DNA from: an uncultured Actinomycetota bacterium
GTDB lineage: Bacteria > Actinomycetota > Actinomycetes > Mycobacteriales > CADCTP01
NCBI GenBank assembly: GCA_963728945.1
Contig: CAVSMA010000002.1
Location: 738,723 to 802,722 of the forward strand
Reading direction: 5' to 3'
Length of the DNA stretch: 64,000 nucleotides
Shown: one piece after another, positions 1 to 64,000 of the stretch
How the letters are laid out: each line of letters starts with the position of its first letter
Numbering within the stretch: the first letter of the stretch is position 1
Notes under the pieces: generated by a model
Told to the model about the DNA's origin: nothing
The model's input: the letters and a program-made list of their open reading frames with translations, nothing else
The model's database searches: none
Program-made: the position numbers and the translations under genes

Positions 1-2201
1 CGCGGCCGGACCTCGGCCCGTACGACTCGGCCCAGCAGGCCGTCTCCGTGCTCGAGGGCGCGTCGAACGTGACCGCGTCGAGCAGCGCGGACGACCCGTT
101 CGCGGCCGAGCCGGACGGCGTCGGCCACCGCGGCCCGGACCACCGGCCGGCCGCCGCGGTCGACGGCGACCCCGACACCGCGTGGCTGTCGGCCACCGGC
201 ACGGTCGGGCAGCACCTCGACCTGTCGCTGCTGCACCGGACGCGGGTCAGCGAGGCGACCGTCGAGCTGGTCACCGACCCCGCGTTCGGTCCCGAGGTGA
301 CCACGGTGGCGGTGACGACGGACACCGGCACCGTGTCCGCCCCGGTCCGCGCCGGCCGCGCGACCGTGCTGCTCCGGCCGGGACCGACGACGCGGATCCG
401 GGTCACGATCACCGGCGTGTCCGGCGACCCGGACTCCGGCGTGGTCGGCATCCGCGAGCTGATCGTGCCCGAGGTGCAGGTCACCGAGGCGATCGCGCTG
501 CCGCCGATCCAGGACGCCGACGGCGAGGAGTGGACCGTGCTCGCCGAGCGCCCGGACGGCCGGCGCGGCGACTGCCTGCTCGGACCGGCCGGCTGGAGCT
601 GCGTGCCCGGGCTGGCCGAGCCGGGGGAGGAGAGCGGCTCGCTGGAGCGGCGGTTCGAGGCGCCGGCCGGGGACGTCTCGGTGACCGGCACGGTCCGGCC
701 GCGGCCGGGGACCGCGCTCGACCTGCTGCTCGACGGGGCGCTGGGCTACCGGGCGGACGGCACCTCGCGGATCACCCAGGACCCGGCCGCCCGGCCCGGA
801 GCCGCCTACGACGGCGACCCCGCCACCGGATGGCTGCCCGCCCCCGGCGACCAGGCCCCGCGGCTGACCCTCGCGCTCGGCCGGATGACCACGATCACCG
901 GGCTCACCGGCGCGGACTGGACCGGCGTCGCCGGCGTCGAGCTGACCACCAGGACCGGCGAGCGGCGCTCGCTGGCCGGCTCCGGCGCGTTCCGCCCGGT
1001 CCGTACCGACGAGGTCACGCTCACCTTCCGCCGCGCGGTCAGCGGTGACCGGGTGGAGCCGATGGCCGTGCACGGGTTCGACCTCACGGGCGCGCCGGCC
1101 CGCTCCGCGGCGCCGGTCCAGGTGGACTGCGGCGCGGCCCCGGCCGTGCTGCTCGACGGCCAGGTCCGCAACCTGTCGATGACCGCGCCGGTCTCCGACC
1201 TGCTCTCGCTGGCCCCGGTGCGGGCGAAGACCTGCGGGCAGTCGATCGAGGTGGCCGGCGGTCCGCACCGGATGTCGTCGACCGCGACCGCGGCGCTCGA
1301 GGTGGCCACCGCGGAGGTGTCGAGCGGGCGACCGCCGGCGGCGCCGCCGGCCCGGGCGATCCGCACCCTGTCCTGGTCCGACCAGCACCGGGTCATCGAG
1401 GTCGGCGGCGGGGGCAAGGGCTACGTGGCGATGACCGAGGGCTACAACACCGGCTGGCGGGCCACCGCGTACGGGCGGACGCTGACCCCGGTCCGGATGG
1501 ACGGCTGGCAGCAGGGGTGGAAGCTGCCGCCCGGCGGCGACACCCGGGTCACGCTCAGCTTCGGCCCCGGCCGGACTCAGCACGGCCTGCTGCTCGGCGG
1601 ACTGGTCGCCGGGCTGGTGGTGCTCGTGCTCGCGCTGCTGCCGGTGCGCCGGGAGGCCGAGCTGCGGCCCGACCGGCTGCCGCCGCTGCCCGGCCGGTGG
1701 TGGCGGGCCGCGCCGGTGGCCGTCGTCGGCGGGCTGCTGATCGGCCCGGTCGGGCTGGTCTCGGCCGGGGCGGCGCTGGCGCTACCGCGGCGGTGGTGGG
1801 CTGCCGGCGCGGGCGGCGCGCTCGCGCTCGCCGGTGTGCTGCTCGCCGTCGACTCCGGCGCCGGCTGGGTGCAGGCGGCGGACCAGGGGCTCGCCGCCGC
1901 CGCGCTGTGCCTGGTCACCGCCGCGCTGGTGGACTGGACCCCGCCGGGCGCGCCGACGCGAGGGAGCGCCGCCGACGCGCCGGGTGCCCCAGCCGGCCAG
2001 GACGTCGGCCAGCCGCAGCGCCGGCCGCTCGAGCAGCACCCAGGACAGGCCGCCGAGAGCGGTCGCGCCGAGCGCGGTGAGCACCGCGACCGCCACCGTC
2101 CGCCCGCTGAAGTCGGGCCAGCCGGTGACCCGGTAGACCGCGTCGAGCACGACCAGGTGCCACAGGAAGATCCCGTACGACCATCGGCCGAGCAGCCGTA
2201 G
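1..2201 (+). CDS. 5'-truncated large exported/membrane protein with discoidin (F5/8 type C)-like modules; possibly the C-terminal part of an AftD/DUF3367-type arabinofuranosyltransferase
   Basis: The frame of ORF 48..2201 stays open back to base 3 (RPDLGPYDSAQQAVS precedes the listed GTG), so the gene enters from the left edge. It has two DGDPxTxWL motifs (AVDGDPDTAWLS, AYDGDPATGWLP). The C-terminus has hydrophobic helices (LLLGGLVAGLVVLVLALLPV, ALALAGVLLAV, AAALCLVTAALV). The family name is from memory only. Confidence 0.5.
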   Translation, partial: RPDLGPYDSAQQAVSVLEGASNVTASSSADDPFAAEPDGVGHRGPDHRPAAAVDGDPDTAWLSATGTVGQHLDLSLLHRTRVSEATVELVTDPAFGPEVTTVAVTTDTGTVSAPVRAGRATVLLRPGPTTRIRVTITGVSGDPDSGVVGIRELIVPEVQVTEAIALPPIQDADGEEWTVLAERPDGRRGDCLLGPAGWSCVPGLAEPGEESGSLERRFEAPAGDVSVTGTVRPRPGTALDLLLDGALGYRADGTSRITQDPAARPGAAYDGDPATGWLPAPGDQAPRLTLALGRMTTITGLTGADWTGVAGVELTTRTGERRSLAGSGAFRPVRTDEVTLTFRRAVSGDRVEPMAVHGFDLTGAPARSAAPVQVDCGAAPAVLLDGQVRNLSMTAPVSDLLSLAPVRAKTCGQSIEVAGGPHRMSSTATAALEVATAEVSSGRPPAAPPARAIRTLSWSDQHRVIEVGGGGKGYVAMTEGYNTGWRATAYGRTLTPVRMDGWQQGWKLPPGGDTRVTLSFGPGRTQHGLLLGGLVAGLVVLVLALLPVRREAELRPDRLPPLPGRWWRAAPVAVVGGLLIGPVGLVSAGAALALPRRWWAAGAGGALALAGVLLAVDSGAGWVQAADQGLAAAALCLVTAALVDWTPPGAPTRGSAADAPGAPAGQDVGQPQRRPLEQHPGQAAESGRAERGEHRDRHRPPAEVGPAGDPVDRVEHDQVPQEDPVRPSAEQP

Positions 2202-3005
2202 CGGCGGCGAGCCGAGCACCGGCGCCCGCGGTCCCAGCGCGGCCGGCACCAGCAGCAGCCCGGCGACCAGCGCATACCCGCCCTCCTTGAGCACGGCCGC
2301 CCCGCCCGGCGCCGGCGCCAGCGTGAGCGGTCCCGCGACCGGCGTGGCGAGCAGGAACAGCAGCGCCCCGGCCGCCGCCCAGCAGGTCCCCGAGGCCGCG
2401 GCCAGCTGCCCCAGCCAGCCGGGCACGCCGCGGCGGGCCAGCGCGGCGACGGCCATCCCGACCGCGAACCAGTCCAGGTGACCGGGCAGCCACAGCAGCA
2501 TCCGGTCGGGCAGGTCGAGCAGGTGCACCGCGACGATCCACGCGTACGCGAGGACGACGCAGCCGGCCAGCACCGGCCACTCCCACCGCCGCGCGAGCCA
2601 CACCAGCCCGGGCAGCACCAGGTAGAACGCGACCTCCGGGACCAGCGACCAGGTCTGGGTGAGCGCGCCGGCGAGCGGCTCGGTCCGGTAGCCCTGCCCG
2701 AGCCACCAGTACGCGGCCGGCACCGAGCCGATCACGGCCACCACCGCGAGCAGCACCCAGTACGCCGGCAGGATGCGGGCGGCCCGCCGCAGCGCATACC
2801 GGCCGACCGGACGGGTCCGCGGGTAGAGCAGGAAGCCGGACAGCACGAAGAACACCGCGACGCCGACGTCGAGGCGGCCCAGCACCGCGCCGCCGGCACC
2901 GGCCTGGGTCTGCCCGGTCCGGAACGCGACGTGGGTCAGCAGCACCGCGCCGGCAGCCACCGCACGCAGGCCGTCCAGCGCCGGCATCACCCGCCGCGCA
3001 CTCAT
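1782..3005 (-). CDS. acyltransferase family 3 (membrane O-acyltransferase)
   Basis: The N-terminus MPALDGLRAVAAGAVLLTHVAF is typical of acyltransferase_3. The protein has multiple TM helices and ends with LLERPALRLA. By hand count, G/C at third positions is near-total in 1980-2100 in this frame. Confidence 0.8.
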   Translation of the reverse strand: MSARRVMPALDGLRAVAAGAVLLTHVAFRTGQTQAGAGGAVLGRLDVGVAVFFVLSGFLLYPRTRPVGRYALRRAARILPAYWVLLAVVAVIGSVPAAYWWLGQGYRTEPLAGALTQTWSLVPEVAFYLVLPGLVWLARRWEWPVLAGCVVLAYAWIVAVHLLDLPDRMLLWLPGHLDWFAVGMAVAALARRGVPGWLGQLAAASGTCWAAAGALLFLLATPVAGPLTLAPAPGGAAVLKEGGYALVAGLLLVPAALGPRAPVLGSPPLRLLGRWSYGIFLWHLVVLDAVYRVTGWPDFSGRTVAVAVLTALGATALGGLSWVLLERPALRLADVLAGWGTRRVGGAPSRRRARRGPVHQRGGDQAQRGGGEPLVRRLHPAGAGVDGEQHTGERERAARAGSPPPPR

Positions 3006-3152
3006 CCGGACACCGTACGGCCCGGTCAGGTCACGATGCGGTTACGAGGAGCCGCCTTACCCGTGGTCGGATGTCCCGTTCATCCAACACTCGCTGGTAA
3101 CCTCCGCCCACCTGATCATGGGTCGGCCGGTTGGGGCGATGAGGGGAAGGCC

Positions 3153-4103
3153 ATGCGGCGGTTCTTGGGCCCGGCGCTGCTCGGCGTCGGCGTCTTCCTG
3201 GTGGTCCTCGGCGGGCTGCTGAAGTTCTACGTGGCCGACCGGGTGATCCTCACGCCGATCGACCAGTACGCGCAGACCACCTCGCCCGGTCCGGGTTCCT
3301 TCCTCGACCCGGCCACGCTGCAGGTGCGCTCCTCCGACCTCGTCGCGGTCCGCACGCTGCGCGGCGACGTCGCCGCCAGCAACCGGGACACCGCGGTCTG
3401 GGACGTCTCGGTGGTGCTGTCCACCGGCGACCAGCAGCTCGTCCAGGCCAGCGTCGACCGGGTCGCCACCGACCGGCGCACCGCCGAGGCGGTGAACTGC
3501 TGCGGCGAGGCGGTCAACTCGGTGCCGACCCGGCACAGCGGGCTGTCCTACAAGTTCCCGTTCGACACCCAGAAGCAGACCTACCAGTTCTGGGACGCCA
3601 ACGTGAAGAAGGCCGTGCCGGCGCGATACGTCTCCGAGGAGACGGTGCAGGGCCTGACGACATACAAGTTCGTCTCGCAGATCGACGCCACCCAGATCCA
3701 GACCCAGGAGGTGCCCGGGTCGCTGGTGGGGGAGAGCGCGCCGAGCGTGCAGGCGCCGGTCTACTACACCGACACCCGTACGGTCTGGGTCGAGCCGAAG
3801 ACCGGCGTGATCGTCAAGGGCAGCGAGCAGAACCGGACCACCCTGCGGGACAGCGCCGGGCAGGACAAGACCGTCGTCCTGCAGTTCGACCTGACCTTCA
3901 ACGAGGACAGCCAGCGCAGCCAGGCCCAGCTGGCCCGGGACAACATCGGCAAGATCGACCTGCTCACCACCTGGCTGCCGCTGATCGGCCTGCTCGTCGG
4001 CATCGTGCTCATCATCGCCGGCGTGATCATCATGTTCTCGGCCGACCGCGGCACCGGTCGCCACGCCGAGCAGCCCGAACCCGCCGGCACACCGTCGGGG
4101 TAG
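3153..4103 (+). CDS. DUF3068-like membrane-anchored protein (N- and C-terminal TM helices)
   Basis: ATG 3153 follows gaggggaagg. The N-terminus is MRRFLGPALLGVGVFLVVLGGLLKFYVADRV. The C-terminal TM helix is LLTTWLPLIGLLVGIVLIIAGVIIMF. The upstream part of ORF 2478..4103 is antisense to the acyltransferase. Confidence 0.7.
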   Translation: MRRFLGPALLGVGVFLVVLGGLLKFYVADRVILTPIDQYAQTTSPGPGSFLDPATLQVRSSDLVAVRTLRGDVAASNRDTAVWDVSVVLSTGDQQLVQASVDRVATDRRTAEAVNCCGEAVNSVPTRHSGLSYKFPFDTQKQTYQFWDANVKKAVPARYVSEETVQGLTTYKFVSQIDATQIQTQEVPGSLVGESAPSVQAPVYYTDTRTVWVEPKTGVIVKGSEQNRTTLRDSAGQDKTVVLQFDLTFNEDSQRSQAQLARDNIGKIDLLTTWLPLIGLLVGIVLIIAGVIIMFSADRGTGRHAEQPEPAGTPSG

Positions 4104-4156
4104 CGCGTCCTGTCGGTGCCCGGCGCTATGGTCTCGCCCCTCGGAGGTGACTGCCC

Positions 4157-5272
4157 ATGAGCGGCGTACGGGTCCTGGTGGGGACACGCAAGGGAGCGTT
4201 CGTGCTGAGTGCCGACGGCACGCGCAAGAGCTGGGACGTGGCCGGCCCACTGTTCCCGGGCTGGGAGATCTACCACATGACCGGGTCGCCGGCGGACCCC
4301 GACCGGTTGTACGCGTCGCAGTCGAGCGGCTGGTTCGGCCAGCAGATCCAGCGCTCCGACGACGGCGGCGCGAGCTGGGAGCAGGTCAGCAACCGGTTCG
4401 AGTACGACGGCGTGCCCGGCACGCACCAGTGGTACGACGGGACGCCGCACCCGTGGGAGTTCGCCCGGGTGTGGCACCTCGAGCCGTCGCCCGCCGACCC
4501 GGACACGGTCTACGCCGGCGTCGAGGACGCGGCGCTGTTCCGGACGCAGGACGGCGGCAAGGAGTGGCTGGAGCTGTCCGGGCTGCGCGGCCACGGCTCC
4601 GGCCCGAAGTGGCAGCCGGGCGCGGGCGGGATGTGCCTGCACACGATCGTGCTCGACCCGGCCGACCCGCAGCGGATCTTCGTCGCGATCTCCGCCGCCG
4701 GCGCGTTCCGCTCCGACGACGGCGGGGCGAGCTGGAAGCCGATCAACCGCGGCCTGCAGTCGGGCGGAATCCCCGACCCGGACGCGGAGGTCGGGCACTG
4801 CGTGCACCGGATCGCCATGCACCCGTCCCGGCCCGACGTGCTGTTCATGCAGAAGCACTGGGACGTCATGCGCACCGACGACGCCGGCGAGTCGTGGCAC
4901 GAGATCAGCGGCGACCTGCCCAGCGACTTCGGCTTCCCGATCGCGGTGCATCCGCACGAGCCGGACACGGCCTACGTCGTGCCGATCACCAGCGACTCCT
5001 ACCACTTCCCGCCGGACGGCCGGCTGCGGGTCTACCGCAGCCGCAGTGGCGGCGGCGAGTGGGAGCCGCTCAGCGACGGGCTGCCCCAGGAGCACTGCTA
5101 CGTCAACGTGCTGCGTGACGCGATGGCGGTCGACTCGCTGGAGGAGCCCGGCATCTACTTCGGCACCACCGGCGGCCAGGTATACGGGTCGGCGGACGCC
5201 GGGGACAGCTGGACGCCGATCGTGCGGGACCTGCCGGCCGTGCTGTCGGTCGAGGTCCAGACGCTGCCGTGA
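4157..5272 (+). CDS. BNR/Asp-box repeat beta-propeller protein (sialidase-like fold)
   Basis: There are five Asp-boxes: [48 protein letters not shown] and [13 protein letters not shown] cggagg RBS precedes the ATG. Confidence 0.8.
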
Positions 5273-5580
5273 GCGGCCCGTCGACGGTCCGGGTCCGGCT
5301 GCCGACCCACCTGCGCACGCTCGTCCGCATCGACGGCGAGGTGCGGTTGGAGGTCGCCGGGCCGCTGACCACGCGGTCGGTGCTGGACGCGCTCGAGGCC
5401 CGCTACCCGGGGCTGCGCGGCACGATCCGGGACGCGGCCACGCTCGAGCGCCGGCCGTTCGTCCGGTTCTTCGCCTGCGAGGAGGACCTCTCGCTGGAGC
5501 CGCCGGACGCGCCGCTGCCGGCCGCGGTCGGCACCGGAGCCGAGCCGCTGCTCATCGTCGGTGCGATGGCCGGCGGCTAG
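5269..5580 (+). CDS. MoaD/ThiS-family ubiquitin-like (beta-grasp) protein with C-terminal GG
   Basis: The 103-aa product ends ...[10 protein letters not shown] followed by the stop. The GTG start overlaps the upstream stop (GTGA at 5269-5272). The pattern [10 protein letters not shown]...[12 protein letters not shown] is typical of MoaD-like proteins. Confidence 0.75.
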
Positions 5581-5630
5581 CTGTCGGCCCTGCCCGCGGG
5601 CGGTGGGACGCGACGCGCCGGCGCCCGGCC

Positions 5631-6416
5631 TCAGCCCGGCTTCTCGGCGACGTAGATCGCGGTGCCGGGGACGAGCGCGCCGCGCAGCGGGCTCCACTGG
5701 CCCCACTCCCGGGTGTGCCCGGCCGGCCACTCCGGCTCGATCAGGTCCACCAGCCGGAACCCGGCGGCGACCAGCTCGCGGACCCGGTCGCCGAGGGTCC
5801 GGTGGTGCTCGACGTACACCGGCTCGCCGGCCTCGTCGACCTCGACGTACGGGGAGCGGTCGAAGTACGGCGTGCGGGCGGTGAGCCCGGCCGGGCCGGG
5901 GTCGTCGGGGAACACCCAGCGCAGCGGGTGGGTGGTCGCGAACACCCAGCGCCCGCCGGGCCGCAGCACCCGGGCGACCTCGCGCATCACCGCGGCGGAG
6001 TCGGCCACGAACGGCACCGCGCCGAACGCCGTGCAGGCGATGTCGAACGAGCCGTCCGCGAACGGCAGCCGCTGGGCGTCGGCCTGCACGAGCGGCACCC
6101 GGACGCCGGTCCGGTCGGCCGCGTCGGCGGCGTGCCGCAGCATCACCCCGGACAGGTCGAGCGCGACCGGGCCCGCACCCTGCGTCGCCAGCCAACGGGA
6201 GCACATCGCCGCGCCGGCGCCGACCTCGAGGACCCGCCGCCCGGACACCGCCCCGAGTAGGTGCGCGTCGGCCTCGCGCAGTCCTTCCGGGCACCAGACG
6301 AAATCGACCTCGCCGAGGAAATCACCGTGCTCGGCGAGGTACGCGCCGGCGTCGTGGTCCCACCACGACCGATTTGCCCGCACACTCTGGTCCGCCGTGA
6401 CCGGGTCGTGCGACAC
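5631..6416 (-). CDS. class I SAM-dependent methyltransferase
   Basis: Motif I is VLEVGAGAAMCSRWLA. Also present: LPFADGSFDIACTAFG and LRPGGRWVF. Confidence 0.85.
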   Translation of the reverse strand: MSHDPVTADQSVRANRSWWDHDAGAYLAEHGDFLGEVDFVWCPEGLREADAHLLGAVSGRRVLEVGAGAAMCSRWLATQGAGPVALDLSGVMLRHAADAADRTGVRVPLVQADAQRLPFADGSFDIACTAFGAVPFVADSAAVMREVARVLRPGGRWVFATTHPLRWVFPDDPGPAGLTARTPYFDRSPYVEVDEAGEPVYVEHHRTLGDRVRELVAAGFRLVDLIEPEWPAGHTREWGQWSPLRGALVPGTAIYVAEKPG

Positions 6417-6659
6417 TCCGGCGACAGGTCTCGGTTCGGCAACGCCGGTCAGCGCCGGTCCTCCCTCGTTGCATGTCTGTCGGCGCTCTCAGTATCCTTG
6501 ACAGCGCGCTGTGGGTCTGCGTGCCTCGGTATGGAGCAGGCCACGCTCGTCAAGGATGTCATCTGGCACGTCAGCCGGCGTGCACGGTCTCGTCACCGGC
6601 GAACAACGGGCCCTCGCGTATCGACCTATACCTAGCCCGCGACCGGAGCGCCCCACCAC

Positions 6660-8144
6660 ATGACGTCCACCACCGAGACCCGTCCCGAGCAGACGGCGAC
6701 CTCACCCACGTCCACGACCCCGCAGGTCGCGGTCAACGACATCGGATCGGCGGAGGACTTCGCCGCCGCCGTCGACCAGACGATCAAATACTTCAACGAC
6801 GGCGACATCGTCGAGGGCACGATCGTCAAGGTCGACCGGGACGAGGTCCTGCTCGACATCGGCTACAAGACCGAGGGCGTCATCCCCTCGCGGGAACTGT
6901 CGATCAAGCACGACGTCGATCCCAACGAGGTCGTCAAGCTGGGCGACGAGGTCGAGGCCCTTGTTCTCCAGAAGGAGGACAAGGAGGGCCGGCTGATCCT
7001 GTCCAAGAAGCGCGCGCAGTACGAGCGGGCCTGGGGCACGATCGAGCAGAAGAAGGAGAACGACGAGGTCGTCGAGGGCACCGTCATCGAGGTCGTCAAG
7101 GGCGGCCTGATCCTCGACATCGGCCTGCGCGGCTTCCTGCCCGCCTCCCTCGTCGAGATGCGCCGGGTCCGCGACCTCCAGCCGTACGTCGGCCGGCAGC
7201 TCGAGGCGAAGATCATCGAGCTCGACAAGAACCGCAACAACGTGGTGCTGTCCCGGCGCGCCTGGCTGGAGCAGACCCAGTCCGAGGTCCGCACCGAGTT
7301 CCTCAACAAGCTGGCCAAGGGCCAGGTCCGGACCGGCGTGGTCTCCTCGATCGTCAACTTCGGCGCGTTCGTCGACCTCGGCGGCGTCGACGGCCTGGTG
7401 CACGTGTCCGAGCTGTCCTGGAAGCACATCGACCACCCGTCCGAGGTCGTCGAGGTCGGCCAGGAGGTCACGGTCGAGGTGCTCGACGTCGACCTGGAGC
7501 GCGAGCGGGTCTCGCTGTCGCTCAAGGCGACGCAGGAGGACCCGTGGCGGCAGTTCGCCCGGACCCACCAGATCGGCCAGGTCGTCCCGGGCCGGGTCAC
7601 CAAGCTGGTGCCGTTCGGCGCGTTCGTCCGCGTCGAGGAGGGCATCGAGGGCCTGGTGCACATCTCCGAGCTGGCCGAGCGGCACGTCGAGATCCCCGAG
7701 CAGGTCGTCCAGGTCGGCCAGGAGATCCTGGTCAAGGTCATCGACATCGACCTGGAGCGGCGGCGGATCAGCCTGTCGCTCAAGCAGGCCAACGAGGGCG
7801 CCGGCACCGGCGGCGAGCCGGGCGAGTTCGACCCCGCTCAGTACGGCATGGACGCCCAGTACGACGAGCAGGGCAACTACATCTACCCCGAGGGCTTCGA
7901 CCCGGAGTCGGGGGAGTGGCTGCCCGGCTACGAGACCCAGCGCGAGGAGTGGGAGCGGCAGTATGCCGAGGCCCAGGCCCGCTACGAGGCGCACGTCAAG
8001 CAGGTCCGGGAGGCTCAGGCGGCGGAGGCGGAGGCGACCGGCGAGACGTCCTACAGCACCGACTCGGCCGACTCCGGTGGCACGCTCGCCTCGGACGAGG
8101 CGCTCGCCGCGCTGCGCGAGAAGCTCGCCGGCGGTCGCGCCTAG
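6660..8144 (+). CDS. rpsA: 30S ribosomal protein S1
   Basis: It has four S1 domains (GDIVEGTIVKVDRDEVLLDIGYKTEGVIP, VEGTVIEVVKGGLILDIGLRGFLPAS, VRTGVVSSIVNFGAFVDLGGVDGLVHVSEL, VVPGRVTKLVPFGAFVRVEEGIEGLVHISEL) and an acidic C-terminal tail. Confidence 0.97.
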   Translation: MTSTTETRPEQTATSPTSTTPQVAVNDIGSAEDFAAAVDQTIKYFNDGDIVEGTIVKVDRDEVLLDIGYKTEGVIPSRELSIKHDVDPNEVVKLGDEVEALVLQKEDKEGRLILSKKRAQYERAWGTIEQKKENDEVVEGTVIEVVKGGLILDIGLRGFLPASLVEMRRVRDLQPYVGRQLEAKIIELDKNRNNVVLSRRAWLEQTQSEVRTEFLNKLAKGQVRTGVVSSIVNFGAFVDLGGVDGLVHVSELSWKHIDHPSEVVEVGQEVTVEVLDVDLERERVSLSLKATQEDPWRQFARTHQIGQVVPGRVTKLVPFGAFVRVEEGIEGLVHISELAERHVEIPEQVVQVGQEILVKVIDIDLERRRISLSLKQANEGAGTGGEPGEFDPAQYGMDAQYDEQGNYIYPEGFDPESGEWLPGYETQREEWERQYAEAQARYEAHVKQVREAQAAEAEATGETSYSTDSADSGGTLASDEALAALREKLAGGRA

Positions 8145-8159
8145 CAGCTCACGACGGAG

Positions 8160-8190
8160 GCCCCACCCGACGCGCTCGGGTGGGGCTTCC
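8160..8190 (+). terminator. rho-independent-type hairpin after rpsA
   Basis: GCCCCACCCGA-cgcgc-TCGGGTGGGGC forms an 11-bp perfect stem, followed by ttcc. It lies 16 nt after the rpsA stop. Confidence 0.6.
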
Positions 8191-8246
8191 GCCGTTCCCG
8201 GGCCCGGAGCGCCCGCTCGAGGCGGAGGGGTCGCTACGGTGACCGC

Positions 8247-8882
8247 ATGACGATGCGTTCGTCGGTTGCGCGGTCAAGCTGTGTCCTGGTGCTGGTCGGG
8301 ATCGCCGCGCTCGCCGCGGCGTGTAGTTCGGGCGGGTCCGACCGGTCGCAGGCCGGCGCGACGCAGACCGCCGCCGCGCCGACATCGACCGGCTCGGCCG
8401 CCACGCCCACGCCGACCCCGACGCCGAACCTCCCCGGCGGCTGCGACCAGATGCTCCCGTTCACCGACCTCGACCAGGCTCTCGGCCGCCCCCTGTTCGG
8501 CCCGTCCCGCTACGTGCTCGGCGTCGCCGAGCCGTCCATCGGCCGCACCGGCCGGGTGACCTGCCAGTTCGGCCTGCAGCCGAACGGCCGCGGCGCGGCA
8601 CCGCTCGAGGTCGGCGTCTCCACGTACAAGGATGCCGACTCGGCGAACGAGCGGGTGGCCGCGACCGTGGCCGCCCTGCGGTCCACCGCCACCTCGCAGC
8701 GCAGCGCGACGGTCGCCGGCCAGCAGGCGGTGCTCATCGGCACGAAGAAGGACGACAACCTGGTCGTGGCCCAGGGCGACCGTACGGTCGCGGTGACGAT
8801 CGCCCGCACGCTGCACGTGGCCTCGCTCGACAAGGCGGCGGTCGGTGTGGCCGAGCGGGTGCTGGCCAACTGGGGGCAGTGA
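8247..8882 (+). CDS. lipoprotein of unknown function
   Basis: The signal peptide with lipobox is VLVLVGIAALAAAC-SSGGSD, followed by an Ala/Thr/Pro-rich linker. Confidence 0.65.
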   Translation: MTMRSSVARSSCVLVLVGIAALAAACSSGGSDRSQAGATQTAAAPTSTGSAATPTPTPTPNLPGGCDQMLPFTDLDQALGRPLFGPSRYVLGVAEPSIGRTGRVTCQFGLQPNGRGAAPLEVGVSTYKDADSANERVAATVAALRSTATSQRSATVAGQQAVLIGTKKDDNLVVAQGDRTVAVTIARTLHVASLDKAAVGVAERVLANWGQ

Positions 8883-8942
8883 CCGGCCGGAGCGGGACGG
8901 CCGCCCAGGGCCAGTGACCGGCCGGAGCGGGAGGGCCGGCTA
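8873..8942. repeat. tandem direct repeat, period about 35 bp, two copies, spanning the lipoprotein stop codon
   Basis: cagtgaccggccggagcgggaCggccg at 8877 recurs as cagtgaccggccggagcgggaGggccg at 8912 with one mismatch. Confidence 0.7.
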
Positions 8943-9158
8943 GAGCGAGAAGATCAGGGCGAACGCCGGGCGCGGCCGGGCCCCGCTGCGGGTCAGCGCG
9001 ACGGCGGTGTGGCGACCGCGCCAGCGCAGCATCGACCAGAACGGCAACCGGGTCTCGCGGATGCGGAGCATGACGGCCTCGTGGCTGCGGCAGTGCACCA
9101 GGCCAGGAGTGCCATGCCGGTGGCGTCCCACCGTCGGTGGGCGCCGGTGCTTGGCCAT
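8940..9158 (-). CDS. hypothetical small basic protein
   Basis: The 72-aa ORF has an ATG start. G/C at third positions is high by hand count. No recognisable motif. Confidence 0.35.
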   Translation of the reverse strand: MAKHRRPPTVGRHRHGTPGLVHCRSHEAVMLRIRETRLPFWSMLRWRGRHTAVALTRSGARPRPAFALIFSL

Positions 9159-9282
9159 GTCGCGACCACCTTTCGGCTGGGGAAGCCGTCGCGGCCGGCA
9201 GCCTACGGGCTGACCAGTCGCGATCTTGTGCGGCGCGCCGGGGGATCATCAGCATGTCGACTTCACGCCGTAGGGTCTTGCT

Positions 9283-9888
9283 GTGCAGATCGGGTTGACC
9301 GGCGGGATCGGGTCGGGCAAGTCGACGGTGGCCGGGCGGTTCGCCGAGCTCGGCGCGCTGGTTATCGACGCCGACGCGGTCGCCCGCGAGGTGGTCGAGC
9401 CGGGCACAGACGGGTTGGCCGCGGTGGTCGCCGAGTTCGGCGAGCAGGTCCTGGACGGCTCCGGCCGGCTCGACCGCCCGGCCCTGGCCCGGGTGGTGTT
9501 CGGCGACGAGGACGCGCGCGGCCGGCTCAACGCGATCTTGCACCCGCGGATCCGGGCCCGCGCGGCCGAGCTGATCGCAGCCGCGCCGGCCGGCACGGTC
9601 GTCGTGCAGGACGTGCCGCTGCTGGTCGAGACCGACCAGGCCGACCGGTACGACCTGGTCGTGGTGGTGGAGGCGCCGGCCGACCTGCGGGTCCGCCGGC
9701 TGGCCGAGGATCGCGGCATGCCGGCAGGGGAGGTCAGGGCGCGGATGGCGGCGCAGGCCACCGACGAGCAGCGCCGGGCGGTCGCGGACGTGCTGCTGGT
9801 CAACGACGGCACGACCGACGAGCTGCGGGCGAAGGTCGACGACCTCTGGCGGTCGCGGGTCAGTCCCGGGCCCGGACGGCCAGGATGA
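9283..9888 (+). CDS. coaE: dephospho-CoA kinase
   Basis: The P-loop is IGLTGGIGSGKSTV. Length and layout are typical of CoaE, and the conserved position after rpsA fits. Confidence 0.93.
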   Translation: MQIGLTGGIGSGKSTVAGRFAELGALVIDADAVAREVVEPGTDGLAAVVAEFGEQVLDGSGRLDRPALARVVFGDEDARGRLNAILHPRIRARAAELIAAAPAGTVVVQDVPLLVETDQADRYDLVVVVEAPADLRVRRLAEDRGMPAGEVRARMAAQATDEQRRAVADVLLVNDGTTDELRAKVDDLWRSRVSPGPGRPG

Positions 9889-10147
9889 GGTGGCCGTCGC
9901 CGAGCAGCGCGGCGATCTCCAGCTCGGGGTGCGTGGCGGCCTCGGCCGCGGCCAGCGTCGCCAGCTCTGCCCGTACGGACGGCTGGTCGGCGTAGAGGGA
10001 GTAGCTGGCGTCCTCGCCCGGGTGGACGGACAGCTGCGCCCGCTGGTTGAGCAGCCGCCAGCGGGCCTCCCGCTCGGCCTCGTCCGGCCGGGGCCAGGCG
10101 TCCGGCGGCAGCGGCAGCTCCGGCAGCAGCGCGTCCGCGTCGGTCAC
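9860..10147 (-). CDS. hypothetical 95-aa protein (copy A of a duplicated gene)
   Basis: It has a GTG start and sits 6 nt downstream of the phosphotransferase stop. A paralog of about 88% aa identity by eye lies at 11338..11628. Confidence 0.6.
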   Translation of the reverse strand: MTDADALLPELPLPPDAWPRPDEAEREARWRLLNQRAQLSVHPGEDASYSLYADQPSVRAELATLAAAEAATHPELEIAALLGDGHLILAVRARD

Positions 10148-10153
10148 GGGATG

Positions 10154-11017
10154 CTAGCTGCGGGCCGCCCTGGGCCGCCCGGGCGCCCGCGCCGCCCGGG
10201 ACAGCGCGGGGCGCTCGCGCGCGATCCAGGCGCGGCGGCGGTCGATCGCGTCGCCGACCCCGTCGGCCCACATCCGGGCCCAGCCGCCGCCGAGCGTCCG
10301 CGCGTTGTGCCGCATCAGCAGCCGGCTGCGCCGCCACATCCCGTCGGCGAGGTCGAGCAGCTCCTCCCGCTCCGGCCCCGGCAGCCCGTACGCGTCGAGC
10401 AGCGCGGCGAACCGCGCCGGCACGTCCACGTCCCGCTGCGCCGGCGCCCGGTCGGCCGGGTCGAGCAGCGGCACCCACCACATCGCGGTGGTGAGCAGGT
10501 CGGCGACCCGCCGGGTCGGGCGGGCCAGGTCGAAGTCGACCAGCGCGACCGGGCGCCCGTCCCGGAACACCACGTTCTGCGGGGTCACGTCGCAGTGTGC
10601 GACGAGCTCGGGCGTCCCGGGGAGCGCGGCCAGCTCGGGCGGCATCTCCGGGCCGGCGCGGTCGCGGCCGAACCACGCCAGCTCCGGCGGCGGGTCCCAG
10701 CCGGCGGACGCGTCGTGCAGCTCCCGGACCAGCCGGCCGATCCCGACCACAACCTCGTCGGTGCAGGCCCACGCCTCGGGCGGGGCGCCGGGCACGTCGC
10801 CGGGCACGAAGTCGAGCACGTCCCGCCCCCGGTCGTCGACGCCGAGGAACCGCGGCGCGCCGGCGAACCCGACCCGCTCCAGGTGACCGAGGTACGCGGC
10901 GACGAACGCGGACTGTGGCTGCCGCGGCCGCCGCACCGTGTCGCCGACCCGCACGACCCCCTCGGTGACGTCGCCCTTCGGCAACACGATCTCCACCCCG
11001 TCCCCGAACGCCGCCAC
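10154..11017 (-). CDS. phosphotransferase enzyme family protein (APH/choline-kinase fold)
   Basis: The catalytic-loop-like motif is LVHCDVTPQNVVFRDGRPVALVDFDLA (HxDxxxxN...D). GTG at 11017 is chosen as the start; the upstream part of ORF 10154..11173 is Arg/Pro-rich. Confidence 0.75.
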   Translation of the reverse strand: MAAFGDGVEIVLPKGDVTEGVVRVGDTVRRPRQPQSAFVAAYLGHLERVGFAGAPRFLGVDDRGRDVLDFVPGDVPGAPPEAWACTDEVVVGIGRLVRELHDASAGWDPPPELAWFGRDRAGPEMPPELAALPGTPELVAHCDVTPQNVVFRDGRPVALVDFDLARPTRRVADLLTTAMWWVPLLDPADRAPAQRDVDVPARFAALLDAYGLPGPEREELLDLADGMWRRSRLLMRHNARTLGGGWARMWADGVGDAIDRRRAWIARERPALSRAARAPGRPRAARS

Positions 11018-11140
11018 CCCACCACCCTGCCACCCCGGCCCGGCGCCCGGCCGCGCGGCACGGGCGGGGCGGTAGGGTCCCGGTGCAGTCGGGGTGGCCG
11101 CCGGGCGGCCGCGCGCCGGCGCACCGCTCCGACCGCGGCC

Positions 11141-11298
11141 CGGATCACCCTCGCGTTCGCCGGCGACCTGCACTTCGCCGAGCGCACCGCCACCCGGCTG
11201 GCCGCCGACCCCGGCACCGCCTTCGGCGAGGCCGCCCGGGCGCTGCGGGCGGCCGACCTGACCATGGTCAACCTGGTGACCGCGGTCACCGAGCGCGG
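11141..11298 (+). pseudogene. 5' fragment of a capA-like gene (duplicate of 12006..12162)
   Basis: It encodes RITLAFAGDLHFAERTATRLAADPGTAFGEAARALRAADLTMVNLVTAVTERG. It lacks the signal/TM region and everything after the junction. Confidence 0.7.
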
Positions 11299-11337
11299 TT
11301 CCTGGTCCAAGTGGGTGGGCCGGTCGGGTCGGCGTCC

Positions 11338-11628
11338 TCAGGTGGTCCGGTCGCGGACGGCGAGGATGAGGTGACCGTCGCCGAGCAGGGCGGCGATCTT
11401 CAGCTCGGGATGCGCCGCCGCCTCAGCCGCGGCGAGCGTCGCGAGCTCGGCCCGGACGGCGGGATGGTCGGCATAGAGGGAGTAGCTGGCGTCCTCGCCG
11501 GGGTGCACCGACAGCTGGGCGCGCTGGTTGAGCATGCTCCAGCGCGCCTCTCGCTCGGCCTCGTCCGGGTGCGGGCCGGGGTCCGGCGGCAGCGGCAGCT
11601 CGGGCAGCAGCGCGTCGGCGTCGGTCAC
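11338..11628 (-). CDS. hypothetical 96-aa protein (copy B of the duplicated gene)
   Basis: MTDADALLPELPLPPD...GDGHLILAVRDRTT. The C-terminus differs from copy A exactly at the duplication junction. Confidence 0.6.
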   Translation of the reverse strand: MTDADALLPELPLPPDPGPHPDEAEREARWSMLNQRAQLSVHPGEDASYSLYADHPAVRAELATLAAAEAAAHPELKIAALLGDGHLILAVRDRTT

Positions 11629-12162
11629 GGCCGGCGATGGTAGTGCCGGGCGTCAGAAGTCCTCGCACCGCTTCCCGGCACGAAATCTCTGCGGCGGGCC
11701 CCTGGCGCGCAGCCAGCGGGCGCGCCACCTCCACCCCGTTCCCGAACGTGGCCACCCTCCACCCGGGTCCGAGGGCCGGACCGGGCGGTAGGGTCCGGCG
11801 GTGCATGCGGGGCAGGCGCCTCGGCGCGGACCGGGCCCGGGCACCTGGGTCACGGTGGTCGCCGCGGTCCTCCTGGTGACCGGCGGTCTCGTCACGCTCG
11901 CGCGCAGCATCCGGCCGGCCGACCGGGCCACGATCGCCGCGCCGGCGCCGACCGCCGCGGCGGCCGCGCCCACCCCGGCGCCGACGACCAGCCGACCCGC
12001 CGCCCGGATCACGCTCGCGTTCGCCGGCGACGTGCACTTCGCCGAACGCACCGCGGCCCGGCTCACCGCCGACCCGGACACCGCGTTCGGCGAGGCCGCC
12101 ACCGCTCTGCGCGCGGCCGACCTCACCATGGTCAACCTGGAGACCGCCGTCACCGAGCGCGG
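11354..12162. repeat. segmental duplication, copy B (small ORF + about 35-bp phosphotransferase N-terminal remnant + intact capA 5' end)
   Basis: See copy A. Of the phosphotransferase, only ...VATFGNGVEV (about 11726-11760, minus strand) survives. Confidence 0.8.
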
Positions 12163-12928
12163 CAGCCCGGAGCCGAAGGAGTTCCACTTCCGCACCCCCG
12201 CGACCGCGTTCACGGCACTGCGCGCGGCCGGTGTCGACGTGGCGACGATGGCAAACAACCACGCCGCCGACTACGGCGCGGTCGGTCTCTCCGACACGCT
12301 GGCCGCGATCAAGTCGACCCGCTTCCCGACGATCGGGATCGGCGCCGACGCCGGGCGGGCGTACGCGCCGTACTACGTGACCGTCCGCGGCCACCGCGTC
12401 GCTCTGCTCGCGGCCAGCCAGATCCGCGACCGCACGCTCAGCGCCTGGACCGCCGGACCGACCTCGGCCGGCATCGCCTCCGCGTACGACGACCGGCTGA
12501 TCGCCGCCGTCCAGGCGGCCCGCGACCAGGCCGAGATCGTCGTCGTCTACCTGCACTGGGGCGTCGAGGGCCAGGGTTGCCCGAGCGGCGACCAGCGCGC
12601 TCTCGCCTCCCGGCTCGCCGCGGCCGGCGCCGACGCCGTCGTCGGCACGCACGCCCACCTGCTGCTCGGCGCCGGTTACCTCGGCTCGACCTACGTCGCG
12701 TACGGGCTGGGCAACTACCTCTGGTGGCGCAACTCCGCGTACTCCGACGACACCGGGGTGCTGCGGCTGACCTTCGCCGGTCGGCGGGTGGTCGGTGCCG
12801 CCCTGGCGCCGGCCCGGATCGACGGGCGCGGCGTGCCCGTGCCGGCCACCGGCGGCACCGCCGCCCGGATCCAGCAGAAGTGGGCCGGCCTCGCCGGCTG
12901 CACCGGCCTGGCGGCCCGAGCGTCCTGA
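11801..12928 (+). CDS. CapA-family protein (poly-gamma-glutamate-synthesis-type metallophosphatase fold)
   Basis: ITLAFAGDVHF, LTMVNLETAVTERG, ATMANNHAADYG, VVYLHWGVE and VVGTHAHLL are all typical CapA motifs. An N-terminal TM anchor is present. Confidence 0.85.
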   Translation: MHAGQAPRRGPGPGTWVTVVAAVLLVTGGLVTLARSIRPADRATIAAPAPTAAAAAPTPAPTTSRPAARITLAFAGDVHFAERTAARLTADPDTAFGEAATALRAADLTMVNLETAVTERGSPEPKEFHFRTPATAFTALRAAGVDVATMANNHAADYGAVGLSDTLAAIKSTRFPTIGIGADAGRAYAPYYVTVRGHRVALLAASQIRDRTLSAWTAGPTSAGIASAYDDRLIAAVQAARDQAEIVVVYLHWGVEGQGCPSGDQRALASRLAAAGADAVVGTHAHLLLGAGYLGSTYVAYGLGNYLWWRNSAYSDDTGVLRLTFAGRRVVGAALAPARIDGRGVPVPATGGTAARIQQKWAGLAGCTGLAARAS

Positions 12929-13019
12929 GTCACCCGGCGGCCCGCCGAATCGCGTGGATGTGCGATGCGGGCAGCCGCCGTCGCGGCGGAACGTCGATGG
13001 TGACCGCAGCTCACCCTGA

Positions 13020-13343
13020 AGGGAAGCCCGATCCGCACGCACGCACTGGCGGGTCGCCACCCCCGACGCCGTATCCTCGCCCGCTGCCGGTGGCCGCCCG
13101 GCGACGCTGCCGGCATCCGAGCCCGGCGTCACCGGCAAGCTCGGCAGCACGACCGGATCCGACGGCAACCGCCAGCTCACCGTCGCCGGCCACCCCGTAT
13201 ACACGTTCACCGGCGACTCCGCACCCGGGCAGACGGCCGGTCAGAACGTGGTGCTCAACGGTGGCCTGTGGACGGTCGTCTCACCGGCCGGCGCGCCGGT
13301 GCGGACAGCGGCCACCGCCGGCAACTCCGGCCCCTCGTACTGA
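13020..13343 (+). pseudogene. C-terminal remnant of a COG4315-type lipoprotein (Yx(FWY)xxD repeat)
   Basis: The frame is open from the stop at 13017-13019 to TGA 13341-13343, with no ATG and no usable GTG. It encodes KLGSTTGSDGNRQLTVAGHPVYTFTGDSAPGQTAGQNVVLNGGLWTVVSPAGAPV, i.e. one repeat only. The signal peptide and first repeat are absent. Confidence 0.5.
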
Positions 13344-13356
13344 GCGGGGGGACGTC

Positions 13357-13755
13357 ATGTCGGACCTGACCGCCGTCCCGGGACGGCTGTTCATCCTCGG
13401 CGACCGGCTCACCGTCGACATCGTCGACTGCACCGTCACGATGTGGCGGCGCGGCGAGGAGATCCCGGTCCTCGAGCTGCTGCTCTCCCACGGCCCCGAC
13501 GCCACGACCGCCGTGGCCCTCGACGCCGACCTCGTCGCGGCGGGGTTGCGTGGCCGGACCACGGCCGGCCGGGTCGTCGTCTGGCCGTGTCCCGAGGACG
13601 AGGTGCTCTGCATCGGGCTGCGCGGGCGGCGGGCCAGCGTGCTGGAACTGCCATACGAGCCGGTCGCCGCGCTGCTGGGCGGCGCCGGCCCGCACGGCGC
13701 CGCCCGCGGTCAGCTCGCCAGCCGCTCGGCGAGGAAGCGGAGCGCGAGCGGGTAG
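13357..13755 (+). CDS. hypothetical protein, distantly SsgA-like (SALP) by eye
   Basis: ATG 13357. G/C at third positions is near-total. LVAAGLRGRTTAGRVVVWPCPEDEVLCIGLRGRRASVLELPYEPVAALL resembles LAADGLTEPAGDGDVRIWP...VYIELRSPSGRALLAVPRAVLAGFV in the ssgB-like gene at 29592. Confidence 0.45.
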   Translation: MSDLTAVPGRLFILGDRLTVDIVDCTVTMWRRGEEIPVLELLLSHGPDATTAVALDADLVAAGLRGRTTAGRVVVWPCPEDEVLCIGLRGRRASVLELPYEPVAALLGGAGPHGAARGQLASRSARKRSASG

Positions 13756-14744
13756 CGGTATTCGATGGCCGGGTGGCCGGCGTCGAACAGCTCGAAGAAC
13801 TCCGGGGTCACGCCGATCTTGCTCAGCTCGTCGACGAACGCCTGCGCGCCGAGATCGAGGTAGTACTCGTCCCGCGTGCCGGCGTCGACGTAGATCGCCC
13901 GCTGCGAGCGCAGCGCCTCGGTGTAGCGCGGCACCATCCGGACCGGGTCCCAGTCCAGCCAGCGCTGCCAGACCGGCTCGATCAGCCGGCCGGTGGACAC
14001 CTCGAACGGAAGCCGTACGGTCCCGTCGTCGTCGGCGGAGAACGCGGCGGCGACGCCGTACACGCTGACCAGCACGCCGTCACCGGGCTTGGTGAAGGGG
14101 ACACGCGAGCGGAAGTCGGTCCAGAAGTTGTCGAACGAGCCGTCGTACGAGTCGCGCAGCGTGCGGGCGGCCTCGGCGAAGTCCTTGATGTAGCACAGCT
14201 CGTACAGGGTGTCGCCGGCGTGGCTGGCGAACGCGCCGAACAGGTCGGGCCGCAGCATCGGCGTGATCATCGCGCCGAACCCGCCGCTGGACTTGCCGGT
14301 GATCGCCCGCGACTCCCGGTCGGCGATCGTGCGCCAGTGCGCGTCCACGAACCGGACCACGTCCTCGCAGAGGTAGGTGTGGTAACGACCGGTGCCGGGG
14401 GAGTCGACGTACTGGCTGCCGCCGTATGCCGTCCACGCGTCCACGCCGACCACCAGCGCCGGCGGCGCGTCCGGGCGGCCGAACAGGTCGTCGACGAGCT
14501 CGAGCACCGTCGGCCGGAACGGGCTGCGGTTGCCCCACATGCCCAGCGTGCCGGTGTAGCCCTGGATCAGGTAGATCACCGGGAACCGGCGGTCCGGCTC
14601 GGCGTCGTACGCCGGCGGCAGGTACACCCACAGCGGCCGGCGCCAGTCGTCGCCGAGCGGGTTGTCCTTCAGCGCGGCTGCTTCGATGGTCACGTGCTCG
14701 TACCGGCCGACGAAGTCGGACTGCCACGGCCTCATGCGACCCAT
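13710..14744 (-). CDS. esterase-family alpha/beta hydrolase (enterochelin-esterase-like)
   Basis: PVIYLIQGYTG is present, with the nucleophile elbow AITGKSSGGFGA. The start is taken at MGRMRPWQ (14744, alternative 14735). The rest of ORF 13710..15080 is antisense to three tRNA genes. Confidence 0.8.
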   Translation of the reverse strand: MGRMRPWQSDFVGRYEHVTIEAAALKDNPLGDDWRRPLWVYLPPAYDAEPDRRFPVIYLIQGYTGTLGMWGNRSPFRPTVLELVDDLFGRPDAPPALVVGVDAWTAYGGSQYVDSPGTGRYHTYLCEDVVRFVDAHWRTIADRESRAITGKSSGGFGAMITPMLRPDLFGAFASHAGDTLYELCYIKDFAEAARTLRDSYDGSFDNFWTDFRSRVPFTKPGDGVLVSVYGVAAAFSADDDGTVRLPFEVSTGRLIEPVWQRWLDWDPVRMVPRYTEALRSQRAIYVDAGTRDEYYLDLGAQAFVDELSKIGVTPEFFELFDAGHPAIEYRYPLALRFLAERLAS

Positions 14745-14809
14745 CCTGCCTGGCCAGCCGTACCGGTTTGAAGCCGCGATCCGGGATCGGATACAGTCTT
14801 CTACGCGCT

Positions 14810-14882
14810 GCGGACGTGGCTCAGTTGGTAGAGCATCACCTTGCCAAGGTGAGGGTCGCGGGTTCGAATCCCGTCGTCCGCT
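14810..14882 (+). tRNA. tRNA-Gly (GCC)
   Basis: The acceptor is gcggacg/cgtccgc. The anticodon arm is tcacc-ttGCCaa-ggtga. The T-loop is ggttcgaatcc. Confidence 0.93.
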
Positions 14883-14934
14883 CGGAGACGCCCTCGGGTG
14901 TCCTGTCGGTCTCCCGAGGTCACTCGGGCTTCCT

Positions 14935-15006
14935 GGCGGAGTGGCCGAGTGGCATAGGCAAGGGCCTGCAAAGCCCTGTACGCGGGTTCGATTCCCGCCT
15001 CCGCCT
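14935..15006 (+). tRNA. tRNA-Cys (GCA)
   Basis: The acceptor is ggcggag/ctccgcc. The anticodon arm is agggc-ctGCAaa-gccct. The T-loop is ggttcgattcc. Confidence 0.92.
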
Positions 15007-15007
15007 C

Positions 15008-15082
15008 GGGCGCTTAGCTCAGCGGGAGAGCGCTTCCCTGACACGGAAGAGGTCACTGGTTCAATCCCAGTAGCGCCCACCA
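15008..15082 (+). tRNA. tRNA-Val (GAC), CCA encoded
   Basis: The acceptor is gggcgct/agcgccc. The anticodon arm is cttcc-ctGACac-ggaag. The T-loop is ggttcaatcc. The 3' end is acca. Confidence 0.93.
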
Positions 15083-15089
15083 GTGACTG

Positions 15090-15126
15090 GTGGCCCCGGT
15101 CCGCGGAAAGCGCGGACCGGGGCCAC
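15090..15126 (+). terminator. strong hairpin after the tRNA cluster
   Basis: GTGGCCCCGGTCCGCG-gaaag-CGCGGACCGGGGCCAC forms a 16-bp perfect stem. Confidence 0.7.
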
Positions 15127-15281
15127 TCGTCATGCCGGCCGCGGGGGCGACCCCCGCGGGCCCCGCGTTCCGGCCGGCGGCGGTCGGCACCCTGGTTCCG
15201 GCACGCCGGTACCTGAGCGGCGTGACGTGCTGGAGCGGGCCCTGCGGCGACCGGTCGGCCGGGCCGGAGGGCCCGGGCCGG

Positions 15282-15887
15282 TCAGCGCGAGTAGATCCAG
15301 GGTTGCTTCAGGTCGAAGAACTCCGGCTCGCCGGACATGAGCTTGTTCATCTCCTCCATCTGGGCGGCCAGCTCCGGCGGCGGCTCCTTGCGCTCGCCGT
15401 CGCGCGCCTCGGCCTCCGAGGTGAAGTAGATCGCCACCGTGTAGCCGCCGCCGGGGTGCACGACGGCGACCGTGCCGAGGATCTCCGGACGGAACGCGGC
15501 CCACTTGTCCGAGTCCTGGCTCATCAGCTCCCGGGCCCGGTCCGGGTCGGTGCCGCTGCCGCGCATGATCTGCACGAACCCGGCCTTGTCCGGGTCGCCG
15601 ACCAGGTCGAGCGTGACCTCCTCGCTGTCGGCGAACTTCGCGTCGCCGTCGAGCAGCGCGGCCGTCTCCCGCCACCACCGGTCCTGCTCCGGCCGCTCGC
15701 TGTTGCGCCGCGCCGCGTCCGCCGACTCGAACCGGGCCAGCGCGATCATCCGGCCGTCGTCGGTCACCCCGCCGGTGGAGCCGAGCCAGCCGGCCGCTCC
15801 CGGCGCCAGCTCCGTCCGCCACCGTTCCAGCGCGGCGTGCACGTCCTCCGGCTTGCCGGTCCTGCCCTGGATCACCTGGACGAACAT
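15282..15887 (-). CDS. hypothetical protein built from two tandem ABM/Dabb-like halves
   Basis: There is an internal duplication: FVQVIQGRTGKPEDV...MIALARFESADAARRNSERPE versus FVQIMRGSGTDPDRA...YTVAIYFTSEAEARDGERKEP. Confidence 0.6.
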   Translation of the reverse strand: MFVQVIQGRTGKPEDVHAALERWRTELAPGAAGWLGSTGGVTDDGRMIALARFESADAARRNSERPEQDRWWRETAALLDGDAKFADSEEVTLDLVGDPDKAGFVQIMRGSGTDPDRARELMSQDSDKWAAFRPEILGTVAVVHPGGGYTVAIYFTSEAEARDGERKEPPPELAAQMEEMNKLMSGEPEFFDLKQPWIYSR

Positions 15888-16200
15888 GGATCCTCCCCCG
15901 AGACGTCGTCGTCGGCCGGATCCACCGGGTCGCTGCGCCGGATCGTCCGGCTGCCCAGGACGTTACGGCCGGCCCGTCGCGGAATCGAGAGCCGGCTCGC
16001 GGAATCCGGCCCGGTCCGAGCGCGCGCCGGGACAGCGCCTGCTGGGCGCCGCCGGAGCCGCCCGACTGCGCGCCGACTCGCCGCGAGACAGCGGTACCCG
16101 CCCGGCCCCGACGGCGGGACGGTCCGGGTTGACACCCGCGCGGCGCCACCGCGCCGACCGGGACCGCCGGGCGCAGCGGCCCGGCAGCGGGGAGGGGACG

Positions 16201-16773
16201 ATGGACACCGACGTACGCAAGCTCTACCACCGCGCGATGGATGCCTTCGGCGACCACGTGCACGCCGTGCGGGACGACCAGTGGACGGCGCCGACGCCCT
16301 GCACCGACTGGGACGTCCGGGCGCTCGTCAACCACGTGGTGGGGGAGAACCGGTGGGCCGTGCCGTTGTTCGCCGGCGGCACGGTCGAGGACGTCGGCGA
16401 CCGGTTCGACGGCGACCTGCTGGGCGGCGACCCGGTTGCCGCCTGGGACGACTCGGCCGCGGCGGCGATCGCGGCGGTCGACGACCCCGGCGCGATGGAC
16501 CGGACCGTGCACCTGTCGTTCGGCGACTTCCCGGGCCGCGAGTACGGCATGCAGCTCCTGGCCGACCTGCTGGTGCACGGCTGGGACCTGGCCCGCGGGA
16601 TCGGCGCCGACCAGCGGATGGATCCGGAGCTGGTCGAGGTGTGCCGTGGCTGGTTCACCGGCGTCGCCGACGCCTACCGGTCGGCCGGCGCGGTGGCGGC
16701 CCGGCCGCCGGTGCCCCCGGACGCCGACGCGCAGACCCAGCTGCTGGCCGACTTCGGCCGCTCCGCCACCTGA
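16201..16773 (+). CDS. DinB/MDMPI_N-type protein (TIGR03086-like, mycothiol-dependent enzyme family)
   Basis: ATG 16201 follows ggggagggga. The motifs WTAPTPCTDWDVRALVNHVVGEN and DLLVHGWDLARG are present. Confidence 0.75.
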   Translation: MDTDVRKLYHRAMDAFGDHVHAVRDDQWTAPTPCTDWDVRALVNHVVGENRWAVPLFAGGTVEDVGDRFDGDLLGGDPVAAWDDSAAAAIAAVDDPGAMDRTVHLSFGDFPGREYGMQLLADLLVHGWDLARGIGADQRMDPELVEVCRGWFTGVADAYRSAGAVAARPPVPPDADAQTQLLADFGRSAT

Positions 16774-16780
16774 CCCGCGC

Positions 16781-17386
16781 TCAGCCGGCCGAGGCGTCCT
16801 CGACCAGGGTGTAGCGCCAGAACAGCCGGCGGCGGACGACGGCGGCCGGCGCGGCCGCTCGGATCTCCCGCAGGGTCTCCCGGGCCGGCGCGGTCGGCGC
16901 CGACATCGACACCCGGGCGCCGGCGGTGTGCCGGCCCGGCAGCAGGCCGATCGCCAGGTTCGCCGGCACGGCCAGCAGGTCGGTGGCGCGGTCGGCGGCG
17001 GTCGCCTGGCGGTAGCAGCCGACGACGAGCAGCCGGCCGCCGGGCCGCAGCAGGCTGCGCAGCCGGGCCAGGCCCGGCTCCAGCGGCACGTGGTGCAGTA
17101 CGGCCATCGCGGTGACGATGTCGTACGCGGGTTCCGGCGGCAGGTCGAACAGGTCGGCGCGGCGGCCACCGGACTGGGCGGCCATCGCCGGGTCTCGGTC
17201 GATCCCGTCGACCACCGGGACGCGGCGGCTCAACGCCCGCAGCAGCGTGCCGGTGCCGCAGCCGACGTCGAGGGCGCGGTTCGCACCCGGCGGGAGGTGG
17301 CGCAGGACCCATGGGATGTAGTGGTCGTTGTGGCTCCACGGGTGAGCGGCGTTGACCCGGTCGACGCAGTCGAGCAGGGTCCGCAC
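16781..17386 (-). CDS. class I SAM-dependent methyltransferase
   Basis: ALDVGCGTGTLLRAL, YDIVTAMAVLHHV and LLRPGGRLLVV are present. Confidence 0.75.
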   Translation of the reverse strand: MRTLLDCVDRVNAAHPWSHNDHYIPWVLRHLPPGANRALDVGCGTGTLLRALSRRVPVVDGIDRDPAMAAQSGGRRADLFDLPPEPAYDIVTAMAVLHHVPLEPGLARLRSLLRPGGRLLVVGCYRQATAADRATDLLAVPANLAIGLLPGRHTAGARVSMSAPTAPARETLREIRAAAPAAVVRRRLFWRYTLVEDASAG

Positions 17387-17418
17387 CGGCGGAGGATAGC
17401 CGACGCTACGGTCCTGGA

Positions 17419-18951
17419 ATGCGGACGATTCTCGTCAACGGCGACGGGCTCGCACTCGACGACGTGGTGGACGTGGCCCGGCAGCGGGCCAGGGCCGAGC
17501 TCGGCCCGGACGTGCCCAGGCGGATGGCGGCCGCCCGCCGGGTCGTCACCGACGCGGTCGAGCGCGGCGCGGTCGTGTACGGGGTGAGCACCGGGTTCGG
17601 CGCGCTCGCCGACGTCTCGGTGGCCCGCGAGGACCTGGAGGCGATGCAGCTGGCGCTGGTCCGCTCGCACGCCGCCGGCACCGGCGAGCCGCTGCCCGCG
17701 GACGCGGTCCGGGCGCTGCTCCTGCTGCGGGCCCGCACGATCGCCGCCGGCGCGTCCGGCTGCCGCCCGGAGCTGCCGGAGCGGCTGCTCGAGCTGCTCG
17801 ACCGCGACCTGCTGCCGACCGTGCCGGCCAAGGGGTCGGTCGGCGCGTCCGGCGACCTGGCCCAGCTCGCCGCGGTCGCGCTGCCGCTGGTCGGCGAGGG
17901 CCTGCTGGACGGCCGGCCGGCCGCCGGGGTGCTCGCCGCCGAAGGACTCGCTCCGCTGGTGCTCGCCCCGAAGGAGGGGCTCACGCTCATCAACGGCACG
18001 GAGCCGATGCAGGCGCTGCTCGCGCTCGCGGTGGCCGACGCCGAGGGGCTGGCCCGGGCCGCCGACGTGGCGTGCGCGCTGTCGGTGGAGGCGCTGCTCG
18101 GCACCGACCGCGCGTACGACGACCGGGTGATCCGCATCCGGCCGCATCCAGGGCAGCTCGCCAGCGCCGACAACCTGCGCCGGCTGCTCGCGCACAGCCC
18201 GCTGCTGGCCAGCCACCGGCACTCCAACCACGCCGTCCAGGACCCGTATTCGCTGCGTTGTGCGCCACAGGTGCACGGCGCCTCCCGCGACGCCATCGCG
18301 TACTGCCGGCGGGTCGTGGAGATCGAGCTCGCGTCGGTCGTGGACAACCCCGTCGTCGTCGACGAGATCGACGGCGACGGGTACGAGGTGATGTCGACCG
18401 GCAACTTCCACGGTCAGCCGCTGGCGTTCGCCGGCGACATGCTGGCGATGGCGGCGGCGGAGCTGGGAAGCATCAGCGAGCGGCGGGTCTATCGGCTGCT
18501 CGACCCGGCGACCTCCCGCGGCCTGCCGCCGTTCCTCGCCCGCCGGGCCGGGACGAACTCCGGCTTCATGCTCGCCCAGTACACGGCCGCGTCGCTGGTG
18601 GCCGAGAACAAGGTGCTGGCCCATCCCGCCGGCGTGGACAGCATCCCGACCAGCGGCAACCAGGAAGACCACGTGTCGATGGGCTGGCACGCCGTCCGCA
18701 AAGCCGGTGAGGTGCTCGAGAATGTGTCGACCGTCCTCGCGGTCGAGCTGCTCTGCGCCGCCCAGGCCATCGACCTGCGGGCGGACACAGCGGTGCCGGG
18801 GCCGGCCGCGTCGGGCGTGCACGCGCTCATCCGCGCGCACGTGCCGGCGATGGACGTCGACCGGCAGGTCACCCCGCAGATCGAGGCCGTCCGCGCGATG
18901 CTGCCGGAGCTGGTCGCCGCGGCCGAGGAGGTCACCGGGCGGTTGGCCTGA
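17419..18951 (+). CDS. hutH: histidine ammonia-lyase
   Basis: The MIO-forming motif is GSVGASGDLAQLA. Also present are YGVSTGFGALA and QEDHVSMG. Confidence 0.95.
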   Translation: MRTILVNGDGLALDDVVDVARQRARAELGPDVPRRMAAARRVVTDAVERGAVVYGVSTGFGALADVSVAREDLEAMQLALVRSHAAGTGEPLPADAVRALLLLRARTIAAGASGCRPELPERLLELLDRDLLPTVPAKGSVGASGDLAQLAAVALPLVGEGLLDGRPAAGVLAAEGLAPLVLAPKEGLTLINGTEPMQALLALAVADAEGLARAADVACALSVEALLGTDRAYDDRVIRIRPHPGQLASADNLRRLLAHSPLLASHRHSNHAVQDPYSLRCAPQVHGASRDAIAYCRRVVEIELASVVDNPVVVDEIDGDGYEVMSTGNFHGQPLAFAGDMLAMAAAELGSISERRVYRLLDPATSRGLPPFLARRAGTNSGFMLAQYTAASLVAENKVLAHPAGVDSIPTSGNQEDHVSMGWHAVRKAGEVLENVSTVLAVELLCAAQAIDLRADTAVPGPAASGVHALIRAHVPAMDVDRQVTPQIEAVRAMLPELVAAAEEVTGRLA

Positions 18952-18975
18952 GCACGCCGGGAACCCGCGAAGCGA

Positions 18976-20499
18976 CTACCGGTAGCGGGACGCGGTGTCC
19001 CGGGCCGGGTGCGCCCGGCCGGCCGGGCCGGTCGCGAACGCCTCCAGCAGCCGCGTCGTCACCCCGGTCACCACCCGGCGTACGACCGGGGTCGGCGAGT
19101 CGAGCCCGGCGACCCAGTCGCTGGTGCCCGAGTCGAACACGGCCGCGCCGGACCGGGTGGTGTAGTACGCCGCCTCGGCCGCGTCCGCCCGCCCGTCGCA
19201 GACCAGCGGGGAGTGGGTGAGCACCTCGATCGGCCGCGGCGTGGGCGCACCAAGGTAGACCCGGTCATACTCGGAGCCGACCAGGCCGGGCAGCCGGCTG
19301 CCGGCGGACAGCCCGAGCCCGGCGAACAGCCAGCTGCCCGGGTCGACCACGACCATCGGCGCGCGGACCGGGCTGCAACCGTAGTCGGTGCCGGTCAGGC
19401 TGCTCTCGTTGTCGCTGGACGGCGGGTCCCGCCACTGGGTCGTCACCTGCGCCGGGTCGGTACGGCCGATCGGGTCGGTGTCGTCCTTGTAGTTGATCTC
19501 GAGCCGGTCCGGGCCGACCGCGGTGCCGCCGAACCGGATCTTCCGGTAGATCGCGTTCGCCCCGAGGAACGCGACGTTGGTGCCGGCGTCACGGGCGCGG
19601 GTGAGCGCCGCCCGCATGTCCGGCGACCAGTACTCGTCGTGTCCGAGCGAGATCACCGCACTCGCGCCGGCCAGCAGGCCGGGGTCACGCTGCAGGTCGA
19701 CGTCGGTGGCGTAGCCGAGCCGAAGCCCGAGCTTCTCGGCGAGCGCGACCGCCGGCAGCTCGGCGCCGAGGAAGTCGGCCGTCCCGGCGCCGTAGTCGTA
19801 CGGCCGGTCGAACGTGACCGCGCGGGCCCGGTCGGCGCGGGCGCCGTCCGGTCCGTGGTAGAGGCTGTAGCCGCCCCAGGCGTTGTACGCCTGCCAGGTC
19901 GTGTCGGCGTTGACCAGCACCACCGCGCCCCGGTTGGTCGCCGTCCGGACGGTGAGCGGGACGAACCGGCGCAGCGCTCCGCGGTCGGTGTCCAGCCGGA
20001 GCAGGTAGTCGCCGGCCGGCCAGCCGGTGGTCGGCACGGTCAGCGTCGGCCGCCACGGCGCGCTCGGCGTGTGCGTCGGGCCGGTGACCCGGGCCGCCGC
20101 CTGCAGCCGGGTCGGCACCGGCGCCGACTGCCAGACCAGCCGCGCCCTCCTCCCGCCGTACCAGCCCATCCGGTACGCGCGGACCCGGACGTGGTGGGCG
20201 GTCGTCGAGACGAACAGCCGCACCGGCTGGCCGGGCAGCACGCTGTCGTGATCGGCGTAGCCCTCGACGTCGTGCTGGCCGCCCACCTTGACCACCGACC
20301 AGTTCGGGTCGCCGGGCCTGGCCCGCTCCGTGGCGGCCGGGAACGCCGGTGCCGCGGTCGGTCGGGCCGCCGGGCGGGTGGTGGCGGATGCGGTCCGGGG
20401 CGGCGGAGTCGGGCGCCCGGACGTGCAGCCGGCCAGCGCCAGCGCGGCCAGCGCTCCGGCGAGCAGGGCGCCTCGTCCTGGACGGGACCGGACGGTCAT
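18976..20499 (-). CDS. lipoprotein of the N,N-dimethylformamidase beta-subunit-like (DUF6605) family
   Basis: The start is chosen at [25 protein letters not shown] (lipobox). [34 protein letters not shown] is typical of the family, from memory. Confidence 0.65.
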
Positions 20500-20578
20500 C
20501 GGCACAGTGTGGCGGACCACCGAACGGTCCGGCCCGGCGCGGGCCGCAGCGCCGGCCGGGAGGGATACGGTCGGGCTC

Positions 20579-22269
<1,691 letters not shown>

Positions 22270-22270
<1 letters not shown>

Positions 22271-23467
22271 TGCCGCCGGTCGGGGACCTGCTGGTCCGGC
22301 GGGCCGGCCGGATCGTCACCAACGACGGCCCGCCGGTGCCCGGGCCGGCCGCGGTGTCGGTCCGCAACGGGGTGGTCGCCTGGATCGGCCCGGACGAGCG
22401 GGTGCCGTGGACGATCACCGACGCGCCCGAGCTGGACGCGGACGGCGCCTGCGTGCTGCCCGGGTTCGTCGACCCGCACACGCACGCGTTGTGGGCCGGC
22501 TCGCGGCGGGAGGAGTACGCCGCCCGGCTGGCCGGCGAGTCGTACACCGGCGGCGGCATCGCGTCGACCGTCGCCGCCACCACCGCAGCGCCCGACGACG
22601 AGCTCCTCGACCTGGCCGCGCTCCGGCTCGGGCGGATGGCCGCGAACGGCACGACGACCGTCGAGGTGAAGACCGGCTACGGGCTCGACCCGGCGGCGGA
22701 GCTGCGGCTGGTCGGGCTGGTACGCCGGCTCGCCGAGCGGGTGCCGCTCCGGGTCGAGCCGACCCTGCTGGCGCACGTGGTCCCGGCCGGGGTCGACCGC
22801 GGCCGCGCACGTCGCGGCGCTGGCCGGGCTCATGCCGGTGGCCGGCGACGCCGGCGCCCGATGGCTGGACGTGTTCTGCGACCGGGGCGCGTTCACGGTC
22901 GACGAGGCGCGGACGCTGCTGCGGGCCGGCGCCGCGGCCGGGCTCGGCGGCCGGCTGCACGCCGAGCAGCTCAGCCACACCGGCGCCGCCGCGCTGGCCG
23001 CCGAGGCCGGCTGCGCCTCCGCAGACCACCTGGAGCACGTCGACGAGGCCGGGGCGAAGGCGATGGCGGCGACCGGCGTGGTCGGCGTGCTGCTGCCGAC
23101 CGCGACACTGAGCACGCACGGGGGCTGGGACAACGCGCGGGTGCTGCGCGAGGCCGGGGTGACGCTCGCCCTCGGCACCGACTGCAACCCGGGCACGTCC
23201 TGGTGCGAGTCCGTCCCGTACGCGCTGCAGCTGGCGGCGCCGCTGCTCGGGCTGACCGTGCCGGAGGCGATCCGCGCCGCGACGGCCGGCGGGGGAGCGG
23301 CGCTGCGCCGGCCCGAGCTCGGCGTGCTGCGGTTGACCCACCCGGGCGACCTGCTGGTGCTGGAGGCGGAGCACGAGGCGGACCTGCTCGCCCACCTCGG
23401 CGCGCCCGCCGTCCGCACCACGATCGTCGGCGGAGTGCCGGTCTCCGGCGCCCGCACCATCCACTGA
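22270..23467 (+). pseudogene. hutI: imidazolonepropionase interrupted by an apparent +1 frameshift near 22798
   Basis: The N-terminal half (LPGFVDPHTHALWAGSR...LLAHVVPAGVD) is in the frame of 22270. The C-terminal half (AAAHVAALAGLMPVAGDAGARWLDVFCDRGAF...LHAEQL...ADHLEH...LGTDCNPGTS) is in the next frame and ends at 23467. Removing c at 22798 joins them seamlessly. Confidence 0.85.
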
Positions 23468-23702
23468 CGCACCGCCCGCCGCCGGCCGCACCACTCGCCC
23501 GCCCGCGACGGCTCGACCGTCCTCTGGGCTGGTTGCGGGCGTCCGCCCCACCGTCTTGGTCGCCCAGTGCCGCCGGCGGCTCGACCCTCCTGCCGGACCG
23601 CGGCGCCGGCCGTTGCCCCGGGCGCCGGCTCCGGCGGGCGACTCGGGTGCCGGGCGCCGGCCGGGCGACGGGTCGGGAGCGGGCGCCTTAGGCTGGGTGC
23701 TC

Positions 23703-24806
23703 ATGCGGAGGCTGCCGGTGAGCGGAGTCGGCGACCGGGTGCGGCTGGCCGGGTTCTTCGCCCGGCTGGCGGTCAAGGAGCACCTGGCGCCACGGCTGCA
23801 CGTGCGACCCCTGGTGGCCGAGCTGTTCCTCACCGACAACTGCAACCTCAACTGCATCAGCTGCGCCTGCTGGCGCACCGTCACCCGGCGCGAGCTGGAC
23901 GGCGACGAGTGGCGCGGGGTGATCGACCAGATCGCGGAGCTCGGCATCCTGAAGGCCAACTTCACCGGCGGCGAGCCGTTGCTGCGCCGCGACGCCCCGG
24001 AGCTCATGGCGTACGCGCGGGACGCGGGAATTCGGTCGCTGCACGTGAACACCAACGCGATCCTGCTCGACGACCGCCGACTCGGCGCCGTGCTCGACGC
24101 CGGCGTGCGCTCGTTCAACGTGTCCGTCGACGGTCCGGACGCCGAGCAGCACGACCGGATCCGCGGTAAGTCCGGGGCATTCGACACGACCCTCGACGCC
24201 CTGCAGCGGCTGCTCGCCGGCCGCGACGAGCTCGACATGCGGGTACGGATGAACTACACGGTCATGCGCTCGACCGTGGCCGCGCTGCCGGAGATCATGC
24301 GGCTGGCGCAGCGACTGCGGGTGCAGCTCTACCTGAACCTGGCCACCGACCACACGTTCCTGTTCCGGGACGGTCAGGTCTCGATCGAGGCGCGGGTCGA
24401 CCAGGCGCAGGTCGACGCGGCGCTGACCGAGGTCGAACAGGTGCTGCGGGCCGACCGCCGGTTCCTGCCGCGCTACTCGGAGCTGGCGTATCTGCGCGGC
24501 CACTTCGCGGACCTGCTGCAGAAGCCGCTGCCGTGCGCCGAGTCGCAGCTGAAGCTGATGGTGCATTCGACCGGCGAGGTCGGCGGCTGCTGGGGACACG
24601 ACGCGACGGCGAACGTGCGCACCACGCCGCTGCGGGAGATCGTCGCCGGTGCCGCGTACCGGGACGAGCACGCGCGGCTCTTCCGGAAGGACTGCGTGGG
24701 CTGCGGCAGCAACTACGCGCTCAACCTGGCCTGGCGACCGCGGACGTACGCGGCCGACGTGCTGTGGCGGGCGGGCCGGCGATCGCTGGCTCCGGTCGCA
24801 GCGTGA
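23703..24806 (+). CDS. radical SAM enzyme with SPASM/twitch-like C-terminal cysteines
   Basis: The Cx3Cx2C motif is in LTDNCNLNCISCAC. FTGGEPLL is present. The C-terminal cysteines are PLPCAESQ...GEVGGCWGH and KDCVGCGSNY. Confidence 0.85.
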   Translation: MRRLPVSGVGDRVRLAGFFARLAVKEHLAPRLHVRPLVAELFLTDNCNLNCISCACWRTVTRRELDGDEWRGVIDQIAELGILKANFTGGEPLLRRDAPELMAYARDAGIRSLHVNTNAILLDDRRLGAVLDAGVRSFNVSVDGPDAEQHDRIRGKSGAFDTTLDALQRLLAGRDELDMRVRMNYTVMRSTVAALPEIMRLAQRLRVQLYLNLATDHTFLFRDGQVSIEARVDQAQVDAALTEVEQVLRADRRFLPRYSELAYLRGHFADLLQKPLPCAESQLKLMVHSTGEVGGCWGHDATANVRTTPLREIVAGAAYRDEHARLFRKDCVGCGSNYALNLAWRPRTYAADVLWRAGRRSLAPVAA

Positions 24807-25576
24807 GACCGAGCGCGCCCCTGTACGACGCGCTGGCCGCGGACTACGACGCCCACTTCGCCGCCCCGCACCGGCGCGCGTACGACGAGCTGGCCTGGGA
24901 GGTCTGCGCGGAGGTGATCGGGGCGGCTCCAGCGCACGTCGTGGACGTCGGGTGCGGGGTCGGACGGTGGGCGGCGCGACTGGTCTCGGCCGGGCACCGG
25001 GTGACCGGGATCGAGCCGGCTCCGGCGATGGCGGCCGCGGCCCGGCGCCGGCTCGCCGGCAGCGACGTCACGCTGGTCGAGTGCCGCCTGGAGGACGCCG
25101 CGCTGCGGTCCGGGTCGGCCGACGTGGTGCTCGCGATGGGGTCGCTGCAGTACACGCTCGACCCGGCCGCGGCGCTCGCCCGGTGCGCGGCCTGGCTGCG
25201 GCCCGGGGGCGCGATGTGCGTTCTGGTCGACTCGCGCCAGGCCCTGGTGCTGGAACTGCTCGCCGCCGGCCGGACCGATGAGGCACTGGAGTGCCTGGCG
25301 ACCCGGCGCGGGGTGTGGCAGGTCGGACCGCACGCCGCCGACCTGCACCTGCTCGACGCGGCCGAGCTGGCCGCGGCGGTGCGTGCCGCCGGCCTGGCGG
25401 TGGAGCGGCTGGCCGGCCTGCTCGTCGGCGCCTCGGCGCACGGCCGGGCCGGCCTGCTCACCCGCCTCGAGCGCGACTACCCGGCCCAGCTCGCCGCCGA
25501 ACGCCGCCTCGCCGCCGAACCCGCGCTGGCCGACCTCGGCAAGCAACTCCTCATCACCGCCCGCAAGCCCGCCTGA
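24803..25576 (+). CDS. class I SAM-dependent methyltransferase
   Basis: The GTG start overlaps the radical SAM stop (GTGA at 24803-24806). VVDVGCGVGRWAARL and LRPGGAMCVLV are present. Confidence 0.8.
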   Translation: MRPSAPLYDALAADYDAHFAAPHRRAYDELAWEVCAEVIGAAPAHVVDVGCGVGRWAARLVSAGHRVTGIEPAPAMAAAARRRLAGSDVTLVECRLEDAALRSGSADVVLAMGSLQYTLDPAAALARCAAWLRPGGAMCVLVDSRQALVLELLAAGRTDEALECLATRRGVWQVGPHAADLHLLDAAELAAAVRAAGLAVERLAGLLVGASAHGRAGLLTRLERDYPAQLAAERRLAAEPALADLGKQLLITARKPA

Positions 25577-25677
25577 GCACCGCCCGCAAGCCAACCGAGC
25601 CGGGCCGGCCGCCCGACGCAGCAGTCAGCGCCGCGCGCCCAGCTGGGCCGGGATGGCCGCCCGGCGCTGCGCAGCGG

Positions 25678-27744
25678 TCAGCGCCGGGCGGCGGTCAGCG
25701 CCGCGAGGACTGCCATCGTGACGCGTTCGGCCTGGAGAGGTGACAGTTCCGAGGACATCGGCAGCGCGAGCGCCTCCCGGCCGAGCGCGTCGGAGACCGG
25801 CAGCGGCCCGGCCCGCTCCGCGTAGGGACCCCAGTCGTGCCAGTGCAGCGGGGGCGCGTAGTAGGGCTTGGTGCGGACGCCGAGCCGGTCGAGCTCGGCC
25901 GCCAGCCGATGCCGGTCGACCCCGCCGAATCGCGCCACCCAGTGGACGAACGCGTGCGCGTCGCCGTCGGCCACCTGCTGCGGCCGCACCCCCTCCACGG
26001 TCGCGAGCTCGGCGTAACGGGCGGCGACCGCCCGCCGCCGGTCGAGCAGCAGGTCGAGGTCCGCGAGCAGATCGAGCGCGGCCACCGCCGCGGTCTCGAC
26101 CATCGGCACCGACCGCAGCCAGTCGACCGGTGCCCGCAGCCGCTCGACCGCGTCGGCCGGCAGTGCCAGCGCGCCGCCGCTCCCGCCGGCGGAGACCACC
26201 TTCGCGAAGCTCAGCGAGTAGGCATGGGCGGCCGCCTGGGTGGCGACCGGGCGGCCCTGGTGCCGCGCCCCGACCGCGGCGGCGGAGTCGGCGACCAGCG
26301 GCACCCCGGCGTCCGCGCAGACCTTCGTCAGCGCCGTGTAGTCCGCCGGCGCGCCGAGTGCGTCGACCGCGACGACGACCGCCGCGTGGCCGCCGGCGAG
26401 CGCGGCCGCGAGCGAGTCGGGGTCCATCGTCCAGGTGTCCGGGCGCACGTCGCAGAACCGCAGCGTGTAGCCGAGCTGGGCCAGGATCTCGCCGGTGGCC
26501 GCGAAGGTGAACGAGGGCAGCACGCCGACGTCGCCCGGGCGGACCGGCCCCGCGACAGCCTGCACGGCCAGCCGCACCGCGGCCGAGCCGGACGCGGTCA
26601 GCAGCAGCGCCGAGTCTTCCGGCAGCGTCAGCTCGTCCCGCAGCCGGGTGGCCAGCTCGGTCGCCCAGCGCCCGCCCTTGACCCTGCCGGTGTCCAGGCA
26701 GGCCTGCATCCTGACGGCCACCAGGTCGGGCCGGCGCGGCCGCGGCGGCAGCACCACCGGCAGCGGCGGCGAGAACGCGGGCAACCGGTCGGCGGCGAGC
26801 CCGGTCACGAACGACCGCAGCGTCCGGTCGAGCCGAGCCGGCCCGTCAGCGGCACCGAGCCGCCGCCGGAACTCCTCCGTGTCGACCCGGCCGGACACGT
26901 CCAGCCGTGGCGGCGGGTCGACCGTCACCGGCACGTCGACGCCGAGCGTGTCCAGCACCAGCGCGGCGAGACAGGTCAGCGGCAGCGCGGCCAGCCCGGC
27001 GTCGAGCGTGCCCGGTTCGGCGTCGAGCACGACGGCGGCGAGGTCGTCGACCGGCAGGAAAGTCCGCACGGTGTCGGTGACGGCCAGCGGCAGCCCGGCC
27101 AGCGCCCGCCGGCTCAGCTGGGCGACCACGCGGTCCTGACCCGGACCGAACACGTTGGCCGCGCGCAGCACGGTCAGCCGGTCGGGCTCGACCACCGAGC
27201 GGACCAGCAGCTCCTGCGCCCGTTTGGACAGCGCGTAGGCCCAGCGGCCGCCCGGGTCGGCGGCTACCAGCTCCCGGCACAGCGCGGCCACCTGCCACGG
27301 CGGAGAGGGCCGGCGGGCGACCTCGAGCAGCGCCGCGCACCAGTCGGCGACGGTGGCGTCGTCGACCGGCAGCTCGCCGCCGGCCGGGCCGTGCACCTCG
27401 GCCGAGGAGACCAGCACAACCTGCCGGTCCGCCAGCGCTGGCAGCAGTCGTGCGGTCGTGACCGCGTTGTCGAGCACCAGCCGCCACGGATCGCCGGCGT
27501 GCCGGTCGCTGGCGCCGGCCGCGAGCACGACCGGCCCGGGTGGCATCTCGATCGGGTCGACCAGCAGGTCGACCACCCGCTGTTCGACCGACGCCGGCAG
27601 CCGCGACGGCGGCTGACGGATGCGGTCGAGACTGACCACCGGCCGTCCCGACCCGGTCACCCGCCGAGCGATCCCGGAGCCCACGAATCCGGCGCCGCCC
27701 ACGACAGTCACAGCCCCACGCTGCACCCGGCACCTCCCCGTCAT
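25678..27744 (-). CDS. fusion protein: N-terminal NAD-dependent epimerase/dehydratase (extended SDR) + C-terminal DegT/DnrJ/EryC1/StrS-type PLP aminotransferase
   Basis: SDR part: VTVVGGAGFVGSGIA, VSSAEVHG, and the YxxxK motif in YALSKRAQE. Aminotransferase part: LLTASGSAAVRLAV, VPLVADSAAAVGA, and the lysine motif SLSFAKVVSAGGSGGA. An alternative GTG start at 27726 is preceded by ggggagg. Confidence 0.8.
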   Translation of the reverse strand: MTGRCRVQRGAVTVVGGAGFVGSGIARRVTGSGRPVVSLDRIRQPPSRLPASVEQRVVDLLVDPIEMPPGPVVLAAGASDRHAGDPWRLVLDNAVTTARLLPALADRQVVLVSSAEVHGPAGGELPVDDATVADWCAALLEVARRPSPPWQVAALCRELVAADPGGRWAYALSKRAQELLVRSVVEPDRLTVLRAANVFGPGQDRVVAQLSRRALAGLPLAVTDTVRTFLPVDDLAAVVLDAEPGTLDAGLAALPLTCLAALVLDTLGVDVPVTVDPPPRLDVSGRVDTEEFRRRLGAADGPARLDRTLRSFVTGLAADRLPAFSPPLPVVLPPRPRRPDLVAVRMQACLDTGRVKGGRWATELATRLRDELTLPEDSALLLTASGSAAVRLAVQAVAGPVRPGDVGVLPSFTFAATGEILAQLGYTLRFCDVRPDTWTMDPDSLAAALAGGHAAVVVAVDALGAPADYTALTKVCADAGVPLVADSAAAVGARHQGRPVATQAAAHAYSLSFAKVVSAGGSGGALALPADAVERLRAPVDWLRSVPMVETAAVAALDLLADLDLLLDRRRAVAARYAELATVEGVRPQQVADGDAHAFVHWVARFGGVDRHRLAAELDRLGVRTKPYYAPPLHWHDWGPYAERAGPLPVSDALGREALALPMSSELSPLQAERVTMAVLAALTAARR

Positions 27745-27855
27745 CCCGGACCAACCGTCCCGAACCCGGGGGACAACCTATCCCCTTCCGGACCTGACGG
27801 GACATCCTTGCTACGTTCCTGCACGTCATGTCTGTGATCGACCTAGGGTGTCGGA

Positions 27856-28308
27856 GTGCCGCGCGTGCTGCTCGTCTCGTCCAGCGGCGGCGTACTACCC
27901 GACCTGCTTGCACTCCGACCGTGGTGGGGCCGGTACGACGTCAGCTGGGTCGCGGTGAACGCTCCGGACACACGCGAACTGCTGGCGGGCGAGCGGGTTC
28001 GCTGGACACCGGAGCTGAGCCCCGGCCGGCCGGACCGGCTGCTGGCCGCGGTCCCGGCCGCGCGGGCGGCCCTGCGCGCCTCCCGGGTCGATCTCGTTGT
28101 CTCCGCGGGCAGCGGCGTCGCCGTGCCCTGGTTCCTCGCGGCGCGTACCACGGGCGCGCGGGCGGTGTGGGTGGAGACGTTCAACATCGTCGACCGTGCG
28201 GGGCTGGCCGCCCGGCTGTGCGCCCGACTGGCCAGCCACGTCGTCGTGCAGCGGCCGCACCTGCTCGGCCGGCACCGGCGGGCGGTTGCCGTCGGGGAGC
28301 TGTGGTGA
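27856..28308 (+). CDS. Alg14-like glycosyltransferase accessory/membrane-association subunit (PssD/Cps14F-like)
   Basis: VLLVSSSGGVL, DLVVSAGSGVAVPWFLAAR and VWVETFNIVDRAGLAARL...VVVQRPHL match the Alg14 layout, from memory. Confidence 0.7.
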   Translation: MPRVLLVSSSGGVLPDLLALRPWWGRYDVSWVAVNAPDTRELLAGERVRWTPELSPGRPDRLLAAVPAARAALRASRVDLVVSAGSGVAVPWFLAARTTGARAVWVETFNIVDRAGLAARLCARLASHVVVQRPHLLGRHRRAVAVGELW

Positions 28309-29540
28309 GTTCGGTCTTCGTCACGGTCGGGATGGGGCCCTGGCCGTTCGACCGGCTGGTCCGGGCGGTCTCGCCGCTCTGTTCCGAGCACGACGTATTC
28401 GTCCAGACCGGCACGTCGTCGGTGGTGCCGCCGTGCCCGTACGAGCGATTCCTGGGGCCGGCCGAGACACTGCGCCGGATCACGGACGCCGACGTCGTCG
28501 TCACCCACGGCGGCAACACCGTGCGGCTCGCGCAGCGCGCCGGGAAGGTGCCGATCGCGGTCGCTCGGGAGGCGGCGCGCGGGGAGATGCGCAACGACCA
28601 CCAGGTCGCTTACCTGGCGACGGAGCTGGCCGGCGGCCGGATCCGCGTGCTCACCGGGGACCGGCCGGCGCTGGCCACCGCGGTCGGGGACCATCCGGCC
28701 GTACAGTCCCGGATGCTCGCCGCCGCCCCGCCGCTGCCGCCGCCGGCGGACCCGGTCCGGGTGGTCGAAGCGCTGGACGCCGCGCTGTCGCCGGCCGGTG
28801 GACCGTTCGATCGGCACCCGCTGGCCCGCTACCGGTGGGCCTGGGGCCAGCTCGCCGCCCGCACCGGCCGGCACCTCGACCTGGGCGTCGGTGACGGGAC
28901 GTTCACGGCCGCGCTGCACCGGGAGACCAAGCTGGACGTGGTGGCCGTCGATGCCCACCCGAGCTATCTCAACGAGCTGCGCGCAGCCGAACCTCACCTC
29001 CCGCTGGGCCGGGTCGGGGCCGCGCTGCCGTTCGCGAGCGGCGCCTTCGACTCGGTCAGCGCGCTGGACGTGCTCGAACACGTCGCCGACGAGGCCGGGA
29101 CGCTGGCCGAGTTGCACCGCGTGCTGCGCCCGGGCGGCCTGCTGGTGCTCACCGTCCCCGCGCGGCATGCGTTCTCGGTGCTCGATCCCGACAACGCCAA
29201 ACTCACGCTGCCGCGCCTGCACCGGGCGGTCTACCAGCGCCGGTTCGGCCGGGCCGAGTACGAGCGGCGGTTCGTCGACGCGGCGAACGGGCTGCGCGGC
29301 GACATGGCCTGGGATCGGGCGGAGCACACGAACTACCGGGCGACCGAGCTGCTCGCCGCGCTGTCCGCGGTCGGGTTCGAGCCGACCGTGCGGGACGGCG
29401 CCGGGCTCTACTGGCGGCTCCTGCAGGTGCCGGCGCTGCTGCTGCCCCGCCGCCTCGCCCGGCTGCTGGACGCCCCGCAGCGGCTGGACGCCCGGCTGTT
29501 CCACCGGGCCAACCTCTTCCTCACCGCGACCCGCCGCTGA
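28305..29540 (+). CDS. fusion: Alg13-like glycosyltransferase catalytic half (Glyco_tran_28_C; PssE/Cps14G-like) + class I SAM methyltransferase
   Basis: There is a GTGA overlap with the Alg14-like gene. GT half: VFVTVGMGPWPFDRLV, VVVTHGGNTV, GKVPIAVARE...NDHQ. MT half: HLDLGVGDGTF, FDSVSALDVLEHV, LRPGGLLVLTVP. Confidence 0.7.
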   Translation: MSSVFVTVGMGPWPFDRLVRAVSPLCSEHDVFVQTGTSSVVPPCPYERFLGPAETLRRITDADVVVTHGGNTVRLAQRAGKVPIAVAREAARGEMRNDHQVAYLATELAGGRIRVLTGDRPALATAVGDHPAVQSRMLAAAPPLPPPADPVRVVEALDAALSPAGGPFDRHPLARYRWAWGQLAARTGRHLDLGVGDGTFTAALHRETKLDVVAVDAHPSYLNELRAAEPHLPLGRVGAALPFASGAFDSVSALDVLEHVADEAGTLAELHRVLRPGGLLVLTVPARHAFSVLDPDNAKLTLPRLHRAVYQRRFGRAEYERRFVDAANGLRGDMAWDRAEHTNYRATELLAALSAVGFEPTVRDGAGLYWRLLQVPALLLPRRLARLLDAPQRLDARLFHRANLFLTATRR

Positions 29541-29590
29541 TCCGCGGCTGATCCGGCGCTGATCCGGCGCTGATCCGGCGCTGGTCTGCG
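29536..29590. repeat. 11-bp tandem repeat x5 (gctgatccggc) starting in the stop codon of the GT-MT gene
   Basis: The units are gctgatccgcg, gctgatccggc, gctgatccggc, gctgatccggc and gctggtctgcg. The repeat fills the whole 51-bp gap between two convergent genes. Confidence 0.85.
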
Positions 29591-29591
29591 G

Positions 29592-30020
29592 TCAGCTGAA
29601 GTCGCCGTGCAGGAGCAGGTCGAGCTCGGCGTCGAGGTCGACGTACCGCGCCTCGTCCCCGGGTGGCACGACCTCGTGGCACCGGTCGACGAACCCCGCG
29701 AGCACCGCCCGCGGCACGGCGAGCAGCGCGCGGCCGGACGGCGACCGCAGCTCGATATACACCGGTCCGGTCAGGTCGTCCAGCGCCGGCCAGATCCGCA
29801 CGTCGCCGTCGCCCGCCGGCTCGGTCAGGCCGTCGGCGGCGAGCGAGCGGGCGAAGATCCACTCGATCGGATCGCGACCGGACGGAGTCAGGAAGGACAG
29901 ATGGATCGCGTACGGGTCATCGCGGTCGTAGCGGAGCGATGCCTCGACGAAGACCTCAGCACGCGGCATCACGAGCCATAAGGTGACAGCCGTACGGACT
30001 TCGGATACTCGACCGTTCAT
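29592..30020 (-). CDS. ssgB: SsgA/SsgB-family sporulation/cell-division protein
   Basis: LRYDRDDPYAIHLSF, IEWIFARSLAADGL, GDGDVRIWP and PPGDEARYVDLDAELDLLL closely follow the SsgB pattern. The start is ATG 30020, preceded by ggggggaa. Confidence 0.85.
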   Translation of the reverse strand: MNGRVSEVRTAVTLWLVMPRAEVFVEASLRYDRDDPYAIHLSFLTPSGRDPIEWIFARSLAADGLTEPAGDGDVRIWPALDDLTGPVYIELRSPSGRALLAVPRAVLAGFVDRCHEVVPPGDEARYVDLDAELDLLLHGDFS

Positions 30021-30168
30021 TCGTTCCCCCCGTGCATGACTTCTTACCACGCGTGACTGCGTCCGCAACGCCAGTCAACCCGGATCGGTAAGGTGTCGCC
30101 CGTCGAAGACAGCGATTCGCGAACCGGTGTGCCCCGTGTCGCGAAGACTTGTCGTGGAGAGCGCCGTC

Positions 30169-30789
30169 ATGGAGAGGCCCCCTGCGCTGCCGCCCGAGAC
30201 CGATGTCTCGGACGGCATGCTGGTGCGCCGCCTCACCGACGGTGACAACGGGGCGCTCGAAGCGCTCTACGACCGGTACGTCCGGCCGGCGTTCGCGCTG
30301 GCCAGGCGGATCACCGGGGACGCCGCGTTCGCCGAGGAGGTGGTCCAAGAGGTCTTCCTGGCCCTCTGGCGGGACCCGGCCAAGTACGACCCGCAGCGCG
30401 GCGGGTTCCCGAGCTGGTTGCTCGCGGCGACCCACCACAAGGCTGTGGATGCGGTGCGCCGGGAGCAGTCGGTGCGCTCGCGGCGGGCAAGCCTGGCCGA
30501 GGAGGCGCACTACTACACCGCGGCCGGCGCGAGCGACCTGCCGCCGGTCGAGGACGCGGCCTGGGCCGGGCTGCGCGGCGAACGGGTACGCGCGGCGTTG
30601 TCTGCGCTGCCGCCATCGCAGCGGGAAGCGATCGTGCTGGCCTACTACGCCGGCTATACCCAGTCGGAGATCGCGGAGCGCACGGGGGCGCCGCTCGGCA
30701 CAGTAAAGACGCGCATGCTGGCGGCCATGCGTCGGCTTCGTCTGCTCCTCGACGAGGTCGCCGACCCCACGGAAGGGGGTCGGCCGTGA
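30169..30789 (+). CDS. ECF (group IV) sigma-70 factor, SigK-like
   Basis: Region 2 is AEEVVQEVFLALWR...WLLAATHHKAVDAVR. Region 4 is REAIVLAYYAGYTQSEIAERTGAPLGTVKTRM. ATG 30169 follows ggagag. Confidence 0.85.
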   Translation: MERPPALPPETDVSDGMLVRRLTDGDNGALEALYDRYVRPAFALARRITGDAAFAEEVVQEVFLALWRDPAKYDPQRGGFPSWLLAATHHKAVDAVRREQSVRSRRASLAEEAHYYTAAGASDLPPVEDAAWAGLRGERVRAALSALPPSQREAIVLAYYAGYTQSEIAERTGAPLGTVKTRMLAAMRRLRLLLDEVADPTEGGRP

Positions 30790-32063
30790 GCGAGCCCATC
30801 GACCCCCGCGAGCAGCTCGGCGAGCACGCCGAGTGGGATGCGCTCGCCGTCGCCTGGGCGCTGTCGGCGCTCGACCCCGAGGACGAGGAGCGCTTCGCCG
30901 AGCACCTGCCGGGGTGCACACGCTGCACGGCAACCGTGCGGGAGTCGCTCTACACGGTCGCGGATCTCGCGTACGCGCTGCCCGACGAGGCACCGCCTCC
31001 CTCGCTGAAGGCGAGGCTGATGGCGGCGGTCGCGGCCGAGCCGCGGACACCCGGCGCGCCGCCGGAGCCCGAGGCGCCGGTGGAGCCGGAACCCGAACAG
31101 GAGTGGCCGCTCGGCGAGCCGCATCCTGGCAGCCCGGGGTACGGCATCGACTGGTTCGCCAGGCCCGCGCGCCCAGAACCCGGGCCTGACCAGGGGGACC
31201 TGGGAATCCACCAGCCGCCGGTCGGGGAGCGCCGGACCGGTCCGCAGCCGGCGCCGGCCGTCGACGCGCCCGCGACCGAGACGCGCCGCCCCGACCTGCC
31301 CCTCGCCCGCCCGCCGCAGCCCACCGCCGACCGCCCGCCGCAGCCCACCGCTGACCGCGCGCCGCAGCCCAGCGCCGACCGCGCGCCGCAGCCCGGCGCC
31401 GACCGCCCGCTGCAGCCCGGCGCCGACCGCCCGCCGCAGCCCAGCGCCGACCGCCCGCCGCAGCCTCCGGCCGCCGGTCCGACCCAGCCGCGGTCCACCG
31501 GAGAGCCCCCCGCCGACGAGGAGGCGACCGAGGTCGTCTCGCTGGGTGGACGTCGTCGCGGCGTGGTGCGGTGGGTCGCGATCGGGGTCGCCGCGGCCGC
31601 GGTGGTGGCGCTCATCGCGGGGCTGCTGGTTTCGAACGTCCACCTGCGCGACCAGAAGGACGACCTCCGCCGGGTCGTGGCCCAGCGAGACGCCGCGATC
31701 GCGCAGCTGACGGCCAACGGTCCGGCCAAGGTCGCCGCGCTGACCGCGGATGGCCAGCCGTCGCCCGACCGCCGCGCCACGCTCGTCGTCCGCGGCGACC
31801 ACATCGAGATCATCGTCGAGTCGCTGGGTCCGACGACCGGCAACGAGACGTACTGGCTGTGGACGCTGCGTTGTGACACACCGAAGCCCACCGACCTCAA
31901 GCCGATCCGCGGGTTCACCGTTACTCAGTCCGACTTCAGCGTGCGCGACATAGGATCGGACCCTGGAGTGGCCAGCGCGCCCTGCTTCGCGATCAGCTCG
32001 GAGGAGGGCACGGCGACTCCGAAGGCCCCACGGCAGGTCGTGGCGGTGGGGCGGCCCAGATAG
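30786..32063 (+). CDS. anti-sigma factor (zf-HC2 N-terminus, single TM, RskA-like extracytoplasmic domain) with Pro-rich repeat linker
   Basis: There is a GTGA overlap with the sigma gene. The Hx3Cx2C motif is in EHLPGCTRC. The TM helix is WVAIGVAAAAVVALIAGLLV. The C-terminal part contains ETYWLWTL. Confidence 0.75.
   Translation: MSEPIDPREQLGEHAEWDALAVAWALSALDPEDEERFAEHLPGCTRCTATVRESLYTVADLAYALPDEAPPPSLKARLMAAVAAEPRTPGAPPEPEAPVEPEPEQEWPLGEPHPGSPGYGIDWFARPARPEPGPDQGDLGIHQPPVGERRTGPQPAPAVDAPATETRRPDLPLARPPQPTADRPPQPTADRAPQPSADRAPQPGADRPLQPGADRPPQPSADRPPQPPAAGPTQPRSTGEPPADEEATEVVSLGGRRRGVVRWVAIGVAAAAVVALIAGLLVSNVHLRDQKDDLRRVVAQRDAAIAQLTANGPAKVAALTADGQPSPDRRATLVVRGDHIEIIVESLGPTTGNETYWLWTLRCDTPKPTDLKPIRGFTVTQSDFSVRDIGSDPGVASAPCFAISSEEGTATPKAPRQVVAVGRPR
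31308..31475 (+). repeat. 24-bp in-frame tandem repeat x7 encoding (D)RPPQPxA octapeptides
   Basis: The units are RPPQPTAD, RPPQPTAD, RAPQPSAD, RAPQPGAD, RPLQPGAD, RPPQPSAD and RPPQPPAA. Confidence 0.85.
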
Positions 32064-32095
32064 CCGACAGCCCGGCCAGCCGACGGGGAGGGACC

Positions 32096-32512
32096 TTGCC
32101 CACCGACCAGGATCGTCGTTCGGACGACGAGCCAGGCCTGCTGGACGAGGTCGCCGACAAGCTCGGGTTCCGCGCCCGGCTCAAGCGCAACCCCGCGCTC
32201 GCCCTGGCATACCGGATCGTCGTCGGGGTCGTCGGCGCCGCCGTCGCCCTGCTCGGCCTCGCGCTCGTGCCGCTGCCCGGTCCCGGCTGGCTGATCGTCT
32301 TCCTCGGCCTCGGCATCCTCGCGACCGAGTTCTCCTGGGCCGAGCGGCTGCTCGGCTTCGGCCGCCGGACGCTCCGATCGTGGCTGCACTGGCTCGGCCG
32401 GCAGCACCCGGTCGTCCGCGCGCTGGTCTCGCTGGTCACCCTCCTGTTCGTGGTCAGCGTCGTCGGCCTGACCCTGCAGCTGTCGGTGGGACTGCCGTTC
32501 GTCACCAGCTGA
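32096..32512 (+). CDS. PGPGW-motif membrane protein (TIGR02611-like)
   Basis: LALVPLPGPGWLIVFLGLGILATEFSWAE is present. The start is TTG as given by the ORF track. Confidence 0.7.
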   Translation: MPTDQDRRSDDEPGLLDEVADKLGFRARLKRNPALALAYRIVVGVVGAAVALLGLALVPLPGPGWLIVFLGLGILATEFSWAERLLGFGRRTLRSWLHWLGRQHPVVRALVSLVTLLFVVSVVGLTLQLSVGLPFVTS

Positions 32513-32535
32513 TCCGGTATGCTGCACAGGTTCCC

Positions 32536-32607
32536 GGGCGATTGGCTCAGCGGGAGAGCGCCTCGTTCACACCGAGGAGGTCACTGGTTCGATCCCAGTA
32601 TCGCCCA
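32536..32607 (+). tRNA. tRNA-Val (CAC)
   Basis: The acceptor is gggcgat/atcgccc. The anticodon arm is cctcg-ttCACac-cgagg. The T-loop is ggttcgatcc. No CCA is encoded. Confidence 0.92.
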
Positions 32608-32879
32608 CCCGAGTGACCGGCGACCCCTGCCCACGGAGAGCGCGGGCCTGGGGTCAATCTTATGTCTGCCGCGGGCCGAGCCCCGCGGGCCCGCGTTCCG
32701 TCCGGTGGCGGATTGGGTGGTGGTTCCGGACCACGGGTCGCCTACGGATCACCGCGCCCGCCCGCGGGACCCGGCGGCGGCGTTGGGGTGGTTGTCCGGA
32801 TCACGCCAGGGCGGGCCGTCGGCGCGGGGCTGTCGGACGTGCGGGGGAAAGGTCGTCGGGCGGGGATAGCTTCTCGGGT

Positions 32880-33842
32880 GTGGTGGTGGGGACGCGGCTC
32901 GATGGTGGGCGGGTCGGGGCGGCGCGTGCGGTGATCGACCCGGTGTTCCTGGACACGCCGATGTATCCGTGTGATCCGCTGGGGCGTGCGCTCGGGTGCA
33001 CGGTGAGCGTCAAGCTGGAGACGGCGAACCCGGTCCGCAGCTTCAAGGGCAGGGGTACGGAGCTCGTCGCGAGCATGCTGGCCGAGCAGGGCCGGCCGGC
33101 CGTGGTGTGCGCCAGCGCCGGCAACCTCGGTCAGGCGCTCGCCTGGTCGGCTGGTCGCCGCGGCATCGACGTCACCGTGGTGGCCTCGCGGTGGGCGCCG
33201 GTGGCCAAGCTCGATCGGATCCGCGCCCTGGGCGCGGCGCTGGAGCTCGTGGACGGCGACTTCGAGGCGGCCCGCGAGCGGGCGGCGAGCATCGCGGAGC
33301 GGGACGGCGTCCGGCTGGTGGAGGACAGCCGCGACCTCGAGACCTGCGAGGGGGCCGCGACGATCGGCCTCGAGCTGGCAGCCGGGGCAGCGCAGTTCGA
33401 CGCGGTCCTGATCGCGCTGGGTGGCGGCGCGATGGCCACCGGCGTGGGCCACGTACTGAAGACGCACGCACCGGCGGCCGAGGTGATCTGCGTGCAGCCC
33501 TCCGGCGCACCGGCCATGACCCTGTCCTGGCGGGCGCGCCGGGTGGTCACCACCGACTCGGCCGACACCATCGCCGACGGCGTCGCCGGTCGATACCCCA
33601 TCCCGGCGGTCCTCGACGACCTCCTCGTCGTCGCCGACGACGCCGTCCTGGTCCAGGAAGCGTCGATCGTCGCGGGCCTCCGGCTGTTGCTCGAGCACGC
33701 CGGCCTGGTCGTCGAACCGTCCGCGGCCCTCGGCGTCGCCGCCGTCCTGGAGGACCGCGAGCGCTTCGCGGGCCGGCACGTCGTCGTCATCATCTGCGGC
33801 AGCAACGTCGACCTCGACGCCTATCACCGCTGGATCTCCTGA
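32880..33842 (+). CDS. PLP-dependent threonine/serine dehydratase-family enzyme
   Basis: The lysine motif is LETANPVRSFKGRGT. Also present are ASAGNLGQALA and ALGGGAMATGVG. The GTG start at 32880 is uncertain. Confidence 0.8.
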   Translation: MVVGTRLDGGRVGAARAVIDPVFLDTPMYPCDPLGRALGCTVSVKLETANPVRSFKGRGTELVASMLAEQGRPAVVCASAGNLGQALAWSAGRRGIDVTVVASRWAPVAKLDRIRALGAALELVDGDFEAARERAASIAERDGVRLVEDSRDLETCEGAATIGLELAAGAAQFDAVLIALGGGAMATGVGHVLKTHAPAAEVICVQPSGAPAMTLSWRARRVVTTDSADTIADGVAGRYPIPAVLDDLLVVADDAVLVQEASIVAGLRLLLEHAGLVVEPSAALGVAAVLEDRERFAGRHVVVIICGSNVDLDAYHRWIS

Positions 33843-34816
33843 GCGCCGGCGGCGGTCGCGCGCCGGTAGCGGTCGGCCAGGCGGCGTACGTGCTCGACCA
33901 GCTCGGGAGGCCCGGCGACGTGGAAGTCCAGGTCGAGCATGCCCACGTAGGCGGCAACCGTGGCGAGGCTGTCGGCGCCGGTGACCAGGATCGAGTTGTG
34001 CTCGTCGACGGTCTCGACGACCCCGACCGCCGGGTTGATCCGGGCGAGGACCGCCTCGGCCGGCGCGGCCACGGCGATGCGGGCGCGCACGTTCCACCCG
34101 GTCGAGGCGACCTCGCGCAGCACCAGGTCGGTGTAGTCGTCCGGCGGCGCCGACGGGGTGAAGCGCGGGCCGCCCGGCGTCCGCAGCGTGATCCAGTCGA
34201 CGCGCAGCACCTGCCAGGACCCGCGGACCGGCTCCCTGGCCACCAGATACCACCGGCGCTCCCAGCTGACCAGCCGGTACGGCTCGACCTGTCGCGGCAG
34301 CCCGGCGGCCGGCGAGCCCGGGTCGTGGTAGTCGAAGCGCACCGAGACCCGGTCCCGGACGGCCGCGGCGAGCGCGCTCAGCAGCGCCGGGTCGACCTCC
34401 GGGTCAGGGGCGTCGGTGCGGGTGTTCTCCGGCCCGGACGAGACCGTCGCGGAGATCGCCTCCACCGAGCGGCGCAGCCGGTGCGGCAGCACTCGTTCCA
34501 GCTTCGCCAGCGCCCGCGCGCTGCTCTCGCGGATGCCGCTGATCCCGGCACCCGACCGCAGCCCGACGGCGATCGCGACCGCCTCCTCGTCGTCGAGCAG
34601 CAGCGGCGGCAGCGCCGCTCCGACCCCGAGCCGGTAGTGCCCGGCCGGTCCCTGCACGGCGTCGACGGGGTATCCCAGCTCGCGCAGCCGGCTGATGTCG
34701 TTGCGGACCGTGCGGGCGCTCACTCCGAGCCGACCGGCCAGCTCGGAGCCGGTCCAGTCCGGTCGGGACTGCAGCAGGGACAGCAGGCTGAGCAGCCGTA
34801 CGGCGGGATCGCGCAT
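33824..34816 (-). CDS. HTH + WYL-domain transcriptional regulator (YafY family)
   Basis: The HTH is LAGRLGVSARTVRNDISRLRELGYPV. The WYL-type motif is EPYRLVSWERRWYLVA. Confidence 0.85.
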   Translation of the reverse strand: MRDPAVRLLSLLSLLQSRPDWTGSELAGRLGVSARTVRNDISRLRELGYPVDAVQGPAGHYRLGVGAALPPLLLDDEEAVAIAVGLRSGAGISGIRESSARALAKLERVLPHRLRRSVEAISATVSSGPENTRTDAPDPEVDPALLSALAAAVRDRVSVRFDYHDPGSPAAGLPRQVEPYRLVSWERRWYLVAREPVRGSWQVLRVDWITLRTPGGPRFTPSAPPDDYTDLVLREVASTGWNVRARIAVAAPAEAVLARINPAVGVVETVDEHNSILVTGADSLATVAAYVGMLDLDFHVAGPPELVEHVRRLADRYRRATAAGAQEIQR

Positions 34817-34878
34817 CTGCCAAGAATGCCCGACAACTAGGAAGGGTTGCTGCCTAGTAAGACCGTAGCGTCGTCGTC

Positions 34879-36036
34879 ATGACCGAAACACTGCGCGACA
34901 CCGACGTCCACCGGTTCGTCATCGACATCCCGCAGGCCGATCTGGACGACCTTGCCGACCGGCTGGCCAGGACCCGGCTGCCCCGGCCGGCCCCCGGCGA
35001 CGACTGGGACTACGGCACGCCGAACTCGTACCTGGCCGAGATGGTGGAGCGGTGGCGCACCACCTTCGACTGGCGCGCCCAGGAGGCGCGGATGAACGCG
35101 TTCCCGCACTACCGCACCGAGATCGACGGGCAGACCGTGCACTTCGTCCACGTGCCGTCCGCCGAGCCGGGCGCGACGCCGCTGCTGCTGGCGCACAGCT
35201 ACCCGGGCTCGTTCGTCGACTTCCTCGACATGATCGGGCCGCTGACCGACCCGGTCGCGCACGGCGGCCGGTCCGAGGAGGCGTTCTCGGTCGTGGTCCC
35301 GTCGCCGCCCGGGTTCGCCTTCTCCACCCCGGTGGTCGACCGCGGCTGGACCGTCGCCCGGGTCGCCCGCACGTACGACACGCTCATGCGGCGGCTCGGG
35401 TACGAGTCGTACGGGGTGCACGGCAGCGACAACGGCGCGCTGGTGGCGCGCGAGCTCGGCCTGCTCGACCCGCCTGGCTTCCTCGGCCTGCACGTGCTGC
35501 AGCTGTTCTCGTTCCCCTCCGGCGACCCGGCCGAGTTCGAGCAGCTCGGTCCGGCCGACTACGCGGCGCTGGAGCACCTGACGTGGTTCCAGTCCGTCGG
35601 CGGCTACAACGGGATGAACGCGTCCCGGCCGCAGACCGTCGCGGTCGGGCTGTCCGACTCGCCGGTCGGCCAGCTCGCGTACAGCGAGCTGTTCAACTCG
35701 TTCGGTAACGGCACCAGCCTGCTCACGCCCGACCAGATCCTCACCCAGGTCTCGCTCTCCTGGCTGACCAACACGTCCGCGACGGCGGCGCGCTACTACT
35801 ACGAGGAGGCCCGGGCCGGGACGACGCCGGCCGTGAACGCCGCCCGCACCGGGGTCGCGGTCTTCGCGGACGACTTCCAGACGATCCGGGCGTTCGCCGA
35901 GCGGGACAACTCGAACATCGCGCACTGGAGCCGGTTCGACACCGGCGGCCACTACGCCGCCATGGAACAGCCCGCCGCCGTCGTCGGCGACCTGCGCACG
36001 TTCTTCGCCACCAGCCGGAAGTCCCCTGTCGCGTAG
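34879..36036 (+). CDS. epoxide hydrolase (EHN N-terminal domain + alpha/beta hydrolase)
   Basis: FVIDIPQADLDDLADRLARTRLP, FDWRAQEARMNAFPHYRTEIDGQTVHFVHV and GWPGSF-like HSYPGSFVDF are present. Confidence 0.85.
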   Translation: MTETLRDTDVHRFVIDIPQADLDDLADRLARTRLPRPAPGDDWDYGTPNSYLAEMVERWRTTFDWRAQEARMNAFPHYRTEIDGQTVHFVHVPSAEPGATPLLLAHSYPGSFVDFLDMIGPLTDPVAHGGRSEEAFSVVVPSPPGFAFSTPVVDRGWTVARVARTYDTLMRRLGYESYGVHGSDNGALVARELGLLDPPGFLGLHVLQLFSFPSGDPAEFEQLGPADYAALEHLTWFQSVGGYNGMNASRPQTVAVGLSDSPVGQLAYSELFNSFGNGTSLLTPDQILTQVSLSWLTNTSATAARYYYEEARAGTTPAVNAARTGVAVFADDFQTIRAFAERDNSNIAHWSRFDTGGHYAAMEQPAAVVGDLRTFFATSRKSPVA

Positions 36037-36045
36037 GTTCGGACG

Positions 36046-36585
36046 GTGGTGCCGAGGGTGATCGTGGTCAACGGCGGGTCGAGCTCCGGCAAGACCAGCA
36101 TCGTGCGCCAGCTACAGGGCATGCTCGCCGAGCCGTGGCTGGCCGCGAGCATCGACGACTTCGTCGACTCGCTGCCGCCCGCGCTGCAGGACTCGGCGGA
36201 GGGCTTCGGTATCGCCGCCGGCGGCGCCGTCGCGGTCGGGCAGGTGTTCCGAAGGCTGGAGGCGGCGTGGATGGCCGGAATCGCGGCCACCGTCCGGGCC
36301 GGCGCGCCGGTCGTCGTCGACGACGTCTTCCTCGGCGCCGCGGAGTCCCAGCAACGCTGGCGGGCGGCGCTGGCCGGGCTGCCGGTGGCCTGGGTCGGCG
36401 TGCACTGCGATCCCGCGGTCGCCGGACGGCGGGAGGCCGCCCGCGCGGACCGCGAGCCCGGGATGGCGGCAAGGCAGGCGACCGCGGTGCACCGGGACGT
36501 CGGATACGACGTGGAGGTCGACACCACCGGCACCGGCGCAGTGGACTGTGCCCGCACCGTCGTCACCCGGCTGGGGCTCACGTAA
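36046..36585 (+). CDS. chloramphenicol phosphotransferase-like (CPT family) P-loop kinase
   Basis: The P-loop is VIVVNGGSSSGKTSI. Size and layout are typical of the CPT family. Confidence 0.8.
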   Translation: MVPRVIVVNGGSSSGKTSIVRQLQGMLAEPWLAASIDDFVDSLPPALQDSAEGFGIAAGGAVAVGQVFRRLEAAWMAGIAATVRAGAPVVVDDVFLGAAESQQRWRAALAGLPVAWVGVHCDPAVAGRREAARADREPGMAARQATAVHRDVGYDVEVDTTGTGAVDCARTVVTRLGLT

Positions 36586-36595
36586 AGCGAGATGG

Positions 36596-36625
36596 GCCGG
36601 CGACGCACGGGGGGACGTCGCCGGC
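36596..36625 (+). terminator. hairpin after the CPT-like gene
   Basis: GCCGGCGACG-cacgggggga-CGTCGCCGGC forms a 10-bp stem with a 10-nt loop. Confidence 0.4.
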
Positions 36626-36795
36626 GGCTCATCGGGCTCACCCGAGGGGTGGCTGCAATCGATTGTGCACAGGTCTCCTCGTCAGTCCAGGGGTCGTCCC
36701 CCCTGAATCGGTTCGCCATGCAGATCCGTGCGCCGAACGGTCGTACGGCCCGCCCGGCCCGGACCCGGGTGATCGGGTCCGGGCCGGCGGACCGG

Positions 36796-37090
36796 TCAGT
36801 CCGACAGGGCGGCGTCGAACTGACCGGCCTGGTAGGACCCGCCCTGGTAGTTGAGGATCACGCCGAGCCGGTTGGTGGCGTTGATCATGGCGACCAGGGA
36901 GACCAGCGCCGCGGTCTGGTCGTCGTCGTAGTGCTTGCGCACGTGCGCCCAGGTCTCGTCGGACACGCCCTCGGCCGCGTCGGCGAGCCGGGTGCCCTCC
37001 TCGGTCAGCGCCAGGGCGGCGCGCTCCGCTTCGGTGAACACCGCGGCGTGCCGCCAGGCGGCGACCAGGTTGAGCCGCGCCCGGGTCTCG
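36796..37090 (-). pseudogene. 3' fragment of a carboxymuconolactone decarboxylase (AhpD-like) family gene
   Basis: It encodes GETRARLNLVAAWRHAAVFTEAERAALALTEEGTRLADAAEGVSDETWAHVRKHYDDDQTAALVSLVAMINATNRLGVILNYQGGSYQAGQ. The N-terminal half, including the CxxC region, is missing. No start codon is available. Confidence 0.6.
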
Positions 37091-37094
37091 CCGG

Positions 37095-37246
37095 CGGCAG
37101 CGGCCGCGCTGGTGCTGCGGGTCGACGGCGAGCCGGACACCGTCGTCGCGGTGCGCCTCGACGGCGGCCTCGTCACCGGGCTGTACGCGGTCCGCAATCC
37201 CGCGAAGCTCTCCCATTTGGATCGGCAGACCACGCTGAGCCGCTGA
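37095..37246 (+). pseudogene. 3' fragment of a SigJ-type (TIGR02957-like) sigma factor gene
   Basis: It encodes ALVLRVDGEPDTVVAVRLDGGLVTGLYAVRNPAKLSHL followed by a stop. This matches the characteristic C-terminal SnoaL-like end (..NPxKL..) of that family, from memory. Nothing upstream belongs to it. Confidence 0.5.
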
Positions 37247-37263
37247 GTCGGTACGGTCGGGGG

Positions 37264-37905
37264 GTGGCGAGCCCCTGCGACCCGCTCGGCTGCGACGAGT
37301 TCTTCCGCGGCGGCTTCGCCCGGCGCAAGGCCAGCAGCTACCGCAGCCGCGGCCTCGACCGGACCGCCGTCCGGATGCTGGCGTTCCTGCAGGAGCGCGG
37401 GATCGCCGGCGCCAGCGTCCTCGAGATCGGCGGCGGCGTCGGGGAGATCCAGCTGGAGCTGCTGCGGGCGGGCGCGGCGCGGGCGGTGAACCTGGAACTG
37501 TCCCCGGCGTACGAGGCCGAGGCCGCCGGCCTGGTCCGGGAGGCCGGGTTCGAGGGCCGGGTGACCCGCAGGCTGCACGACGTCGCGGTCGACGGGGATG
37601 CGGTCGAGCCTGCCGACGTGGTCGTGCTGCACCGGGTGGTCTGCTGCTACCCCGATTACGAGCGGCTGCTGGCGGCGGCGGCCGAGCACGCGCGCCGGCT
37701 GCTGGTCTTCAGCTACCCGTCCCACACCGTGCTCGCGAGGATGGTCCTCGGCGCGGAGAACCTGAGCTTCCGGATGCGCCGGCTGCGGTTCCGGGTCTTC
37801 GCCCACCCGCCGGACCGCATGCTCAGCATGCTGCGCGAGCACGGCCTGCGGCCGACTGTGGTCCACCGCGGCCTGGCCTGGCAGGTCGCCGGCGCCGAGC
37901 GCTGA
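37264..37905 (+). CDS. class I SAM-dependent methyltransferase
   Basis: VLEIGGGVGEIQLELL and VVVLHRVVCCYPDYERLL are present. The GTG start at 37264 is uncertain. Confidence 0.7.
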   Translation: MASPCDPLGCDEFFRGGFARRKASSYRSRGLDRTAVRMLAFLQERGIAGASVLEIGGGVGEIQLELLRAGAARAVNLELSPAYEAEAAGLVREAGFEGRVTRRLHDVAVDGDAVEPADVVVLHRVVCCYPDYERLLAAAAEHARRLLVFSYPSHTVLARMVLGAENLSFRMRRLRFRVFAHPPDRMLSMLREHGLRPTVVHRGLAWQVAGAER

Positions 37906-39779
37906 GGTCGGCGCTCACCCGCTCCGGTCGCGCGAGTCCCTGGCCCTGCCGTCCCTGGACCGGAAGGGCAGCGCGGCCCGACCGCCGGGCCGCTCGGGCT
38001 CGGCGCCGTCCGGGCTGCGGGCCGCGATGCGCTCCTCGGCCCCGGCGTCGTCAGCGGCGACGTCCTCGCCGGGCCGGCCCGGCCGTGCCCGCGGCCAGCC
38101 TCGCGGACGGCCAGAGTGATCGTGCGCCAGAAGTGGTCCTCGCCGATCTCGGCCATCAGCCCGGACCGGCGAAGCCCCCTGCGGACCGCCCACCCGACGC
38201 GGACCAGGTAGAGGTCGACGCCCCGCGCGCGCAACGCGGCCAGCAGGCCCGCCAGCGCGTCGGCGCTGGTCGTGTCCATCTGGTGGGTCGCCTGCAGGTC
38301 GAGCACGACCGCCTTGACGTCACCGGCCGCGTCGACCTCGGCCAGGATCGCGTCGGCGACCGGCGAGGCCGTGACCCAGAACAGCGGCGTGTCCATCCGC
38401 AGCACCAGGACGCCGGGGACGGTGGCCCGCTCCCGGTGGTCGCGGATGCTGCCCCAGGCCGCCTTCTCCTCGGCCAGCCGGCCCATCACGTCGATCTCGA
38501 CCCGGCTCGACCGGTACACCAGCCCGAGCACCGAGCCGGCCACTGCCAGCAGCAGCCCGTACAGCGGGCCGAAGGCGAGCACGCCGACAGCGGCGACGGC
38601 GGCGGCGACGATGTCGTTGCGCCGCACCCTGGCGTACCGGCGCAGGGCCGTGACGTCCATCAGCTTCCAGACCGCGTTGACGACGATCGCGCTCAGGACG
38701 GCCTTCGGCAGCTCGGAGAGCACCGGCGCGATCAGCGCGATGACGGCGACGGCGAGCGCGGCCGCGGTCAGCCCGGCGATCTGGGTGCGGCCGCGGGCGT
38801 CGGCGACGGCCGCCGTCTTGGACAGGCTGCCGGCCACCCCGAGGCCGCCGAACAACCCGGACGCGACGTTGGCCGCACCGGTCGCGCGCAGCTCCTGGTC
38901 GGCGTCGATCCGGTAGCCGCCGCGGGCGGCGAACAGCCGGGCCGCGCTCAGCCCTTCGGCCAGCCCCACCAGGGCCAGCGCGGCGCCCGAGCTGAGCAGC
39001 GCCGGGACGTCGGCGGCGGCCACCGACGGCACGGCGGGAGCGGGCAGCCCGCGCGGCACCGGGCCGACCACCTCGACCCCGTGCGCGCCGAGGTCGAGCG
39101 CGGTCGAGACGGCGAGGCCCGCGATCAGCACCAGCAGCGCCCAGGGCACGCCGCGCGCCAGCCACTGGCCGCCGAACAGGACGAGCAGCGCGACCGCGGA
39201 GATCAGCACGGTCGTGCCGTCGGCGTCGCCGCGGCCGAGACTGCCGCCCAGCGCACCGACCCGCTCGACGACCCGGCCCTGCGGCGTCGGCACCCCGAGC
39301 AGGTGCGGCAGTTCGCCGAGGATGACCAGCACGACCAGGCCGAGCACGAACCCGGTGACGATCGGCTTGGACAGGAACTCCGCCACCCAGCCGATGCCGA
39401 GGAAGCCGGCGACGAGCATGACCAGCCCGCACGCCAGCGCCAGCGCGGCCGTGTACGACGCCGCCCGCGCGGTCCCGGCCACCCCGAAGCTGGCCAGGAA
39501 CGAGCCGGACAGCACCGACACCGTCGACACCGGGCCGACGACGAGCTGGCGGGAGGAGCCGAAGACCGCGTACGCCACCAGCGCCAGCGGCACCGCATAC
39601 AGGCCGACCTGGACCGGCGCGCCGGCGATCGACGCGTAGCCGAGCGCCTGCGGCACGGCCAGCGCCACGACGACGGCGCCGGCGACGAGGTCACCGCGCA
39701 GCCAGCCGCCGTCGTATCGGGGCAGCCACTCGGCGATCGGCACCCAGCGCCGCCAGCCGCGGGCGGCCTGCTCGCTCAT
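37713..39779 (-). CDS. SulP-family anion transporter with C-terminal STAS domain (3' end uncertain; see finding)
   Basis: WLPRYDGGWLRGDLVAGAVVVALAVPQALGYASIAG and FGSSRQLVVGPVSTVSV are present. The STAS part is VLVLRMDTPLFWVTASP...VVLDLQATHQMDTTSADAL. The start is ATG 39779. Third-position G/C suggests the true tail ends at 37915 in another frame. Confidence 0.85.
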   Translation of the reverse strand: MSEQAARGWRRWVPIAEWLPRYDGGWLRGDLVAGAVVVALAVPQALGYASIAGAPVQVGLYAVPLALVAYAVFGSSRQLVVGPVSTVSVLSGSFLASFGVAGTARAASYTAALALACGLVMLVAGFLGIGWVAEFLSKPIVTGFVLGLVVLVILGELPHLLGVPTPQGRVVERVGALGGSLGRGDADGTTVLISAVALLVLFGGQWLARGVPWALLVLIAGLAVSTALDLGAHGVEVVGPVPRGLPAPAVPSVAAADVPALLSSGAALALVGLAEGLSAARLFAARGGYRIDADQELRATGAANVASGLFGGLGVAGSLSKTAAVADARGRTQIAGLTAAALAVAVIALIAPVLSELPKAVLSAIVVNAVWKLMDVTALRRYARVRRNDIVAAAVAAVGVLAFGPLYGLLLAVAGSVLGLVYRSSRVEIDVMGRLAEEKAAWGSIRDHRERATVPGVLVLRMDTPLFWVTASPVADAILAEVDAAGDVKAVVLDLQATHQMDTTSADALAGLLAALRARGVDLYLVRVGWAVRRGLRRSGLMAEIGEDHFWRTITLAVREAGRGHGRAGPARTSPLTTPGPRSASRPAARTAPSPSGPAVGPRCPSGPGTAGPGTRATGAGERRPQRSAPATCQARPRWTTVGRRPCSRSMLSMRSGGWAKTRNRSRRIRKLRFSAPRTILASTVWDG

Positions 39780-40008
39780 CGGCGGCGGGTACGGGGGCGG
39801 GCGGGGGCCTCGGGCACGGCGCACCTCCACGTCTCGGCCGCCGTGTCCCCTCGCGGTGGTCGCCGGGTGGGTGGCGGCTCCTCGGCGCGAGGGTCCCATC
39901 CACGCGACCGGTTCGGCAGCGGGACGGCCGGGCTCGCGGGCGGGACTGGCGCGTCGCGGTGTCCGGGGTCGATGCTTCGCAGAGCAAGTGTCCGCGTGCG
40001 AAAGGACG

Positions 40009-40533
40009 ATGATGGCCAGGCCCACGGAGGAAGAGCTCGTCCAGATCGAGAAGCGCCGTGCCGAGCTGCGCGGGCAGTATCTGCTGCCGGCCGCGCAACG
40101 CCCGCCGACGTCGGGGCGGGGGATCCACCATGCCGCGCTGATCTGCCGCGACGTCGAGCGGACCATCCAGTTCTACCAGGGCCTGCTCGGGTTCCCGCTG
40201 GTCGAGCTGGTGGAGAACCGGGACTACCCGGGCTCGTCGCACTTCTTCTTCGACCTCGGCAACAAGACCCTGCTCGGCTTCTTCGACTTCCCGGGCCTCG
40301 GCCTGGAGCAGGGTGTCGAGTCGATCGGGGCCGTGCAGCACATCGCGATCGCGGTGCCCCCGGACCGGCACGCCGAGCTGCGCAAGGTGCTCGACGACAA
40401 CGGCATCCCGTACGACGGGCCGGCCCGCGGCATTCCCGAGTCGCTCTACCTGCGCGATCCGGACGGCATCGGCATCGAGCTGCTCAGCGACGAGCTCATG
40501 TACTTCGCCGGTCGCCACCTGGACCAGGAGTGA
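40009..40533 (+). CDS. VOC-family (glyoxalase/bleomycin-resistance/dioxygenase) protein
   Basis: IHHAALICRDVERTIQFYQGLLGFPL and VQHIAIAV...LYLRDPDGIGIEL are present. ATG follows gaaaggacg. Confidence 0.8.
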   Translation: MMARPTEEELVQIEKRRAELRGQYLLPAAQRPPTSGRGIHHAALICRDVERTIQFYQGLLGFPLVELVENRDYPGSSHFFFDLGNKTLLGFFDFPGLGLEQGVESIGAVQHIAIAVPPDRHAELRKVLDDNGIPYDGPARGIPESLYLRDPDGIGIELLSDELMYFAGRHLDQE

Positions 40534-40684
40534 TCTTCCGGCGTCGCGCCCATTGACACGGCTGCGCGCCTGCGGTGTCGTGTGCAAACACGTTCGCTGC
40601 GCAACTATCTGCGGCAGGGGCGTTGCCGGGCTGCCGAGCCGCAGGGTCGCGACTCGGCCTTGCGATAGAAGGGTGCGATAAGGC

Positions 40685-41500
40685 ATGAGCGAGTGGAACG
40701 CGATGACGTACGAGGGCAAGGACACGATCCTCCGCGTCGTCAAACAGGAGGCCCAGCGGCTGTTCGCGCTCGCCGAGGAACCCGGTGCCTGGGAGCGGCC
40801 GACCGCCTGCGCCGGCTGGACGACGCGGGACGTCGTCGGCCACATCGTCGACACGACCGAGGGCTACTTCGCCGCCTTCGACGCGGCCCGCAGCGGCGGC
40901 GAGGCGCCCGCACCGTTCGGGCTCTCGGCGATGCACGAGCGGGTCAACGAGATGGCGATCGGGTTCCGCCGGGTGCCGCAGGCCGAGATGATGGAACGGC
41001 TTCGCGACGACTTCGCGAAGATGATGGGGATCCTGGAGCCGCTTGGTCCGGACGAGTGGACCGGCATGATGGTCTCGCACGCGTACATGGGCCCGGTGCC
41101 GGCGTTCTTCTACGCCGCCGGCCAGCTGATGGACTACGGCGTCCATTCCTGGGACATCCGGCAGGGGACCGGCCGCGCGCACGGGCTGCCGGGCGACGTC
41201 GCCGACCTGCTGGTGCCGTTCATGTTCGCGATCTGGCAGGGCACGGTGCTCTCCGACGCGGTCGACGAGCCGGGCGAGATCGGGATCAGGGTCAGCGGCC
41301 GCAACGCCGGCGACTTCCGGGTCTCGGTCAGCGAGAAGGGGCTCACGTACGAGCCGGGCGACATCGAGGACCTGCCGGCGCGGATCGAGTTCGACGCCGG
41401 CAGCCTGGTGCTCACCGCCTTCGGCCGGGGCAACTTCGGCACCGTACGGGGCGACTTCGCGGCGGCCGAGCGCTACCTGAACATGTTCTTCCGCATCTAG
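40685..41500 (+). CDS. maleylpyruvate-isomerase-family mycothiol-dependent enzyme (DinB/MDMPI_N + SCP2-like C-terminus)
   Basis: WERPTACAGWTTRDVVGHIVDT and HSWDIRQG are present. The C-terminal tail is that of the TIGR03083 type, from memory. Confidence 0.8.
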   Translation: MSEWNAMTYEGKDTILRVVKQEAQRLFALAEEPGAWERPTACAGWTTRDVVGHIVDTTEGYFAAFDAARSGGEAPAPFGLSAMHERVNEMAIGFRRVPQAEMMERLRDDFAKMMGILEPLGPDEWTGMMVSHAYMGPVPAFFYAAGQLMDYGVHSWDIRQGTGRAHGLPGDVADLLVPFMFAIWQGTVLSDAVDEPGEIGIRVSGRNAGDFRVSVSEKGLTYEPGDIEDLPARIEFDAGSLVLTAFGRGNFGTVRGDFAAAERYLNMFFRI

Positions 41501-41515
41501 GCAGCCCGACCTGGG

Positions 41516-41544
41516 GGCCGGCCGGCGCGGGTCGCCGGCCGGCC
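41516..41544. terminator. bidirectional hairpin between convergent genes
   Basis: GGCCGGCCGGCG-cgggt-CGCCGGCCGGCC forms a 12-bp perfect stem. It lies between stop 41500 (+) and stop 41546 (-). Confidence 0.5.
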
Positions 41545-41545
41545 G

Positions 41546-43057
41546 TCAGGACCCGGCGTCGTACTCGCCGTCCGGGTGGCCGGTGGGCAGCCGGTGCCGG
41601 GCGATCCGCGAGGTCGGCGTGCGGGGCAGCGCGTCCAGCTGCTGCCAGTACCGCGGGACCTTGAACGCGGTCAGCCGCTGCGCCGCCCACTCCCGCAGCG
41701 CGGCGAAGTCCGGCGACCGGCCCGGTGCGAGCACCACGAACGCCTTGATCTCCTCCTCGGACAACTCCGAGGGCACACCCACCACGGCGCACTCGAGCAC
41801 GTCCGGGTGCTCCTGGATCGCCTCCTCGACCTCGGCCGGCGACACGTTCTCGCCGCGTCGGCGCAGCACCTCCTTCTGCCGCGCGACGAACGTGTAGGTC
41901 CCGTCGGCGTTCGGGGTGACCAGGTCGCCGGTGTGCAGCCAGCCGTCCTCGATCGCCCGGGCGGTCTCCGCCGGCATCTCCCAGTAGCCCGGCGTCAGCA
42001 CCGGGTTGCGCAGCAGCAGCTCGCCGGTCTCGCCGGCGGCGACCTCCCGCCCGTCCTCGCCAACCACCTTCGCCTGGTTGATCCGGCCCAGGGTCGGGTG
42101 CTGCCGGACGGTGCCGAGCGTCCCGTACGGGCGCGAGCCGTGCGGCCAGATCAGCCCGTACGGCGACTCCGACATCGCGTACCCGACCACGACCCGCAGC
42201 CCGAACCGGCGCTCGAACGCCTCCTGCCACTCCCGGGCCGGCGCCGGGCCGGTGTAGCACAGCCGCAGGTCGGTGTCGGCGTCGTCGGGACGCTCCGGCC
42301 GGCGCATGAGGATCTCCAGCATCGCGCCGATCGCGTTGAACTCGGTCGCTCCGTGCCGGCGGGCCGAGTCGAGGAACCCGCTGGCCGAGAACCGGGGCAG
42401 CAGCACCAGGCCGGCGCCGCAGGCCAGCGAGCCCAGCACCGAGTATGCGATCGCGTTGAGGTGGAACAGCGGCAGCGACGTCATCAGCCGGTCGTCGCGG
42501 TCGAGCCCCATCCAGTAGGGGAAGCCCTCGCCGGCCAGCGCGTACGCCCGGTGGGTCTGCATGACCAGCTTCGACCGTCCGGTCGTGCCCGAGGTCGGCA
42601 TGAGCACGGCCAGGTCGTCCGGGCGGCCCCGGACCTGGAGCTCGGCCGAGCCGGCCGCCGGACCGGCGAGCTCGTCCGCGGCCGCGCCGGGCACGCCGGT
42701 GATCCCGGCCGCCTCGACCAGCCCGGCCAGCGTCGGGTCGGTGACGAGCAGCCGCGGGCGGACCTGACCGGCGAGGCCGGCCAGCTCGACCGGGGCGCTG
42801 GCCGGGTTGACCGGCACCGCGATCCCGCCGGCAGCGATGACCGCGAGCATGCACAGCAGGTAGGGCGGGGTGTTCCGGGCGGTCACCAGGACCCGGTCGC
42901 CGTCGCCGACCCCGCTCGCACGGAGCCGCTCGGCGACCGCGGCGATGCGTCCCGCCGCCTCGGCGAAGCTGAGCTGCTGATCGTCCGTACGCAGCCAGGT
43001 TCCGTCCGGATCGCGGTCGGCGGCGGCCGCGAGCAGCCCCGGGATCGTCTCGGGCAC
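41546..43057 (-). CDS. AMP-dependent acyl-CoA synthetase/ligase
   Basis: The AMP-binding motif is LMPTSGTTGRSKLV. Also present are GYAMSES, GWLHTGDL and RRGENVSPAEVE. Confidence 0.85.
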   Translation of the reverse strand: MPETIPGLLAAAADRDPDGTWLRTDDQQLSFAEAAGRIAAVAERLRASGVGDGDRVLVTARNTPPYLLCMLAVIAAGGIAVPVNPASAPVELAGLAGQVRPRLLVTDPTLAGLVEAAGITGVPGAAADELAGPAAGSAELQVRGRPDDLAVLMPTSGTTGRSKLVMQTHRAYALAGEGFPYWMGLDRDDRLMTSLPLFHLNAIAYSVLGSLACGAGLVLLPRFSASGFLDSARRHGATEFNAIGAMLEILMRRPERPDDADTDLRLCYTGPAPAREWQEAFERRFGLRVVVGYAMSESPYGLIWPHGSRPYGTLGTVRQHPTLGRINQAKVVGEDGREVAAGETGELLLRNPVLTPGYWEMPAETARAIEDGWLHTGDLVTPNADGTYTFVARQKEVLRRRGENVSPAEVEEAIQEHPDVLECAVVGVPSELSEEEIKAFVVLAPGRSPDFAALREWAAQRLTAFKVPRYWQQLDALPRTPTSRIARHRLPTGHPDGEYDAGS

Positions 43058-43145
43058 GTTCAGGCACCGGCTTCCGCGCGCGAGACCACGGCAGCAGTCT
43101 CTTCGACCGGCTGTCGCGAAGCAATCCGGGGTCGGCCCGGACGGG

Positions 43146-43493
43146 TCAGCGGCGGCGCAGGATCGAGCGGAGCACGAGCAGGAACGTGACCGCGACGAGC
43201 TGGCCGCCGAGGATGACCTTGCCGAGATCGAGGGCCGGCCGCCAGTCGACCTGGTCGCCGCGGATCACGAAGACGCCCGCCGGCTGGGCCATGAACCCGT
43301 AGCCGCCGCCGGCGCCCTCGTTCTCGCCCTCCTCCTGCTTGGGGTTGCGACCGCGCCCGCCCCCGCCGCCGGCACCGCCGCGCACCGAGGCGGTCGGAAT
43401 GACCGTCACCCCGTCGCGCTCGATCGGCTCGCCGAAGACCCGACGCACCTGCGCGGCCTCGGCCGCCCGTCCGAGGACCTCGGGAAGTTCCAT
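43146..43493 (-). CDS. GerW/YtfJ-family protein with Gly-rich insert and C-terminal TM helix
   Basis: ATG 43493 follows ggaaggag. VRRVFGEPIERDGVTVIPTASV and PAGVFVIRGDQVDWRPALD are present. The tail is LGGQLVAVTFLLVL. Confidence 0.7.
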   Translation of the reverse strand: MELPEVLGRAAEAAQVRRVFGEPIERDGVTVIPTASVRGGAGGGGGRGRNPKQEEGENEGAGGGYGFMAQPAGVFVIRGDQVDWRPALDLGKVILGGQLVAVTFLLVLRSILRRR

Positions 43494-43579
43494 GCCAAGC
43501 TCCTTCCGGATAAGGAGTACGAATCTCGAAGACTCCGCCCCCGGACCCGCAGCCGTCCAGGGAAATGCGCCGGGACCGG

Positions 43580-44032
43580 TCAGCCGCCCCGCGCCGCGAT
43601 CAGGCTCGCCAGCTCGGCGACGTCGGCGGGGGCCAGCCAGGTCTCCTCGAGCGGACTGCCGCCGGCGCGCCGGACCGTCGCGGTCAGCGGGCCCGCCCAG
43701 ATGTGCTCGATGAGCGCGACCGCGGCGGCCGACCCGGGCGGGACCGCGTCGGCCAGCGACCATCCGCCCGCCTCGTCCGGCTGGTCGGTCTCGCCGGCGC
43801 CGTCCTCGGCGGACCGGCCCAGCAGCGCGGCGGCGAGCCCGCCGAGCTCCGGCCCGAACCCGGGCGGCGCGGTGAGCGTGTCGAGCGTGCTGTCCGGGCC
43901 GCGGGACACGAGCAGCAGGTCCACGAGCCGGACGATCCCCGCCTCGCGCAGCCGGGTAAACTCCGCCAGCACCTCGCCGGAGAACGCCGGCTGCTCGAAC
44001 CCGACGACCAGCACCTGCACCGGCCCCATCAC
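43580..44032 (-). CDS. small uncharacterised protein (resembles the actinobacterial family annotated as DUF6325; from memory)
   Basis: MMGPVQVLVVGFEQPAFSGEVLAEFTRLREAGIVRLVDLLLVSRG. There is an ATGA overlap with the upstream SHOCT gene. Confidence 0.55.
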   Translation of the reverse strand: MMGPVQVLVVGFEQPAFSGEVLAEFTRLREAGIVRLVDLLLVSRGPDSTLDTLTAPPGFGPELGGLAAALLGRSAEDGAGETDQPDEAGGWSLADAVPPGSAAAVALIEHIWAGPLTATVRRAGGSPLEETWLAPADVAELASLIAARGG

Positions 44033-44331
44033 GCGGTCACCCGCGCCCGCAGCTGCTCGTACTCGTCCGCGCTGATCACGCCGGAGTCCAGCAGGTGCCG
44101 CAGGGAAGCGAGCGTGTCGCGGTGGCTCGGCGGCGGGCTCGGCGGCGGGCTCGGCGCGGGACCGTGCGGGGGAACCGTCCGGCCGACCACGTCGACGGCC
44201 GTGGCGACCGACGCCGGCGGCGGTCCCGGGTGGGACAGGGCATACGCCTGGGCCGGCGAGAACCGGCCGCCGTAGTAGGGCACGTCGCCGGTCATCCCGG
44301 CCCGCCGCAACTGCCTCGGTACGAGAAGCAT
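44029..44331 (-). CDS. SHOCT-domain protein
   Basis: The C-terminal LASLRHLLDSGVISADEYEQLRARV is a SHOCT motif. ATG 44331 follows ggaggggg. A Pro-rich linker is present. Confidence 0.65.
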   Translation of the reverse strand: MLLVPRQLRRAGMTGDVPYYGGRFSPAQAYALSHPGPPPASVATAVDVVGRTVPPHGPAPSPPPSPPPSHRDTLASLRHLLDSGVISADEYEQLRARVTA

Positions 44332-44484
44332 CGGACCCCCTCCGTCAGGTGGCGTGATCAGAATGCCGCACCACCAGCCCTCGTGGCCCGGATCCGACGC
44401 AGCCAGGTCGAGCCGGCTCGACGACCGCTCACCGCCGGAGCGGTCCGGCCCGGCTACCGTGCGAGCTGAACCCGAGGAGGGCGG

Positions 44485-45429
44485 ATGACGGAGAAGCCGG
44501 CGGTGCTGTTCTTGTGCGTGCACAACGCCGGGCGCAGTCAGATGGCGCTGGGGTGGTTCCAGCACCTGGCCGGGGATCGGGCCGTCGGGTGGTCGGGTGG
44601 ATCGGAACCCGGTGACGAGGTCAACCCCTCGGCGGTCGAGGCGATGCGTGAGGTCGGCATCGACATCTCGCGCGAGTTCCCGAAGCCGTGGACCGAGCAG
44701 GCGGTCCGTGCGGCCGACGTGGTGGTCACGATGGGCTGCGGGGACACCTGCCCGGTCTTCCCGGGCAAGCGGTACGAGGACTGGACGCTGGACGATCCGG
44801 CCGGTCTGGGCGTGGAGGCGGTGCGCCCGATCCGGGACGCGATCGAGCGCCGGGTACGGACCCTGCTCGCCGAGCTCGGCGTCCGGCCGGCCGCAGGGCC
44901 GGACGCGCGGCTGGGCGTCAGCGACGCGGCGCGGTCGGCGGTGGGCGTCCGGGGGATGCGGGTCGAGGACTGGCCGGCGGTGGCGGAGATCTACGCGGAG
45001 GGCGTCGCCGGCGGCGACGCGACCTTCGAGACGGAGGTTCCGACCTGGGCCGGCTGGGACGCCGCGCACCTGCCCGACCACCGCTTCGTCGCCGAGGTCG
45101 ACGGAACCGTCGTCGGCTGGACCGCGGTCTCGCCCGTGTCCGGCCGGTGCGTCTACGCCGGTGTCGTCGAGGACTCCGTGTACGTCGCCGAGTCGGCCCG
45201 CGGCCGCGGCGTCGGTCGCCGGCTGCTCGCCGCCCTGGTCGAGTCGACCGAGAACGCCGGGATCTGGACGATCCAGACCGGCATCTTCCCGGAGAACGAG
45301 TCGAGCCTCGCGCTGCACCGGGCCGCCGGCTTCCGGGTGCTGGGCGTGCGGGAGCGGCCAGGGCAGCTGCGCGGCCGCTGGCGGGATGTCGTGCTGCTCG
45401 AACGCCGCAGCACCGTCGCCGGTCGCTGA
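44485..45429 (+). CDS. fusion: LMW-PTPase-type arsenate reductase (ArsC) + GNAT/PAT-family N-acetyltransferase (ArsN1-like)
   Basis: ArsC part: VLFLCVHNAGRSQMA (CX5R P-loop) and VVTMGCGDTCP. GNAT part: VYVAESARGRGVGRRLLAAL and ESSLALHRAAGFRVLG. Confidence 0.8.
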   Translation: MTEKPAVLFLCVHNAGRSQMALGWFQHLAGDRAVGWSGGSEPGDEVNPSAVEAMREVGIDISREFPKPWTEQAVRAADVVVTMGCGDTCPVFPGKRYEDWTLDDPAGLGVEAVRPIRDAIERRVRTLLAELGVRPAAGPDARLGVSDAARSAVGVRGMRVEDWPAVAEIYAEGVAGGDATFETEVPTWAGWDAAHLPDHRFVAEVDGTVVGWTAVSPVSGRCVYAGVVEDSVYVAESARGRGVGRRLLAALVESTENAGIWTIQTGIFPENESSLALHRAAGFRVLGVRERPGQLRGRWRDVVLLERRSTVAGR

Positions 45430-45480
45430 CATTCCTGGCGTCGGCGGGGAATGCCCGGGCAGGATCGCCCGTTGGCGTGG

Positions 45481-45504
45481 ACATCCGTACGGCCGTACGG
45501 ATGT
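45481..45504. promoter_or_regulatory. perfect 24-bp palindrome; candidate ArsR/SmtB operator
   Basis: ACATCCGTACGG|CCGTACGGATGT equals its own reverse complement. It ends 5 nt before the ggagg RBS of the ArsR-family gene. Confidence 0.6.
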
Positions 45505-45517
45505 TTGGAGGCCAGTC

Positions 45518-45901
45518 ATGGTGCTGCAGCACGCACACCCGGTGGATGCGGAGCGGGTGGCGCGGGCCCGGGAGCGCGGGATCTCGGCCGAGGACGCGAC
45601 CCGGCTGTCCGGCCTGCTGGCGTTGCTGTCGGACCCGGTCCGGACGCGCATCCTGTATGCGCTGGACCTGGTGGAGGAGATGTGCGTCGGTGATCTGGCG
45701 CTCGCGCTGGACATCAGCGAGGACTCAGCGAGCTACGCGCTGCGGCTGCTGCGTACGGCCGGGCTCGTGCAGACCCGCCGGCAGGGTCGGGTCGTGTTCT
45801 ACCGGCTCGCGGCCCGGTTCCCCGAGCCGCTGCTGGAGCACTGCCTGCGCGAGCTGATCTCGCTGTCCCGCGTGGCGTCCGCGGAGGAGGAGCAGTCATG
45901 A
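45518..45901 (+). CDS. ArsR/SmtB-family metalloregulator
   Basis: LLALLSDPVRTRILYALDLVEEMCVGDLALAL and RRQGRVVFYRLA (winged HTH) are present. There is an ATGA overlap with the ATPase gene. Confidence 0.85.
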   Translation: MVLQHAHPVDAERVARARERGISAEDATRLSGLLALLSDPVRTRILYALDLVEEMCVGDLALALDISEDSASYALRLLRTAGLVQTRRQGRVVFYRLAARFPEPLLEHCLRELISLSRVASAEEEQS

Positions 45902-48136
45902 CCCACCACCCCGGTCACACCCCGGGGCCAGACGCGCCCGCGCCCCGCCCCGGCCCGGCCGTCGTGAGCCACCACCCGCAGCACGCCGGCCACCCGGCTC
46001 CCGGCGACGAGCACCAGGCGCCGGCCGAGACCGCGGCCGCGGGTCACGGCCACCCGCACCACACCGATGCCCCCGATCACGCCGGCCAGGGGCACGGTGC
46101 GCACGGTGCGCACGGTGGGCACGGGGATCATGCGGCGCAGTTCCGGGACCGGTTCTGGTGGAGCCTGCTGCTGGCCGCGCCGGTGGTGGCGTTCTCCACC
46201 ATGTTCGCAGACCTGCTCGGCTACTCCCTGCCGAACGGCACCGGCTGGATCGCGCCGGTCCTCGGCACGATCGTCTACCTGTACGGCGGCTGGCCGTTCC
46301 TGACCGGCGCGGTCGCCGAGATCCGCGCCCGCCAGCCCGGGATGATGCTGCTGGTCGCGCTCGCGATCACGGTCGCGTTCGTCGCCAGCGCCGCCACATC
46401 CCTCGACCTCGGCGGGCTGGACCTCGACTTCTGGTGGGAGTTGGCGCTCCTGGTCGTGATCATGCTGCTCGGCCACTGGCTGGAGATGCGCGCTCTCGGC
46501 CAGGCGTCGTCGGCCCTGGACGCCCTGGCCGCGCTGCTGCCGGACGAGGCCGACCGGGTCGGCCCGGACGGCACGACCGAGCCGGTGCCGCTGACCGACC
46601 TGCGTACCGGTGACCTCGTGCTGGTCCGCTCCGGCGGCCGGGTGCCGGCGGACGGCGCGGTCGAGGACGGCGAGGCCGAGCTGGACGAGTCGATGATCAC
46701 CGGCGAGTCGCGGCCGGTGTCCAAGCGACCCGGCGACCGGGTCGTCGCCGGGACGGTCGCCACCGACTCCGCGCTGCGGGTCCGGGTCACCGCGGTCGGC
46801 GAGCAGACCGCGCTGGCCGGCATCCGCCGGCTGGTCGAGCAGGCCCAGTCCTCCCGGTCACGCGCGCAGGCGCTGGCCGATCGCGCGGCCGCCGCGCTGT
46901 TCTACTTCGCCTCGGGCGCGGGCGTGATCACGTTCGTGGTCTGGCTGCTGCTCGGCGAGCCGGACCAGGCCGTCGAACGTACGGTCACCGTCCTCGTCAT
47001 CGCCTGCCCGCACGCGCTCGGGCTGGCCATCCCGCTGGTGATCGCTATCTCCACGGCGATCGTCCGCGCGGGCCGGGATCCTGGTCAAGGACCGGCTGGC
47101 GCTGGAGCGGATGCGTACGGTCACGGCGGTGCTGTTCGACAAGACCGGCACGCTGACCAAGGGCCGGCCCGCGGTCACCGGCGTGGTCGCGGCACCCGGG
47201 GAGGACGAGGATCGGCTGCTGGCGCTGGCCGGCGCGGTCGAGGGCGACTCCGAGCACCCGCTGGCCCGGGCCGTCGTGGCCGCCGCGACCGCGCGGGGTC
47301 CGGTGCCTGCGGCGAACGGGTTCCGGTCGTCGACCGGACGGGGCGTGCAGGCGACCGTCGGGGGCGAGGACATCGGAGTCGGCGGTCCGGCGCTGCTGCG
47401 CGCGACCGGCGCCGAGGTCCCGGCCGCGGTCGCCGAGCGGGCGCGGGACTGGTCGGCCGAGGGCTCGACGGTCCTCTACGTGCTGCGGTCCGGTGCGGTC
47501 GCCGGCGCGCTGGCGCTCGCCGACGAGATCCGGCCGGAGTCGCGGCAGGCGGTCGACGAGCTGCACCGCCGCCGCGTCCACGTCGTGATGATCACCGGCG
47601 ACGCCCGCCCGGTGGCGGAGGCGGTCGGCCGCGAGCTCGGCGTCGACGAGGTCTTCGCCGAGGTGCTGCCGGAGGACAAGGACGCCAAGGTCGGCGAGCT
47701 GCAGGCGCGCGGGCTGCGGGTGGCGATGGTCGGCGACGGCGTGAACGACGCCCCGGCGCTGGCCCGGGCCGACGTCGGCATCGCGATCGGCGCGGGCACC
47801 GACGTCGCCATCGAGTCGGCCGGGGTCGTGCTCGCCTCCGACGACCCGCGCGGCGTGGTCAGCGTGATCTCGCTGTCCGCAGCCAGTTACCGTAAGATGC
47901 AGCAGAACCTGGCCTGGGCCACCGGCTACAACGTGCTCACGGTGCCGCTCGCGGCGGGCGTACTGGCGCCGGTCGGGTTCGTGCTGCCGCCGGCGGTGGG
48001 CGCGGTCATGATGAGCCTGTCCACGATCGTGGTCGCGCTCAACGCCCAGCTGTTGCGCCGCATCAACCTCCGCCCGGAGGCCGAACCGACTCCCGCCGCG
48101 CCGCGACCCGCCGAGGTCGCCACGGCCTCCCGATGA
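45898..48136 (+). pseudogene. copB: CopB-type (P1B-3, CPH motif, His-rich N-terminus) heavy-metal P-type ATPase with an apparent +1 frameshift near 47062
   Basis: His-rich N-terminus: HHPGH..HHPQHAGHP..GHGHPHH..HGAHGAHGGHGDH. ESMITGES and TM CPH (VIACPHALGLAIP) lie in the first frame. SARAGILVKDRLALERMRTVTAVLFDKTGTLT, MITGD, VAMVGDGVNDAPAL and MSLST lie in the next frame, ending at 48136. Confidence 0.85.
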
Positions 48137-48196
48137 CGCTCAGCCCGCCCGCGTGAACAGCTCGATCGGGTTGCCCGGCCGGCGCCTGCGGCGGAG

Positions 48197-49372
48197 TCAG
48201 CGGGTCGGGTTGGTGCCGGGGGCCAGGTCGGCCGACCACTTCTCCTCGATGCGGCCGAAACGCCAGACCGCGAGGGCGGTGAGCCAGGCCAGCACGAAGA
48301 ACGCGACGATCGCGTAGCCGGCGTAGTCGAGCGGGATGGACGCGATCGCCGACAGCGGCCCGGAGTCGATCTTCGCCTGGTCGGCGAGCACGCCGACCAG
48401 CTCGATCGTGCCGATGATCAGCGCCACTGCGACCGAGATCGACGTGATCGTGATGTTGTAGAAGACCTTCCGGACCGGCTTCGCGAACGCCCACCCGTAC
48501 GCGGCGTTCATGAACACGCCGTCGGTGGTGTCCATCAGGCACATGCCGGCCGCGAACAGGATCGGCAGCACGAGGATCGCGTAGAACGGCAGGTTGAACG
48601 CGGCGGCGCCACCGGCCAGCACGAGCAGGCCGATCTCGGTCGCGGTGTCGAAGCCGAGCCCGAACAGCACGCCGATCGGGTAGATGTGCCAGGCCTTGCG
48701 GACGGACTTCGTGAGCCCGCCGAGGAACCGGTTCATGAAGCCGCGCTTGTTCAGGTGGTCCTCGAGCTGGGCCTCGTCGTACCGGCCGGTGCGCATCTCC
48801 CGGAACACCTTGAGGATCCCGAACAGCACGACCAGGTTGAGAATCCCGAGCACCCAGAGGAAGACGCCGGATACCGACGCGCCCACGACGCCGGTGACCG
48901 AGTGCAGCTCTGAGTCGTCGCTCTCCACCTGGCCGGCCAGCGCCTTGACCCCGGCCGAGAGCAGGAACGCCAGCGCGAACACGATCGTGGAGTGGCCGAG
49001 GGAGAACCAGAACCCGACCGAGAGCGGCTTGCGGATCTCGGCGCGGGCGACGCCGGCCGCCTCCTTCTCCGCGTTGTCGGCCATCAGCTTCCGCGTCGTG
49101 TTGTCGACGGCCGCGATGTGATCCGCGTCGAACGCGTGCCGAAGCCCGAACGTGTACGCGAGGATGCCGACGCCGATCGAGAAGACCGGGTGGTCGCCGC
49201 CGAGCTGGTAGTGGTTCGGCACCACGAAGCCGAGCAGGACGCCGAAGCCGACGACGTGCAGCAGGATGATGAAGCCGTACATTCCGCCCAGTGAGGTCCA
49301 GTCGCGCCGGGTCAAGCTGCCGTGAAACCGGGCGAATCGCGAGGCGTCCACGTCCGTGGTGCTGTCGCTCAC
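48197..49372 (-). CDS. NiCoT-family nickel/cobalt transporter (HoxN/HupN/NixA)
   Basis: The signature is LRHAFDADHIAAVDNTTR. Also present are FSLGHSTIV and LFGLGFDTATE. The GTG start follows gaaggagg. Confidence 0.9.
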   Translation of the reverse strand: MSDSTTDVDASRFARFHGSLTRRDWTSLGGMYGFIILLHVVGFGVLLGFVVPNHYQLGGDHPVFSIGVGILAYTFGLRHAFDADHIAAVDNTTRKLMADNAEKEAAGVARAEIRKPLSVGFWFSLGHSTIVFALAFLLSAGVKALAGQVESDDSELHSVTGVVGASVSGVFLWVLGILNLVVLFGILKVFREMRTGRYDEAQLEDHLNKRGFMNRFLGGLTKSVRKAWHIYPIGVLFGLGFDTATEIGLLVLAGGAAAFNLPFYAILVLPILFAAGMCLMDTTDGVFMNAAYGWAFAKPVRKVFYNITITSISVAVALIIGTIELVGVLADQAKIDSGPLSAIASIPLDYAGYAIVAFFVLAWLTALAVWRFGRIEEKWSADLAPGTNPTR

Positions 49373-49417
49373 CGGCCGGACCTCCTTCTCTGCGGACCGT
49401 CGTGGTCAGACCTTCGT

Positions 49418-49443
49418 AACCCTCGTATATCAATACGCGGGTT
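49418..49443. promoter_or_regulatory. AT-rich imperfect palindrome upstream of the NiCoT gene; candidate operator
   Basis: AACCCTCGTAT-atca-ATACGCGGGTT has 11-bp arms with one mismatch. It lies 46-71 bp upstream of the start and is the lowest-GC spot in the neighbourhood. TTGCAA follows directly. Confidence 0.35.
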
Positions 49444-49488
49444 GCAAGCCCGGCGCGGCGTGGCGCAGGACGCTCCGGCGTGCCGCGC

Positions 49489-50007
49489 TCAGAAGCCGGC
49501 CGGGAGCGGGATCCCGAACCGCGCACAGAGCAACGGCACGTCGTGCCGGTCGTTCGGACGTGGCGCGTAGCCGGTTCGCCAGCGGACGGCCCACTCGGGC
49601 GACTCGCACCGGACGTCGGTGCCGGCGATGCTGCCCCGGCCGGCCAGCGCCTCGACCGGGAACGTGAACGGGTCGAGCACGGAGCCGTAGTGGATCTGCC
49701 CGTCCGGGCGCGGTTCGTACAGGTGCAGGTCGACGCGCCGGCGCTCGCCGTCGTGCAGGACGAAGTTCCACGGCCGGTCGCCGGGCCACGGGAAGATCCG
49801 GTCGACGCCGCGCCCGGCGAACGCCTTGAACAGCTGCTCAAGGTCGGCAGCCGGCACCCACAGGTCGAGGTCGGCATGCTGTCGCGTCTGCGCGCCGAGC
49901 AGCGCGTCCACCGCCCACCCGCCGCCGACGCAGGCGTCCACCCCGTGCTGCGCCAGCGCGCCGAGCAATCCGGTCGCGTCGGTCGCGGTCATCACGTAGT
50001 CCGTCAT
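49489..50007 (-). CDS. nucleotidyltransferase-fold protein (aminoglycoside 2''-adenylyltransferase/lincosamide NTase-like)
   Basis: CVGGGWAVDALLG...HADLDLWV (GG...DxD NTase motif) is present. The product is about 170 aa. Confidence 0.65.
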   Translation of the reverse strand: MTDYVMTATDATGLLGALAQHGVDACVGGGWAVDALLGAQTRQHADLDLWVPAADLEQLFKAFAGRGVDRIFPWPGDRPWNFVLHDGERRRVDLHLYEPRPDGQIHYGSVLDPFTFPVEALAGRGSIAGTDVRCESPEWAVRWRTGYAPRPNDRHDVPLLCARFGIPLPAGF

Positions 50008-50086
50008 GAGTACCGGGGGGACGAGCTCGACGCCGAGACGGTCGCGCTGCGAGCGGCTGGTCCGGCGGCGGATCGCGGACTGCCGC

Positions 50087-50566
50087 TCACCCTGCCTGGC
50101 CGAGCACTGAGTCAGCCAGGGTGACCGGGATGCGGCGGTCGGTCGTGTCGAGCACGTACTGGGCGGACGGGACGGCGTGGAACAGGCGGTGTGCCGCGGG
50201 AGCGGTGACGTCGGCGAGCGTCCACTCCTGCGCGCCGAACTCGACCGAGCGGCGGGTGTAGGTGGCCAGCGCGCGGTCCCGGTCCGGCCCGTGCAGCTCG
50301 CTCGCCTCGGCGTCGAGGTACACCGCCTGCGCGCCGCCGTTGCCGACCGTGGAGTCGAAGATCACGATGCCGACCTGCGGCCGTACCGCGATGTTCGTCG
50401 AGTGCCGGGCGTCGGGCTTCGAGGCCCAGACGAACTCCCGGTAGCCGTCGTGGGCGAACCAGACCGGCGACGCCCACGGCTTCCCGCTCGCATCTGCGGT
50501 GGCCAGCGTCAGGTACCAGGAGCCGTCGACGATCGACCGCCCCATCTCGACCGGGCTCTCGCTCAT
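50087..50566 (-). CDS. pyridoxamine 5'-phosphate oxidase-family (FMN-binding split barrel) protein
   Basis: ATG 50566 follows gaaggagg. GSWYLTLATADASGKPWASPVWF is present. Confidence 0.75.
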   Translation of the reverse strand: MSESPVEMGRSIVDGSWYLTLATADASGKPWASPVWFAHDGYREFVWASKPDARHSTNIAVRPQVGIVIFDSTVGNGGAQAVYLDAEASELHGPDRDRALATYTRRSVEFGAQEWTLADVTAPAAHRLFHAVPSAQYVLDTTDRRIPVTLADSVLGQAG

Positions 50567-50583
50567 GTGCGTCCTCCTTCTTG

Positions 50584-51771
50584 TCAGCGGACGGTACGGA
50601 ACGGGCTGGCGAGCAGCGCGAGACCGGCCGCCGCGACGCCACCGGCGCACAGCCACAGCGCCGGACGGTAGCCGAGCGAGTCGGCCAGCAGCCCGCCCAG
50701 CGGCGCGCCGACCACCACGGCGGCCCGGTTGATCGAGCGCATCGTCGCGTTGGTCCGGGCCTGCAGCCGGTCCGGCGTGATCGTCTGCCGGTACGCCATC
50801 TCCAGCGGGCTGGACAGTCCCAGCCCGAACCCGTTGACCAGGTTGCCGAGCCCGGCGACGAGCAGGCTGCCGATCGGCGTGATCGCGATGATCGCGATGC
50901 CGGCCGCCTGCAGCAGCCAGGCGAGCGGGATCGTCAGCCCGGCCCGGCCGGCGCGCTCGGAGAGTCCGGCGCCGGCGAGGCCGCCGACGCCGGCCAGCGC
51001 GAGGGTCAGGCCGAGACCGAGCGCGCTGAACCCCAGGTGTAGCAGCCCGTACGGGACGTAGACCGCGCCGAGCGTCGCGTAGAAGACGAACCAGCCGTGC
51101 GTGCACAGCGACAGCGGGCGCAGCAGCCGGTGCCCGTACACCCAAGCGAGGCCCTCGCGCATCTCCCGGCCGAGCGGGGCGCGGACCGGCGCCGGCGGGT
51201 CGTCGAGCCGTACCCGGGCGATCAGCAGCCCGGAGGTCAGGTAGGTCCCCGCGTCGACGAGCACGGCGGTCGGCGCGCCGAGCCAGCCGACCAGGCCACC
51301 GGCGACGGCGGGACCGGCGGTGTCGGCGGCGGCCGTGCTCTGCGACAGCCGCGCGTTCGCCCGGGTGAACGCGTCCCGGGGCAGCAGCCGGGGCAGGAAC
51401 GACTGGTGCGCGGCGTCGTTGACCAGCGACAGCAGGCCGAACGCGGCGACCAGCGCGGCGAGCGTGGGCAGGGACAGCAGTCCCGGCCAGGCCAGCAGTG
51501 GCACCGTGCAGAGCAGCGCGGCGCGGCCGAGGTCGGTGCCGACCAGCAGCGGCTTGCGCCGGGTCCGGTCGGCCAGCGCGCCGACCAGCACGCCGAACAG
51601 CAGGTACGGCAGCCAGCGGGCGGCGTTGACCAGGCCGACCTCGGCCGCCGAACCGGACAGCGTGGTCACGACCAGCACCTGGATCGCGAGCGTGGTGATG
51701 GGGGTGCCGAAGTCGGACACGGTGCTGGCGGTCCAGAACAGCCGGAAGCCGGCGTGAGTCCGCAGCCGCAT
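50584..51771 (-). CDS. MFS transporter
   Basis: About 12 TM helices. The N-terminus FRLFWTASTVSDFGTPITTLAIQVL is typical of the MFS_3/EntS-like group. Confidence 0.85.
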   Translation of the reverse strand: MRLRTHAGFRLFWTASTVSDFGTPITTLAIQVLVVTTLSGSAAEVGLVNAARWLPYLLFGVLVGALADRTRRKPLLVGTDLGRAALLCTVPLLAWPGLLSLPTLAALVAAFGLLSLVNDAAHQSFLPRLLPRDAFTRANARLSQSTAAADTAGPAVAGGLVGWLGAPTAVLVDAGTYLTSGLLIARVRLDDPPAPVRAPLGREMREGLAWVYGHRLLRPLSLCTHGWFVFYATLGAVYVPYGLLHLGFSALGLGLTLALAGVGGLAGAGLSERAGRAGLTIPLAWLLQAAGIAIIAITPIGSLLVAGLGNLVNGFGLGLSSPLEMAYRQTITPDRLQARTNATMRSINRAAVVVGAPLGGLLADSLGYRPALWLCAGGVAAAGLALLASPFRTVR

Positions 51772-51814
51772 CGTGCCTCGACCCTATCGACCGCGGCTTC
51801 GTCTGTTGCGGGCG

Positions 51815-52594
51815 ATGCCCGCCGGTGCCGGGGTCCGGAGGCTGCCGGTGGGAGGGCCGGTGGGAGGGAACGTGGAGCCGGACGCGGGGAAGGCGGCGCG
51901 GCCGGATGCGGCGGCCGCCCGCGGGTGGGTGCTGGTCGTGGTCGGCTGCCTGGTCGCGGTCAACCTGCTCGAGCACCGCATCCTGCCCGGGGCGCCGGTC
52001 GTGGTCGCCGCGGTGCTGGTGCTGGCGATGGTCGGCGTCGCCCGGGCCAGCGGGCTGACCGCCGCCGAGCTCGGGCTGGCGCGCGGGACCTGGCTGCGCG
52101 GGCTGCGCTGGGCCGCGGTGCCCGCCGCGGTGGTGGTGCTCGCCTGCGTACTGGTCCTGGTGGTGCCGGCGCTGGAGCACCGGGTCGCGCCGGCGCCGGG
52201 CAGCTGGGGCGGCGTGGCGGTGCGGGTGCTGGTCACGCTCCCGCTGCTCACCGTGATCCCGGAGGAGCTGGCGTTCCGGGGCGTGACCTGGGCGCTGCTG
52301 CGGCGGGTCGGCGGCACGCGGGTCGCGACGCTCGGATCCTCGGTGCTGTTCGGGCTCTGGCACGTGCTGGCCGCGCTGGGCGGCGGGCCGGCGAACGAGA
52401 CGGCGGCGGGGGCGCTCGGCGAGGGCGCGGTCGGCGTCGCGGCCCGGGTCGGCGCGACGGTGCTGGTCACCTTCCTCGCCGGGCTGTTGCTGTGCGCGTT
52501 GCGGGAGGGCAGCGGGAGCCTGCTGGCGCCGATCGGCCTGCACTGGGCCGCGAACGGAGCCGGCATCGTGCTGGTCCATCTCGTCGGTCCGTGA
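51815..52594 (+). CDS. CPBP-family intramembrane glutamic endopeptidase (CAAX protease-like)
   Basis: The motifs are IPEELAFRGV, LFGLWH and GLHWAAN. The start is uncertain: candidates are GTG 51773, ATG 51815, and GTG 51872 after gggaggg. Confidence 0.8.
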   Translation: MPAGAGVRRLPVGGPVGGNVEPDAGKAARPDAAAARGWVLVVVGCLVAVNLLEHRILPGAPVVVAAVLVLAMVGVARASGLTAAELGLARGTWLRGLRWAAVPAAVVVLACVLVLVVPALEHRVAPAPGSWGGVAVRVLVTLPLLTVIPEELAFRGVTWALLRRVGGTRVATLGSSVLFGLWHVLAALGGGPANETAAGALGEGAVGVAARVGATVLVTFLAGLLLCALREGSGSLLAPIGLHWAANGAGIVLVHLVGP

Positions 52595-52684
52595 CCACGC
52601 CACCGGCCGGCTCCCGTTCATCCGCGGCGGATGAGCCAGCACCCCGGGCGTGGTCGGACACTGCGGCCGGCGCAGGGAGGCGGC

Positions 52685-54559
52685 ATGACCACGCAGCCGG
52701 ACGATCTTCGCAGCGAGCCGGCCACGCCGCCCGGCGGCGGCGAGCAGAGCCCGCTCGCCCCGGACCCCGACCGGACGGACGCCGGCCCGGCGATGGAGCC
52801 GGCGACCGGCCGTCCGACCGCGCCGGCGGGCGCGGTGGCGACTGCTGAGCCGGTCGAGGCCGGTGGCGCCGAGGGGTCGGCCGTGGGGGACGGCGACGCC
52901 GGTGGGGCCACGGAGGCGGCGGGTCGGCGCCGGCGGCGGTGGTTCCGGTACACGCTGCCCGGGGCGGGCGGCGCCCTGCTGTTCACCTGCCTGGCGTTCA
53001 CGCCGTCCCTGCTGCCGCGCGGTGCGGTGGTGCAGGGCCTGGTCTGCGGGATCTCCGCGGCGATCGGCTACGGCGTCGGCGTGGTCGCGGCCTGGGTCTG
53101 GCGCGCGTTCGCCGACCGGGACGAGCGCCCGGCCCGGACCACCGCGTGGCGCGTCTTCGCCGTGATCGCCGTCGTCGCGCTCGTCACCGCGTTCGTGCTG
53201 GGCCAGCGCTGGCAGGGCGAGATCCGTGACCTCATGGGGATGGCGGGAGACAACCCGGCCGCTCTGGTGCTGGTCCCGGTGCTGGCCGCCGTCGTTTTCG
53301 TCGCCCTGGTCGCCCTGGGCCGCGCCCTGCGGGCGGCCTACCGCTGGTTGGCCCGGCTGCTCGGCCGCTGGATCGGACCCAGGGCGGCCCGCGCGGTCGG
53401 CTGGGTCACGGTCGTCGGCGTCACCATCGCCCTGGTCAGCGGCGTCCTGCTGGACGGGCTCGTCTCCGCCGCGGACGAGGCGTTCTCGGTGCGCAACGGG
53501 ATCACGATCGAGGGCGCGCAGCAGCCCACCGTCGAAACCCGCTCCGGGGGACCCGGCTCCCTGGTCGCGTGGGACAGCCTGGGCCGCGAGGGCCGGAAGT
53601 TCACCGGGCTCGGGCCGACGGCGTCGGACATCTCCGCGTTCGCCGGCGGGCCGGCGCTCGCACCGATCCGGGCGTACGCCGGCCTGGAGTCGGCCTCGTC
53701 GACGGAGGACCGGGCGAACCTGGCCGTGGCCGACCTGGAACGCGCCGGCGGCTTCGACCGCCGGTACCTCGTCGTCGCCACGACCACCGGCAGCGGCTGG
53801 GTCGACCCGGCGGCGATCGACACGGTCGAGTACATGACCGGCGGCGACTCGGCGATCGTCGCGATCCAGTACTCGTACCTGCCGTCCTGGATCTCCTACC
53901 TGGTCGACCAGAAGCGCGCCCGGGAGGCCGGCCGGGCCCTGTTCGACGCGGTCTACGGCAAGTGGTCGGCGCTGCCGCAGGACAGCCGGCCCCGGTTGCT
54001 GGTCTTCGGCGAGAGCCTCGGCTCGTTCGGCGGGGAGACCGCGTTCAGCGGGGAGCAGGACCTGCGCAACCGTACGCAGGGCGCGATCTTCGCCGGACCG
54101 CCGAACTTCAACACGCTCTTCCGGGAGTTCAGCGACACCCGCGACCCCGGCAGTCGCGAGGTCGCGCCGATCTACCGGGACGGCCGGACCGTCCGGTTCG
54201 ACGACCACCCCGGGCCGCCGGTCGAGCCGGCGTCCGTCCGCTGGGACGGGCCGCGGGTGCTCTACCTGCAGCACCCGTCCGACCCGATCGTCTGGTGGAC
54301 CCCGCGGCTGCTGCTGACCGAGCCCGACTGGCTGCGCGAGCCGCGCGGCCACGACGTCCTCGGCAGCGTGCGCTGGATCCCGTTCGTCACCTTCTGGCAG
54401 GTCACCGCGGACCTGCCGTTCGCCACCGAGGTGCCCGGCGGGCACGGGCACAAGTACACCTCGGAGTACGTGGACGCCTGGGCGACCGTGTTGCAGCCCT
54501 CCGACTGGACCGAGGCGAAGTCGGCCCGCCTCCGCGAGATCGTCGCCGGCGTCGACTGA
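52685..54559 (+). CDS. membrane-anchored alpha/beta-hydrolase (Abhydrolase_9-like)
   Basis: ATG 52685 follows cagggagg (alternative 52631). There are four to five N-terminal TM helices. The nucleophile elbow is VFGESLGSFGG. LYLQHPSDPIVWW is present. Confidence 0.7.
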   Translation: MTTQPDDLRSEPATPPGGGEQSPLAPDPDRTDAGPAMEPATGRPTAPAGAVATAEPVEAGGAEGSAVGDGDAGGATEAAGRRRRRWFRYTLPGAGGALLFTCLAFTPSLLPRGAVVQGLVCGISAAIGYGVGVVAAWVWRAFADRDERPARTTAWRVFAVIAVVALVTAFVLGQRWQGEIRDLMGMAGDNPAALVLVPVLAAVVFVALVALGRALRAAYRWLARLLGRWIGPRAARAVGWVTVVGVTIALVSGVLLDGLVSAADEAFSVRNGITIEGAQQPTVETRSGGPGSLVAWDSLGREGRKFTGLGPTASDISAFAGGPALAPIRAYAGLESASSTEDRANLAVADLERAGGFDRRYLVVATTTGSGWVDPAAIDTVEYMTGGDSAIVAIQYSYLPSWISYLVDQKRAREAGRALFDAVYGKWSALPQDSRPRLLVFGESLGSFGGETAFSGEQDLRNRTQGAIFAGPPNFNTLFREFSDTRDPGSREVAPIYRDGRTVRFDDHPGPPVEPASVRWDGPRVLYLQHPSDPIVWWTPRLLLTEPDWLREPRGHDVLGSVRWIPFVTFWQVTADLPFATEVPGGHGHKYTSEYVDAWATVLQPSDWTEAKSARLREIVAGVD

Positions 54560-54652
54560 GTGCGCGGGCGCCACCGGGAGGTGGGCGCCGCGACCGGGTC
54601 GGCGGGCACCACCCGGCGGCGGGGCGGGTGCGGTCGGCCGGACAATGGGGCG

Positions 54653-55267
54653 GTGACGGTGCCGGCGGAGCGGCTGGCCGAGGCGGTCGCCGCGGCCGGC
54701 CGGGTGCTGGTCGACGTCGGCTGTGGGGACGGCCGGCACACCGTGCGGTGGGCCGAACGCCAACCGGACGCGCTGGTCGTCGGACTGGACGCGGAGACGA
54801 CCCGGCTGGACCGGTCGGTTGCCGTTGCGCGGAAGCGGAAGCTCGCGGTCGTGTTCGTGACGGCGGTGGCGGAGCACCCGCCCGAGCCGCTGCGGGGGCG
54901 GTGTGCGGAGATCGCGGTCGTGATGCCGTGGGGCTCCCTGCTGGACGGGATCCTCGGCGCGGATCCGGACGTGCTGCGCGCGGTGCTCGGGCTCGGTGCG
55001 CCGGGCGCGACCCTGGACGCGGTGGTCAACGTGCGGCCGTGGGACGCGCCGGCCTCGGTCGACCGCAAGCTCGCCGCGACGCCGGAGCCGACCTCCGAAC
55101 ACCTCGAGCGGCTCGTCGGCGTGTACGCGGAGCTGGGCTGGGCGCTGGAGCCGGCCGGCCTGCTCTCCGACGCCGACGCCCGCGGGCTCGGCTCGACCTG
55201 GGCGTCCCGGGTGGTCGCCGCCCGGGCCAGCCGGCTGCTGCGGCTGCGCGCGGTGGAGAAGTCGTGA
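54653..55267 (+). CDS. KamB/NpmA-family 16S rRNA (adenine1408-N1)-methyltransferase homolog
   Basis: VLVDVGCGDGRH (motif I), VVGLDAETTRL, VVMPWGSLLDGILG and GSTWASRV are present. These parallel KamB's VLDVGTGDGKH, VVALDA, VLMPWGSLLRGVLG and ETSWTRRL as I remember them. An alternative start, GTG 54560, directly abuts the upstream stop. Confidence 0.7.
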   Translation: MTVPAERLAEAVAAAGRVLVDVGCGDGRHTVRWAERQPDALVVGLDAETTRLDRSVAVARKRKLAVVFVTAVAEHPPEPLRGRCAEIAVVMPWGSLLDGILGADPDVLRAVLGLGAPGATLDAVVNVRPWDAPASVDRKLAATPEPTSEHLERLVGVYAELGWALEPAGLLSDADARGLGSTWASRVVAARASRLLRLRAVEKS

Positions 55268-56313
55268 AGCCGATACGGCTGACCGCGGCCGGCCACCCGG
55301 CGGTGACCGGCCGGCACGACAAGACGCTGGAGCTGACGGCGGCCGACTCGATCACCGCCCGGGCGACCTGCATCGTGGCCGTGTCCGCCGGCCCGCTGCC
55401 GGGCGACCTGCCGATGCTGCGCGAGCGGGTCCGGCTCACCCTGTCGGCGGGCGGGGTGAGCGCCGCGGTCGACGGCGAGGTCAACCCGGGCTGGCACTCG
55501 GCCGAGTCGCTGATCATCCGCCGCAGCGGCGCGCTCGACCCGGACACCTACCTGGCCAACGCCACCGGCGCGGCGGCCGACCTGCCCCCCGACCTGCTGG
55601 CCGCGTTGCGCGAACCCGCGGCGACGATCGAGGTGTCCGTCGAGGAGCTGGGCACGCCGACCCCGGTCGTGCTCGTGCTGACCGGGGGCCCGGCCACGGA
55701 CGAGATCGCCCGGCTCGCCGCGCAGGCCGACCTGGTCGTGGACCTCACCGGCCGGGGCGCTCCGCCGCCGCCCGTCCCGCTCAGCGCACCCCGCCGGCAC
55801 CGGATCCCGACCGGGGAGACGGCCCGCACGACGGTCGTCCTGACCGAGGATCCAGCCGCCGCGTTGCCGCTGACGACCGGCAACCGGGTCGTCCTCTGGC
55901 CTCCGAACCCGGGCGCCGACCTGCTGCTGTCCGCCGGGCGACCGCCGACCCCGCTCCTGCGGGCCGGCACCGCGAACCGCGAGCTCGCGCGGCTGCTGGC
56001 CGCGACTCCGGCGCCCGCGCTCGTCGACCTGGCCGGCGCCGACCCGGCCGAGCTGGCCCCCGACCACACCGTCCTCGCCGACGGCGCCGGGCTCGGCTGG
56101 GGCGTCCGGGCCACCGACGGGGCGCACGGAAGCCGGGTCGTGCTGGTGCCGCCGCCGAAGGACACGATCGGCATCGAGGCGGCCGAGCTGGCCCGGTTGC
56201 TGCGCGCGGCCGGGCGGTCCGGCAGGGACGCCGCCGCCGCGCTCACCGCGCTCGGCGTGCCGCGGCGGGAGGCCTACCGGCTCGCTGCGGATTCGGCTCG
56301 CCACCCTCGATAG
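55264..56313 (+). CDS. fusion: N-terminal DUF371 domain + C-terminal degenerate RsmI-like (tetrapyrrole-methylase-fold) domain
   Basis: There is a GTGA overlap with the upstream gene. DUF371-like part: [37 protein letters not shown]...SLIIRRS. The C-terminal part ends [25 protein letters not shown], like the RsmI C-terminus. The assignment of the C-terminal part is by eye only. Confidence 0.6.
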
Positions 56314-56356
56314 CATCGGCGTACCAACCGAGCACCACCGTGCACCAGGAGGAACC

Positions 56357-58510
56357 GTGTCGTCGCAGCCGTCTCCGTCCGCCGTTCCCGCCAGCGTGGC
56401 GGTCGCGGCCGGCACGACGGCCGCCGACGCGCTCGCCGCCGCCGGGGTGCCGCTGACCGGCCCGTCCGGCGCTGTCGTCGTGCGCGACCTCGGCACCGAC
56501 GCGCTCAAGGACCTCGACTGGGTGCCGGACGAGGACGCCAGGGTCGAGCCCGTCCCGCTGGACTCCGGTGCCGGCCGGTCGGTGCTGCGGCACTCGACCG
56601 CGCACGTCATGGCCCAGGCCGTGCAGGACCTGTTCCCGGGCACCAAGCTCGGCATCGGCCCGCCGATCGAGAACGGCTTCTACTACGACTTCCTCCCGGC
56701 CCGCCCGTTCACCCCGGACGACCTCGACCGCATCGACAAGCGGATGCAGGAGATCGTCAAGGCCGGGCAGCGCTTCTCCCGCCGGCCGGTCTCGGACGAC
56801 GAGGCGCGCGCCGAGCTGGCCGACGAGCCGTTCAAGCTGGAGCTGATCGGGCTCAAGGGCGCCGCCGAGGACACCGAGGGCGCCTCGGCCGAGGTCGGCG
56901 CCGGCCAGCTGACCATGTACGACAACCTCGACAAGGGCGGCGAGCGGGTCTGGACCGACCTGTGCCGGGGCCCGCACCTGCCGACCACCCGGCTGATCCC
57001 GGCCTTCAAGCTGATGCGCTCGGCCGCGGCGTACTGGCGGGGGTCGGAGAAAAACCCGCAGCTGCAACGGATCTACGGCACCGCCTGGGAGAGCCGGGAC
57101 GCGCTCAAGGAACACCTGCGGCTGCTGGCCGAGGCCGAGAAGCGCGACCACCGCCGGCTGGGCACCGAGCTCGACCTGTTCAGCTTCCCCGAGGAGATCG
57201 GCTCCGGGCTGCCGGTGTTCCACCCCAAGGGCGGGATCATCCGGCGCGAGCTGGAGGACTACTCACGGCGCCGGCACATCGCCGCCGGATACGAGTTCGT
57301 CAACACCCCGCACATCACCAAGGGCCACCTGTTCGAGGTCTCCGGCCACCTGGACTGGTACGCGGAGGGCATGTACCCGCCCATGCAGCTGGAGGGCGCG
57401 CAGTATTACCTCAAGCCGATGAACTGCCCGATGCACGACCTGATCTTCCGGGCCCGCGGCCGGTCGTACCGCGAACTGCCGCTGCGGATGTTCGAGTTCG
57501 GCACCGTCTACCGGCATGAGAAGTCCGGCGTCGTGCACGGGCTGACCCGGGTGCGCGGCCTGACCATGGACGACGCGCACATCTTCTGCGCCCCGGAGCA
57601 GGTCGCCGACGAGCTGCGCTCGCTGCTCACCTTCGTGCTCGACCTGCTGGCCGACTACGGGCTGGACGACTTCTACCTGGAGCTGTCCACCCGCAACCCG
57701 GAGAAGTCGATCGGCTCGGAGGAAGTCTGGGAGGTCGCGACCGAGACCCTGCGGTCGGTGGCCGAGGAGTCCGGGCTCGAGCTGGTCCCCGACCCCGGAG
57801 GCGCCGCGTTCTACGGGCCGAAGATCTCCGTCCAGGCGCGGGACGCGATCGGGCGGACCTGGCAGATGTCGACCATCCAGCTGGACTTCATGCTGCCGGA
57901 CCGGTTCGAGCTGGAATACCAGGCCGCGGACGGGTCGCGGCAGCGGCCGGTGATGATCCACCGGGCGCTGTTCGGCTCGATCGAGCGATTCTTCGGCATC
58001 CTCACCGAGCACTACGCCGGCGCGTTCCCGGCCTGGCTGTCGCCGGTGCAGGCGGTCGGCATTCCGGTGACCGACGCGCACGTGCCGTACCTGTCGGCGT
58101 TCGCCGACCGGCTGCGGGCCGAGGGCGTCCGGGTCGACGTGGACACCTCCGACGACCGGATGCAGAAGAAGATCCGCACCTGGACCAGGCAGAAGGTGCC
58201 GTTCCTGCTCATCGCCGGGGACGACGACGCCGGTGGGGGCACCGTGTCCTTCCGCTACCGGGACGGGTCGCAGCGCAACGGCGTGCCGCTGGACCAGGCG
58301 GCCGAGGAGATCCTGGCGACCATCCGCGGCCGGGTGAACGCCGGGCCGTCGGCGGCGCTGTTCGACGAGGCCGAAGCCGCCGAGCCGGGCGCCGGCGCCG
58401 GTACGGCGGTCGAGGCCGCCGCCGCCGGCGAGCTCGCGGCCGAGCGGGCGGCGGTCGAGCGGGTGGCGGCCGGCGACGGGCTCTCGGGGGAGGGGAGCGC
58501 GCCGGCGTGA
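56357..58510 (+). CDS. thrS: threonine--tRNA ligase
   Basis: [11 protein letters not shown], class II motifs ([41 protein letters not shown]) and QMSTIQLDF are present. The GTG start follows caggagg. There is an Ala-rich C-terminal extension. Confidence 0.97.
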
Positions 58511-59061
58511 CGGGCGCGGCGGGCGGACCGGAGCTGACCGGCCAGGACGGCGTCGGCGAGCCGGACGCGTTCGAGCGGCTGTGGACCCCGCACCGGATGG
58601 CCTACATCAAGGGCGAGGGCAAGCCGGCCTCGGAGGACGAGTGCCCGTTCTGCCGGGCGCCGAAGCTGTCGGACGAGGACGGGCTGATCCTCGCCCGCGG
58701 CACGCAGGTCTACGCGGTGCTCAACCTCTACCCGTACAACTCCGGGCACCTGATGACCGTCCCGTACCGGCACGTCGCCGACTACACCGACCTGACCGCG
58801 GACGAGTACGGGGAGCTTGCCGTCTTCACCCGTCAGGCGATGTCCGCGGTCCGGGCGGCCAGCGGCGCGCACGGCTTCAACATCGGGATGAACCAGGGCG
58901 CGGTGGCCGGTGCGGGGATCGCCGCCCACCTGCACCAGCACGTGGTGCCCCGGTGGGGCGGCGACACGAACTTCATGCCGGTGGTCGGGCACACCCGGGT
59001 GCTGCCGCAGTTGCTCGGCGAGACCAGGGCGATCCTCGCCGCCGCCTGGCCCAGCAGCTGA
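58507..59061 (+). CDS. HIT-family protein (Ap4A-phosphorylase-type neighbour of thrS)
   Basis: The histidine triad is [16 protein letters not shown] is present. There is a GTGA overlap with thrS. Confidence 0.9.
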
Positions 59062-59115
59062 GCCGGCCGCGCCCGCCCGTTGTCATGCTCCGGCCGGGCC
59101 ACTGGGGGCGAGGCC

Positions 59116-61275
59116 TCAGTCCTGGTTGGCGGCCGCGATCGCCTTGCGCGCCTCGTGCTCCGGCATCGGGTCGTGCCGCAGGTAGCGCCGGGTGAACCGG
59201 CCGGTCCCGGCGGTGATCGAGCGGAGATCCACCGCGTATCGCAGCAGCTCGATCTCCGGCACCTCGGCGTTGACCACCGACCGTTCGCCGCCGATCGACT
59301 CGGTGCCGGTGACCCGGCCGCGCCGGCCGGACAGGTCGCTCATCACCGCGCCGACGTACTCGTCGGGCACGGTCACCGAGACCGACTGCAGCGGCTCGAG
59401 CAGCGAGATCGTCGTCGCCTTCGCCGCCTCCCGCAGCGCCAGCGCGCCGGCCACCTGGAACGCGGCGTCCGACGAGTCGACGCTGTGCGCCTTGCCGTCG
59501 ACCAGGGTCACCTTGAAGTCGACCACGGGGAACCCGGCGGCGACCCCGCGTTCCATCTGCTGCCGCACGCCCTTCTCCACCGAGGAGTGGAACTGCACCG
59601 GCACCGAGCCGCCGACGACCTTGACCTCGAACTCGAACCCGCCGCCGGTCGGCAGCGGCTCGACCTCGATGTCGCAGATCGCGAACTGCCCGTGGCCGCC
59701 GGACTGCTTGACGTGCCGGCCCTTGGCCGACGCCTTGCCCGCGAACGTCTCCCGCAGCGGAACGACGACGGGCACGGTCTCCAGCTCGACCCCCTGCTCG
59801 CGCAGCCGGTCGAGCAGCACGTCGGCGTGCGCCTCGCCCATGCACCACAGCACCAGCTGGTGCGTCTCCGCGTTGCGCTCCAGCCGCAGCGTCGGGTCGC
59901 CGGCGGTGAGCTTGGTCAGCCCCTTGGCCAGCGAGTCCTCGTCCGAGCGGGTCTTGGCCCGGACCGCGATCGGCAGCAGCGGCTCGGGCATGTCCCACGG
60001 CGCGACCAGCAGCGGCTCGTCCTTCGCCGAGATCGTGTCGCCGGTCTCCGCACTGGCCAGCTTGGTCACCGCGACGATGTCGCCGGCGACGGCGAAGTCG
60101 ACCGGTCGCAGCGTCGCCCCGAGCGGCGAGAACAGGTGCCCGACGCGCTCGTCGGTGTCGTGGTCCTCGTGCCCGCGCGCGGCCAGCCCGTGCCCGGCCA
60201 CGTGTACGGACAGGTCCGGCTTGAGCGTCCCGGAGAACACCCGCAGCAGCGACACCCGTCCCACGTACGGGTCGACGGTCGTCTTGACCACCTCGGCGAC
60301 CAGGGGGCCGGCCGGGTCGACGGCCAGCGGCTCGTGCGGGCTGCCGTCGATGTCGGTCACCGGCGGCAGCGCGTGCTCGGCCGGGGTCGGGAAGGCGCTG
60401 GTGAGCACCTCGAGGATGGCCTCGGCGCCGAGGCCGGAGGAACCGCAGGCGGCCAGCACGGGGTAGAACGAGCCGCGCGCGACCGCGGTCTCCAGGTCGT
60501 CGACGAGCGTCTCGATCGGGATGTCCTCGCCGCTGAGGTAGCGGTCCATCAGCGACTCGTCCTCGGACTCCGCGATGATGCCCTCGATCAGCTCGTTGCG
60601 CGGGCCCTCGATGAGCTCCAGGTGCTCCGGGTCGGCCGGCCGCTCGACCAGGCTGCCGCTGGAGTAGTCCTGCACGGTGCGGGACAGCAGCCCGATCAGG
60701 CCGCCGATGGTGCCGTCGTCGGCGTGCAGCGGCAGGTAGAGCGGCAGCACGTTGTCGCCGAACACCCGGCGGCAGACGGCGACCGACTCCTCGAAGTCGG
60801 CCCGCTGGTGGTCGAGCCGGGTCACCACCACCGCCCGCGGCATGCCGACCGCGGCGCACTCCTCCCAGAGCGCGATCGTGGTGGCGTCGACGCCGTCGAC
60901 GGAGGAGACCACGAACATCGCGGCGTCGGCGGCGCGCAGGCCGGCGCGCAGCTCGCCGACGAAGTCCGCGTAGCCGGGGGTGTCGAGCAGGTTGACCTTG
61001 ATCCCGTTGTGCTCGAACGGGGCGACCGACAGCGACACCGAGCGCTGCTGCTTGACCTCGGCCGGGTCGGAGTCGGACACGGTGGTGCCGTCGGGCACCG
61101 TGCCGGCCCGCGGGATCGTGCCGGTGGCCAGCAGCAACCCTTCCACCAGGGTGGTCTTGCCGGAGCCGGAATGGCCCACGACCGCGACGTTGCGGATCTG
61201 CTCGGGGCGGTCGACCGCCGCCGCCGCGACGACCGCCCCGCGGTCAGCTCCCTTGGTGGACCCTTTCGACGCCAT
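59116..61275 (-). CDS. fusA2: elongation factor G paralog (EF-G2-like GTPase)
   Basis: G1 is VAVVGHSGSGKTTL. Also present are DTPGYADF and TRLD. Domains II-V are full length. ATG 61275 follows ggagg. Confidence 0.9.
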   Translation of the reverse strand: MASKGSTKGADRGAVVAAAAVDRPEQIRNVAVVGHSGSGKTTLVEGLLLATGTIPRAGTVPDGTTVSDSDPAEVKQQRSVSLSVAPFEHNGIKVNLLDTPGYADFVGELRAGLRAADAAMFVVSSVDGVDATTIALWEECAAVGMPRAVVVTRLDHQRADFEESVAVCRRVFGDNVLPLYLPLHADDGTIGGLIGLLSRTVQDYSSGSLVERPADPEHLELIEGPRNELIEGIIAESEDESLMDRYLSGEDIPIETLVDDLETAVARGSFYPVLAACGSSGLGAEAILEVLTSAFPTPAEHALPPVTDIDGSPHEPLAVDPAGPLVAEVVKTTVDPYVGRVSLLRVFSGTLKPDLSVHVAGHGLAARGHEDHDTDERVGHLFSPLGATLRPVDFAVAGDIVAVTKLASAETGDTISAKDEPLLVAPWDMPEPLLPIAVRAKTRSDEDSLAKGLTKLTAGDPTLRLERNAETHQLVLWCMGEAHADVLLDRLREQGVELETVPVVVPLRETFAGKASAKGRHVKQSGGHGQFAICDIEVEPLPTGGGFEFEVKVVGGSVPVQFHSSVEKGVRQQMERGVAAGFPVVDFKVTLVDGKAHSVDSSDAAFQVAGALALREAAKATTISLLEPLQSVSVTVPDEYVGAVMSDLSGRRGRVTGTESIGGERSVVNAEVPEIELLRYAVDLRSITAGTGRFTRRYLRHDPMPEHEARKAIAAANQD

Positions 61276-61449
61276 TGGCCGCCTCCGGTCGTCCGTGCTG
61301 GTCTCCCGCGTCCTGCGATTCGACACCCTCCGCATGCGCACCGACAAGACTTCCGACGGACTTGGCAGGAAACACCGCGGTCCCGGCGCACGGCGGCCGG
61401 CCGGCCAGGCTCCGCCGCGTAGCGCCGCACCACTAAGGTGGGCCGCACC

Positions 61450-62079
61450 ATGACCGGTCTCTTCTCCCGCGGCCTGTTCTCCCGCAGCGGCTGGGGACGG
61501 GTGATGGGGCCACTGATCCGCTGGCTGGTCAAGCACGGCGTCACCGCCAACACGGTGACCGTGGTTGGCACGCTCGGCGCGATGGCCGGTGCCCTGGTTT
61601 TCTACTCCCGCGGCGTCTTCTTCGTCGGCACGCTGGTCATCTGGGCGTTCGCGATGCTCGACTTCGTCGACGGCTCGGTCGCCCGGGCGCAGGGCGGCTC
61701 GACGGTGTTCGGCGCGGTGCTCGACTCGACCCTCGACCGGGTCGTCGACGCGGCCGTGTTCGGCTCGCTCGTCTGGTGGTTCGCCGGCGCCGGCGACTCG
61801 ACGCCGCTGCTGCTGGCCTGCCTGCTCTGCCTCGTCCTCGGCTCGGTCGTGTCCTACGTCAAGGCCAGGGCCGAGGGTGCCGGGCTGCGCTGCGACGTCG
61901 GGCTGATCGAGCGGCCGCAGCGGCTGACCACCGCGCTGGTCGGCACCGGCCTCGACGGGCTCGGCGTGCCGTACGTGCAGGCGATCGCGCTGTGGGCGCT
62001 GGTCGCGCTGTCGGCGTACACGGCCTGGCAGCGGCTGGTCGAGGTGCACCGGCAGTCCCGGGCGGTGCAGCAGGGGTGA
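61450..62079 (+). CDS. pgsA1: CDP-alcohol phosphatidyltransferase (phosphatidylinositol-phosphate synthase type)
   Basis: The motif is DFVDGSVARAQGGSTVFGAVLDSTLDRVVD (Dx2DGx2AR..Gx3Dx3D). ATG 61450 follows aaggtggg (alternative GTG 61438). Confidence 0.85.
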   Translation: MTGLFSRGLFSRSGWGRVMGPLIRWLVKHGVTANTVTVVGTLGAMAGALVFYSRGVFFVGTLVIWAFAMLDFVDGSVARAQGGSTVFGAVLDSTLDRVVDAAVFGSLVWWFAGAGDSTPLLLACLLCLVLGSVVSYVKARAEGAGLRCDVGLIERPQRLTTALVGTGLDGLGVPYVQAIALWALVALSAYTAWQRLVEVHRQSRAVQQG

Positions 62080-63002
62080 GCGTGCGGGATCGGGCGGTCG
62101 ACGGGGCCTTCGCCGCCGGCTGGGCCGCGGTGCGGGCGCTGCCGCAGCCGGTCGCGTCGGCCGCGTTCGTGGCGGTCGGTGAGCTGGCCGCGCGTCGGGA
62201 CAGCCGCGGCGTGCGCCGGCTGCGGGCGAACCTGGCCCGGGTGGTCCCGCCCGGCACCGACCTGGATGCGCTGGTGCGCCGGGCGATGCGGTCGTACGCG
62301 CGGTACTGGATGGAGACGTTCCGGCTGTCCCGGATCACGCCGGAGACGGTGCGCGCGCGCACCGAGGTGATCGGCGGCGACATCCTGGACAAGGCGCTGG
62401 CCAGCGGGCGCGGCGTGATCCTGGCGCTGCCGCACTGCGGCAACTGGGAGTCGGCCGGGGTCTGGCTGCTCGACCACGGCTACCCGCTGAGCACCGTGGC
62501 CGAGCGGCTGAAGCCAGAGTCCCTGTACGAGCGGTTCGTCGCCTACCGGAAGAGCCTCGGCATGGAGGTGCTGCCGCTGACCGGCGGCGAGCGCTCGCCC
62601 AGCGACGTGCTCAAGGACCGGCTGCGCGAGGGAGACCGGGTGGTGTGCCTGCTCGCCGACCGGGATCTGACCAAGCGCGGGATCGACGTCGAGTTCTTCG
62701 GCGACACCGCGCGGATGCCGGCCGGTCCGGCGCTGCTGGCCGCGAGCACCGGCGCCGCGCTGCTGCCGGTCGGGACCTGGTTCACCCGGGGCGGCTGGGG
62801 GATCCGGATCCACCCCGAGGTGCCGATCGCCGAGAGCGGTCGGCTGCGGGACAAGGTCGCCGCCGCGACCCAGGAGCTCGCCGACGCGTTCGCGGCCGAC
62901 ATCGCGCTGCGCCCGCACGACTGGCACATGCTGCAGCGGCTCTGGCTCAGCGACCTGCCCGGGATCGAGCCGGCCACCGACGAGCCCAGCGGCGCGGGGT
63001 GA
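62076..63002 (+). CDS. LpxL/HtrB-family acyltransferase (PIM acyltransferase PatA-type)
   Basis: There is a GTGA overlap with pgsA1. LALPHCGNWESAG (HX4E/D-type motif) and CLLADRDLT are present. The position between pgsA1 and pimA is conserved. Confidence 0.8.
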   Translation: MSVRDRAVDGAFAAGWAAVRALPQPVASAAFVAVGELAARRDSRGVRRLRANLARVVPPGTDLDALVRRAMRSYARYWMETFRLSRITPETVRARTEVIGGDILDKALASGRGVILALPHCGNWESAGVWLLDHGYPLSTVAERLKPESLYERFVAYRKSLGMEVLPLTGGERSPSDVLKDRLREGDRVVCLLADRDLTKRGIDVEFFGDTARMPAGPALLAASTGAALLPVGTWFTRGGWGIRIHPEVPIAESGRLRDKVAAATQELADAFAADIALRPHDWHMLQRLWLSDLPGIEPATDEPSGAG

Positions 63003-63006
63003 GCGG

Positions 63007-64000
63007 ATGCGGGTCGGGCTGGTGTGTCCGTACTCCTGGGACATCCCCGGGGGTGTGCAGGCGCACGTCCGGGACCTGGCCGAGGCGCTGATCGACCTCG
63101 GCCACGAGGTCTCGCTGCTGACCCCGGCCGACGAGGACACCCCGCTGCCGCCGTACGCGGTCTCGGCCGGGCGGGCGCTGCCGGTACGCTACAACGGCTC
63201 GGTCGCCCGGCTGCAGTTCGGCCCGGTGTCGGCGGCCAGGGCCCGCCGGTGGCTGCGGGAGGGCCGGTTCGACGTGCTGCACCTGCACGAGCCGTCGACG
63301 CTGAGCCTGTCGCTGACCGTGCTCATGCTCGCCCGCGGGCCGATCGTGGCGACCTGGCACAGCTCGATGACCCGGTCCCGCACGCTGTCGGCGCTGTCCG
63401 CGCCGCTGCAGCCGTTCCTGGAGAAGATCAGCGGCCGGATCGCGGTGTCGGCGGCCGCCCGCCGGCTGCAGGTCGAGCACCTCGGCGGCGACGCGGTGGA
63501 GATCCCCAACGGCGTCGCGGTCGCCCAGTACGCCACCGCCGAGCCGTTGCCCGGCTACCCGCGGCCGGGCACGGTCGGCTTCCTCGGCCGGTACGACGAG
63601 CCGCGCAAGGGCATGCCGGTGCTGCTCGACGGGCTGGCCCGGCTCGCGCCGGACCGGCCCGAGCTGCGGCTGCTGATCGCCGGCCGCGGCGACGCCGACG
63701 ACCTGCTGTCCGAGCTCCCGCCGGCGCTGGCCGGCCGCGTGGAGCTGATGGGCCAGGTGAGCGAGGCGGACAAGGCGCGCATGCTGCGCTCGATCGACGT
63801 CTACTGCGCGCCCAACCTCGGCGGCGAGAGCTTCGGGATCATCCTGCTGGAGGCGATGGCGGCCGGCGCCCCGATCGTGGCCAGCGACCTCGACCCGTTC
63901 CGCCGCGTGCTCGACGACGGCCGGGCCGGCACGCTGTTCCGCACCGGCGACCCGGCCGCGCTGGCGAAGGCCCTGGCCGGGCTGCTCGACGACCCGGCCC
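63007..64000 (+). CDS. pimA: GT4 phosphatidylinositol alpha-mannosyltransferase, 3'-truncated by the window edge
   Basis: MRVGLVCPYSWDIPGGVQAHVRDLAEAL and GGESFGIILLEAMAAGAPIVASD (E-x7-E region) are present. The frame is open to base 64000. Confidence 0.85.
   Translation, partial: MRVGLVCPYSWDIPGGVQAHVRDLAEALIDLGHEVSLLTPADEDTPLPPYAVSAGRALPVRYNGSVARLQFGPVSAARARRWLREGRFDVLHLHEPSTLSLSLTVLMLARGPIVATWHSSMTRSRTLSALSAPLQPFLEKISGRIAVSAAARRLQVEHLGGDAVEIPNGVAVAQYATAEPLPGYPRPGTVGFLGRYDEPRKGMPVLLDGLARLAPDRPELRLLIAGRGDADDLLSELPPALAGRVELMGQVSEADKARMLRSIDVYCAPNLGGESFGIILLEAMAAGAPIVASDLDPFRRVLDDGRAGTLFRTGDPAALAKALAGLLDDPA

Follow-up and report, generated by a model that had tools for sequence, protein, structure and literature searches.

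Downstream of coaE in an uncultured Actinomycetota bacterium, a segment composed of a small ORF, a phosphotransferase gene and the start of capA is followed directly by a second, altered version of itself, and the question raised by this locus is how the two came to lie side by side. The preliminary description of the window, by which we mean the whole 64,000-nucleotide stretch of DNA that was analysed, took the arrangement for an in-genome duplication followed by reciprocal decay. Comparison with related loci overturned this account: the copies are not sisters, ancestry switches along the interval, and the kinase scar in the second copy (B) is older than the first copy (A). Instead, we consider it likely that one copy is a xenologue placed beside the resident locus by homology-facilitated illegitimate recombination, and that the members of the tandem pair are not paralogues.

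The tandem repeat is real and far exceeds chance. Self-BLASTN of the region, a check that the preliminary description had proposed, aligned 9866-10149 with 11347-11630 (87.4% over 285 nt, E 1.9e-92) and 11109-11298 with 11975-12162 (86.4% over 191 nt, E 2.5e-56), and also recovered the kinase N-terminus (10991-11027 versus 11729-11764, 86.5%) and the intergenic region with the capA start (11057-11125 versus 11774-11845, 77%); a separate repeat search of the sequence was concordant. The two adjacent direct repeats are collinear and identical in internal order (Table 1). Much of the anatomy described earlier was borne out, including the presence of an intact small ORF in each of two tandem copies, the similarity of the two encoded proteins (about 88% identical, 95 aa in A and 96 aa in B), the peptide pair VAAFGDGVEIV and VATFGNGVEV, with which our reading of the translations agrees, the capA 5' fragment in copy A from which the membrane-segment coding region is missing, and a phosphotransferase scar in copy B, where the first ~9 kinase codons remain at 11729-11755.

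Table 1. Features of the coaE-capA interval, in window coordinates
Feature	Coordinates	Strand	Evidence or closest relatives
Homologous anchor, backbone-type	8900-9317		96-100% identical to L017/L014
Conserved 72-aa ORF	8940-9158	-	inside the anchor, followed by an intergenic region and the first 11 coaE codons
coaE, dephospho-CoA kinase, 201 aa	9283-9888	+	Pfam CoaE 2.2e-58; NCBIfam NF002879
Left crossover interval	9313-9323		inside the P-loop codons of coaE
Small ORF A, 95 aa, donor-type	9860-10147	-	closest L008/L009, 92.8/93.6% nt
APH-fold kinase, 287 aa from GTG at 11017, intact, donor-type	10154-11017	-	PF01636 2.8e-9
Donor-type divergent intergenic region and capA start remnant (GTG at 11083)	11018-11132		aligned to L003, L002, L005 and copy B
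capA' pseudogene fragment, about 55 conserved codons	11133-11298	+	no usable start codon; stops at the joint
Illegitimate joint, microhomology CCGAGCGCGG	11289-11298		capA versus recipient-type spacer versus window
Resident spacer downstream of small ORF B	11299-11337		aligns to the coaE-small ORF spacer of L014, L015, L010, L002 and L017
Small ORF B, 96 aa, resident	11338-11628	-	96% to L017/L018 (one aa difference), 94.3% to L010
Kinase scar and old divergent promoter region	11629-11800		collinear with single-copy L017/L018
capA, 375 aa, resident, intact	11801-12928	+	PGA_cap 8.3e-68

Relatives of the locus were collected by a conserved DNA pattern search of metagenome contigs, which returned 7 loci including L014, L017 and L018, and by a search of genome contigs with small ORF A alone, whose peptide patterns were specific to copy A and which returned at least 2 loci. 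The nearest MAGs are labelled Mycobacteriales/Actinomycetota. Against these comparators, which are metagenome contigs throughout and could be mosaics themselves, the backbone on both sides of the insert is 96-97.5% identical to the single-copy loci L017 and L018 (dS to L017, which has no duplicate, 0.06-0.08), whereas from about 9318 to 11298, i.e. from codon 12 of coaE to the capA fragment, identity falls to 84-85%. Informative sites favour clade II over clade I by 148 to 19 at 5600-9299, clade I over clade II by 73 to 9 at 9300-11039, and clade II once more downstream. A two-breakpoint chi-square of 110.6 was obtained for 9315-11201, a value reached by 0 of 300 permutations (maximum 22.8). 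By these sequence comparisons, the whole stretch that starts at codon 12 of coaE and runs through small ORF A and the kinase to the capA fragment differs in ancestry from the flanking backbone.

Nor do copies A and B prove, as judged by substitutions and trees, to be each other's closest relatives. The two small ORFs share 86.8% nucleotide identity at a dS of 0.44, which equals the donor-recipient distance at coaE, whereas each is closer to the small ORFs of other genomes (Table 1), and the grouping of B with L010 has an NJ bootstrap of 90%. The C-termini, which had been said to diverge exactly at the junction, are instead lineage traits present in other genomes. The ending of small ORF A (...RD and stop) recurs in L001, L003, L008 and L009, and the last 29 nt of this ORF lie within coaE, the same overlap as in clade I genomes; the spacer-type ending (...R(T/P)(T/A/I) and stop, then a spacer) is found in other genomes of clade II, the copy B side. 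C-terminus and flank type thus place copy A among the clade I genomes and copy B among those of clade II. Wherever a relative's contig extends far enough to reveal a second small-ORF copy (L002-L007, L012, L014, L017-L024), there is none.

The left switch of ancestry lies within coaE. All informative sites up to 9312 are of the backbone (clade II) type, the first clade I site is at 9324, and a maximum chi-square scan set the breakpoint between 9312 and 9315, in a stretch nearly identical between the two lineages. The gene is a chimera whose codons 1-11 are resident and whose remainder is donor-type. Its dS is 0.47 to L017 and 0.20 to L008, compared with 0.061 to L017 for the resident capA (97.2-97.5% identical), and mismatches to L017 number 86 of 532 positions (16.2%) in the coaE body versus 44 of 1314 (3.3%) upstream and 3.5% in the right flank.

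At the right end, the motif CCGAGCG(C)GG, an imperfect microhomology of 7-10 nt, is common to capA and the recipient-type spacer at 11289-11298. There capA reads gtcaCCGAGCGCGG and continues into cagccc, the window reads CCGAGCGCGG and continues into ttcctgg, and the recipient-type spacer reads ccgcCCGAGCGG, followed by gtttcg in L017 and by tcccgc in L014 and L010. The 55-bp novel junction formerly placed at 11299-11353 is mostly resident spacer: BLAST collinearity with single-copy L017/L018 starts at 11289, across 11289-11346 the sequence is 93-95% identical to L014/L015/L002 and 77.6% identical to L017, and from about 11313-11316 rightwards the flank is the native spacer found downstream of the small ORF in L014/L015/L010 (93-94%). 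The first ~15 nt (11299-11315) align weakly, chiefly to L017. The idea that L010 shares the window's capA-fragment junction was rejected (tail similarity score 14 versus a background mean of 15.9); its resemblance there arises because the native spacer carries the CCGAGCGG motif. A promoter and terminator consensus scan of this high-GC region found nothing, and Rfam lists three tRNAs nearby and nothing else.

The kinase scar of copy B is also explained by the relatives. The preliminary description had proposed a search for the unduplicated ancestral state, and a near-ancestral, single-copy state is seen in L017/L018; the same kinase deletion, with its filler, is already present in these loci, and the scar therefore predates copy A. 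The filler (83 bp at 11646-11728) occurs elsewhere only in L017/L018 and matched neither the kinase gene, nor any other part of the window, nor the IS630-type end of L010. In the scar the kinase stop has mutated from TAG to TAC; the kinase is intact in L014 and L019-L024. Small ORF B is an orphan because its upstream kinase was deleted, and the substitutions on its own branch (1 non-synonymous, 5 synonymous) suggest that it has been under purifying selection. The earlier proposal of selection on the small ORF holds up for this copy and is weaker for small ORF A, whose branch carries 4 non-synonymous and 4 synonymous changes, among them His55 to Gln (H55Q) at a residue elsewhere at least 90% conserved; G18W is a further change in copy A.

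In copy A, the kinase has its 3' end 6 nt upstream of small ORF A. Its PF01636 score of 37.6 bits exceeds the Pfam gathering cut-off of 23.2, and with the HCDxxxxN and DFD motifs in its translation it belongs to the Pfam APH family; the JGI label 'RdoA (MazF antagonist)' reflects COG-level naming only. The gene is 95.1% identical in nucleotides to L008 and 90.1% to L014, with dN/dS of 0.13-0.22. The closest kinase cluster, P0056 (93% aa), was considered as donor and rejected, as it belongs to the backbone lineage with intact kinase (L019-L024). Decay in place is limited to the capA fragment; the decay claimed for the copy B kinase falls with its prior deletion in L017/L018. The fragment has lost ~150-200 nt coding for the N-terminal membrane segment, and the GTG at 11083 is out of frame with it. 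It is 88-89% identical to 11997-12162 and 85-88% identical to the resident type, versus 97% for copy B against L017, and carries 11 private substitutions versus 3 in copy B. Phylogeny of its 164 columns gave no resolution, and polarised diagnostic sites were used in its place to assess ancestry. They revealed L003-like states, with the non-resident states CTG (11262-11264) and GCG (11279-11281) reaching to ~20 nt from the joint; the terminal CGCGG is a resident state also.

We infer a single event of homology-facilitated illegitimate recombination behind this structure, and infer likewise the route by which DNA entered. Recombination of this type is a RecA-dependent process in which a cell integrates linear DNA that it has taken up or received by transfer. 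The recipient would have resembled L017/L018, with the order rpsA, lipoprotein-like gene, 72-aa ORF, coaE, spacer, small ORF B, kinase scar and capA, and would have lost its kinase before the donor DNA came in. The incoming DNA, presumably linear and from a related lineage whose closest sampled relatives are L008, L009 and L003, would have brought in coaE together with small ORF A, the APH-fold kinase gene and ~120 codons from the start of capA. Its left end would have engaged by homologous recombination within the conserved start of coaE, and its right end by illegitimate joining, with CCGAGCGCGG in capA pairing with CCGAGCGG in the recipient spacer ~40 nt past the stop codon of small ORF B. 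In the exchange, ~1.97 kb of donor DNA (1971 nt) would have replaced ~0.69 kb of the recipient, i.e. the greater part of coaE plus some 125 nt of spacer (~686 nt, as estimated with L017 as the recipient proxy). The only coaE in the window would in this way have become chimeric, an intact operon of kinase and small ORF would have been regained, and the resident small ORF, presumably expressed along with the new one, would have become a second copy. The truncated donor capA would have remained as a pseudogene, its membrane-segment region and reading frame being lost later.

A tandem duplication, within this genome, of a unit made up of the small ORF, the kinase and the 5' end of capA, with later divergence and reciprocal decay (loss of the kinase from copy B, truncation of capA in copy A), would account for direct repeats that share order and orientation and for a joint with the expected end-of-unit to start-of-unit topology. 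We hold it to be highly improbable, however, given that A and B are each nearer to other genomes than to each other, that their dS of 0.44 dwarfs the backbone distance to the unduplicated L017, that coaE switches ancestry along with copy A in spite of lying outside the supposed unit, that the kinase deletion already exists in the single-copy loci, and that the coaE-overlapping and spacer-type C-termini are separate lineage traits. A two-step variant, in which a resident duplication at the CCGAGCG microhomology was followed by homologous overwriting of copy A and coaE from another lineage, would yield the identical final structure, and can draw on the resident CGCGG ending of the capA fragment and on a chi-square right breakpoint at 11201-11212, though informative sites beyond this point are few. 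Yet it requires two rare events where one suffices. Moreover, given the non-resident states in the capA fragment, its second crossover would have to lie within ~20 nt of the joint, and the fragment is as distant from the resident type (85-88%) as stated above, compared with 97% between copy B and L017; on balance we find this variant unlikely.

The arrangement might also be an assembly chimera, in which contigs or reads of two co-occurring, related populations were stitched into an apparent tandem array. The relatives are all metagenomic, the left switch sits in a stretch nearly identical between the lineages, and the two small proteins of the window are without record elsewhere, an exact look-up having returned no other assembly. 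Against this, the imperfect microhomology of 7-10 nt at the right joint is too short for k-mer or overlap bridging, and the capA fragment is decayed, as its ~150-200 nt deletion, its frameshift and its 11 private substitutions show. Since every relative examined has an intact capA, no living capA gene can have supplied this decayed sequence. Such an artefact is in our view very unlikely. The transfer that we favour has its own weak points: the donor proxies are only 92-95% identical and none has this capA, the last ~20 nt before the joint are not attributable, the capA fragment is phylogenetically flat and ends in the shared CGCGG, and the comparators as a whole may be the mosaics mentioned above.

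Homology-facilitated illegitimate recombination is known from Streptococcus pneumoniae, Acinetobacter baylyi and Pseudomonas stutzeri and from Escherichia coli conjugation, and its hallmarks are one homologous end, microhomology of 3-10 bp at the other, and an insertion accompanied by a deletion of ~1 kb (PMC3240628). The locus described here resembles these cases in its homologous left crossover between 9312 and 9324, in a right joint whose microhomology lies within the 3-10 bp criterion (PMC3240628), and in the coupling of a kb-size foreign insertion to a recipient deletion. The known cases are experimental, whereas the present one is drawn from natural sequences of an uncultured actinobacterium; and, unlike in those cases, the foreign tail is homologous to resident genes downstream, so that the product mimics a tandem duplication. 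The same mechanism has been proposed for arrays of orphan immunity genes of the Vibrio cholerae T6SS and for C-terminal displacement in Rhs and CDI systems (PMC5361080). There, too, an incoming module displaces upstream resident sequence and a small downstream gene stays behind as an orphan. However, roles for the kinase as toxin and the small protein as immunity factor would be conjecture here, no relative's locus contains an array, and the incoming module did not displace the resident kinase, which was already missing by then. Microhomology-mediated tandem segmental duplication in bacteria produces a head-to-tail repeat with short microhomology at the joint, and both features are present here; it predicts neither the non-sister copies nor the change of ancestry in the left flank. 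Finally, xenologous displacement in situ, and the expansion of families by transfer and not by duplication, have reportedly been described (Omelchenko et al. 2003; Treangen and Rocha 2011). The present locus is similar in that coaE was replaced in place by the version of another lineage and the extra small ORF is a xenologue; it differs in that the two junctions, and a recipient state close to the ancestral one, are defined at single-base resolution, and in that the lineages are close relatives, at about 85-90% nucleotide identity.

The small ORF protein had no match in Pfam, NCBIfam, PADLOC or PDB sequences, and its AF2 model (pLDDT 72.8) had no Foldseek match below E 0.03. Among the relatives and the window, its partner kinase was lost in three independent ways (in L002; in L010; and in L017/L018 together with the window), and the small ORF is intact every time. 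By analogy with the T6SS arrays, one could speculate, at long odds, that the small protein interacts with the kinase as an antidote does with its toxin or a regulator with its enzyme; the orphan partner would then be kept by selection and a new module would integrate beside it. The survival of the small ORF through these losses and the apparent purifying selection on orphan copy B fit this reading, as does the re-acquisition of an intact kinase-small ORF pair at this very locus.

The kind of event proposed here is already known. To our knowledge, natural examples at the base-pair level appear uncommon, and this locus of an uncultured high-GC actinobacterium would be one that arose in nature by homology-facilitated illegitimate recombination, with both junctions resolved and a near-ancestral recipient state sampled. 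It also carries a caution for annotation and evolutionary inference, as a textbook-looking tandem duplication with reciprocal decay would in fact be a resident locus and a lateral homologue, and dN/dS or dating between copies A and B would gauge between-species divergence and not evolution after duplication. For the organism, the event would have swapped most of the essential coaE for a foreign version and given the lineage back its lost kinase operon. The locus further draws attention to a conserved, uncharacterised 95-aa protein that persists through repeated loss of its partner kinase.

The repeat downstream of coaE had been interpreted in a preliminary description as an in-genome tandem duplication that underwent reciprocal decay. 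Alignment of the window against itself by BLASTN confirmed the anatomy, comprising two copies of a small ORF, a capA fragment, and the scar of a deleted APH-fold kinase: 9866–10149 matches 11347–11630 at 87.4% identity (E 2e-92) and 11109–11298 matches 11975–12162 at 86.4% (E 3e-56), with short matches between the kinase N-terminus (10991–11027) and 11729–11764 and also in the intergenic region and capA start. The history appears to be another: the feature is probably a pseudo-duplication, generated when a homologous segment was acquired laterally.

Features of the window from rpsA to the tRNA cluster
Feature	Position	Strand	Remarks
rpsA	6660–8144	+
Lipoprotein-like gene	8247–8882	+
Conserved 72-aa ORF	8940–9158	-	no Pfam family; annotated as a gene in L003/L005/L006/L008
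coaE	9283–9888	+	short single-domain form, 201 aa
Small ORF A	9860–10147	-	95 aa
APH-fold kinase	10154–11017	-	above Pfam APH threshold
capA 5' fragment	11133–11298	+
Small ORF B	11338–11628	-	96 aa
Kinase scar	11629–11800
capA, intact	11801–12928	+
tRNA-Gly(gcc), tRNA-Cys(gca), tRNA-Val(gac) cluster	14810–15082	+	100% identity with L002/L005

The capA fragment lacks ~150–200 nt of membrane-segment coding sequence, is out of frame with the old GTG at 11083, and has no in-frame start codon. The best NCBIfam model for coaE, NF002879, has 395 positions, and the match covers the first 196 only. The 72-aa ORF and the intergenic sequence up to coaE (8940–9282) are 90–100% identical among near relatives, more conserved than the upstream lipoprotein-like gene and the downstream coaE body. 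Conservation is poor between capA and an esterase gene: 12930–13700 is 79–86% identical to L002 and unalignable with L003/L005, although L019 matches it at 95.7%. The stretch resembles a variable gene or region.

Loci were fetched from GTDB genomes (L001, L002), from contigs encoding homologues (L003–L011, L019–L024), and from metagenomes scanned for a conserved DNA pattern (L012–L018), and none of them shows a second small-ORF copy. In contigs long enough to show all four genes, the order is coaE, small ORF, kinase, and capA, the last two divergently transcribed; L006/L007 are exceptions in which capA lies farther away, and the kinase is disrupted in several other loci. The kinase and small ORF form an operon, with a 4-bp overlap in L005 and L006. 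In the more distant relative represented by L006/L007, a protein of 934–938 aa (L006 3200–6004, L007 2509–5325) carries the APH-fold domain as its C-terminal third and has no other Pfam match; its gene keeps the 4-bp overlap with the small ORF. The small-ORF family is narrow and well conserved (55 clusters, ~95–120 aa, 17 invariant residues), and all members are labelled hypothetical. Searches returned no protein-family or PDB-sequence match for the small protein, and its AF2 model, a small alpha/beta sandwich (pLDDT 72.8), has no significant structural neighbour. The JGI label on the kinase homologues, "RdoA (MazF antagonist)", is a COG-level name.

Across the small ORF (265 ungapped columns), copies A and B share 86.8% identity, the lowest figure for any of the near relatives; copy A is 92.8/93.6% identical to L008/L009, and copy B 94.3% to L010 and 91.3% to L002. 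Copy B is also 96.0% identical (over 11347–11649) to L017/L018, the closest single-copy backbone relatives. Neighbour-joining bootstrap values are 90% for B with L010 and 87% for A with L001, L003, L006, L008, and L009. A C-terminus ending in RD and overlapping the coaE 3' end characterizes copy A and its clade, and one ending in R(T/P)(T/A/I), then a spacer, characterizes B, L002, L005, L010, L011, L014, L015, L017, and L018. Because the two types split the A clade from the B group, the differing C-termini are lineage traits, not products of the junction as previously suggested. Judged from these sequences, copies A and B are not sisters.

In gene-wise comparisons, L002/L005 are nearest for rpsA, the lipoprotein-like gene, and distal capA, and L008/L003 for coaE, small ORF A, and the kinase. 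Informative sites of backbone type (resident ancestry) and other-clade type (donor ancestry) number 148 and 19 at 5600–9299, and 9 and 73 at 9300–11039; downstream of the joint the backbone type predominates again, with an other-clade minority. Identity to L017/L018 is ~94–99% in the left flank (8000–9317; 44/1314 mismatches to L017), 84–85% in the coaE body (9318–9849; 86/532), and 96–97.5% in the right flank (11347–13082; 61/1734), with 88% in the non-coding scar. The best pair in a two-breakpoint maximum chi-square scan was 9315–11201 (chi-square 110.6; 0/300 permutations above 22.8). Synonymous divergence from L017 is 0.061 at capA and 0.47 at coaE, which lies 0.20 from L008; the value between small ORFs A and B, 0.44, equals the donor–recipient distance at coaE. 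By these measures the genome is mosaic at the coaE/copy A segment, and a history of in-genome duplication does not survive the switch of ancestry at coaE and the non-sister relationship of the copies.

Nor does reciprocal decay. L017 and L018, from two different samples, are collinear with window 11289–13082 at 95.6% and already carry the kinase-body deletion, the 83-bp filler (window 11646–11728), and the TAG-to-TAC change at the old stop, in a single-copy locus beside a backbone-type coaE. The kinase scar is, on this comparison, older than copy A, and decay in place is confined to the capA fragment. The kinase is still intact in L014, L015, and L019–L024 of the same sub-lineage. It was destroyed in three different ways: in L002 (5181–5986) by replacement with ~800 bp containing three ~30-nt repeats; in L010 (1–338), where the end of an IS630-type transposase gene lies 43 nt upstream of the small ORF; and, in L017/L018 as in the window, by the deletion with its 83-bp filler. 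After each loss the small ORF is still intact.

The left junction falls between the last backbone-type site, 9312, and the first other-clade site, 9324, at coaE codons 11–14 (P-loop), and adjoins sequence 96–100% identical to backbone relatives L017/L014; the 8940–9282 stretch would be the homologous anchor for this crossover. On the right, the 55 bp formerly considered novel align largely to the native spacer 3' of the small ORF in L014, L015, L010, L002, and L017. This spacer contains CCGAGCGG, capA contains CCGAGCGCGG exactly where the fragment stops, and the window at the joint (11289–11298) reads gtcaCCGAGCGCGG and then ttcctgg. With L017 as recipient proxy, 1971 nt of inserted sequence replaced ~686 nt.

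One homologous end, a joint at 7–10 nt of GC-rich microhomology, insertion coupled with deletion, and a donor from a different lineage are four features that in combination match homology-facilitated illegitimate recombination as summarized in PMC3240628, which would have brought the donor segment in beside the resident locus. For T6SS orphan-immunity arrays, the same mechanism has been put forward (PMC5361080). A two-step route, in which allelic replacement came after a genuine duplication, is improbable, as non-resident states in the capA fragment extend to ~20 nt from the joint and the fragment is just 85–88% identical to resident-type capA. An assembly chimera is unlikely too: the sequence shared at the right joint is too short for an assembler to have crossed it, and the capA fragment shows decay (a deletion, a frameshift, and 11 private substitutions, versus 3 in copy B).

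With lateral acquisition as the favoured history, the A–B dN/dS of 0.15, a comparison proposed at the outset, mostly reflects orthologue-like divergence between two lineages and is thus a poor guide to the period in which the copies shared one genome. The suggestion that both small ORFs are under selection holds for copy B, whose own branch has 1 non-synonymous and 5 synonymous changes (P ~0.007 for ≤1 non-synonymous of 6 under neutrality, by hand calculation), so that it is still constrained although without its kinase. It is less clear for copy A, which has 4 of each and a His55 to Gln change in the YSLYADHP motif at a His conserved in at least 90% of the family; copy A, though intact, may be under relaxed constraint. 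Both the acquired kinase and coaE look functional (dN/dS 0.13–0.22 and 0.21–0.25, respectively).

The proposed homology-facilitated event is of a known kind, documented here in a new setting, and the locus, as a clean natural footprint of such an event, is of moderate interest. It also carries a caution: adjacent homologues need not be paralogues.

Follow-up and report, generated by a model that had tools for sequence, protein, structure and literature searches.

What do five tightly packed, sugar-related genes make together, and on what acceptor? In a stretch of 64,000 nucleotides from an uncultured Actinomycetota bacterium, hereafter the window, the first-pass annotation had placed such a cluster at positions 23703-29540 and read it as one functional unit. 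We confirmed every ORF of the cluster, all five having a codon bias of the coding type (GC3 0.89-0.94, GC2 0.47-0.58), and together they encode seven catalytic domains (Table 1). The two GTGA overlaps it had described (24803-24806, between the radical SAM stop and the MT1 start, and 28305-28308, between the Alg14-like stop and the start of gene 5) and the 111-bp divergent spacer of lower GC content (0.622 vs 0.745 in the window) were likewise borne out by the sequence. Domain searches recovered the families that it had named, with SPASM, Alg14 and Glyco_tran_28_C below threshold or faint, and prediction placed no transmembrane segment in any of the five proteins.

Table 1. Features of the cluster and its neighbours, with positions in the window
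Feature	Position	Strand	Evidence or remark
Radical SAM enzyme, 367 aa (gene 1)	23703..24806	+	Pfam Radical_SAM 82 bits
MT1, class I SAM methyltransferase, 257 aa (gene 2)	24803..25576	+	Methyltransf_11 71.7 bits
DegT/DnrJ/EryC1-type PLP aminotransferase domain of fusion (gene 3)	25678..26784	-	DegT_DnrJ_EryC1 152.9 bits
Extended-SDR domain of 688-aa fusion, residues 1 to ~320 (gene 3)	26785..27744	-	Epimerase 64.6 bits
Divergent intergenic spacer	27745..27855	.	presumed promoters of both operon arms
Alg14/EpsE/PssD-like subunit, 150 aa, acceptor-side half of split GT-B (gene 4)	27856..28308	+	NCBIfam PssD 54 bits
Alg13/EpsF/PssE-like domain, nucleotide-sugar-binding half, gene 5 residues 1-160	28305..28784	+	NCBIfam PssE 42.6 bits
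MT2, class I SAM methyltransferase domain of gene 5	28800..29540	+	Methyltransf_11 62.9 bits, residues 191-282
SsgA/SsgB-family gene, context only	29592..30068	-	Pfam SsgA 105.7 bits
ECF-type sigma factor, context only	30154-30789	+	Sigma70_r2, Sigma70_r4_2, Sigma70_ECF
Putative anti-sigma factor, 425 aa, context only	30786-32063	+	without Pfam match

The same seven domains were found to recur in about 100 loci from Kribbella, Micromonospora, Actinoplanes, Actinoallomurus and MAGs of Streptosporangiaceae and Nocardioidaceae, as well as from numerous soil contigs and a single Chloroflexota MAG. The cassette thus spans at least four actinomycete orders besides the Chloroflexota MAG, with shuffled gene order, unrelated neighbours and a patchy distribution inside genera, and this co-occurrence upholds the reading as one unit. 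A chance juxtaposition of five sugar-related genes without a shared pathway, in favour of which only the lack of a known product can be cited, was refuted by the persistence of the seven domains despite rearrangement, by the gene fusions or fissions that link three component pairs and by conserved translational coupling, and we give it practically no credence. None of the NCBIfam equivalog models reached its cut-off on the five proteins, every score lying far below, and literature searches returned neither a published description of the cassette nor a matching characterised pathway; the annotator's failure to recognise a described pathway therefore holds.

The two glycosyltransferase halves had PssD (E 1.8e-14) and PssE (E 5.5e-11) as their top family matches, and next in both cases the fused glucuronosyltransferase WelK, whose N-half gave 48 bits on the Alg14-like subunit and whose C-half gave 32 bits on the Alg13-like half, although the equivalog scores stayed below the cut-offs (54 vs 110 for PssD and 43 vs 120 for PssE). 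Glyco_tran_28_C was faint on the window's Alg13-like half (E 0.11), whereas across the family 14 of 18 members matched it, at best with E 5.4e-6. As in EpsD/EpsE/EpsF of Lactococcus, Cps14E/F/G of S. pneumoniae and PssA/PssD/PssE of Rhizobium, each a priming phosphoglycosyl transferase with a split second glycosyltransferase, the GT-B enzyme is divided between two adjacent genes, about 150-170 aa for each half. Along its entire length, the Alg14-like half shares 27-35% identity with genes annotated as pssD/epsE on lactic-acid-bacteria plasmids, and the Alg13-like half has the HxG and E..N(D/N)HQ motifs, sharing THxGNTV and E-x2-N-D-H-Q with EpsF proteins. Unlike these systems, the cassette has no Wzx, Wzy or chain-length genes nearby, its Alg13-like half is often fused to a methyltransferase, and the split enzyme sits among genes for a radical SAM enzyme and a fused SDR-aminotransferase; an Alg14-Alg13 fusion was never seen across the related loci. 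The fold family and the two-subunit logic are also those of archaeal Agl24 (UDP-GlcNAc: Dol-PP-GlcNAc transferase) and eukaryotic Alg13/Alg14, where the acceptor-side half recruits a soluble catalytic half (PMC8993221). However, Pfam Alg14 gave the cassette subunit only 23.3 bits against a gathering score of 27, a scan for a hydrophobic segment found none, the N-terminal membrane anchor is missing, and the position of the GGH histidine, which is essential in Alg14, MurG, Agl24 and EpsE and is presumed to be in contact with the lipid diphosphate, is occupied by an invariant Val. With this substitution, the acceptor may be recognised in another way than is usual for the family.

The loss of this histidine would fit a non-lipid acceptor. 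On an alternative reading the product could be soluble, a specialised metabolite of amino-sugar or hexopyranosyl-nucleoside type made by the logic of blasticidin or gougerotin. On such a route the split glycosyltransferase would join a UDP-uronic acid to a small acceptor molecule, decarboxylation would fall to the BlsE-like radical SAM enzyme and installation of the amine to the SDR-aminotransferase, and the pair of methyltransferases would complete the product. The predicted solubility of all five proteins and the patchy distribution within genera are consistent with this, and so is the absence of a flippase or polymerase from the loci examined; that none of these genes, nor a ligase, lay within 10 kb of the cassette there also counts against a lipid-linked glycan. 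Nevertheless, we consider a soluble metabolite rather unlikely, because EpsE/F and PssD/E, the homologues of the glycosyltransferase halves, act on lipid-linked acceptors, because no exporter, resistance gene, regulator or scaffold gene (PKS, NRPS, cyclitol, nucleoside) is conserved with the cassette, and because 28 of the fetched related loci, in two arrangements and several lineages, encode a polyprenyl-phosphate phosphoglycosyl transferase (Bac_transf) within the operon. These are 26 metagenomic loci, in which this gene usually overlaps the SDR-aminotransferase stop codon, the cultured Actinoallomurus soli and, in a different arrangement, the Chloroflexota MAG, and the encoded enzymes scored 265-276 bits against the catalytic domain of WbaP/EPS sugar transferases. 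The order phosphoglycosyl transferase, EpsE, EpsF is also that of classical lactococcal eps operons, whose EpsE shares 27-35% identity with the window's Alg14-like protein. The first-pass annotation had concluded from the missing primer that an existing acceptor is decorated; given the in-operon primer enzymes of the relatives, a de novo lipid-linked glycan is more likely, with the primer enzyme encoded elsewhere in the window's genome.

Many of the loci with a phosphoglycosyl transferase also carry a UDP-glucose dehydrogenase, a UDP-xylose synthase or an epimerase, together with a sulfotransferase; one of the related loci (L075) further encodes WecG/TagA and GT2 transferases, and the A. soli operon adjoins PBP, FtsW/RodA and GT2 genes. 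Among accessory genes overall, UDP-glucose dehydrogenase occurs in 11 loci, Kribbella has a true UXS (E 2e-103 against human UXS1), and others are 4-epimerase-like SDRs, all of which suggests uronate/pentose chemistry. The cassette's own SDR domain points the same way, its top profile match being human UDP-glucuronate decarboxylase UXS1 (4gll/2b69, E 3e-15), a remote similarity split over two stretches, as do the resemblances of the glycosyltransferase halves to PssD/PssE, then WelK, and of the radical SAM enzyme to BlsE. The SDR motifs GGxGFxG, D39, S112-S/T-x-E115-V-Y-G118 and Y169-xxx-K173 are kept, and W134, C146-P-P-W and C155 are conserved within an insertion of about 45 aa. In the aminotransferase domain the SFAK lysine K514 is invariant; its top PDB sequence match was DesI (2po3, 3.7e-23; 109 vs a cut-off of 650 on the DesI equivalog model) and its fold matches were TlmJ, WbpE, perosamine synthase, DesI and ArnB (TM ~0.85). 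The fusion of the two domains, noted earlier, is real and near-universal, being kept in 46 of 47 loci, and the whole protein was modelled at pLDDT 90 and pTM 0.89. A UXS-family SDR beside a DegT aminotransferase, leading to a UDP-4-amino sugar from the UDP-GlcA pool, is the logic of the ArnA dehydrogenase/decarboxylase domain with ArnB and of the calicheamicin/AT2433 aminopentose route (CalS8, S9, S13, S10), and the UDP-glucose dehydrogenase and UXS genes of the relatives agree with both. In contrast to these, the cassette joins both domains in one polypeptide with a very divergent SDR, and lacks formyltransferase, ArnC and ArnT as well as enediyne or indolocarbazole scaffold genes. PglF/PglE/PglD/PglC-type modules, which load a 4-amino sugar on undecaprenyl phosphate, likewise bring together SDR, DegT and a small Bac_transf, as the extended relatives do; however, the cassette SDR is not of the Polysacc_synt_2 type, an acetyltransferase is lacking, and the relatives' phosphoglycosyl transferases had their highest scores with models of hexose-1-P transferases of the WbaP/WcaJ type.

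The radical SAM enzyme is highly conserved, its homologues being 60-98% identical. All the motifs reported earlier (CNLNCISC, GGEPLL, C278-x17-C296 and C331-VG-C334) were found, and each of its exactly eight cysteines is invariant in 22 homologues: C47, C51 and C54 of the CX3CX2C cluster, an additional C56, and C278, C296, C331 and C334. The extra C-terminal cysteines are thus present, but they make up a single four-Cys, twitch-like auxiliary site and not a full SPASM domain, which scored 16.7 bits against a gathering score of 21.5 (Pfam). The top PDB fold match of its AF2 model (pLDDT 84) was BlsE (7vob, E 1e-16, TM 0.65/0.72), followed by SkfB, PqqE, SuiB, DesII and MoaA, and BlsE, the cytosylglucuronate decarboxylase of blasticidin S (PMC3715490), was the top match by sequence too. 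The DesI/DesII analogy drawn in the first-pass annotation is accordingly weak. This double match to BlsE favours the soluble metabolite, whereas the identity is only 24% and the BlsE model TIGR04466 gave 57 against a cut-off of 400. Both BlsE and DesII, the nearest solved sugar-acting relatives, perform sugar-carbon chemistry beside a DegT-family enzyme in their own pathways (PMC3715490), as the cassette would; unlike them, the cassette family has the four-Cys auxiliary site and C56, and no blasticidin or desosamine genes accompany it.

In related loci the radical SAM gene is always followed by MT1, which is translationally coupled to it here through the GTGA overlap. Methyltransf_11/25 was matched in genes 2 and 5. 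The PDB sequence matches of MT1 are generic and include the sugar N-methyltransferases CalS10 (3.7e-7) and DesVI (8e-6), a weak likeness shared with the calicheamicin route and also compatible with a soluble product. MT2 is joined to the Alg13-like half by a Pro-rich linker; this fusion, claimed earlier, stands for the window but is optional across loci (27 of 55), MT2 elsewhere being a gene of its own, e.g., in Micromonospora (L019).

On balance, the cassette reads best as a module that makes a lipid-linked glycan of the envelope from UDP-glucuronate-derived sugars; it resembles EpsD/E/F and ArnA/ArnB combined, to which a radical SAM step like that of BlsE is added. We hold with moderate confidence that it assembles and tailors a short methylated-amino-sugar glycan on the cytoplasmic side of the membrane, with polyprenyl phosphate as the carrier, and that this glycan becomes part of a glycoconjugate of the cell envelope. 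The domain identities are as found above, all catalytic motifs being intact save the GGH histidine, while we infer substrates and order. The UXS/ArnA-like SDR domain would oxidise C4 of a UDP-sugar from the UDP-glucuronate/UDP-xylose pool to a 4-keto sugar, possibly coupled to decarboxylation, and the fused DegT domain would transaminate it at once to a UDP-4-amino sugar, by the logic of ArnA/ArnB or CalS9/CalS13. MT1 would then methylate this sugar, our best guess being N-methylation. A phosphoglycosyl transferase encoded elsewhere in the genome would make the lipid-linked primer, to which the soluble Alg14-like/Alg13-like heterodimer would add the next sugar, like EpsE/F, Cps14F/G, PssD/E and Alg13/14, and MT2, tethered to the catalytic half, would methylate the newly added residue. 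The twitch-type radical SAM enzyme may abstract hydrogen at a sugar carbon by a 5'-deoxyadenosyl radical, the candidate reactions being glucuronide decarboxylation (as in BlsE), oxidation, epimerisation or deoxygenation. Against this reading, no phosphoglycosyl transferase lies beside the cassette in the window or in the cultured Kribbella or Micromonospora genomes, and the missing transmembrane segments, the Val, the equivalog scores below cut-off and the remote SDR-UXS similarity also tell against it.

Bacterial protein glycosylation usually draws on short glycans primed by phosphoglycosyl transferases, and the lack of a polymerase in the loci examined fits a short glycan; both agree with glycosylation of a protein or other macromolecule, e.g., a surface or cell-division protein, directly or through a lipid-linked intermediate. 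We regard this as improbable, since the recurrent flanking families include no oligosaccharyltransferase (PglB, PglL, PMT-like) or recurrent target gene and the cassette content gives no pointer to a protein substrate.

The first-pass annotation had further seen a possible developmental link. The domain search confirmed the SsgA-family, ECF sigma and hutI neighbours, and hutU with hutI on the flank, the window's hutI having a 1-nt frameshift. A sporulation- or septation-specific glycan under the control of ssgB and the neighbouring ECF sigma/anti-sigma pair would agree with the adjacency of the cassette to SsgA-family and ECF sigma genes in the window and six relatives (L001-L004, L024, L025), and with the spacer blocks GACAACCTATC and TTGCTACGTTC, which are kept among close relatives. 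However, the ssgB, sigma and hutI adjacency is limited to the window's own shallow clade, within which the radical SAM proteins share at least 86% identity, and occurs in none of the other complete loci: of the 22 complete loci whose flanks extend for at least 2.5 kb, five have ssgB nearby, all of this clade, and 17 lack it there, as do the fetched loci of Kribbella, Micromonospora, Actinoplanes, Actinoallomurus and Streptosporangiaceae, cultured genomes and named MAGs alike. The spacer gave no match to the sigma-70 consensus, and a tentative ECF-type -35/-10 motif in it is not conserved in relatives. Since this neighbourhood is confined to close relatives, conservation lends no support to the developmental link, and we consider it very improbable.

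Thus, on the evidence of the sequences compared, these five genes represent, in minimal form, a conserved cassette that is widespread among soil actinomycetes, and its presence in cultured hosts makes it open to testing.

The five genes of the cassette behave as one functional unit, which recurs in several actinomycete lineages with unrelated neighbours. In the window, whose G+C content is about 74.5%, codon-position G+C (GC3 0.89-0.94, GC2 0.47-0.58) identified five real genes at exactly the positions proposed in the first-pass annotation; both of the GTGA start/stop overlaps that it described were found, and the divergent 111-bp spacer is indeed less GC-rich (0.622 against 0.745 for the window). 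A convincing transmembrane segment is absent from all five proteins.

Coordinates of the cassette genes and of neighbouring features in the window
Feature	Position	Strand	Size	Remark
tRNA genes	14810-15079			three in tandem
565-aa protein gene, divergent from hutU	18976-20673	-	565 aa	DMFA2_C 346 bits
hutI, frameshifted	22267-23470	+		indel near 22800
Radical SAM enzyme (rSAM)	23703-24806	+	367 aa	
rSAM region of lower G+C	23750-24650			G+C 0.71, GC3 0.94
Methyltransferase MT1	24803-25576	+	257 aa	
SDR-aminotransferase fusion (SDR-AT)	25678-27744	-	688 aa	
Family-specific insertion in SDR domain	27235-27405	-	~45 residues	residues ~114-170 of the fusion
Divergent spacer	27745-27855		111 bp	
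Alg14-like	27856-28308	+	150 aa	
Alg13-like-MT2 fusion	28305-29540	+	411 aa	
tRNA gene	32536-32607			single

A genome scan recovered four close MAGs (labelled Mycobacteriales or Actinomycetota) with synteny identical to the window. Protein searches and contig look-ups added gene sets of the same composition, at identities of about 50-70%, from Kribbella qitaiheensis, Micromonospora sp., Actinoallomurus soli, Streptosporangiaceae MAGs, further NCBI and ENA assemblies and one Chloroflexota MAG, as well as from Actinoplanes sp., in which the cassette lies in two separate parts. A metagenome scan that started from the rSAM alignment yielded 80 more loci. When the seven catalytic domains were mapped on all loci the set was nearly always complete where the contig was long enough, and the commonest order was colinear: (SDR) Alg14 Alg13 MT2 rSAM MT1 SDR-AT. 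The flanking genes differ from lineage to lineage and are unrelated. The shared domain set, the fusions and fissions and the unrelated flanks together indicate one functional unit; the co-occurrence of the five genes elsewhere is thus borne out, and their random juxtaposition is refuted. Of the two fusions, SDR-AT is present in 46 of 47 loci and Alg13-MT2 in 27 of 55; the latter consists of separate genes in, for example, Micromonospora.

The cassette of the window is neighboured by hutU, a hutI-like amidohydrolase gene, an SsgA-family gene, an ECF-type sigma factor gene and a 425-aa gene without Pfam match, and a developmental link had been suggested from the adjacent ssgB and sigma genes. 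These surroundings, hutI included, are restricted to the shallow clade of the window, in which rSAM identity is 86% or more, so conservation lends the link no support and it was rejected as a general property; a developmental role, which rests on this non-conserved adjacency, is very improbable. Within the spacer, the blocks GACAACCTATC and TTGCTACGTTC are kept in the close relatives L001, L002, L024 and L025 and partly in L004, and may be operator or promoter elements. A minus-strand GGAAC-N15-CGTC-like string, considered as an ECF-type promoter, is not conserved in L024 or L001; sigma-70 and terminator scans found nothing, and Rfam searches for a riboswitch or small RNA around the cassette gave nothing at gathering or E<=1 thresholds save a chance-level match. 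Further upstream, hutI (imidazolonepropionase) carries one extra base, GACCGCGGCC against GACCG-G.CC of L001 and L024, in both of which the gene is intact (399 aa); the frame switch is visible on the GC3 plot. Either the extra base is an error of sequencing or assembly, or the gene has recently become a pseudogene. The 565-aa protein has an N,N-dimethylformamidase beta-subunit-like C-terminal domain and is conserved in close relatives. The single tRNA gene follows directly on a PGPGW membrane-protein gene, itself downstream of the sigma/anti-sigma pair, and brings the tRNA genes of the window to four.

In HMM searches for the families predicted earlier, Radical_SAM, Methyltransf_11/25, Epimerase and DegT lay above threshold, SPASM and Alg14 remained below it, and Glyco_tran_28_C was faint. 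The SDR domain is an extended SDR (PF01370, 64.6 bits), with GGAGFVG, S112/S113 and Y169-ALS-K173 kept across 25 sequences; it retains GGxGFxG, D39, S-S/T-x-E-V-Y-G and YxxxK, the third of these corresponding to the S-T/S-x-E catalytic motif of UXS/ArnA-type UDP-glucuronate decarboxylases. Its best PDB profile match is the UDP-xylose synthase UXS1 (E 3e-15, in two stretches), ahead of 4-epimerases, the similarity being remote. Between SSxEVYG and YxxxK lies an insertion with conserved W134, C146-P-P-W149 and C155, which may form a metal or redox site or make a contact between the domains. The aminotransferase domain belongs to the DegT/DnrJ/EryC1/StrS family (PF01041, 152.9 bits against 19.8), has an invariant Schiff-base lysine, K514 in SFAK, and shows the type I aminotransferase fold, with TM about 0.85 to TlmJ, WbpE, DesI and ArnB. 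The whole fusion was modelled confidently as one body (pLDDT 90, pTM 0.89). MT1 (71.7 bits) and MT2 (62.9 bits; threshold 21.2) are generic class I SAM-dependent methyltransferases, MT1 being weakly like the sugar N-methyltransferases CalS10 and DesVI.

The rSAM is the most conserved component of the cassette: no recovered homologue falls below 58% identity with the protein of the window. PF04055 (82.3 bits against 29.5), CX3CX2C (C47-x3-C51-x2-C54) and GGEPLL place it in the radical SAM superfamily; the motifs read from the sequence earlier are present, including C278, C296, C331 and C334, and all eight cysteines (the CX3CX2C triad, C56 and the four C-terminal ones) are invariant. The SPASM model PF13186 reached 16.7 bits, below its cut-off of 21.5, and since a SPASM domain has 7-8 cysteines and a twitch domain a single cluster, the four C-terminal cysteines are consistent with a putative twitch-like single auxiliary cluster. 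BlsE, which decarboxylates a glucuronide of cytosine to a pentopyranoside (PMC3715490), is both the best PDB sequence match and the nearest fold of the rSAM model (pLDDT 84; TM 0.65/0.72), followed among the fold neighbours by SkfB, PqqE, SuiB, DesII and MoaA. The rSAM is nevertheless no BlsE equivalog, as TIGR04466 gave 56.9 bits against a cut-off of 400 and structural superposition 24% identity. The DesI/DesII pair of desosamine biosynthesis, put forward as a precedent, did not hold up either: the DesI model TIGR04427 gave 109 bits where 650 are needed, and DesII matched at E 3e-5 (26 bits) by PDB sequence and ranked sixth by fold. A role as RiPP maturase was rejected, no precursor-peptide, protease or transporter family being among the recurrent flanking genes. 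The dip in G+C over the rSAM gene (neighbours 0.75-0.78) leaves GC3 unchanged and thus reflects the amino-acid composition of a highly constrained protein, not foreign DNA. P0172, an rSAM that shares 70% identity with that of the window, comes from an NCBI MAG under the label 'Sphingobium sp.'; as all other named sources are actinomycetes save one Chloroflexota MAG, the probable explanation is faulty binning or recent transfer.

The homology of the two glycosyltransferase halves rests on NCBIfam models and on tblastn to annotated epsE/pssD genes. The Alg14-like protein lies below the family cut-offs (Pfam Alg14 23.3 against 27; NCBIfam PssD 54.3 against 110), yet at 27-35% identity over 99% of its length to annotated pssD/epsE genes of lactic-acid-bacteria eps plasmids its homology is clear despite the sub-threshold HMM scores. 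The eps operons of these genes have the order PGT (phosphoglycosyl transferase), EpsE, EpsF. For the Alg13-like half, PssE matched the N-terminal 100 residues of the fifth gene (42.6 bits against 120), and Glyco_tran_28_C gave E 0.11 for the window protein but matched 14 of 18 members of the family, at best with E 5.4e-6. The nucleotide-sugar motifs HxG and E..N-x-HQ are present as THGGNTV and EMRNDHQ, which can be aligned with their counterparts in EpsF. Sequence-profile searches of the PDB gave no match for the Alg13-like half and only a faint one, to MurG (E 0.018), for its Alg14-like partner; the two halves are fused in none of 61 loci. The Alg14-like loop reads SSSGGV, with valine in 18 of 18 family members (alignments A4 and A7), whereas SSGGH stands in the three EpsE/PssD proteins of the alignment, GSGGH in Alg14 and GGxGGH in MurG; a histidine has thus been replaced by valine. 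The histidine of the GGH loop is reported to be essential in Agl24 and MurG (PMC8993221).

Accessory genes were identified by clustering the ORFs that flank related cassettes. A small Bac_transf PGT (PF02397, 209 bits) occurs in 26 metagenomic loci, stand-alone extended SDRs in about 22, a sulfotransferase in 13, UDP-glucose dehydrogenase in 11, and second rSAM genes in 15 and 7. The PGT gene usually overlaps the stop codon of SDR-AT, and lies ahead of SDR-AT in the Chloroflexota MAG; the PGTs match the catalytic domain of WbaP/EPS sugar transferases (265-276 bits). In Kribbella the stand-alone SDR, which matches human UXS1 at E 2e-103, is a true UDP-xylose synthase, and in other loci it is 4-epimerase-like. 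In L108, a JGI contig, a single ten-gene operon comprises epimerase, Alg14, Alg13, MT2, rSAM, MT1, SDR-AT, PGT, sulfotransferase and rSAM; in the cultured A. soli the genes from epimerase to PGT are joined by one for a HAD phosphatase, and L075 has WecG/TagA and GT2 transferases in addition. In A. soli (L109, 1-4117) the cassette lies directly downstream of genes for a PBP transpeptidase, an FtsW/RodA/SpoVE-family protein and a 457-aa GT2, neighbours which in this one genome possibly link the extended cassette to wall synthesis. The extra radical SAM genes of the extended operons (L108 9813-10802, L083 16864-17853, L095 6031-7167) are unrelated to the cassette rSAM, and a clear SPASM domain is present in one of them (50 bits); with the sulfotransferase they suggest that the lineages concerned tailor the product further, by radical chemistry and by sulfation. 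The 64-kb window holds no PGT, UDP-glucose dehydrogenase, UXS or sulfotransferase gene, in agreement with the earlier remark that a priming phosphotransferase is absent from it. A flippase or polymerase was seen in none of the loci examined; the 458-, 587- and 268-aa proteins of L083, considered for these roles, are not polytopic membrane proteins, and ABC exporters near the L020-L022 and L100 cassettes look coincidental, the Actinoplanes exporter belonging to a cydABDC-type operon.

An EpsE/F-type transferase, together with an in-operon PGT in many relatives and WecG/TagA and GT2 in one locus, points to an envelope glycan built on polyprenyl phosphate, and we give about an even chance to a model in which the cassette makes a short glycan of this kind for the cell envelope. 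The analysis establishes the domain identities, their co-occurrence and the fusions; the substrates, the order of the steps and the location of the product are inferences. Four independent hints assign the sugars to the UDP-glucuronate/pentose pool: the accessory UDP-glucose dehydrogenase with UXS or epimerase, the UXS-like fused SDR, the BlsE-like rSAM, and the glycosyltransferase halves, whose top families are PssD/PssE and then WelK, named for glucuronosyl transfer. The SDR domain would form a UDP-4-keto sugar, perhaps decarboxylating its substrate as ArnA does; the fused aminotransferase would convert this product to a UDP-4-amino sugar, which MT1 would methylate. A PGT, unlinked in the genome of the window, would prime the lipid, the Alg14-like/Alg13-like dimer would attach the next sugar, the tethered MT2 would methylate the sugar just added, and the rSAM would abstract hydrogen from a sugar carbon. 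A soluble, blasticidin-like amino-sugar metabolite as the product is favoured by the solubility of the cassette proteins, the missing histidine that contacts the lipid diphosphate, the patchy distribution and the absence of flippase and polymerase genes; linkage to a PGT and the lack of scaffold, export and resistance genes speak against such a metabolite, which we consider unlikely. Protein glycosylation is still less probable, as no oligosaccharyltransferase is linked to the cassette.

The NCBIfam equivalogs BlsE, DesI, PssD/E, WelK, AhbD and PqqE all scored far below their cut-offs, and no description of the cassette turned up in full-text searches of the literature, which upholds the view that it matches no characterised pathway. 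PGT/EpsEF-type priming modules, ArnA/ArnB-like amino-sugar synthesis and sugar-acting rSAM enzymes are known kinds; new are the gene combination, the near-universal SDR-AT fusion, the glycosyltransferase-tethered methyltransferase, the His-to-Val glycosyltransferase and a very conserved rSAM in a glycan operon. We rate the cassette less as a categorical surprise than as a well-defined unknown within reach of experiment. Tentatively, it may make an undescribed envelope glycolipid or wall-linkage glycan that is widespread in soil actinomycetes, with a highly conserved twitch-type rSAM editing the sugar by a new kind of radical chemistry after glycosyl transfer and a split glycosyltransferase that, without the canonical GGH histidine, would use a non-canonical acceptor or catalytic base. 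The rSAM might then, for example, decarboxylate or otherwise remodel a glucuronide on a lipid-linked intermediate. To our knowledge, nearly all known cases of radical SAM chemistry on sugars belong to antibiotic pathways (such as DesII, BtrN, BlsE and AprD4). A conserved rSAM inside a PGT/EpsEF-type glycan operon could lead to a new carbohydrate-editing reaction of primary envelope biogenesis; the SDR-AT fusion provides, in a single protein, a ready-made route to a nucleotide amino sugar, and the His-to-Val change a natural test of acceptor recognition in Alg14/MurG-type enzymes. With cultured hosts (Kribbella qitaiheensis, Micromonospora spp., Actinoallomurus soli) direct testing is possible. 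As the product of the cassette one would expect a glycoconjugate of the surface or membrane, so far uncharacterised, in soil actinomycetes that are abundant.

Follow-up and report, generated by a model that had tools for sequence, protein, structure and literature searches.

The locus described here raises the question of whether a keto-sugar-forming enzyme of the SDR type and a DegT-type aminotransferase can be joined in a single, functional polypeptide, and what the resulting protein might produce. Keto-sugar nucleotides are labile branch-point intermediates, and a natural fusion that links the formation of such a compound to its amination could reveal whether these intermediates are channelled. 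Amino-sugar nucleotides might also be made with such a fusion, as a compact catalyst consisting of one protein. The basic concepts are unchanged; both domains belong to well-understood families. Literature searches on the SDR-DegT fusion, on Pcryo_0616/0617, and on the signature of the gene cassette in which the fusion lies found nothing specific.

The gene is found in a 64,000-nucleotide stretch of DNA from an uncultured actinobacterium, the whole of which is referred to here as the window. The coordinates of the fusion gene, its parts, and the neighbouring genes are given in Table 1.

Table 1. Features of the fusion gene and of the surrounding cassette (nucleotide positions in the window; residue numbers of the fusion protein).
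Feature	Position (nt)	Strand	Remarks
Fusion gene SDR::DegT	25678..27744	−	688 aa from ATG at 27744
Extended SDR half, aa 1 to ~320	26785..27744	−	Pfam, alignment, fold
GGAGFVG NAD motif	27679-27699	−	
Y170	27235-27237	−	
K174	27223-27225	−	
Family-specific insertion, aa ~127-166	27247..27366	−	between SSxEV[YH]G strand and YxxxK
Inter-domain junction, aa ~321-345	26710..26784	−	LPVVLPPRPRRPD...; alignment, AlphaFold2
DegT/DnrJ/EryC1/StrS aminotransferase half, aa ~346-688 and stop codon	25678..26709	−	further sites: D486, SG 385-386, PMSSE 662-666
PLP lysine K515	26200-26202	−	
Radical SAM enzyme	23556..24806	+	probable start ATG 23703, 367 aa
Class I SAM methyltransferase MT_A	24803..25576	+	257 aa
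PssD/Cps14F/Alg14-like glycosyltransferase half	27856..28308	+	150 aa; divergent from fusion gene
PssE/Cps14G/Alg13-like glycosyltransferase half and class I methyltransferase MT_B, one protein	28305..29540	+	411 aa

Integrity and distribution of the fusion gene

The original prediction, that an SDR half and a DegT half lie on one polypeptide, is upheld by the recognition of both Pfam domains and by the alignment of the catalytic Tyr and Lys and of the PLP lysine. The four motifs on which it was based, GGAGFVGS (aa 16-23), SSAEVHG (113-119), YALSK (170-174), and SLSFAKVVSAGG (510-521), are all found in the translation of the ORF. The true start of the gene is probably the GTG at 27726 (codon 7), which would yield a protein of 682 aa; this start is preferred over the ATG because GGGGAGG lies just upstream and because 682 aa matches the length of the closest homologues. 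A database look-up of the exact sequence of the window protein returned no record.

Long spurious ORFs are common in a genome with 75% GC, so the single ORF had to be weighed against an artefact of sequencing or assembly that merges two neighbouring genes. The GC content of the third codon position (GC3) is between 0.82 and 1.00 in all of the 40-codon blocks of the ORF, and runs through the junction without a break, while AlphaFold2 packs both halves confidently (whole-chain pLDDT 92.8, pTM 0.90). The same architecture recurs, under generic annotations, across more than 150 protein clusters, and the species-level genomes that carry it number at least 64, among them the complete chromosomes CP043661, CP120740, CP109549, and AP031496. 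The junction motif is also kept across the family. No evidence was found in favour of a frameshift or assembly artefact, which is effectively refuted by the GC3, the recurrence, and the conserved junction, and retains only a negligible probability; the uniform GC3 and the recurrent architecture likewise dispose of the concern that re-sequencing might resolve the ORF into two genes.

A total of 157 database proteins match the fusion protein at E<1e-5, and nearly all of the 120 listed matches are 650-730 aa in length and contain both Pfam domains. The fusion represents a recurrent, uncharacterised enzyme family, mainly actinobacterial. The earlier suggestion that this is not a standard architecture holds in the sense that the arrangement is non-standard, but the counts above show that it is not a one-off, and other fusions of related design, P0185 and MviM-WecE, also exist.

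The SDR half and its core insertion

The N-terminal half is matched by the Pfam Epimerase family (PF01370) in two separate stretches, with an E of 1.2e-17 and a score of 64.6 bits (cut-off 20.9). In an alignment of 35 members, G16, G17, G19, F20, G22, D40, and S113 are invariant, and residue 114 is S or T throughout, with S114 aligning with the catalytic Ser of MoeE5 and 6wjb. E116, Y170, and K174 are conserved in at least 90% of the aligned members, and are invariant in an alignment of six sequences, which answers the doubt over whether the catalytic Tyr and Lys would be present in a proper alignment. These residues are also kept in members from other phyla with 34-45% identity.

The model of the SDR half (pLDDT 92.9) has the bilobal fold of the nucleotide-sugar SDRs, and Foldseek aligns it with UXS, MoeE5, GalE, RmlB, and TunA (E 1e-16, TM 0.63-0.69), the best fold matches being the Pcryo_0617 oxidoreductase/decarboxylase, MoeE5, and UXS. 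The nearest solved relatives of this half are UDP-sugar C4-oxidising enzymes. Scoring with a profile that took in P0185, and may thus be biased toward UXS, gave 93 bits for MoeE5, 89 for both the UDP-GlcNAc C4-epimerase and UXS, approximately 46-50 for RmlB, and approximately 42 for GalE. Assignment to a specific SDR subclass on the basis of fold and profile failed, in that the epimerase, decarboxylase, and 5,6-dehydratase neighbours tie without separation.

In RmlB and GMD, the motifs T-D-E and T-x-E, respectively, place a Glu beside the catalytic Ser/Thr, and E116 is taken here to be the counterpart of the catalytic Glu in RmlB, GMD, UXS, and ArnA. While E116 is present, the position of the RmlB-type Asp is occupied by Ala, Val, or Ile in the family. 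None of the NCBIfam SDR models reached its equivalog cut-off on this half, with a maximum of 20 bits (TIGR01181, with a cut-off of 365, scored 16.6 bits), and the best sequence match in the PDB has an E of about 1e-5. Two family members, P0185 and one other, are the only ones that PRK11908 matches, and it gives no hit on the window protein; nor does that protein have a match to the ArnA model, on which P0185 scores only 78 bits against a cut-off of 777.

Among 1.84 billion proteins, the close relatives of the SDR half are almost all fusions. Of the candidates for standalone versions, P0121, P0122, P0126, and P0137 appear to be fragments or gene calls cut short, and the SDR encoded upstream of the cassette at locus L069 is a generic GalE-like enzyme of another subfamily.

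The SDR core is interrupted, between the strand that carries the catalytic Ser/Thr and the catalytic Tyr, by an insertion of some 35 aa with two predicted helices (129-142 and 149-161). W135 is invariant in this insertion, and C147, P148, P149, and C156 are nearly so, although position 147 is a Ser in the window protein. The spacing from the catalytic Ser/Thr to the Tyr is 56 residues, versus roughly 25 in a contiguous SDR core, so that the core of this half is not contiguous. The insertion is absent from the canonical fusion P0185 and from the solved SDRs, and the alignments with the latter break at aa ~130-168. Neither this insertion nor the isolated position of the SDR half in sequence comparisons was part of the original prediction, and the same holds for the six-gene cassette described below, which is conserved.

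Some members of the family have a decayed SDR half. In P0015, P0018, and P0019, the Tyr, the Lys, or the EVYG motif has been lost, while the cassette is retained and is 74-85% conserved; the N-terminal halves of P0196 and P0260 are no longer recognised as SDRs by Pfam, and the cassettes at loci L069 and L070 contain a DegT-only protein. The loss of motifs under a retained cassette, together with the undetectable N-terminal halves, indicates that SDR catalysis is dispensable in some lineages. These losses, the high divergence seen in the NCBIfam and PDB scores, and the large insertion within the catalytic core are consistent with an SDR half that is mainly non-catalytic, acting as a dinucleotide or nucleotide-sugar binding module or as an oligomerisation scaffold, in which case the keto-sugar would come from another cellular enzyme and the DegT half alone would be catalytic. 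This is quite unlikely, given that the NAD motif, D40, S/T114, E116, Y170, and K174 are kept in the window protein and in at least 90% of the members, a retention across phyla that would be difficult to account for if this half were not catalytic. The two-gene modules that pair a phosphoglycosyl transferase (PGT) with the fusion, in which no other oxidising enzyme is encoded, also speak against it. With its fusion-bound relatives, its core insertion, and its decay in some lineages, the SDR half offers a view of the evolution of a domain after fusion.

The junction and the aminotransferase half

The two halves are connected without any long flexible linker, through a junction with the motif LPVVxPPRPxxP, which is found family-wide and in which V330, V331, P333, P334, and P339 are invariant.

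The C-terminal half is matched by the Pfam DegT_DnrJ_EryC1 family with an E of 1.8e-44 and 152.9 bits, against a cut-off of 19.8. K515, which lies in the motif SFAK, aligns with the lysine of DesI and is invariant in the 35 members, and this position is not the His of the ColD/E1 dehydratases. D486, S385, G386, P410, and T413 are also invariant in this alignment. The D-x-A-H/Q motif reads D-S-A-A (DSAAA) here, and its His/Gln position is Ala or Pro in the family, in contrast with DAAH in DesI and DDAH in P0185.

Foldseek superposes this half on the GDP-perosamine synthase (Per), WbpE, TlmJ, DesI, and ArnB, with a TMt of 0.82-0.89. The NCBIfam equivalog cut-offs were not reached by the DegT half for DesI (the best, at 109 of 650 bits), PseC (99 of 423), ArnB (65 of 631), WecE, or LegC. 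When the full model was used as the Foldseek query, the listed matches covered the DegT half only, and no solved chain among them spans both halves.

The gene cassette and other genomic contexts

The fusion gene is part of a self-contained six-gene unit. All five of the partner genes are present at 42 of the 48 well-flanked loci, in seven different gene orders, and the culturable carriers include Micromonospora, Kribbella, Actinoplanes, and Actinoallomurus. The PssE-like half and MT_B, which form one protein in the window, are encoded by two separate genes in Micromonospora. Tightly conserved and without a described product, the cassette points to a glycoconjugate or metabolite of soil actinobacteria that is yet to be recognised. 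No further conserved cassette genes and no precursor peptide were found, nor was any conserved small ORF of at least 35 aa across the 75 loci; the next-best conserved cluster proved to be an antisense shadow ORF inside the radical SAM (rSAM) gene.

The rSAM partner has the CxxxCxxC motif and four conserved C-terminal Cys residues, an arrangement that fits one auxiliary cluster (twitch-like), and it resembles the models of the SPASM/twitch peptide modifiers PqqE, MftC, and StsB. For every one of the cassette proteins, the cut-offs of the curated equivalogs for specific sugar pathways were not reached. An attempt to recognise MT_A and MT_B as sugar N,N-dimethyltransferases was uninformative, as DesVI, TylM1, and CalS10 reached only 22-33 bits, below the generic methyltransferases. 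The cassette encodes no nucleotidyltransferase, flippase, polymerase, or lipid-carrier machinery, and any substrate or acceptor named for it is therefore a guess.

Outside the cassette, the fusion is found directly downstream of a Bac_transf phosphoglycosyl transferase in a Gaiellales MAG, where the two genes overlap, and in a complete Halioxenophilus genome, while a Wzy_C protein adjoins it in a Caulobacteraceae MAG. Phosphoglycosyl transferases take UDP-sugars, and the position of the cassette-free fusions directly behind them argues for an NDP-sugar substrate. The genomic context thus supports both a nucleotide-sugar substrate and the sequential action of the two halves.

By analogy with antibiotic pathways, the cassette might instead act after glycosylation. 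In this case, an ordinary sugar would first be placed on a lipid or small-molecule acceptor by the split glycosyltransferase. The SDR half, as a true dehydrogenase, would oxidise a sugar hydroxyl of the glycoside, and the DegT half would transaminate the ketone so formed, to be followed by N-methylation and a radical SAM step, as in the conversion of gentamicin A2 to X2 (GenD2, GenS2, GenN, and GenD1) or in a blasticidin-type nucleoside pathway (BlsE and BlsH). The best solved relative of the rSAM partner is BlsE, the cytosylglucuronate decarboxylase (1.2e-14), and its single auxiliary cluster is like that of the small-molecule rSAM enzymes, but BlsE is barely ahead of PqqE (57.6 versus 54.3 bits) and its match is limited to the rSAM core. 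The cassette proteins are all predicted to be soluble, which, with the missing lipid-carrier machinery, would suit such tailoring, but enzymes of the PssD/PssE type are known, from the NCBIfam names, as polyprenyl-PP-sugar glycosyltransferases. The closest relatives of the SDR half, moreover, are all NDP-sugar enzymes, and the cassette-free fusions behind UDP-sugar-using phosphoglycosyl transferases likewise argue for an NDP-sugar substrate. Tailoring after glycosylation is accordingly considered unlikely, even though the cassette and the gentamicin enzymes have their activities in common: an oxidoreductase, a transaminase, an N-methyltransferase, and a radical SAM enzyme (PMC4340712).

A second analogy is with the daptides, in which the cassette would modify a ribosomal peptide or another non-sugar carbonyl, with oxidative decarboxylation by the rSAM enzyme and transamination by the fusion, followed by N-methylation. 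The chemistry would be analogous (PMC10028931), the rSAM partner is similar to the peptide-modifier models, and MT_A weakly matches the daptide methyltransferase, with 38.6 bits where the cut-off is 175. Daptide biosynthesis, however, relies on an aminotransferase of class III (PF00202), and also on an RRE protein, transporters, and a precursor peptide (PMC10028931). All of these are missing here, and no conserved small ORF of at least 35 aa was found across the 75 loci. The closest relatives of both halves of the fusion are nucleotide-sugar enzymes, and the glycosyltransferase and the PGT linkage also indicate sugars. The daptide or RiPP analogy was rejected on the enzyme classes and the missing components, and is very improbable.

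Proposed function

On balance, the fusion is likely to be a bifunctional amino-sugar synthase, which would act on a UDP-sugar by sequential C4 oxidation and transamination, a reading held with somewhat better than even confidence. It is based on a real fusion with conserved catalytic residues and the expected folds, and on the conserved cassette and the phosphoglycosyl-transferase linkage. The equivalog scores below cut-off, the tied SDR subclasses, the core insertion, the missing His/Gln of the D-x-A-H/Q motif, the decayed relatives, the DegT-only loci, and a cassette that lacks a nucleotidyltransferase, a flippase, and a polymerase count against it.

The SDR half would bind NAD+ and oxidise the C-4 of a common UDP-linked sugar, with the 4-keto sugar being released after 4,6-dehydration, or after the oxidative decarboxylation of a uronic acid. 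The DegT half, with PLP/PMP and an amino-acid donor, would then convert the ketone to an amine, giving a UDP-4-amino sugar, and the covalent linkage would keep the two steps stoichiometric and adjacent. In the window, this product may be processed further by the two SAM methyltransferases and the twitch-type radical SAM enzyme, before the split PssD/PssE-type glycosyltransferase transfers it to an acceptor, which is probably polyprenyl-linked. Which sugar is used, which carbon is attacked, and in what order the cassette enzymes act are matters of inference, as is any channelling, which the original prediction took the covalent fusion to imply.

More tentatively, the cassette as a whole may be a horizontally mobile and previously undescribed pathway, mainly of the Actinomycetota, that would convert a common UDP-sugar into a new methylated, radical-SAM-modified amino sugar on an envelope lipid-linked or soluble acceptor, with the helical Trp/Cys insertion, as a new structural element, gating the keto-sugar or channelling it to the fused transaminase. 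This broader proposal is possible, rather than probable.

Comparison with known systems

The most direct comparison is with the separate SDR and DegT pairs, that is, the C-terminal domain of ArnA with ArnB, RmlB with DesI or WecE, GMD with perosamine synthase, PglF with PglE, and Pcryo_0617 with Pcryo_0616. These pairs have the same folds and cofactors, with NAD-dependent C4 oxidation followed by PLP-dependent transamination. For Per, DesI, ArnB, and WecE, the structural match with the DegT half lies in the TMt range given above, and the SDR half resembles UXS, Pcryo_0617, MoeE5, and RmlB (TM 0.63-0.69), with the S/T-x-E motif, the Tyr, and the Lys all present. The fusion differs from the pairs in being one chain with a conserved, linker-less junction, in the helical insertion of its SDR half, and in the absence of the His/Gln of the D-x-A-H/Q motif from its DegT half.

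The uncharacterised canonical Epimerase::DegT fusion P0185 (699 aa) has the same domain order and is collinear with the window fusion through both halves, at 28% identity (E 8e-38). The two share RW.YALSK, which reads RWSYALSK in P0185, the S/T-x-E motif, and a similar junction, whereas P0185 has an Epimerase match of 167 bits in one contiguous stretch, STSEVYG, no insertion, and the canonical DDAH. Its best score is with the UDP-4-keto-pentose/UDP-xylose synthase.

The SDR of ArnA contains the motif T-S-E and a segment resembling RW.Y..SK, and yields a 4-keto sugar for its DegT partner, ArnB. As a formyltransferase::UDP-GlcA oxidative decarboxylase, ArnA is, like the window fusion, a bifunctional amino-sugar enzyme that contains an extended SDR, but its fusion partner is a formyltransferase, rather than an aminotransferase.

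In the gentamicin set, each enzyme is a protein of its own, and the substrate is a pseudotrisaccharide. GenD1 is an rSAM methylase that depends on cobalamin; the cassette rSAM enzyme, in contrast, has no B12 domain.

Fusions of MviM, a Gfo/Idh/MocA dehydrogenase, with the DegT protein WecE are found in Karenia brevis and in bacteria (PMC2064935). They also place a sugar dehydrogenase upstream of a DegT-family aminotransferase, with the same logic of oxidation followed by transamination, but the N-terminal half of the window fusion is an SDR, and falls outside the MviM-WecE class. The different dehydrogenase fold indicates that MviM-WecE represents an independent fusion event.

The fusion gene and its distribution

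Given that long spurious ORFs are to be expected in a window with a G+C content of approximately 75%, the fusion ORF needed to be checked. The translation contains all of the motifs quoted originally, that is, GGAGFVGS (residues 16-23), SSAEVHG (113-119), YALSK (170-174), and SLSFAKVVSAGG (510-521), and Pfam recovers both Epimerase (PF01370) in the N-terminal half (1.2e-17, in a match split into two stretches) and DegT_DnrJ_EryC1 in the C-terminal half (1.8e-44), which bears out the original prediction of a single polypeptide joining an SDR to a DegT aminotransferase. The frameshift that might have merged two genes is not seen, with GC3 being 0.82-1.00 in all 40-codon blocks and the frame signal unchanged at the junction, and an assembly artefact behind the single ORF is considered to be exceedingly improbable. 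The annotated ATG start at nt 27744 is probably wrong, and translation probably begins at the GTG of codon 7 (nt 27726), which is preceded by a Shine-Dalgarno-like GGGGAGG and gives a protein of 682 aa, as long as the closest homologues, which start with MQRGAV or VQRSAV.

The SDR-DegT fusion is genuine and occurs repeatedly. Among 5.8 billion clustered proteins, a search recovered 157 matches at E<1e-5, and of the 120 matches listed, nearly all are 650-730 aa long, contain both Pfam domains, and share 46-96% identity; sequenced isolates of the genera Kribbella, Micromonospora, and Actinoplanes are among the sources. When one genome per species was scanned with patterns, 72 loci emerged, 64 of them with both halves. 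Given that the patterns are specific to the window-type family, these counts are not a census of every SDR-DegT fusion. Most of the loci are from the Actinomycetota, the closest being Mycobacteriales MAGs, followed by the Propionibacteriales, Micromonosporaceae, Streptosporangiaceae, Acidimicrobiales, Solirubrobacterales, and Gaiellales. The few loci outside this phylum are from a Chloroflexota MAG, Sphingobium and Caulobacteraceae MAGs, and the gammaproteobacterium Halioxenophilus aromaticivorans, whose genome is complete.

The initial impression of a non-standard architecture holds, but the fusion recurs, and the databases list it under generic names: examples are "DegT/DnrJ/EryC1/StrS family aminotransferase" and [quoted passage not shown]. 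A literature search, thin on subscription journals, found no paper characterising an SDR-DegT fusion or describing the cassette. Pairs of an oxidase or dehydratase with a DegT enzyme represent textbook chemistry. A dehydrogenase-DegT fusion, MviM-WecE, has been described previously, although its dehydrogenase has a fold other than the SDR of the window fusion (PMC2064935). What sets the present family apart is that the two halves are covalently joined, that the SDR half carries an insertion and stands isolated in sequence, that the DegT motif is altered, and that the cassette is conserved. The family would gain in interest if the cassette makes an envelope or metabolite sugar not known before, or if channelling is mediated by the insertion.

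Coordinates of the features discussed
Feature	Locus	Position	Strand	Remarks
Histidine-utilisation genes adjoining the cassette	Window	17419-22270 and ~22267-23472		
Radical SAM partner	Window	23556-24806	+	Probable start ATG 23703
Antisense ORF in the radical SAM gene	Window	24473-24712	-	
Fusion ORF	Window	25678..27744	-	688 aa; ORF call
PssE/Alg13-like half-glycosyltransferase fused to class I methyltransferase	Window	28305-29540	+	
WYL/HTH regulator, epoxide hydrolase, chloramphenicol-phosphotransferase-like protein	Window	33824-36585		
Separate PssE and methyltransferase genes	L003	14050-15398		Micromonospora
Bac_transf phosphoglycosyl transferase	L048	6332-7954		
Bac_transf phosphoglycosyl transferase	L042	7266-7991		
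Example of the P0015/P0018/P0019 group	L006	8001-10037		
Cassette locus with DegT-only match	L069	2262-9059		
Cassette locus with DegT-only match	L070	7344-9092		

Architecture and relationships of the two halves

The window protein retains all of the catalytic residues in the family alignment, including the Tyr and Lys whose possible absence had been raised. In the SDR half, G16, G17, G19, F20, G22, D40, and S113 are invariant, and conservation is 90% or more at E116, Y170, and K174. Position 114 holds only Ser or Thr and lines up with the catalytic Ser of MoeE5 and of a UDP-GlcNAc C4-epimerase. The invariant positions of the DegT half are S385-G386, P410, T413, D486, PMSSE (662-666), and K515, the Schiff-base lysine, aligned to its counterpart in DesI. 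The inter-domain junction (LPVVxPPRPxxP) is conserved and lacks a flexible linker, and the whole-chain AlphaFold2 model (pLDDT 92.8, pTM 0.90) suggests that the halves are packed in a defined manner.

Approximately 35 residues, predicted to form two helices, are inserted in the SDR half between the SSxEV[YH]G strand and YxxxK. Within this insertion, W135 is invariant, and C147 (Ser in the window protein), P148, P149, and C156 are nearly so. The alignments to solved SDRs all break here, and P0185, an uncharacterised 699-aa fusion of canonical form, is collinear with the window-type fusion over both halves, with its sole gap exactly at the insertion. In the window protein, His replaces the Tyr of V-Y-G, followed by a 9-residue deletion.

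Among 1.84 billion representative proteins, the SDR half matches 290 at E<1e-3 and 34 at E<1e-30. The close relatives are almost all fusions of 670-790 aa, or fragments, with ordinary SDRs matching only from about E 1e-8 on, and no NCBIfam model scores above about 20 bits. The fold is that of the nucleotide-sugar extended SDRs (TM 0.63-0.69), the top match being the oxidoreductase/decarboxylase Pcryo_0617, followed by MoeE5, UXS, GalE-type epimerases, RmlB, and TunA. By profile, the best scores are level, with MoeE5 at 93 bits and a UDP-GlcNAc C4-epimerase and UDP-xylose synthase at 89 each, while RmlB (~46-50) and Escherichia coli GalE (~42) score far lower; the three tied enzymes all act on a UDP-sugar and begin by oxidising C4 with bound NAD+. 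The position of E116, probably that of the catalytic Glu in RmlB, GMD, UXS, and ArnA, the presumed similarity of the family motif RW.YA.SK to the ArnA-type segment, and the best score of P0185, to a UDP-4-keto-pentose/UDP-xylose synthase, are hints, rather than proof, that favour a keto-releasing enzyme of the dehydratase or decarboxylase type over an epimerase.

The DegT half superposes on GDP-perosamine synthase, WbpE, TlmJ, DesI, ArnB, and WecE (TMt 0.82-0.89), with DesI being the best sequence match; it reaches no equivalog cut-off, and the D-x-A-H/Q motif is altered to D-S-A-A. The aminotransferase Pcryo_0616, among its top structural neighbours, and Pcryo_0617 (PDB 8e75 and 8vr2) are products of consecutively numbered genes of Psychrobacter cryohalolentis, a pairing that may be coincidence, given that the structural scores do not discriminate.

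The conserved cassette

The window fusion is flanked convergently by the radical SAM gene and a methyltransferase gene, and divergently by a PssD/Alg14-like gene and, beyond it, a PssE/Alg13-like::methyltransferase gene. By tblastn of the five partners against all loci, all five are present in 42 of the 48 full-length loci that have 6 kb or more on each side. Seven gene orders occur, one a co-directional operon, and the blocks [PssD-PssE-MT_B] and [rSAM-MT_A] are intact in every order. The PssE::methyltransferase fusion, found in the window and most loci, is replaced by two separate genes in Micromonospora, a second fusion/fission polymorphism inside the cassette. The methyltransferases are generic.

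The cassette is a self-contained island, given that its surroundings vary between lineages and that a search of 75 loci for a further conserved gene or small ORF (at least 35 aa) found none. In the window, its neighbours are histidine-utilisation (hut) genes, an ECF sigma factor gene, and further genes unrelated to it. The hut genes encode an aromatic amino acid lyase/HAL, a urocanase, and probably an amidohydrolase, and their presence at the closest relative (L001) and absence from the Kribbella and Micromonospora loci suggests that the cassette was inserted beside them in the window/L001 lineage. The WYL/HTH regulator, the epoxide hydrolase, and the chloramphenicol-phosphotransferase-like protein, encoded a few kb downstream, appear to be unrelated to the fusion or cassette.

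In the radical SAM protein, a CxxxCxxC motif is joined by a fourth Cys next to it and by four more C-terminal Cys, each conserved in 98% of 58 homologues, a pattern that fits one auxiliary, twitch-like Fe-S cluster. The antisense ORF in its gene, "conserved" in 17 loci, is most likely not a gene but a shadow that the conserved sense frame casts in high-GC DNA.

Members without the cassette and the proposed function

Four well-flanked, full-length loci have no cassette partner. Immediately upstream of the fusion in a Gaiellales MAG (L048, with a downstream flank of less than 6 kb) is a Bac_transf phosphoglycosyl transferase, which there has a C-terminal sulfotransferase-like region. Such a transferase also directly precedes the fusion in H. 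aromaticivorans (L042), where the pair, set among unrelated genes (phytase, PhoX, tannase, and OmpA), looks like a two-gene island. In a third cassette-free locus, from a Caulobacteraceae MAG, a Wzy_C protein adjoins the fusion. The insertion and catalytic residues are present in all of the cassette-free members examined. The two-gene module of transferase and fusion is best explained by the fusion alone turning a common UDP-sugar into a UDP-amino sugar that the phosphoglycosyl transferase uses.

The best-supported model, of moderate probability, is that of a bifunctional amino-sugar synthase, in which a 4-keto UDP-sugar made by the SDR half would be aminated by the DegT half. At cassette loci, methylation of the amine or the sugar and modification by the radical SAM enzyme may follow, and the split glycosyltransferase would transfer the modified sugar. 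The best solved relative of the radical SAM protein is BlsE, a cytosylglucuronate (sugar-nucleoside) decarboxylase, marginally ahead of PqqE, with DesII a distant match. An unlikely but credible alternative is that a sugar already in place on its acceptor is tailored, along gentamicin or blasticidin lines. A daptide-type peptide modification is rejected as highly improbable, given that the enzyme classes differ and that the precursor and RRE protein are absent at the cassette.

Degeneration of the SDR half in some members

The Tyr, Lys, or EVYG motif has been lost in the homologues P0015, P0018, and P0019 (73-75% identity), which retain the cassette, and the N-terminal halves of P0196 and P0260 are no longer recognised by Pfam as an SDR; the DegT half stays conserved in the members with a decayed SDR half. 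The SDR domain may be becoming a pseudoenzyme in these lineages, and for the SDR half to be a largely non-catalytic module seems decidedly doubtful, with the catalytic residues retained in the window protein. P0019 also has a repetitive Gly/Pro/Ala-rich expansion within the insertion loop.

In two cassette loci, only the DegT half is matched. At L070, there is an N-terminal extension of ~220 aa that is not recognisably SDR, and at L069, a separate, generic GalE-like SDR ORF lies ~1 kb upstream of the operon. The latter locus, labelled Enterobacterales, may be mis-binned, given its GC content of 65%.
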